A stretch of DNA of 25,681 bases from IMG/VR virus record IMGVR_UViG_3300012952_000120, positions 1 to 25,681 of that record, one strand, 5' to 3'. Under the pieces are notes generated by a model that saw nothing but the letters and a program-made list of their open reading frames with translations, had not been told where the DNA came from and did not search any database. Shown here in pieces: positions 1-25,681 of this stretch (positions are counted from its first letter, which is position 1; every line of letters starts with the position of its first letter). The translations under genes and the position numbers were made by a program. This DNA is from a virus (taxonomy: Duplodnaviria; Caudoviricetes).

Positions 1-430
1 AGCAATGCAGCCTGAGTTTGAGGATGAGGAAGCAATTGATCCATTCGATTTCTGGCAAGGTGCTAACTTCAAGTTGAAGGCAAAGAACGTTGCTGGTTAT
101 AGAAACTACGACTCTTCTGAGTTTGCTGCTACCAGTGCTTTACTAGATGATGACGATGCGATGGAAGCAGTCTGGAAGAAGGAGCATTCCTTAGCAGAAT
201 TGGTTGCTGCCGATCAGTTCAAGTCATATGATGAACTCAAGACTCGTTTGAGTAATGTTCTTGGTAACAAGCAAGTTCGTAACGATGCTGAAACTATAGA
301 GCAAGAGTTTGAAGATGTTAAAGCATCAGCTCCTGTTACTGAAACAGTAGAATCAGTGTCTAGATCTTCTGCTACAGAAGACGAAGATGATGATGCACTA
401 TCATACTTTTCTAAACTAGCTGAAAGCTAA
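1..430 (+). CDS. gp32: Single-stranded DNA-binding protein gp32, C-terminal part (5' truncated by window edge)
   Basis: PFDFWQGANFKLK...GYRNYDSSEF...FKSYDELK and acidic tail EDEDDDALSYFSKLA are typical of T4-like gp32. The frame is open back to the window start, so the ATG at 5 is probably internal. Confidence 0.95.
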   Translation, partial: AMQPEFEDEEAIDPFDFWQGANFKLKAKNVAGYRNYDSSEFAATSALLDDDDAMEAVWKKEHSLAELVAADQFKSYDELKTRLSNVLGNKQVRNDAETIEQEFEDVKASAPVTETVESVSRSSATEDEDDDALSYFSKLAES

Positions 431-555
431 TGAAAATCAAGCCTCTTAAACATTGTCGATTATCCCAAATGAAGTTTTTCTACTGGGACCCAAAAGATGA
501 TCCAAGAGAGCCTGAATATTGGGAAGACTCACCTTCGGGTGGGTCTTTTTTATGA
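430..555 (+). CDS. Small hypothetical protein, 41 aa (MKIKPLKHCRLSQMKFFYWDPKDDPREPEYWEDSPSGGSFL)
   Basis: Not in the ORF track. Starts by TAATG overlap with the gp32 stop (428-432) and ends at TGA 553-555, filling the gp32-gp53 gap. Confidence 0.55.
   Translation: MKIKPLKHCRLSQMKFFYWDPKDDPREPEYWEDSPSGGSFL
524..551 (+). terminator. Rho-independent terminator with C(UUCG)G tetraloop
   Basis: AAGACTCACC-TTCG-GGTGGGTCTT stem-loop (524-547, one G-U pair) running into a T tract. Lies at the convergence of gp32 and gp53. CUUCGG hairpins are characteristic of T4-type phages. Confidence 0.9.
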
Positions 556-1257
556 TAATAAAGCAGTATTTTCAGTCTTAATGAGGAATGGATCTAGGTA
601 TTGTGAGTTTCTATCATATCTCATTATTCTCTTAAGATCTTGTAAGAACATTTGTAAAAATTCTGGTCTTAAAATATCGATTGATCTTTTTTCATTATTT
701 CTATTAGACTCATATTCCCAATTAGAAATACCTACAATTGGTGATATATCAACTGTTCCAGGATATTGAACTATTTCTGCACCTGTATTTCCAGTCCATG
801 TTGCATTTAATGGCCAAACACTTCCTGGACCTGGAATTGTAAAAGTAGAATCTACTGATCTTCCTTGTTCTAGTATTAATCTATTTTTATCATCTTTTAT
901 TTCAATAGTTTCATAATGATGAATACTGTTTATATTAGCAAGACCATATTTGTTTACTGTATAATTATATAATTTTTGATCAGATAATGGCCAATCGTTA
1001 TGAACATTAGTTATACCAGCAGTAAGAACAACTACAAAATCTAAATCAGAAGAACCATATACTTCGTGTGCAACAGTATCAGGTCTTGCATCCTGTGCAA
1101 TAATAAACTTATTAAAGACGGTTGCAGAATCTGCTAACCAATCCATTATTTTAACTTTTCTAAAAAAGTTTTTAACTATTATATAATCACCAGATCTTGT
1201 TTTAGATGATAGTGGTGATGGGTAACTTACATTAGGTAGTTGTCTGAAATATCCCAT
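550..1257 (-). CDS. gp53: Baseplate wedge component gp53
   Basis: MGYFRQLPNVSY, RPDTVAHEVYG (LysM-like), DWPLS, IHHYET, SNWEYE...NNEKRSIDILRPE; adjacent to gp48. Confidence 0.88.
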   Translation of the reverse strand: MGYFRQLPNVSYPSPLSSKTRSGDYIIVKNFFRKVKIMDWLADSATVFNKFIIAQDARPDTVAHEVYGSSDLDFVVVLTAGITNVHNDWPLSDQKLYNYTVNKYGLANINSIHHYETIEIKDDKNRLILEQGRSVDSTFTIPGPGSVWPLNATWTGNTGAEIVQYPGTVDISPIVGISNWEYESNRNNEKRSIDILRPEFLQMFLQDLKRIMRYDRNSQYLDPFLIKTENTALLS

Positions 1258-2426
1258 TAGTATCCTACTCCATCTGTTAGTGGAACATTATCATAATCTT
1301 CAGCATATATTGGATTAGTCTCTTTAAATGTCATTTGCATTTTAATGTGTACTGGTGTTCCATCTTCATATGTTGAATAGTTTCCATTACCTGTATAATT
1401 AACACTTAATGCTGCTAATGCACAGGGTTTAAATACATTTAAAAATGGATGTTGTTTACCTCCACTTAAATATCTAAGTAAGAATAGATCTGGAGCAGAT
1501 ACAAAAACACCTGCACTAGTACCACCACTATTACTATATTCACTTGATCCTAATCCATCTGCTTTAGGAGACATTGCTTGTTTTAAAGATCTTATAATTT
1601 TCTTTATTCGTTCACCTTCTTTCTTTTCCCTTGCAGTAAAAGTAACATCAAATCTAAACTCTCTTAGATTTACACCATCAAATAATAATTCTTTATTTGA
1701 GTTTAATATATTTCCAGATCCTCTTGATAATACATTATTTGCAGTTACATTTGCACCGAATTGATTAACTGCTAAACCTGCTAATGTTGATCTTAGAGTA
1801 TTTGATAATGTACCACCCGTTTCTATACCTTCAACTTCAACTCCTTGAGTAACCATAGTCATAAGGTTATCCCAATTTTCTCCTCCAGAATTAGACATCA
1901 TAGAGTTTGCAATATCCATACCCATTATTGTAAATAGGTTCATTGTGCTTTCACCCCAAGTCACAGAGGTTGTATCACTTATTTGTTGTGGTATTGGTAG
2001 TTCTATATAAAACTTTGTGAATTGTTTAAATCCTGCATTTCCTTTTGAATATTGATCATATCGGGAAGACATACTTTTTCCCATTTGGGTATTATATTTT
2101 AATGGGGTTCCCTCTTTTCCAAATTTTTCATAATCTTTTTTTATTCCATCAATACTAGAACCTTTTTCCCCTGTTCCAAATTGTCCACCAATACCCTTAC
2201 CTTTTTCGGGTGGTCTATATTTTACTGCTTGTATTAAAAAACTATCTTCCTTAGCAATAGGTGATCTATTTAATGGATATGATAAAAAGAAGGGAGAACC
2301 ATAACCATCTGATTTTTTAGCACCAGTTTGGGTAGTTTGTGTTGGTGATCCTGTTACTTTAGCACCAACAGATTCTTGTAATTTTCTATTTTCTACGGGA
2401 TCTACCCGCCAGGTCCCCATTGCCAT
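1257..2426 (-). CDS. gp48: Baseplate tail tube cap gp48
   Basis: IELPIPQQISDTTSVTW, N.N.ELLFDGVNLREFRFDVTF, FKPCAL..LSVNYT, PVHIKMQMTFKE; synteny with gp53/gp2/gp4. Confidence 0.88.
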   Translation of the reverse strand: MAMGTWRVDPVENRKLQESVGAKVTGSPTQTTQTGAKKSDGYGSPFFLSYPLNRSPIAKEDSFLIQAVKYRPPEKGKGIGGQFGTGEKGSSIDGIKKDYEKFGKEGTPLKYNTQMGKSMSSRYDQYSKGNAGFKQFTKFYIELPIPQQISDTTSVTWGESTMNLFTIMGMDIANSMMSNSGGENWDNLMTMVTQGVEVEGIETGGTLSNTLRSTLAGLAVNQFGANVTANNVLSRGSGNILNSNKELLFDGVNLREFRFDVTFTAREKKEGERIKKIIRSLKQAMSPKADGLGSSEYSNSGGTSAGVFVSAPDLFLLRYLSGGKQHPFLNVFKPCALAALSVNYTGNGNYSTYEDGTPVHIKMQMTFKETNPIYAEDYDNVPLTDGVGY

Positions 2427-2454
2427 TTATTGACCTTATTCTTAGTATATTGTT

Positions 2455-2462
2455 TATTTATA
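2455..2462 (-). promoter_or_regulatory. T4-type late (gp55) promoter TATAAATA upstream of gp48
   Basis: + strand TATTTATA reads TATAAATA on -. Overlaps the gp2 stop, 28 nt before the gp48 start. Confidence 0.75.
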
Positions 2463-2997
2463 CATTCATACGGAATCTTGCAAAAGGTACTCCATCAAGA
2501 TCAGTTAATTCTGAATGTGTTATTTCATATAGTCCATCTACAATTTCATTCCAAGTATAATTTCTATGAGTATTCCAATGAAAATTAATGCCACGAAATC
2601 CCCATTCAAAGACATCAGTAACAGCAACCATAGGATGTTGATCGTATCTTAAGTTGGGTGTTTTTGCATTGTATATGAATACATAATATTTTCCTTCTTG
2701 AGGTACTCTACCACTTGCTGATAATGATCCGATGATTTTTGTCATTAAATCATCAGGATGTTCTGTACCAATTAGATCGTTAAGTATATGTGATATTCTA
2801 TTTCTAGATTCTCTTTCTTGTCTGAGTTTTTCTTTTTGACGGGCAACAAAAGATCCTTCTTGCTTCTTTACTTTTGTTCTAGTTGTTAGAGTACTTTTAG
2901 TATTCTTTTCAGGTGCAATGCCTCTTTTGCTTTTGATTGCATCTTTGTTTCTTTTGGCAGCAGCTGCCATTCTTTCTGAAAGACTTTCTGCCATCAC
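2458..2997 (-). CDS. gp2: DNA end protector protein gp2-like, with basic N-terminal extension
   Basis: GKYYVFIYNAKTP..YDQHPMV...GFRGINFHW core; directly downstream of gp4. Start is GTG 2997 or ATG 2994 (TGATG coupling). Confidence 0.7.
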   Translation of the reverse strand: MMAESLSERMAAAAKRNKDAIKSKRGIAPEKNTKSTLTTRTKVKKQEGSFVARQKEKLRQERESRNRISHILNDLIGTEHPDDLMTKIIGSLSASGRVPQEGKYYVFIYNAKTPNLRYDQHPMVAVTDVFEWGFRGINFHWNTHRNYTWNEIVDGLYEITHSELTDLDGVPFARFRMNV

Positions 2998-3434
2998 TTA
3001 ATACCTAGTTCTTTTTCAGTGACTACTTTAAATTCCCATTGACGATCTTTACAGAATTCTGTTGCTGCTTGCCACTTTGCTTGGTTCTTTGCATATTCAT
3101 ATGCTTCACGCATATATCCTCTAGTTTGTCCTTTTTTTGTCCTTTTAGGAGGAGAACATTGTTTTAGTGGTTTTACTTCAATAACATAGTTTTTAATGAT
3201 ACCATTAGTTTCTTTTACTTTCATATAGAAGTCTGGAAAATACCTATGCACCTTATTATCTACAGGAGATCTATATGGTAGTGCTATTTCTTCACTTGCC
3301 CATTCTAATACATTTTTGTTTTGATCACAGTAAACCATAAACTTTCTTTCCCACAAAGACCTGAAAATTATACCTGTAGGATCACCTTTATACTTTTTAG
3401 GGTGTGATGGTCGATATTTTCCTTTATAAGCCAT
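2994..3434 (-). CDS. gp4: Head completion protein gp4 (TnsA-like PD-(D/E)xK nuclease fold)
   Basis: MAYKGKYRP.HPKKYKGDP..IIFRSLWERKFM, WASEE, HRYFPDF, IEVKP, NQAKW.AA..FC. Confidence 0.93.
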   Translation of the reverse strand: MAYKGKYRPSHPKKYKGDPTGIIFRSLWERKFMVYCDQNKNVLEWASEEIALPYRSPVDNKVHRYFPDFYMKVKETNGIIKNYVIEVKPLKQCSPPKRTKKGQTRGYMREAYEYAKNQAKWQAATEFCKDRQWEFKVVTEKELGIK

Positions 3435-3441
3435 CTAAATA
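3434..3441 (+). promoter_or_regulatory. Late promoter variant TCTAAATA for the rightward tail operon
   Basis: TAAATA core in the 33-bp divergent gap, 26 nt before GTG 3468. Confidence 0.65.
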
Positions 3442-3459
3442 GAAATGATATAGTAGAAC

Positions 3460-3467
3460 TATTTAGA
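3460..3467 (-). promoter_or_regulatory. Late promoter variant TCTAAATA for the leftward gp4-gp2 operon
   Basis: + strand TATTTAGA, the exact inverted copy of 3434-3441, 25 nt before the gp4 ATG. Confidence 0.65.
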
Positions 3468-4322
3468 GTGACACGCCCAATACCAAAGAAAATATCTCAG
3501 ATTTTGCCTACGTTTCAGAATGTAGCACAATCGTCTCATTACGTTGTTGAATTTGGTCTTCCTAATTATTCATCATCGGGACCTAATTTAACTAAGTTTT
3601 TAAAATCAAAAGGAGTTGATGATAGGTTTGATTTACGTGAAATAGGATTATTATGTAGTAAGGCAGTTTTGCCTGGAAGTGCTTTTGCAACAATTGATGC
3701 TGTAGGAGAGTATCAAGGTATAGCTGAACGAATGCCACATACTAAGAAGTTTGTTCAAATGCAATTAGAATTTTATGTTGATAATGAATATAAGTCATTA
3801 AAGTTTTTAGAGCATTGGATGGAATATATCAGTAATGGATCTGGTGGAAGTAATTTAGAAGATGCTTATCATTACAGGATGAATTATCCAAAGTCATATA
3901 AATCTCATAGTACAAAGATTGTTAAGTTTGAAAGAAACTATAGACAAACACTTGAGTATGGTTTTCGTGGATTGTATCCAATTGAATTAAACTCCACAGT
4001 TGTTCAGTATCAAAACTCTCAAGTATTAAAAGCAACTGCATCATTCAATTATGATCGCTATGTTTGCGGTAAAACTTCAACTGCTTCTGTTGCTGCTGGT
4101 TCTGATAGAAATAAGTCTGCTGCAGAGAAAGCATTTATGGGTGGTGGTGGCAGTGGTGGAGAAGGAAAAAATCTTTTAAATCCACCAGCAAAAGTTGGAG
4201 CAGGAAATAGAGATTTAATACCTCCAAGATCTCAAGAAGAAATAGATTATGCAGCTCAACTTGGAGATAAATTATTTGGCAATACTTCTGGTTCAGATAC
4301 TGGTTGGTTTGACGCTGGATAA
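3468..4322 (+). CDS. Tail tube-family protein (gp19/gp54-like baseplate tail tube initiator)
   Basis: LLCSKAVLPGS.F, LEFYVD..Y..LKFLEHWMEYI, F.GLYPIELNS...Y..SQVLK.TASFNYDRY; GTG start; low-complexity C-terminal tail. Confidence 0.75.
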   Translation: MTRPIPKKISQILPTFQNVAQSSHYVVEFGLPNYSSSGPNLTKFLKSKGVDDRFDLREIGLLCSKAVLPGSAFATIDAVGEYQGIAERMPHTKKFVQMQLEFYVDNEYKSLKFLEHWMEYISNGSGGSNLEDAYHYRMNYPKSYKSHSTKIVKFERNYRQTLEYGFRGLYPIELNSTVVQYQNSQVLKATASFNYDRYVCGKTSTASVAAGSDRNKSAAEKAFMGGGGSGGEGKNLLNPPAKVGAGNRDLIPPRSQEEIDYAAQLGDKLFGNTSGSDTGWFDAG

Positions 4323-4324
4323 AA

Positions 4325-4345
4325 TCTAAATAACCCCTATAAATA
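4325..4345 (+). promoter_or_regulatory. Tandem late promoters TCTAAATA (4325-4332) and TATAAATA (4338-4345)
   Basis: Exact T4 late consensus plus a variant in the intergenic gap before gp26. Confidence 0.8.
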
Positions 4346-4367
4346 AAATTACTGAATTGAGCATATT

Positions 4368-5087
4368 ATGCCTTTACCACAAATATCGACTCCTTCTTAT
4401 GAGTTAGTTGTTCCTTCCACAAAAAAGAAAATTAAATTCAGACCTTTTTTAGTTAAAGAAGAAAAGATTCTTATTTTAGCTATGGAGAGTCAGGACAATA
4501 AACAAATTGCAAATGCAGTTAAAGATGTTATTTCTCATTGTATCCTTACTAAAGGAGTAAAAGTTGAAAATCTTGCTACATTTGACATTGAGTATCTCTT
4601 TCTCAACATTCGTGGTAAATCTGTTGGAGAAGAAGTTGAAGTAACTATTACTTGTCCAGATGATGGCGAGACTACAATTCCTGCTGTTATCAATCTAGAT
4701 GAAATACAAGTTATTACTGATAAAGATCATAAACAAGACATCAAATTGGATGATCAATATACATTAAGAATGAAGTATCCTTCTATGGAGGAGTTTATAA
4801 AAACTAACTTTGCTGTTAGTGGTGAATTAAAAGTTGATGATACTTTTAAATTAATTGCTTCATGTGTTGATCAAGTTTTTTCTGAAGATGAATCTTGGGC
4901 AGCTTCTGATTGTACAAAGAAAGAATTATCACAGTTTATTGATTCTCTTAATTCAAAGCAATTTAAAGATGTGGAGAGATTCTTTGAAACTATGCCTAAA
5001 CTTTCTCATACAATTAAGGTAACTAATCCTAAGACAGAAGTAGAGAGTGAAGTTGTTATGGAGGGATTGCAAAGTTTTTTCGGATAA
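4368..5087 (+). CDS. gp26: Baseplate hub subunit / assembly chaperone gp26-like (T4 gp26/gp51 family)
   Basis: MPLP.I.TP.YEL, FRPFLVKEEKIL..AMES, FDIEYLFLNIRGKSVGE, FFETMPKL, C-terminal EGLQSFF. Confidence 0.9.
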   Translation: MPLPQISTPSYELVVPSTKKKIKFRPFLVKEEKILILAMESQDNKQIANAVKDVISHCILTKGVKVENLATFDIEYLFLNIRGKSVGEEVEVTITCPDDGETTIPAVINLDEIQVITDKDHKQDIKLDDQYTLRMKYPSMEEFIKTNFAVSGELKVDDTFKLIASCVDQVFSEDESWAASDCTKKELSQFIDSLNSKQFKDVERFFETMPKLSHTIKVTNPKTEVESEVVMEGLQSFFG

Positions 5088-5117
5088 GTATGGCACATGA
5101 AGATCTTGCGTCATACT
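5060..5117 (+). promoter_or_regulatory. Putative -1 programmed ribosomal frameshift signal (SD-like GGAGG, slippery T_TTT_TTC, 3' hairpin)
   Basis: GGAGG 5060-5064; T TTT TTC 5075-5081 in gp26 codon phase; stem AGTATGGC 5087-5094 / GTCATACT 5110-5117. The -1 frame reads CGG ATA AGT ATG into the gp51-like ORF. Confidence 0.65.
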
Positions 5118-5272
5118 ATAAAATTAATTTTGCCTTAATGCAACATCATAAATATAGCTTAACAGAGCTAGAAAATATGATACCTTGGGAAAGAGAAATC
5201 TATCTTACTCTTTTACAACAGTATATTGAAGATGAAAATCTAAAAGCACAACAAGAATCAGGACTTAGTTAA
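5090..5272 (+). CDS. gp51: gp51-like baseplate hub assembly catalyst (60 aa); possibly expressed mainly as a frameshift extension of gp26
   Basis: YYKINFALMQHHKYSLTELENMIPWEREIYLTLL motif. Confidence 0.85.
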   Translation: MAHEDLASYYKINFALMQHHKYSLTELENMIPWEREIYLTLLQQYIEDENLKAQQESGLS

Positions 5273-6831
5273 TGGCTCCAGCATCTCCACTTGCAGGTGG
5301 AATACAAGCAGTAAGAAGAAATGTTTCTGCCTCAACCTTTACAGGTAAAGCAGCACCTGCTGCTGCTCCTCAACCAGATAGTATAACCACTAATTTACTT
5401 GCTAGAAATAATTTAGCATTAAGTGGTGTAGCACAACAAATAGCTACAGTATCTAATCAAGTAGCATTTTTAAATAAAGGATTATCTTCACTTAATAATG
5501 GATTAACTGTAAGTGCAACTATAGAAAGACAAAAGGCACAAGAAGAAGCAAAGAGACAACAAAAATTAGCACAAATAAAACTAAGAGAAGGAAAGGAGAG
5601 TGCGTTAGAGAATAAGATACAAAATGCTTTAATGAAACCAGTCAATAGGATAGGTTCAAAAGTACAGTTTGGTTTACAGAGGTTAGCTAACTTCTTTACT
5701 ATTATTTTAGGTGGTTGGATAGCGTCTGGTACTGTTGAACTCTTCCAAGCATTAGCTACTGGTAATACTGAGAAACTTAATGAAATAAAGAGTCAAATAT
5801 TAGGGAATCTTGCCTTCTTAGGAGGTAGTATATTTTTAATAGGTGGTGGATTAACTCTATTAGCAGCTAATGTTGCTAAATTAGGATTTAGATTTTTAAA
5901 ATGGGGTGGTGGTAAATTATTTGGAAAACCTATACAATGGCTTAGTACAATGATAGCTAAGCAGATTGGTGGTTTAATACCAGGAGTAGTAGGTGGTGTT
6001 CCAAGAGGTATGGGTAGTATGACTGCTCCTGTCGCAGATAGGGTCAGTAGAAGCGGTATGAATCAGACCAATAAAGGTCAGATGAAGACTCCTACACCTA
6101 AAACTGGAGGATTCTTTTCTAGACTTCCTTTAATTGGTGGTGCTTTCCAAGTTACCAGTGATGTAACTCAAGGAAAGGATGTTCAAGATTCTGTGACAGA
6201 CACTGGTGCTGCTATGGTAGGATCTACTATTACAACTTCAGTAATAGATAAATTACCTCTAGGAAAGAAATGGAAGTTCTTAGCTCAAGCTGCTGGTGGT
6301 ATCCTTTCTTGGATAGGTTCTTATGGTTTATCTGAAACATTATTTGAAGATGCTAGAAAGCGGAGAGAATTAGAAAATCCAAATCAAGATGTTGATCCAG
6401 AAAATTATGATCCAAATTTTGATTTAGATGCATTCCTTGGTAGTGAAGGTAAAAAGGGTGATATTATGCCTTCAATGATGAGTGATGTTGGATCTTTAGA
6501 AAAGCCCAATCGTGCAAATTTTGATGCTGGTTTTAAAGGTAGTCAAGAATTTAAAAGTGCTTTGAAAGAATGGAAAATGCAAAGTGCAGAAAGTATTAGT
6601 CCAAAGTCTAATCAAAAAACTGTTGCTAATAACATTGCTAATAGTGCAGGTGTAGATGAACAACCCTTATTTGTTCCTACACCATTACAAAGTAATAATC
6701 AACAACCTGCTGGTTCTGCTTCTTCTGCTAGTCCTGGTAGGGGTGATGGTGGTGTTCCAAATATACCATCTTCTAATTCTGCATTTCGTAGTTATCAATT
6801 GCTTTCTAAAAAGCATTATCAGGTAGTGTAG
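5272..6831 (+). CDS. Tape-measure-like (gp29-position) tail protein 1
   Basis: N-terminal coiled coil, then long amphipathic/hydrophobic Gly-rich helices (FFTIILGGWIA; LAFLGGSIFLIGGGLTLL). Lies between the hub chaperones and the gp27-like gene. Confidence 0.55.
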   Translation: MAPASPLAGGIQAVRRNVSASTFTGKAAPAAAPQPDSITTNLLARNNLALSGVAQQIATVSNQVAFLNKGLSSLNNGLTVSATIERQKAQEEAKRQQKLAQIKLREGKESALENKIQNALMKPVNRIGSKVQFGLQRLANFFTIILGGWIASGTVELFQALATGNTEKLNEIKSQILGNLAFLGGSIFLIGGGLTLLAANVAKLGFRFLKWGGGKLFGKPIQWLSTMIAKQIGGLIPGVVGGVPRGMGSMTAPVADRVSRSGMNQTNKGQMKTPTPKTGGFFSRLPLIGGAFQVTSDVTQGKDVQDSVTDTGAAMVGSTITTSVIDKLPLGKKWKFLAQAAGGILSWIGSYGLSETLFEDARKRRELENPNQDVDPENYDPNFDLDAFLGSEGKKGDIMPSMMSDVGSLEKPNRANFDAGFKGSQEFKSALKEWKMQSAESISPKSNQKTVANNIANSAGVDEQPLFVPTPLQSNNQQPAGSASSASPGRGDGGVPNIPSSNSAFRSYQLLSKKHYQVV

Positions 6832-6832
6832 T

Positions 6833-8488
6833 ATGGCAAATAATACTCAGATAGTTAGAAAGTCTTTACTTAAATCTTCTATTAGTCTTCAGACTATAAA
6901 CAAGTCTGTTACTTTTTTATCTAAAGATTTAAAAAGAGCTACTAATCTTTTACAAAATACTGGTAAGGTACAGGAGCAAGATAATAAATTTAAAAGAGCA
7001 TTACTTGGTCGTGAAAATACTTGGTTTAATAGGAGAAGAGAGCAAGTATTAAGAAGAGAGAAGGAAGATATTACTGAAGCAGCTACAGTAGGTGGTGCTA
7101 TAAAGAGAAGAGGTAAGGTTGTTGGATCTAGTACTAAAGGATTTTTAGGTAGAATATTAGATGTATTTGGTATATTATTCATAGGATGGTTAACTACTAA
7201 TCTTCCTCCTATTTTGAGAGCTGTTAATAATATGATTAAATTGATACAGAAGACTGTATCTATATTGAGTGGTTTTATAAACAATACTGTTGGATTTTTT
7301 AATAGTCTTGGTGCAGGTTTAGATAATGTTCTAGGTAATCTAACAGTAGGTTTTAGATTTGATAAAGATACTGAATCTATAAAGAAAGGTTTTGATGATA
7401 TGAATAAAGGAACTAGAATGTTTTCTGCTGATATTGAGAGTAGTATTGGTAGTTATCTAGATCCTAAAACTTATGGTCGTGATAATTGGGATTTACCAAC
7501 GGATGAGACTGAAATAAACAAACCTGAAGGAACTGCAAGAAACTTTGGTGGGTTAGTAGATTTTGCGACTTTTGGAATGACTGATCTTGATAAAAGAGGA
7601 AATCTATTTGGTGGACGACACGGTAGAACTGGATTTAGTAATGTTGATGGTATAAGTAATGATGAACAGATAGAGCAGGAGCAACAAAAAACAGATACAG
7701 TTAAAGTAGAACCAAAGGATACTTTAGTTAAAGGTGCTAATGAGGATAAAAAAGATAGAGAAATTGATAATGATTCTGCCATAGCAAATAATCCAGATGC
7801 AAATTTAGAAACGAGATTTGAGAATGGTTTTATACCACCAAAACGTATTAATGGAGTCGATAATCCACAGTATATTGAGTATAAAGAGTGGTTAAATGGT
7901 CCAGGTGGACTTGATATGTTTAAATATGGTGGTTTTATAAGTGGAAAACCTCATTCACAAGGTGGAGAAAACATTAATGTTGAGGGTGGAGAAGCTGTTA
8001 TACCTAAGAAGAGAGTAGAGCAATATGGACCTGAGTATATTAATGCGATTATTCAAGGTAATGCTGACAATGTTACTAAATTGAGAGCAGGAAGATCTGC
8101 TTTAGATAAAGCAGTTGAGGATTTTAAAGAAGCAAATGATGGTATTATAAAATATGATGAGTATAAAAGAATAGAAGCAGAAACCTATGGTAGAGTAAAA
8201 GCACATCTCAATTCTAAAACTCAAGGGACAACTTCAGATCAAGTAGCACCTAAACAACAATCAGAACCTAAAATTGAGATTCCAAAATCTAAAGTTAATC
8301 AAATGTCATCTGGACCTATGAAGAGAAAAAGGAAGGTAGTGCAAATACCAATTCCTAATAATAATCAACAGCAACAGGTTCCTATGTCTCCTCCATCTGG
8401 AAGAAAGATGAACTCAGGTAAACCAAGACCTAATTCAGGTGGTTTACATATAGGAGATCTTCAATCATTAATGCTAGCTTACACTTAA
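6833..8488 (+). CDS. Tape-measure-like tail protein 2
   Basis: Charged coiled coil, GFLGRILDVFGILFIGWL segment and FKYGGFISG..HSQGG..INVEGGEAVIP motif of the kind seen in tape-measure C-terminal regions. Confidence 0.55.
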   Translation: MANNTQIVRKSLLKSSISLQTINKSVTFLSKDLKRATNLLQNTGKVQEQDNKFKRALLGRENTWFNRRREQVLRREKEDITEAATVGGAIKRRGKVVGSSTKGFLGRILDVFGILFIGWLTTNLPPILRAVNNMIKLIQKTVSILSGFINNTVGFFNSLGAGLDNVLGNLTVGFRFDKDTESIKKGFDDMNKGTRMFSADIESSIGSYLDPKTYGRDNWDLPTDETEINKPEGTARNFGGLVDFATFGMTDLDKRGNLFGGRHGRTGFSNVDGISNDEQIEQEQQKTDTVKVEPKDTLVKGANEDKKDREIDNDSAIANNPDANLETRFENGFIPPKRINGVDNPQYIEYKEWLNGPGGLDMFKYGGFISGKPHSQGGENINVEGGEAVIPKKRVEQYGPEYINAIIQGNADNVTKLRAGRSALDKAVEDFKEANDGIIKYDEYKRIEAETYGRVKAHLNSKTQGTTSDQVAPKQQSEPKIEIPKSKVNQMSSGPMKRKRKVVQIPIPNNNQQQQVPMSPPSGRKMNSGKPRPNSGGLHIGDLQSLMLAYT

Positions 8489-8492
8489 ATAA

Positions 8493-9800
8493 ATGTCATT
8501 AAATAAATCAATATACGAAGAAATACTAATAGAGTCTAGAGATGGTAAGAGGACTGTTGACATAGCACCAGGTGTTGTTTTGTTAGAATATTTTGAGGAT
8601 ATATTTTCACCAACTATTACTGCTAGATTGGTTGTTGTCAATACTGGAAATACTATAGAAGGACCTGAAGGTGATTTACAATCCATATATCATGGATTAC
8701 CCTTAAGAGGTGGTGAAAGAGTTAGTATAAAAATTGCTGGTAATAGTGAAGAGAATCCAGGTTTAGATTTTGCTAGTGATAAAGAAAGATATTTTTATGT
8801 TTCTAGTGTTACTAATATTGATCAAACCACAGAACAGGAATCTTTTATTCTAAATTTATTTTCTCGTGAAGCAATAACAAATGAAACTGTGAGAGTTGGT
8901 AGAAGATATAATACTTCATTTAAGATATCTGATTCTGTTAAGGATATTATTAAAAATTATTTGAAGAGTTCTAAACAGATATTTGCTGATGAGACTCAAA
9001 ATAAGTATGGTTTTATAGGTAATATGAGAAAACCATTTACTTTGCTGACATGGTTGGCCTCTAAATCAGTTCCAGCACAGGTAAGTGGTAAAGATGCTAC
9101 TGCTGGATATGTTTTTTATGAGACTAAAAGTGGATATCATTTTAGATCTATAGATGCTCTTGTAACATCAGAACCTTTTGAACATGAGTATTTTTACACT
9201 CAACTTAAAAAAATGACTGCTGATGCTGATTATAAGATATTAGATTATAAAACAAATAAAAATGAAGATGTTCTTCGTAAACTACAGAGAGGTGGATATG
9301 CTAGTAATAGAGTATTTTTTAATCCTTTAACCTTTAGTTATACAAAGCCATCTGATGGGTTATTTAAACTAAGTGATTATCAGAGAAAAACTGAAAACCT
9401 TGGAAAAGATATAACTTTACCTAGTATTGATGATACTAGTGATAAGAATTTAGGTGACGTTCCAAGTAGAAATGTAACTGCTATTTTAGATATTGGTACA
9501 ATGGAACCAGGAGTTTCAACAGATGAAAATGCAGATCCATCTAAAACTCAATCACAGGCAATGATGAGATACAATACAATTTTTACACAGTCTGTAAAAA
9601 TGACAGTATCATCTAATACTAACCTAGAAGCAGGTGATGTTATTAAATGTAAATTCCCAAAAGTTACCCGTGAGGGTGGTAAAAGTGAAGATTCTGAGCA
9701 AAGTGGACTATATATGATTAAGGAGTTATGTCATCATTTTGATTCTGCTGCTTCATATACATCTATGACGTTAATAAAAGATACTTACGGGGAACGATGA
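8493..9800 (+). CDS. Baseplate hub protein, gp27-like
   Basis: YFEDIFSPTITA, GYVFYETKSGYHFRSID.L, LEAGDVI, SGLYMIKELCHHF...TSMTLIKD; immediately precedes gp5. Confidence 0.65.
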   Translation: MSLNKSIYEEILIESRDGKRTVDIAPGVVLLEYFEDIFSPTITARLVVVNTGNTIEGPEGDLQSIYHGLPLRGGERVSIKIAGNSEENPGLDFASDKERYFYVSSVTNIDQTTEQESFILNLFSREAITNETVRVGRRYNTSFKISDSVKDIIKNYLKSSKQIFADETQNKYGFIGNMRKPFTLLTWLASKSVPAQVSGKDATAGYVFYETKSGYHFRSIDALVTSEPFEHEYFYTQLKKMTADADYKILDYKTNKNEDVLRKLQRGGYASNRVFFNPLTFSYTKPSDGLFKLSDYQRKTENLGKDITLPSIDDTSDKNLGDVPSRNVTAILDIGTMEPGVSTDENADPSKTQSQAMMRYNTIFTQSVKMTVSSNTNLEAGDVIKCKFPKVTREGGKSEDSEQSGLYMIKELCHHFDSAASYTSMTLIKDTYGER

Positions 9801-11881
9801 TAGAAGAAAGTCTATTAAAAAGTAATTTTGTAGGAAGAGATGGTTTTAACTGGTGGATAGGACAGATAGCACCAGAGAAAGCTCAAGGTAAGCAAATAAA
9901 TGGTGCTGGTTGGGGAAATAGACGTAAAGTTCGTATTATGGGGTATCATCCTCCTAGTACACTTGAACTAAAAGATGATGATCTTCCTTGGGCACAAGTA
10001 TTATTACCACCAACTGCTGGATCAGGTAAAGGTAATAAAGCAACTACTGTATCATTATCACCTGGTGATAATGTATTTGGATTTTTCTTAGATGGTGATG
10101 ATGCACAACTACCAGTAATTACAGGTGTTTTTGGTAATACAATGTATGGTGGTACTGATGAATATGCGAATCCATTTGTACCATTTACTGGATATACTAC
10201 TAAGGTTAAAAATGATGGTGGTTACTTTGTTAAAAATGAAACTAATGAAGAGAATAGTCAATCTCAAAAATCTCCTAGACACGTTTCTCCTAAACTAGCT
10301 AAAGAAATTGGTGAGGATGAAAGAGCTACTTCTAGAGCTAATGGAGCAACTGTTGTTTTTGGTAGTGCTGAAACTACTGCGGCTGTTAGTAAAATAAACA
10401 GTGAAGTTGAAAGTATGGTTACTACCATTCAAGATTTAAAAGGAAAGATGGGTAATGTATCCGATGCTGTTGGATCAGTTAAGGATAAAATGAATAAATT
10501 GATCAGTGAGAAAACTGCGAAAATACAAGGATTGTCTATGGGGATTGTTGGTGGTATGACTAACACTCTTTATAAAGGTATGGCTCCCTCACTGAATGGT
10601 GGGTTACATGCTTTATATGATAAGGTATTTGCTACAACATTTGCTGCTACTAAGAAACGTTCTATTGCAAAAAAAGCTGGTGCAGCAGCACAAGCAGCGA
10701 TGATGTTACCTGTTCAAGCAATTCAGAACTTTTTACCTTGTGCTGTAGGTAATATTGTTGGGTCGATTGGTGATGCAATCAAAGGGTTGCTTAGTGGAAT
10801 AATGGATAATGTTCAGAATTTTGTGTCTTGTATTGGTGAACAATTTATGGGTGGTTTGATGAATCAAATTATTGGAGGATTGACTAAGTTATTAGGTCCA
10901 CTTATGGGAGGAGTTTCTAAAATATTAGGTGGATTTAGTATAGGTGATTTCTTAAGAGGTAAGGCAGAAGGTTTATTGGGTCTTGCTAATGCACTTGCTT
11001 GTCCTAGTCCAGCACCTGATACTGGTTTTTCAACAGATGAATGGGTTATTGGTAAAGGACCTAAGAGTGCAGTTGGTGTTGCTATTGATAGTATTTTAGC
11101 TGCTGCTAATGCAGCAGATAGTCTTACTTCAAACTTAGTAGGTGGTATTCAAGATCTTAGTATTGCTTCTGGATCACTAGGATTATTTGATTTCTTAAAT
11201 CCAAGTGTATCTGTACCTAGTATGGGTAGTAGTCTTGGAAAATGTTATGCAGGTCCACCATTAAAATGTGCTGGATTGAAAGTTAATATCTTTGGTAGTA
11301 GAGGTAAAGGTGCTATTGGTAAAGCAATTGTTGGTGCTATTGTAGGTGAAGGTAATACTGCAGTGGGAAGTATAATTGGTGTTGATTTAGTTAGTGGTGG
11401 ATCTGGATATAATAGTCCACCATTTATTGAGATAACTGATGAATGTAATAAAGGATATGGTGCAGTTGCTAGAGCAGTGATTGATTATGATGAAGATTCA
11501 CCTACTTATCAGCAGGTAACTGATATCTACATTGTATCTGAAGGTGAAAATTATCCAGTTCCTGAAGAACAAGATGAGATAGATACTATTCCTGATCATG
11601 TTGTTGTTATTGATCCTGGTGAAAATTATGATGATGATGACACTGTAGTTGAAGATCAATGGGGTAATGTTTATAGACCTTTAATTGATGTTAATGGTAG
11701 AATTGTTAGAGTAGATGTTCCTGATGGCACTGTTGCTAGTGTTAAAAATATGTCTATAGATGATCTACCAGAACTTATTATTAAGAGTAGAACTGGGTAT
11801 GGTGCAATATTGAAATTATCAGGAAAACCAAGACGACCTTATCAAGGTGAGATCAAACAGGTTGTTGATTGCGTGAGCTAA
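9797..11881 (+). CDS. gp5: Baseplate hub/spike gp5, N-terminal OB-fold part (no recognisable lysozyme domain)
   Basis: GRDGFNWWIGQI, RRKVRIMGYHP, LPWAQV, VFGFFLDGDDAQLPVITG OB-fold motifs; ATGA overlap with the upstream gene. Confidence 0.85.
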   Translation: MIEESLLKSNFVGRDGFNWWIGQIAPEKAQGKQINGAGWGNRRKVRIMGYHPPSTLELKDDDLPWAQVLLPPTAGSGKGNKATTVSLSPGDNVFGFFLDGDDAQLPVITGVFGNTMYGGTDEYANPFVPFTGYTTKVKNDGGYFVKNETNEENSQSQKSPRHVSPKLAKEIGEDERATSRANGATVVFGSAETTAAVSKINSEVESMVTTIQDLKGKMGNVSDAVGSVKDKMNKLISEKTAKIQGLSMGIVGGMTNTLYKGMAPSLNGGLHALYDKVFATTFAATKKRSIAKKAGAAAQAAMMLPVQAIQNFLPCAVGNIVGSIGDAIKGLLSGIMDNVQNFVSCIGEQFMGGLMNQIIGGLTKLLGPLMGGVSKILGGFSIGDFLRGKAEGLLGLANALACPSPAPDTGFSTDEWVIGKGPKSAVGVAIDSILAAANAADSLTSNLVGGIQDLSIASGSLGLFDFLNPSVSVPSMGSSLGKCYAGPPLKCAGLKVNIFGSRGKGAIGKAIVGAIVGEGNTAVGSIIGVDLVSGGSGYNSPPFIEITDECNKGYGAVARAVIDYDEDSPTYQQVTDIYIVSEGENYPVPEEQDEIDTIPDHVVVIDPGENYDDDDTVVEDQWGNVYRPLIDVNGRIVRVDVPDGTVASVKNMSIDDLPELIIKSRTGYGAILKLSGKPRRPYQGEIKQVVDCVS

Positions 11882-11889
11882 GATAAATA
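11882..11889 (+). promoter_or_regulatory. Late promoter variant GATAAATA
   Basis: ATAAATA core in the 28-bp gap before 11910. Confidence 0.55.
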
Positions 11890-11909
11890 CTTAACACTAG
11901 GCATTAACT

Positions 11910-12455
11910 ATGGCAGAAAGACCAGCTGATAAACAAAATTGGCAACAAAGGGAATATATCAATTTCGGACCTGGATGTAGGCTTGATATTGATAACCCAC
12001 AAATGGGTTTGAACGGAACTACTGTTTATGATTTGCTTGCTAAAGGTGATGATGGTAATACTAGTTCACTAGGAATGACTTCTGGTGGATTATTTCATCT
12101 TACTAATGACCAATGTATTGATATTATTGGTGGCGAAAAAGCAGGTGCTGGATGCTGTGTTAATATAATAGGACGAAATGGTGATGTTACAATCACTGCA
12201 CAGTCAAATGGTATCGTGAAAATAACTGGTAAGAATATAACTATTGATGCTGATGAAAATATAACACTGGATGCTGGAAATGATATTATATTAAAGTCTG
12301 GAAATAGAATTGATCTTAATACTAATACTGCAAATTGTGATGCACTGTATGGTAATCTTGCTCCTAGAGATGTAACTTTTGCTGGACAGGTTTTTAAAGG
12401 TACTAAGATTGGTATTGAGAGTATTGAGTCATTAAGATCTAAGAGTGTAGTATAA
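11910..12455 (+). CDS. gp5 C-terminal-like beta-helix spike protein
   Basis: Repeating short beta strands (GDVTITAQSNGIVKITGKNITIDADENITLDAGNDIILKSGNRIDL) directly after the gp5 OB gene. Confidence 0.6.
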   Translation: MAERPADKQNWQQREYINFGPGCRLDIDNPQMGLNGTTVYDLLAKGDDGNTSSLGMTSGGLFHLTNDQCIDIIGGEKAGAGCCVNIIGRNGDVTITAQSNGIVKITGKNITIDADENITLDAGNDIILKSGNRIDLNTNTANCDALYGNLAPRDVTFAGQVFKGTKIGIESIESLRSKSVV

Positions 12456-15400
12456 TGGCAGAATCAGACAATTATATCAATTTAGATAATAATACAATAG
12501 GTAATGTAACAGAGTTTAACAACGATGTTTACGTTTATGGAACTCTTTATGCTGATTTGTTTGGTAATACTTCAATTGAGGGTGGATTAAATTTAGATGT
12601 TAATAATTTATTTGTTACTGGTATTGCTACCTTTATGGATGATGTATTCATCACAAATGGTGCAGAAGCATATGCTGATTACTTAACAGTAAAGCATAGA
12701 TTTAACGTTGGTTCAGCAGGAACCGTTTTTGTTGCTATATCTTCACAAAAAGGTATTGATGATGGTCAAACTATTGGCCGTGTGGGAATTGGAACTACAC
12801 AACCTGATGCAAGGTTCCAGGTAGGTGAAATAGGAGAAAATACTAACACTTCCTTTGTAGTTACTGAAGAAGGTTTGGTTGGTATAGGAACTACACAACC
12901 AACTGAGAAGTTCCAAGTTGGAAGTAAATGTTTAACTGTTAGTGTAGATCCCTGTAGGGTTGGTATTGGAACAACCATGCCTGAAGGTAAGTTGCAGGTA
13001 GGTGTAAGAGAAAACTCGGTAATTTTTACAGATCCTGCTTCAGGAATAACTTCAGTTGGTATTGGAAGTACAAACCCGTGGCATAGATTCCAAGTTAATG
13101 CTGACGATGATATATTTGTAATTGATCAATTTGGTCGTGTAGGAATTGGAAGTACATTTCCTGATCAGATACCTGGATATGCAGCTAATGTTGAAGGTGA
13201 TATAAAATTAAATGTAGAGGGAACGGTCAAGATTGATCGAAATATTATTGACTCTGCTGATTCTCCAGGATTAAATGGATATTATTTAAATCGAGATGGT
13301 AATGGAATCAGGTGGGTTCAAGCATCACCTGTATCATTAGATGGAATGTATGTGCAGGATGAGCACGTAGATTTACCTTTAGGAGGTACAGCACAGTTAT
13401 TCCAATGGTTGAATTTTACACAACAGAATAGTTTAGGTCTTGGTACAGATACTGTAATACCAATACCAGATCCTAATAATCCTACTGCTATTGCAAGAAT
13501 ACAAACAAGAGATTTGTGGGGTCACGTTGACGTTACAAATACTTCTCCCATCTATAGGATGACTAAAGTTGGTATTTTTAATAATAATCCAACTGCAGAT
13601 CTTGATATTTCAGGTACAGTTCATGCAACAAATAATGTTGATTTTGATTCTGAATTAAATGTTGACGGGGATACTTATTTAAACTCAAAATTAGATGTAG
13701 ATGGTGCTACAACCCTTAATTTAACATTAGATGTAGATGGTAATACAGATCTTCATTCTAATTTGGTAGTAGATCTTACTGGTCTAGTTAAAGGAAACTT
13801 TACTGTTAATAGTGATACTTTCTTAGATGGTAAGTTAGATGTTGATGGACAAGCTACATTTAATGATACTACTGAGGCAACTAGCACTACAAATGCATCT
13901 GTTCAGATAGATGGTGGACTTGGTGTTGTAAAGAAAGTTTTTATTGGTGATGATACTAAGGTTGAATCAACAACTCAATCCACTAACCAGAATACTGGAT
14001 CTTTTGTTACTCTAGGTGGTGCTGGAATTGCAAAGAATTTAAATGTTGGGGAAAATACAAAACTCATTGGTACATTAGAGTTAGAGAATCAAATAATTGA
14101 TAAATTAAATGTAACTGGGTTTAGTGGTTCTCGTACTAAAAATGATTATAGATTAGCTTCTGTTGTTGATGGTGTGAAATGGAGACCATCAGGTGTAGAA
14201 ACTACAAATATCATTTATGTCACTAGAGATGGTGATGATAATAATACTGGATTATTAGAAGGTGATGCTAAAGCAACTATAGGTGCTGCAGCTGCAGTAG
14301 CACAGGAGGGTGATACTATTAAAGTTCGTTCTGGTGTTTATACTGAGAATAATCCTATTGGATTAAGAAGAGATGTTACTGTTTCTGGAGAAGATATTAG
14401 ACTGGTTAGTATTATCCCTCAAAATGTTAATGATGATATTTTCTATGTTAGAAATGGTTGTTTAATACAGAATCTAAGTTTTCATGGTACAAACGGTGTA
14501 GCAACAGAATGTATTGATTGTGCTGCAGTTGCTTTCCCACCAACACAACCATATATTGATGCTGGAGTTTCTGCTGCTCCTGCAACTGGGTTTATGGATG
14601 CTGGACCTGCAGATGAAGGACCTAAAGGTAGATGGAAGTCTCCATATATTAGAAACTGTACTAACTTTATGACTAAGAGTATTGGAATGAGGATCAATGG
14701 TCATCATGCTGATGCTTCGTTTACTGGAACTAATAATCTAGGTCAAGATCTAAAGAGTATGGTATGTGATGCATTTACGCAATATAATGAAGCAGGTATC
14801 GGTGTTTCTATTCATAATAATGCTTATGCTCAGTTAGTTTCTATCTTTACTATTGGATGTGATATTGGTATTGGATGTACACACGGTGGTCAATGTGATT
14901 TAACAAACTCTAACTCCTCATTTGGTAATTTTGGATTGGTTGCTAATGGTACAGGTGTTGTTGAGTTTGATGCTACTACTGAAGATGCAATTGGTGGTGA
15001 ATCTGATAAGGTTAAATTGATTGATTGTCAGGACACTTTAAATAGATATAGAACTCCATTTGATGGTCAAGCAGCATATTTCCATTTAGATATGAATGAC
15101 TATCCAGATACTATTTCTACAGATACCATAACTGAACCTATGCAATTAATACGTGGAGTTACTGTTGTTAATGGTGGTAATGCTGGTGATTATAGTTCCT
15201 CTGCACCTCCAATTATTACTGCTACTTTACCTTTAGGACCAGAAGCAATTTTTGCTGAGTTCTCTCCTAATATAAGTGAAGATGGAAAAATTATATCAGT
15301 TGATGTTATTGCTAGTGGTAGAAATTTCTTACCAACACAGACTATATCTCTTACTGTTTCTGGTGGTGGTTCTGCACAATTAACTGCAGATATGGACCCA

Positions 15401-15814
15401 ATTTTATATACTGTTGATGAGGCAACTGAAACACCTACAGATCTAACAGATCCAAATGTAGGAAAAACCACAGTAACATTTGATCAATTTATTCCATATG
15501 CTGTTAAAGCAGGTGTGAAGATAGAAATGGTTAGATTAAGTAGGATTATTACCAGTTCACATTCATTTGAATACATAGGTGCAGGTACAGACATAAATAC
15601 AGCTAACCCATTCCAGGCTGGAGATCCAATACCAGAAAATGAAGTTGTTGCCATTAATGGTGGTCAAGTTCCTTTCACAAGTACGGATCAGAAAGGTAAC
15701 TTTAGAATTGGTGACGGTTTGACAATAGATCAAACAACGTCTACAATAAGAGGAAGGGACTTTAATAGAGCAATACAAGCACAATTAACACCATTAATAT
15801 TAGCATTGAAATAA
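12455..15814 (+). CDS. Large virion structural / fibre protein with VGIGTTxP repeats and a parallel beta-helix (pectin-lyase-like) region
   Basis: Five GIG[TS]TxP repeats; LDVDG beta-strand repeats; IYVTRDGDDNNTG...ATIGAAAAVA..GDTIKVRSGVYTE..P helix-cap motif; SPYIRNCT; YAQLVSIFT. Confidence 0.65.
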   Translation: MAESDNYINLDNNTIGNVTEFNNDVYVYGTLYADLFGNTSIEGGLNLDVNNLFVTGIATFMDDVFITNGAEAYADYLTVKHRFNVGSAGTVFVAISSQKGIDDGQTIGRVGIGTTQPDARFQVGEIGENTNTSFVVTEEGLVGIGTTQPTEKFQVGSKCLTVSVDPCRVGIGTTMPEGKLQVGVRENSVIFTDPASGITSVGIGSTNPWHRFQVNADDDIFVIDQFGRVGIGSTFPDQIPGYAANVEGDIKLNVEGTVKIDRNIIDSADSPGLNGYYLNRDGNGIRWVQASPVSLDGMYVQDEHVDLPLGGTAQLFQWLNFTQQNSLGLGTDTVIPIPDPNNPTAIARIQTRDLWGHVDVTNTSPIYRMTKVGIFNNNPTADLDISGTVHATNNVDFDSELNVDGDTYLNSKLDVDGATTLNLTLDVDGNTDLHSNLVVDLTGLVKGNFTVNSDTFLDGKLDVDGQATFNDTTEATSTTNASVQIDGGLGVVKKVFIGDDTKVESTTQSTNQNTGSFVTLGGAGIAKNLNVGENTKLIGTLELENQIIDKLNVTGFSGSRTKNDYRLASVVDGVKWRPSGVETTNIIYVTRDGDDNNTGLLEGDAKATIGAAAAVAQEGDTIKVRSGVYTENNPIGLRRDVTVSGEDIRLVSIIPQNVNDDIFYVRNGCLIQNLSFHGTNGVATECIDCAAVAFPPTQPYIDAGVSAAPATGFMDAGPADEGPKGRWKSPYIRNCTNFMTKSIGMRINGHHADASFTGTNNLGQDLKSMVCDAFTQYNEAGIGVSIHNNAYAQLVSIFTIGCDIGIGCTHGGQCDLTNSNSSFGNFGLVANGTGVVEFDATTEDAIGGESDKVKLIDCQDTLNRYRTPFDGQAAYFHLDMNDYPDTISTDTITEPMQLIRGVTVVNGGNAGDYSSSAPPIITATLPLGPEAIFAEFSPNISEDGKIISVDVIASGRNFLPTQTISLTVSGGGSAQLTADMDPILYTVDEATETPTDLTDPNVGKTTVTFDQFIPYAVKAGVKIEMVRLSRIITSSHSFEYIGAGTDINTANPFQAGDPIPENEVVAINGGQVPFTSTDQKGNFRIGDGLTIDQTTSTIRGRDFNRAIQAQLTPLILALK

Positions 15815-16801
15815 ATGGCAATAGCACCAGTCAATAAGTTTATAAATGTTGCCGTTCCTGTTGCACCAGGATTGCAAAAGATTTATGAGGTTCCTACGGG
15901 AACTTCTTCACTATTATTATATGCTCAAGTATCTAATGTTTCAATAGGAACTACTTATCCAACAGTTACATTTTTTCAGAGAAGAGAATCTAGAAGTACT
16001 GGAAATCAAAGAGATGTAAGAATTATAAAAGAGGCAGAGATACCACCAAATGATGCTTTAATAATGGTGGATGGTAGAATAGTATTAGAAAAAACTCCTT
16101 TAGTTGTTGATAGAGTATTTCTTGAAGGTATACAAAGTGGTGTTGGTACTATTACAAATGTTGCTTATGACGAACCTACAGGAATAGCAACTGTTACTAC
16201 AATGGAACCTCACGGATTTTCTAAATCCGATCCGATTACAATGGGTGGTATATATTTTGATTGTGCAACATATTCTGGTATTACTACTAATATATTCCCC
16301 GATCCACAACAATCATATATTGTAGATAGTGTTCCTAGTACAACTATATTTTCTGCAGATATTGGAAGTGCTAGTGGAAATGTTCATACATATAAACCAT
16401 CTGTTCATACATTTGTTCGTGCTACTGCAGAATGTGTTGAAGTAGTTGATGGAAGTGGAAGTGGTCACGTTGCTGGTACAAAATTTAGTGTATGGTATTC
16501 AGAATATAATCCAACAACTGGTGAAATTATACTTAAAATAGGACCTAATTCATTAGTAAGTGGTAATACTGTTAAGATAGCAACTAATTCTTTAGTATTT
16601 ACTTGCTCTATGGATAATAACTATACAGAGCATTCTTATCCCAGAGATACAGATCCAATATATGATACAGCAACACAAATTGCTGTTGCTACTGCAAATG
16701 AATCAATTAGACTTCAAGTTGGATCAACAAATGCAGGTGGTATGGTCGCTCCACTTCAAATGGAATTTATTGCGAGTATCTTAGAAAATAGTAATGTCTA
16801 A
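15815..16801 (+). CDS. Virion structural protein (fibre-associated)
   Basis: N-terminal IYEVPTG.SSLLLYAQVSN and C-terminal FIASILE frame two YxxxTG...F.C modules. Confidence 0.55.
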   Translation: MAIAPVNKFINVAVPVAPGLQKIYEVPTGTSSLLLYAQVSNVSIGTTYPTVTFFQRRESRSTGNQRDVRIIKEAEIPPNDALIMVDGRIVLEKTPLVVDRVFLEGIQSGVGTITNVAYDEPTGIATVTTMEPHGFSKSDPITMGGIYFDCATYSGITTNIFPDPQQSYIVDSVPSTTIFSADIGSASGNVHTYKPSVHTFVRATAECVEVVDGSGSGHVAGTKFSVWYSEYNPTTGEIILKIGPNSLVSGNTVKIATNSLVFTCSMDNNYTEHSYPRDTDPIYDTATQIAVATANESIRLQVGSTNAGGMVAPLQMEFIASILENSNV

Positions 16802-19145
16802 GAAATATATAAGTGGTAGAGTTCAAAGAACTCCTCAAGATCAATTAAGAGATGATAGATATAAGTATCTTAATGTAGAACAGTCAGAACCTAATTTAGG
16901 TGATCCTGTTGAAAATACCTATCATGATGTTAGTGATGCGTCATACAATCCAACATCTGGTGATTTAACATTAACAATTGGTACACATACATTAGAAGTA
17001 CACGAATCTATTGGAATTGTAGGTGCTGCACTTACATTTAAGTGTAATTATAATGGAGATAATTTTACAACAGAGAAAGCATATCCTAGAGAGATAGGTG
17101 CTAATACGGCTGATAGTGCTGATTATGCATATAATAAACAACTTCCAATTACTGGTATAACAGGAACTACTATTACAGTAAATGTTAATGGTGGACAAGG
17201 TGCTATAAGTGATCTTTCAACTCATCAATGGTTTGGACAGACTGCATATAATGCAATATATTCAGGAAAATATAATACACCACCACCAGTTGGTGATCAA
17301 TATCAAGTAATATCAATACCTGGACATCCTGGAGAAAGATTTTGGGTTCCTATTGGTGGAGGTAAAGTTCCTGGTGCATTAAGCATTTATGATGAAGGTG
17401 TTCTTGTAGGAACTGCTAATAATATTACTCAATTAGATTTTGTTGGTGCTCCATTAACTGCAACTGCACTTCCAAATAATGATAAAGCAACTATTAGAGT
17501 TGTTCCTACAACAATTGCAACTACTCCACCTTCAAATCCATATCATGGTGAATTGTGGTGGGAGGATGATACTGGAGATTTGATGATCTGGTATCAGGAT
17601 GGTAGTAGTGGACAATGGGTTATTGCAAACTCTGGTGGTGGTAATACTAATCCAGGTGCTAAAGGAGAAAAGGGTGAAGTAGGTGCTAAAGGTACTCAAG
17701 GATTAACTGGACCTGATGGTAAAGAAGGTCCAAAAGGTGAACCTTCTACTGAGAAAGGACCTAAAGGCGAACAAGGAAAGGATGGTATTTTAGGTAAAGA
17801 TGGTGCTAAAGGTGAAGTTGGTGATAAGGGAGAGCCTGGTGCTAAAGGTGATGAGGGTGATAAAGGTCAGAAAGGAGAAAATAAAGGTGAACCAGGAAAT
17901 AAAGGTGAGGCAGGTGATAAAGGAGATAAGGGTGAACAAGGAGTAGGACAAAAAGGTGAACCATCTACAGAGAAAGGTGAAAAGGGTGAAGTCGGTGATA
18001 AAGGTGAGGTAGGTGTAGGTACTAAAGGTGATCCAGGAACAGCTGCAAATAAAGGAGATAAGGGTGATAAAGGTGATGAAGGTGCTAAAGGAGAAGGTGG
18101 TAAAGGTGAACCAGGAGTAGGGCAAAAAGGTGAACCAGGAACTGCTGCTAACAAAGGGGATAAAGGTGAGGCAGGTGATAAAGGTAGTGATGGTGATGGT
18201 GGAACTAAAGGTGAACCAGGAGCTGGACAAAAAGGTGAACCAGGAACTGCTGCTAATAAAGGTGATAAAGGTGATGATGGGCAAAAAGGTCAAAAGGGTG
18301 AAGGTGATAAGGGTGATCAAGGAGTAGGGCAAAAAGGTGAACCAGGAACTGCTGCTAACAAGGGTGAAAAGGGTGAACCAGGACAAGAAGGTGATAAAGG
18401 TGAGGTAGGTGTAGGTACTAAAGGTGAACCAGGCTCTAATGCAAATCAAAAGGGTGAGCCAGGAGATAAAGGTGCAGCAGGTGATTCTACAAAAGGTGAA
18501 CCAGGAACTGGTCAAAAAGGTGAACCAGGATCAGGTCAGAAAGGACAAAAAGGTGAAGAAGGTGAAGACGGTACTGGTATAAAAGGTGAGCCAGGTGCTG
18601 CTCAAAAGGGACAAAAAGGTGATGGTGATAAAGGTCAGAAAGGTGAGTTAGGAAATACTAGTAAGGGTCAAAAAGGTGAAGAAGGAGATGGTCAGAAAGG
18701 ACAAAAGGGTGCTGCTGGTGAAGATGCTACTGGTGGTGCTGGAACATTAACTTGTTTTGGATATTTCACAGGTGGTAGTGGTGGTAGTGTTGGAACTCTT
18801 CAAAGATCTTATAATATAAGTAGTATTAGTGGACAAATGAATAGTAATGATGGATATAATGATCATTACGATGGTGGTTTGACTGTCCAACTAAGTAGTA
18901 GTGCTGGTGCATCTAATTGGCCTGTTGTTGCTTCTGGATTTATGAATGCCAATGTTGATACTACAGGTAGTGATGATGGTGATGTTTATCCTCAAGTAGG
19001 TGAATTATGGACATTACACGCTTATAGTATAAGTGCTACTAGTTTTAAATTTAAAGCTAGAATGCAAACAAAGTGGGGTGATGATGGTGGTGGATATCAT
19101 AATGATTTCCCAACTCTTGTAAGTTTTATAGGGTATGATAGCTAA
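16794..19145 (+). CDS. Collagen-like tail fibre protein 1 (783 aa)
   Basis: N-terminal YNPTSG module, PPSNP..GELWWEDDTG motif, interrupted Gly-X-Y run (~17655-18726) and a non-repetitive C-terminal tip domain. Confidence 0.8.
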   Translation: MSKKYISGRVQRTPQDQLRDDRYKYLNVEQSEPNLGDPVENTYHDVSDASYNPTSGDLTLTIGTHTLEVHESIGIVGAALTFKCNYNGDNFTTEKAYPREIGANTADSADYAYNKQLPITGITGTTITVNVNGGQGAISDLSTHQWFGQTAYNAIYSGKYNTPPPVGDQYQVISIPGHPGERFWVPIGGGKVPGALSIYDEGVLVGTANNITQLDFVGAPLTATALPNNDKATIRVVPTTIATTPPSNPYHGELWWEDDTGDLMIWYQDGSSGQWVIANSGGGNTNPGAKGEKGEVGAKGTQGLTGPDGKEGPKGEPSTEKGPKGEQGKDGILGKDGAKGEVGDKGEPGAKGDEGDKGQKGENKGEPGNKGEAGDKGDKGEQGVGQKGEPSTEKGEKGEVGDKGEVGVGTKGDPGTAANKGDKGDKGDEGAKGEGGKGEPGVGQKGEPGTAANKGDKGEAGDKGSDGDGGTKGEPGAGQKGEPGTAANKGDKGDDGQKGQKGEGDKGDQGVGQKGEPGTAANKGEKGEPGQEGDKGEVGVGTKGEPGSNANQKGEPGDKGAAGDSTKGEPGTGQKGEPGSGQKGQKGEEGEDGTGIKGEPGAAQKGQKGDGDKGQKGELGNTSKGQKGEEGDGQKGQKGAAGEDATGGAGTLTCFGYFTGGSGGSVGTLQRSYNISSISGQMNSNDGYNDHYDGGLTVQLSSSAGASNWPVVASGFMNANVDTTGSDDGDVYPQVGELWTLHAYSISATSFKFKARMQTKWGDDGGGYHNDFPTLVSFIGYDS
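17655..18726 (+). repeat. Gly-X-Y coding repeat region, including a 42-bp exact direct repeat (18113-18154 / 18320-18361)
   Basis: Recurrent AAAGGTGAACCAGG / GGTGATAAA units; repeated peptide GQKGEPGTAANKG. Confidence 0.9.
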
Positions 19146-19732
19146 TGACTAAACAAGTTATTATTTGCGAAAATTATGATTATATGAAGGTAGTTGTTGA
19201 TCTTCATAATGATCCTACTGGTGCAACGACATGTATTGCTACACATTGTCCTTTACCTTTATGGATTACTCCTGATCCTAATTGCGGATTAACTACAGCT
19301 CAAATTGCTGAAAAGGATGTACCTAGTGGATATAAGTATGAGATAGTAGATATTGATAAGTATGAGGACTATTGGAGGGTTGGAATAGGAAGTACTGCAT
19401 TTTTATTAACTGATGCAATTACCTCATATGATTTTGATACTAAACAATGTACATATGATGTTGCTTTTGCAAAGAAAATAGCACATCGCAAAAGACGTAA
19501 CAGAAGATATAGTGAGTTTGCTCCACACGATGATACTGTAGCAAAAGCAATTCCAGGTACAGCAGATGCAGCAGAAGCATCCCGTGCTTCAATAAGAACA
19601 AAATATGCTACGATGCAAACTGAGATAGATGCTTGCTCGACAGTTGATCAGATATATGCTATACTACAAAAATATCCAAGTCTTCCAAAACCAAAGGAAG
19701 CAAAACCTAGTGGTTATACAACACAATATTAA
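19145..19732 (+). CDS. Putative tail fibre assembly/accessory protein
   Basis: CGLT..QIAEKDVPSGYKYEIVD and AKKIAH..RR..R..EFAPHD...AEASRASIR.KYA.MQTEIDA helical C-terminus; TAATG-coupled to fibre 1. Confidence 0.55.
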   Translation: MTKQVIICENYDYMKVVVDLHNDPTGATTCIATHCPLPLWITPDPNCGLTTAQIAEKDVPSGYKYEIVDIDKYEDYWRVGIGSTAFLLTDAITSYDFDTKQCTYDVAFAKKIAHRKRRNRRYSEFAPHDDTVAKAIPGTADAAEASRASIRTKYATMQTEIDACSTVDQIYAILQKYPSLPKPKEAKPSGYTTQY

Positions 19733-20331
19733 TGAATTTTGAAACAATTGATTTTGGTGAGGGTAGATCAGTTACCGTAATAGATGGTGCTGTGAATTTG
19801 AGTATTCTAAGTAATCTTTATTACTTGTGTACTCAATTACCTTATAGAATTGGTAATTCTAGTTGTAGAGAAATTCAAGGTATAGTTGATAAAAGATTGA
19901 AATGTGATTTAGAACCTAATCATCCAATTGTAGAACTTCTTCTATACGAAGGTTCGCCATCAGAACAGGCAATAAAAAAATATGTTACTAGTGATAAGTA
20001 TTGTTTTGTTAGAGCATATGCGAACTTAGGAATACATTCTGATGTAAATGAAATACATATAGACCATCAAACTGATTCTAAAACTATTTTATATTATCCT
20101 AATAAGAGTTGGAAAACTCATTGGGGTGGACAAACTATGTTTTTAGATGATGATGCAAGTTGTAAAAAATTAGTTGAGATTATTCCTGGTAGAATAGTAA
20201 TATTTGATGGTAGAATACCACATACAGTAATGCCTTTAAATATAAGATCTACTCCATCATATAGATTTACTGTTGCACTTAAATTTGAACTTATAAAAGA
20301 ACATACCAAAGATGTTAAAACTGATAAATGA
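19732..20331 (+). CDS. 2OG-Fe(II) dioxygenase (prolyl-4-hydroxylase-like / 2OG-FeII_Oxy_3 type)
   Basis: HID facial-triad start, TILYYPN..W...WGGQT.F, PGRIVIFDG.IPH, and distal R (YRFTVA.K). Confidence 0.88.
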   Translation: MNFETIDFGEGRSVTVIDGAVNLSILSNLYYLCTQLPYRIGNSSCREIQGIVDKRLKCDLEPNHPIVELLLYEGSPSEQAIKKYVTSDKYCFVRAYANLGIHSDVNEIHIDHQTDSKTILYYPNKSWKTHWGGQTMFLDDDASCKKLVEIIPGRIVIFDGRIPHTVMPLNIRSTPSYRFTVALKFELIKEHTKDVKTDK

Positions 20332-20773
20332 TTATCATTTTGTAAATGGAACTATACTTAGACCACTTGGTTTAATTCCAGGATCAAAAACACATTTTGA
20401 TATAGATCCAGACTATGGGGATTGGACTTTAGATGGTGAAACATATCATTTAGATCTTCATGATTTATTACCATTATTGACTGAAGATAATGGTTTTCAT
20501 GTTATTAAATTGGATGATATTGCTTGGAAGGGTTTTAATTTAGATATGAGTAGTCGTGCAGAAAATTGTCGTTGTTGTAATGGTGATAGATTTAGGGATT
20601 GTGATGCTACCGTACCAGGTATACTTTTAGATGGTATTAATAATCCTGAAGGTAGAAGATATAGATGTTTAGATGGAAAGCATAGGATAGAGGCTCTTTT
20701 GACTTATGACCAGATATATGCTAATTTTTATGTTTTAACCTTAAATCAAATTAAAGAATACTTATATACATAA
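20312..20773 (+). CDS. ParB/Sulfiredoxin-fold protein with Cys cluster
   Basis: PGIL...YRCLDGKHRIEAL (DGxHR motif); CRCC-x7-C upstream; no HTH visible. Confidence 0.65.
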   Translation: MLKLINDYHFVNGTILRPLGLIPGSKTHFDIDPDYGDWTLDGETYHLDLHDLLPLLTEDNGFHVIKLDDIAWKGFNLDMSSRAENCRCCNGDRFRDCDATVPGILLDGINNPEGRRYRCLDGKHRIEALLTYDQIYANFYVLTLNQIKEYLYT

Positions 20774-20779
20774 TAAATA
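20772..20779 (+). promoter_or_regulatory. Late promoter variant AATAAATA
   Basis: ATAAATA core in the gap before fibre 2; the region is very AT-rich, so a chance match is possible. Confidence 0.5.
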
Positions 20780-20811
20780 GATTTAGTACTTGAAGAAAAA
20801 TATAATATATA

Positions 20812-23800
20812 ATGCCTATAAATTTTCCAATTAATCCTAATGTCGGTGACACTTACACTTTTGGTAGTGCAGTGTGGAAATGGAATGGTTATGCTTGGAC
20901 TAGAATACCTGATCCAGGTGCTAAAGGAGAGACTGGTGGTAAAGGTGAAGAAGGTGTAGGTACTAAAGGTGAACCAGGAGATAAAGGTGAGCAAGGACCT
21001 ACTGGTACAAAAGGAGAACCATCTCAAGTTCCTGGACCTAAAGGTGATAAGGGTGAACTAGGAGATAAAGGTCAGAAAGGTGATGTAGAAGAAAAGGGTA
21101 ATAAGGGTGGTAAAGGAGAAAAGGGCGAGACTGCAGATAAGGGTGATAAAGGTGATAAGGGATATGTAGGTATTGATGGTGAAAAGGGTGTACCAGGAGA
21201 TAAAGGTGAAATTGGTGATAAAGGAGATAAGGGAGATAAAGGTGAATTAGGTATAGGTCAAAAAGGTGAAGCATCTACAGTTAAAGGTGATAAAGGACAG
21301 AAAGGAGAAGTAGCCGAGAAAGGTCAGAAGGGTGAAATAGGTGTAGGTGAAAAGGGTGTTCAAGGTGATAAAGGTGATGTAGGACCTAAAGGAGATATTG
21401 GATCTAAAGGTGAAATAGGTGTAGGCCAAAAGGGAGAAAAGGGTGAAGTAGGAGATAAAGGTGTTCAAGGTGATAAAGGTGATACTGGATCTAAAGGTGA
21501 AGTTGGTCAACAGGGTACTAAAGGTGAAATAGGTGTAGGTGAAAAGGGTACTGGTGGTACTAAAGGTGATACTGGATCTAAAGGTGAAATAGGTGTAGGA
21601 CAACAAGGAATAAAAGGTGAGATCGGTGATAAAGGTCAGAAAGGTGAACAGAATGATAAAGGTGATCAAGGGGATAAAGGTGTTCAAGGTGATAAAGGTG
21701 AAGTAGGTTCTAAAGGTGAGATTGGTGTAGGTCAGAAAGGTACTACTGGTGATAAAGGTGATGATAATTCTACTAAAGGTGATAAAGGTGATGGTGGACA
21801 AAAAGGTGCTGAAGGTGCATCTGGAACAAATATAGGTCAAGTTCCAATAATAGATACAACCAATTCTTCTAGTGGTTGGACTTATTCAAATAATAATACA
21901 CAGGCAGTGATGGCTCAAACCTTCCAGAACCGTGATATTCATTGTTTGAAATTAGATAATAATATAGTTTATGAGTTTCGTCTCTACATGACTGGAGATT
22001 CGGGATGGTACATATCCGATGATTCATCTATTGGAGTTGAATCAGTTAGTGGATATCAAGGTGGTGGTGCGTCTAGTGCTTTATCAGCTTCTAGTTATTC
22101 TAGTGATAACTGGATAGCACAAGGTAGTTCTTTTAACCAAGCAATTGTAAAGAATGGTCAATTTAATTGGTCTCCTCCTCAAAATAATACGGAAAAATTG
22201 GGTGGATATAATTGGCCTAGTAGTACGCATTTTATAATTGATATGCCACAGCGTAAGGTGTGGGCAAAGGAAACAACTTCTTATGGATCTCTGGAACAAC
22301 CTTGGTTTGTTTATAAAGCATCAGGTGCTCCACCTAATCAATCTGACCCAGTTCGTCCAGACGCAGCTCCAACGGTTCATTTGAGAGAAGATGGAGATAT
22401 GGGTTCTCTTTCTGGTGATTATTATTTCAATGTGATGTTATATAATCAAGGTACTATTATAATAGATGAAATACCACAAACAGAATCTGTATTTCGTAAT
22501 GGTGCATTAGGACTACAGGGAGATAAGGGTGAAGTTGGTTCTAAAGGTGAAATAGGTGTTGGTCAGAAAGGTGAAGTAGGTGTAGGACAAAAGGGTGATA
22601 AAGGAGAAGTAGGAACTAAAGGAGAAGTAGGTGATAAGGGTGAAGTAGGTGATAAGGGATCTAAAGGAGAAGTAGGAACTAAAGGAGAAGTAGGTGATAA
22701 AGGTCAAAAAGGTGAGGTAGGATTACAAGGAGATAAAGGTCAAAAGGGTGATACTGGATCTAAAGGTGAGATTGGTGTAGGTGAAAAGGGTGTTCAAGGT
22801 GATAAAGGAGATAAGGGTGAAGTAGGTGCTAAAGGTGAGATTGGTGTAGGTGAAAAGGGTGTTCAAGGTGATAAAGGAGATAAGGGTGAAGTTGGTGACA
22901 AAGGAGATAAAGGTGATAAAGGAGATAAAGGTGATCAAGGAGATAAGGGTGATAAAGGTCAATTGGGTGCAAGAAATTATACTGTAACAGCTTCTGGTTC
23001 AAGTGATTACACAATAGATGGTACTAGTGATCCTACTCTTGAATTGATTAGAGGATTTACTTATACATTTACTGTAAATGCAAGTGGTCATCCATTCTGG
23101 ATTAAAACTGCTCAAAATACTGGAACTGGTGATGCATATACTTCAGGAATAACAAATAATGGTACACAATCTGGTGTATTAACATTTGCTGTTCCATATA
23201 ATGCACCTAATACTTTGTATTATATTTGCCAGTATCATGGCAGTATGACAGGAACCATTAATATTAGTGGTCTTGGTCCTAAAGGTGCTACTGGAGATAA
23301 AGGAGAAGTTGGTGATAAAGGTGATGTAGGACCTAAAGGTGAAGTTGGTGATAAAGGTGAGATTGGTGTAGGTCAAAAGGGTACTACTGGTGATAAAGGT
23401 GAAGTAGGACCTAAAGGAGACAAAGGTGAAGTAGGTGGTCAAGGTGATGAAGGTGAAAAAGGTGCTAAAGGAAATGATGGATCTAAAGGTGATGTAGGAC
23501 CTAAAGGAGAAGTAGGTGATAAAGGAGATAAAGGAGAAGTAGGTGGTCAAGGTCAAAAGGGTGAAGTTGGTCAACAGGGTACTAAGGGTGAGTTAGGTGA
23601 TAAAGGTGAAGTCGGAGTAGGTCAGAAAGGTGAAGTAGGTAATGTTGGTAATAAGGGTGATACTGGTGATAAAGGACAAAAAGGTGAAATAGGTGTAGGA
23701 CAAAAAGGTGAAGTTGGTGATAAAGGTGAGATTGGTGTAGGTCAACAGGGTGATAAAGGTAGTACTGGTCAGAAAGGAGATACGGGAGCAGGGGAGAAAG

Positions 23801-24630
23801 GTCAAAAGGGTGAAGATGGTCAAAAAGGTGAGATAGGTGTAGGAGATCAAGGTCAAAAAGGTGAAGTTGGTCCTAAAGGTGAGGTAGGTCAGAAAGGTGA
23901 ACAGAATGATAAAGGTGATAAAGGTGATATTGGATCTAAAGGTAATACAGGTGGTGCATCTATTCCTAGTAGTACTACTATGTTATTTGTTCAAAGTAGT
24001 GCTCCTACTGGATGGACAAAATCAACAACACATGATAATAAAGCACTTAGAGTTGTAAGTGGATCTGCGTCATCTGGTGGTAGTAGTGCATTTACCAGTG
24101 CATTTGCTAGTAGAAGTATAAGTGTTAGTGGATCTGGAAGTTCTAGTGGAACTACTGGAAGTAGTGTTTCTGGAAATACTGGTAGTGATGGTGGAGAAAG
24201 TGTAAGTATTAGTGGGTCTGTTAGTGGTAATTGTAGTGGACAACAGATAATGTATGTTAACACTACTCAAGCAACATTATCAGTAGCACAGTTAGCATCT
24301 CACAATCACCAATATCATAATCCAATTGGTACTTCTGGTGGACAACATGGATTTGTAGATACTCAAAACGCTGGTTCTTCAGGACAACCTAATGTTAATA
24401 GTACTGGTAGTAGCAGTAGTCACTATCACGCAGTTATAATGTATTACATTAATGGTTCTAGTTTTAGTTTCAGCGATAGTTTTACTGCTTCTGGATCAAC
24501 TAGTGATCACACACACTCTATTGGTAATCACTCTCACAGTTTTGGTGATAGTAGCATAAGTGTTAGTAGTTCTGGTTCTCTTAATATGGCAGTTCAGTAT
24601 GTTGATGTTATAATATGCTCAAAGGATTAA
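20812..24630 (+). CDS. Collagen-like tail fibre protein 2 (1272 aa) with inserted globular domains and HxH-containing tip
   Basis: N-terminal FP.NP.VGDTYT...WKWNG.AW module; three Gly-X-Y blocks (~20917-21825, ~22501-22970, ~23270-23950); two inserts; collar-like IPS.TTMLFVQSSAPTGWTK; HNH/HYH/HTH/HSH motifs. Confidence 0.85.
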   Translation: MPINFPINPNVGDTYTFGSAVWKWNGYAWTRIPDPGAKGETGGKGEEGVGTKGEPGDKGEQGPTGTKGEPSQVPGPKGDKGELGDKGQKGDVEEKGNKGGKGEKGETADKGDKGDKGYVGIDGEKGVPGDKGEIGDKGDKGDKGELGIGQKGEASTVKGDKGQKGEVAEKGQKGEIGVGEKGVQGDKGDVGPKGDIGSKGEIGVGQKGEKGEVGDKGVQGDKGDTGSKGEVGQQGTKGEIGVGEKGTGGTKGDTGSKGEIGVGQQGIKGEIGDKGQKGEQNDKGDQGDKGVQGDKGEVGSKGEIGVGQKGTTGDKGDDNSTKGDKGDGGQKGAEGASGTNIGQVPIIDTTNSSSGWTYSNNNTQAVMAQTFQNRDIHCLKLDNNIVYEFRLYMTGDSGWYISDDSSIGVESVSGYQGGGASSALSASSYSSDNWIAQGSSFNQAIVKNGQFNWSPPQNNTEKLGGYNWPSSTHFIIDMPQRKVWAKETTSYGSLEQPWFVYKASGAPPNQSDPVRPDAAPTVHLREDGDMGSLSGDYYFNVMLYNQGTIIIDEIPQTESVFRNGALGLQGDKGEVGSKGEIGVGQKGEVGVGQKGDKGEVGTKGEVGDKGEVGDKGSKGEVGTKGEVGDKGQKGEVGLQGDKGQKGDTGSKGEIGVGEKGVQGDKGDKGEVGAKGEIGVGEKGVQGDKGDKGEVGDKGDKGDKGDKGDQGDKGDKGQLGARNYTVTASGSSDYTIDGTSDPTLELIRGFTYTFTVNASGHPFWIKTAQNTGTGDAYTSGITNNGTQSGVLTFAVPYNAPNTLYYICQYHGSMTGTINISGLGPKGATGDKGEVGDKGDVGPKGEVGDKGEIGVGQKGTTGDKGEVGPKGDKGEVGGQGDEGEKGAKGNDGSKGDVGPKGEVGDKGDKGEVGGQGQKGEVGQQGTKGELGDKGEVGVGQKGEVGNVGNKGDTGDKGQKGEIGVGQKGEVGDKGEIGVGQQGDKGSTGQKGDTGAGEKGQKGEDGQKGEIGVGDQGQKGEVGPKGEVGQKGEQNDKGDKGDIGSKGNTGGASIPSSTTMLFVQSSAPTGWTKSTTHDNKALRVVSGSASSGGSSAFTSAFASRSISVSGSGSSSGTTGSSVSGNTGSDGGESVSISGSVSGNCSGQQIMYVNTTQATLSVAQLASHNHQYHNPIGTSGGQHGFVDTQNAGSSGQPNVNSTGSSSSHYHAVIMYYINGSSFSFSDSFTASGSTSDHTHSIGNHSHSFGDSSISVSSSGSLNMAVQYVDVIICSKD
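22760..22892 (+). repeat. Tandem 69-bp-period duplication (64 bp exact: 22760-22823 / 22829-22892)
   Basis: CTAAAGGTGAGATTGGTGTAGGTGAAAAGGGTGTTCAAGGTGATAAAGGAGATAAGGGTGAAGT occurs twice. Confidence 0.9.
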
Positions 24631-24634
24631 TATT

Positions 24635-24970
24635 ATGAAACTTGAACAAGGAAACTTCTGTCCTTTAATTGGTAAGGACTGTATACAATTACAATGTGCT
24701 TGGTTTACTCAAGTTCGTGGAGTGAATCCTAATACAGGAGAAGAAGTTGATGATTGGAGTTGTGCAGTTACTTGGTTGCCGTCTTTAATGATTGAAAATT
24801 CACAACAACAGAGACAAACTGGTGCTGCTATTGAATCATTTAGAAATGAAACTGTGAAATCGACTATGAAAGCACAAGAAATATATCAAAGAGAGTTAGA
24901 ATTACAAGCACAAGAAAGATTGATGAAATCTAACCAAATTAAAAATGTAACGGAGATCGAAAATGACTAA
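24635..24970 (+). CDS. Cys-rich hypothetical phage protein downstream of the fibre tip
   Basis: CPLIGKDCIQLQCAWF...G.NPNTG..VDDW.CA..WLP...IENSQQQRQTGAAIESFRNE. Confidence 0.7.
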   Translation: MKLEQGNFCPLIGKDCIQLQCAWFTQVRGVNPNTGEEVDDWSCAVTWLPSLMIENSQQQRQTGAAIESFRNETVKSTMKAQEIYQRELELQAQERLMKSNQIKNVTEIEND

Positions 24971-25454
24971 ATTAACTATTATTCCTGAAGATAAAACTAT
25001 TGTAATTGATGGTGACGCAGTAACACAGTGTGCTCATGTTGATCTTTCTTGGATACCAACAGATGTGCATGCTGTTCAATGGGATAGTGAAAAAGGAAAA
25101 GGTTTTGTTGAATATAATGTTGATGAAAAATATCCACAAAGTCTTAATGAAATAGGTATTTGGCAACAAGCAATAACAGATCATGCTAATGAAAAATCTC
25201 TTGCGGCTGCTGCGTTTGAAGCAGCAAGAGATCATTTAGCAGAAGTAAAAGATCGTAGGAATTGGTTACTTGCTGTTAGTGATTGGACTCGTTTAGATGA
25301 TATTACACTTACATCAGATAAAAAAACAGAGTGGCAAACATATCGTCAAGCACTAAGAGATCTTCCAGTAACAATTGCTAATGATGCTTATTTAACAGCA
25401 AAGAAATTAGCAGATGATCATTCACACTCTGCTTGGCCTACAAAACCCAGTTGA
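24963..25454 (+). CDS. Tail fibre assembly chaperone
   Basis: C-terminal RRNWLLAVSDWT..DD......EWQTYRQALRDLP...WPTKP, the Tfa-like signature. Confidence 0.8.
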   Translation: MTKLTIIPEDKTIVIDGDAVTQCAHVDLSWIPTDVHAVQWDSEKGKGFVEYNVDEKYPQSLNEIGIWQQAITDHANEKSLAAAAFEAARDHLAEVKDRRNWLLAVSDWTRLDDITLTSDKKTEWQTYRQALRDLPVTIANDAYLTAKKLADDHSHSAWPTKPS

Positions 25455-25479
25455 CAAATTAAAAAATACATAGTATCAT
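25451..25479 (+). promoter_or_regulatory. Host sigma70-type (early) promoter TTGACA-N17-TATCAT
   Basis: -35 TTGACA 25451-25456, -10 TATCAT 25474-25479, 17-bp spacer; SD GGAG 25490-25493 before ATG 25501. Confidence 0.75.
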
Positions 25480-25500
25480 ATTAGAAATCGGAGTATTTGA

Positions 25501-25681
25501 ATGGATACTGAGGAAACAGTACAGGATATTATAGTCGATGTCTGTAAAAAAAGAATTACTTTAATTAGTAGTGAAGGTGAAACTAGATTTGTTAAGTGTG
25601 AAAGTGGTGATCAGTTCTTAGCAGTAATGGAAGTTATTAAGAGAAGTGCTGAACCTGAAATGATTACTTACGTTGATCCTG
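25501..25681 (+). CDS. Small hypothetical protein, 3' truncated (MDTEETVQDIIVDVCKKRITLISSEGETRFVKCESGDQFLAVMEVIKRSAEPEMITYVDP...)
   Basis: Open frame to the window end, preceded by a good promoter and SD; not in the ORF track. Confidence 0.75.
   Translation, partial: MDTEETVQDIIVDVCKKRITLISSEGETRFVKCESGDQFLAVMEVIKRSAEPEMITYVDP

Follow-up and report, generated by a model that had tools for sequence, protein, structure and literature searches.

The locus considered here raises the question whether a gp26-like gene and the small reading frame directly behind it are two genes, or a single gene with an end read by the ribosome only after a shift into the -1 frame. The window, that is, the whole stretch of DNA analysed, is a whole viral contig of 25,681 bases (about 10% complete) with T4-like baseplate and tail genes. 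The gene order around gp26 is identical in the window and in Prochlorococcus phage P-SSM2, which also provides the closest cultured matches of both genes after gp26 and its tail. The public runs containing matching sequence were derived from marine or aquatic metagenomes. Elsewhere in the window, three ORFs (497-769, 19145-19732 and 24635-24970) had no PHROGs family, and a gene assigned to phrog_274, with the label DNA endonuclease V (19732-20331), was located among the tail fibre genes.

The gp26-like gene (4368..5087; plus strand, as are all elements of this locus unless stated otherwise) encodes 239 aa, the putative short chaperone form (TAC-N), and matches PF12322 and the baseplate hub family phrog_150 (E 1.5e-81). 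Its 3' end reads AGT TTT TTC GGA TAA (5073-5087), with the zero-frame stop TAA at 5085..5087. As claimed in the original prediction, the heptamer T_TTT_TTC is located at 5075..5081 (Phe237-Phe238) in phase with gp26, and from 5051 onwards the -1 frame runs uninterrupted as far as its stop at 5270-5272. Within this open frame lies the 60-aa ORF (5090-5272) that is annotated elsewhere as 'gp51' from ATG 5090. The -1 tail of 63 codons (TAC-C, 5081..5272) matches the hub assembly catalyst family phrog_634 (E 7e-31), and it also covers positions 226-278 of phrog_150. A slip after Phe238 would append 63 residues, giving a protein of 301 aa and about 35 kDa, compared with 27 kDa for the short form. 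The two remaining elements were likewise found as described: GGAGG at 5060..5064, 10 nt 5' of the heptamer, and a stem (5087-5094/5110-5117) starting 5 nt 3' of the heptamer and covering ATG 5090. Independent contigs from three of the four sequencing runs cross the run of six T without a gap, indicating that the run is not an assembly error. Contigs from RNA runs span both frames, although such contigs cannot reveal the expression level or rare indels.

Directly upstream of gp26 is a gene of the tail-tube family (3468..4322; phrog_45, PF23849), followed by TATAAATA at 4338..4345, 22 nt before gp26, in agreement with the T4-type late promoter consensus as quoted in a part of PMC3121705. Since TATAAATA is no commoner than chance (2 matches in the window versus 4.2 expected), its position is the one argument for a promoter. 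The second match, at 2455-2462 on the minus strand, is located just upstream of a gp48-like gene (1257-2426). A scan of 3300-5600 for sigma-70 promoters and terminators stayed below chance.

The heptamer in a single genome is not above chance (13 TTTTTTY in the window versus 29.4 expected), and thus the evidence for its use is comparative. Loci were gathered in sets of 80, 11, 16, 80 and 80 (the best 80 out of as many as about 600), together with named phage records. Both gp26 and a scored tail were present in 272 of the 281 sequences examined, the tail being searched in all three frames. Left out were two loci running off the contig edge, four loci ending at most 43 nt from the stop, Vibrio phage D493 (tail score, 1.6 bits), and T4 and Aeromonas phage 25, in which gene 26 is on the other strand. 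One more locus was dropped for an internal stop, leaving 271 for codon counts; this HTVC008M-like gp26 (L095:1201-1899), with its internal TAA, probably reflects either misassembly or a defective copy. Since the sampled loci are kin, the counts are not independent; clustering was carried out at 90% identity (162 clusters) and at 75% identity (50 clusters). In 701 of 701 phage records, gp26 gave one match per record.

Among the matches listed, the tail was in the -1 frame in all 272 scored cases, in agreement with the predicted constant offset. At the last Phe-Phe pair, T_TTT_TTY was present in all 271 loci listed, compared with only 7 of 260 at another conserved Phe-Phe, located in the interior of gp26. 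The same difference was observed after clustering at 90% (162/162 versus 3/152 at the control Phe-Phe) and at 75% (50/50 versus 0/43). The T run was never broken by TTC-TTC, the heptamer ending with TTC in 255 loci and TTT in 16, and no -1 stop intervened between slip site and tail (0/271). The codon preceding the slip site always ended with T, even though it encoded six different amino acids (Ser, Ala, Asn, Asp, Thr and Gly). Mapped onto a tree of 150 sequences, this preceding codon showed at least 44 changes and the control Phe codon 36, while the slip codon showed none. In 10 of the 271 loci, the heptamer is immediately preceded by a -1 stop, which pins the position of the slip. A hydrophobic residue at -1 codon 4 was also considered as evidence and then dropped, because the overlapping stop codon forces it and deprives it of evidential value. 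Judged from this comparison of sequences, a strongly selected -1 frameshift signal is very likely real.

GGAGG represents an internal Shine-Dalgarno-like element and a likely stimulator of the shift. The Glu codon within it was GAG in 130 of 151 cases, the corresponding figures being 1115 of 3885 for Glu codons elsewhere and 7 of 37 for those of other Glu-Gly pairs. In 83 of 136 cases, G was the last base of the Leu codon preceding that Glu. An SD-like motif was present 6-17 nt upstream of the heptamer in 136 of 162 clusters (30/152 at the control Phe-Phe), and GGAGG was at exactly 10 nt in 84 of 162. The codon bias indicates that the upstream SD-like element is under selection. E. coli ribosomes are prone to shift on UUY codons, and SD motifs 6-17 nt upstream have a stimulatory effect, according to PMC4066793. 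RNAfold also gave an alternative upstream hairpin (5054-5086), in which the GGAGG region pairs with the U run itself.

The downstream hairpin (5087..5117) is likewise a likely stimulator, in some lineages only. For 5082-5125, RNAfold gave -11.5 kcal/mol (z -3.66), and none of 200 shuffled sequences was equally stable; on the longer segment 5082-5160, z was -1.29. Over the 45 nt after the heptamer, the mean z was -2.42, with 28 of 50 below -2, while five flanking windows ranged from -0.37 to +0.49. Among 149 distinct sequences, 74% of stem cells could pair, compared with 29-49% when the stem was slid. The stem covariation proposed originally was detected in one lineage: of the 82 Ala rows among clusters carrying the core of the stem, 72 have a pair between the synonymous base 5095 and base 5109, versus 37.9 after shuffling, the pair types being T-A, A-T and G-C. 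On the tree, 13 changes were counted in the first column, 14 in the second and 16 for both jointly. The hairpin as a whole is limited by lineage, however, its core being present in 89 of 150 in-register clusters and absent from 61, and the window itself has an A-C mismatch at 5095:5109.

The comparison with T4 provides a view of the same protein pair in a different arrangement. The gp26 profile is homologous to T4 gp26 over its whole length (98.4%, E 7e-15, hhalign). Both parts of T4 gp51 were also recognised, the gp26 profile giving a weak match (32%, E 5e-4) and the -1 tail profile matching the C-terminus (E 7e-5); the homology predicted for the joined product was thus borne out. The tail profile also matched the end of Aeromonas phage 25 gp51 (96%, E 3e-9), and, as judged by eye, this protein stays in register with the predicted product where it passes the junction region. 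Vladimirov et al. (2022) are said to have given genes 26 and 51 as the T4 chaperone pair, which is consistent with the gp26 and tail profile matches obtained here. T4 gp26 is 208 aa and gp51 249 aa long; while the window has one gene and a -1 tail, T4 has two divergently oriented genes without a slippery run at the gp26 Phe-Phe. In both T4 and Aeromonas phage 25, gene 26 and an in-frame 249-aa gene 51 stand back to back, and in T4 the terminal Phe-Phe of gp26 is kept as the non-slippery G_TTC_TTT (L280:3803-3850, minus strand). As far as the aligned sequences tell, possession of an own gene for the long form coincides with loss of the T run, a natural control. A separate, in-frame, full-length gene 51 was not found in the 25.7-kb contig, an absence that is not final given that the contig is about 10% complete.

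A total of 45 longer proteins holding the tail were considered as natural fusions and rejected as likely sequencing or gene-calling indels, since nearly all were from single contigs and their junctions differed from each other (9 of 45 read). Eight of these entries (P0003, P0005, P0009, P0019, P0022, P0025, P0031 and P0032) have gp26 and tail in frame over about 280-300 aa; these are likely indel artefacts, a rare natural fusion being possible.

The predicted fold bears on the function of gp26. In a comparison of the AlphaFold model of gp26 (pLDDT 86.6) with 48,161 chains, the top three were 3FGX (Z 7.7, rmsd 4.1, 86 aligned), 2OB9 (Z 7.5, rmsd 4.0, 85 aligned) and 3KLU (Z 7.0, rmsd 4.3, 86 aligned), all over residues 1-96 (4368..4655), a predicted first tail-assembly-chaperone-like domain; the rows below gave Z 4.9 and 4.4. 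These Z values are moderate, and according to the search tool a Z below 8 may reflect just a common arrangement. The three top chains are tail assembly chaperones, as described in a section of PMC9603447, and the predicted fold is in agreement with the chaperone identity proposed at the outset. Foldseek of the same model against PDB gave nothing at E<=0.001, with 2OB9 at rank 6 and 3KLU at rank 43. In the sequence search with the gp26 profile, the sole PDB match, TRAP (17 bits), was rejected. When residues 116-213 (4713..5006) were folded alone, 3KLU ranked first (Z 5.3), followed by 5IR0 (4.8), 2OB9 (4.3, third) and 3FGX (3.6), a weak prediction that the fold may be present twice; a repeat within gp26 was not detected by sequence profile (E 0.085). 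The models hint that gp26 is a doubled chaperone fold. 5IR0, ORF19 of a Vibrio cholerae PICI-like element, appears alongside the solved chaperones in the rankings of both gp26 domains (Z 4.9 and 4.8), and by these models may itself be a chaperone-fold protein.

The genes downstream were described in the original prediction as two tape-measure-like genes, which overstates what they offer, namely leads. The 519-aa gene (5272..6831) is a candidate tape measure by Atlas features (0.82 to the T4_Tape_measure cluster and 0.78 to TMP_2, both below the bar of 0.9); it has no Pfam match, and its P-SSM2 homologues are annotated 'hypothetical'. The 551-aa gene behind it (6833..8488) has no family assigned and is a second candidate client. 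In HTVC008M and Cr30, an annotated tape measure lies two genes downstream.

These neighbours bear on an alternative, which we consider unlikely, that the frameshift is real but its products assemble or join the gp5/gp27 hub instead of serving as chaperones of the tape measure protein. T4 gp26 and gp51 are hub assembly chaperones, gp26 being possibly a part of the hub, as stated in portions of PMC3004832; in phage D493 the gp26/tail pair precedes a gp5-like gene region, and the genes downstream in the window are not proven tape measures. Against this reading stand the match of the gp26 model to the chaperone fold and the position of the annotated tape measure in HTVC008M and Cr30. The two readings overlap, since the T4 tape measure gp29 is a hub subunit. 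A chaperone role of the gp26/gp51 gene is very probable.

The reading frames could also be separate genes, the 60-aa ORF being translated from ATG 5090 by translational coupling, in which the hairpin is melted by ribosomes that terminate on gp26 and then reinitiate two bases downstream. Annotators name this ORF gp51. Contrary to the original expectation that this Met would not be conserved, ATG is kept in place in 125 of 162 clusters and in 81 of the 81 closest loci listed. The gp26 stop and this ATG are 2 nt apart, stop and start overlap in 9 of 162 clusters, and only 15 of 271 loci are without any start in -1 codons 3-14. Two separate genes, however, leave T_TTT_TTY in 271 of 271 loci unexplained, and in the T4 clade the protein is fused. 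The mean pairing with the anti-SD motif is weak, at -1.1 kcal/mol before ATG 5090 as against -2.6 kcal/mol before gp26. The ATG doubles as a stem arm and is present in 89 of 91 loci with the stem core, and thus its retention may be structural.

The cultured phages point in the same direction. We examined 23 cultured records (10 of them also among the 271 loci) from hosts including cyanobacteria, Pelagibacter, Sinorhizobium, Caulobacter and Vibrio, and found the heptamer in 19. No ATG, GTG or TTG was present in -1 codons 3-14 of five records, HTVC008M, C48C1, Melnitz-3, S-RIM2 and ACG-2014d, and such start-less tails are difficult to reconcile with a second gene. In Synechococcus phage ACG-2014d (L285:1114-1302), no gene is annotated over the tail, its first Met being about 35 codons in; in SPTD1, a tail-like -1 frame is also unannotated. 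The four records without the heptamer, three Ackermannviridae (L290, L291 and L292) and Vibrio phage D493 (L090), have a degenerate site such as G_ATT_TTC, with a -1 frame judged by eye to be tail-like. On this evidence, separate genes as the whole explanation are very improbable; the free 60-aa ORF could be a minor third product alongside the frameshift.

Least probable of all is the formation of the long form by transcriptional slippage, with an extra U inserted by RNA polymerase at the T run, because even though the run is 6-7 long (T7 or more in 16 of 271) and U7 runs may cause such slippage (PMC4066793, in part), it ends with C after six T in 255 of 271 loci while other Phe codons are 75% TTT, so that a longer run is avoided, the selection on SD-like element and hairpin points to the ribosome, and no indel appeared in RNA-run contigs, albeit contigs drop rare variants.

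With layout, conservation, codon selection and homology to T4 gp26 and gp51 as observed, and the chaperone fold as predicted, the frameshifted tail chaperone proposed originally is supported as a whole, and we consider it likely, with good confidence, that the gp26 and 'gp51' frames constitute one -1 frameshifted tail chaperone gene. Its products would be of 239 and 301 aa. For most ribosomes, translation would end at 5085 with the 239-aa chaperone complete; in a minority, a backward slip by one base on U_UUU_UUC would yield the 301-aa form, both tRNA-Phe presumably re-pairing from UUU UUC to UUU UUU. The slip rate may be raised by pairing of GGAGG with 16S rRNA and by stalling of the ribosome at the hairpin 5 nt downstream. 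The short form may coat the tape measure protein, as lambda gpG does, and the long form may bridge the tape measure protein to a tail or hub protein, as does lambda gpGT.

Two-form frameshifted tail chaperones are common in long-tailed phages, and the slip site of lambda is G_GGA_AAG. The gene in the window shares with lambda and P2 the short and extended chaperone, here as predicted products, and the location before a tape-measure candidate, and with HK97 gp13 the fold, according to the predicted model. It differs from these systems in its tail of just 63 aa, and its 239-aa gp26 is about twice the length of the solved chaperones (96-119 aa), possibly with a second copy of the fold. An SD-like element about 10 nt upstream and a downstream hairpin are in common with the cassette of E. 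coli dnaX and IS911 type; the gp26 signal, however, is a U run read by tRNA-Phe instead of A_AAA_AAG read by tRNA-Lys, its hairpin is smaller and not universal, and, unlike in dnaX, the shift extends the protein. In the 2016 review PMC5009743, in the parts relevant here, a low-level -1 shift near the 3' end is described as giving a short and a C-terminally extended chaperone (lambda gpG/gpGT, P2 E/E+E'), at a ratio of 30:1 in lambda with G binding the tape measure and T the tail protein, and T4 is given as the exception. PMC12846349 cites Vladimirov et al. (2022) for -1 signals of poly-T type located in the TAC-N genes of T4-like phages, and PMC10885494 for the presence, in some T4-like phages, of a short gene next to a long one in fused form; PMC12859696 also cites that work. 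Portions of PMC9024508 and PMC3121705 hold nothing on a gp26 frameshift, and a search of the open-access literature gave no description of the cassette in cyanophages, which Vladimirov et al. (2022) may cover.

The frameshifted chaperone of T4-like phages has apparently been in print since 2022, and the window adds a strong new example rather than any new principle. What is possibly new in detail is the set of selected SD-like and covarying hairpin elements and the doubled chaperone fold. A wider proposal is tentative and, in our estimate, rather doubtful: gp26 may have the full dnaX-like cassette, a selected SD and a covarying hairpin, for tuning the ratio of short to long form, unlike the bare sites of classic tail chaperones; the hairpin might gate a third, free 60-aa product; gp26 might be a tandem double fold; and T4 gene 51 might be a hard-wired duplicate of an ancestral frameshifted gene.

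The gp26 frameshift overturns nothing known. The two frames were joined in none of the 23 cultured records, the tail being given as a truncated 'gp51', as a hypothetical protein or not at all, so that annotations of abundant marine myophages are likely to miss the long protein. Since P-SSM2 has the same cassette, the 2022 prediction is directly testable in culture, and the relatives of gp26 form a natural series in which U-run frameshift signals occur both with a hairpin and without one.
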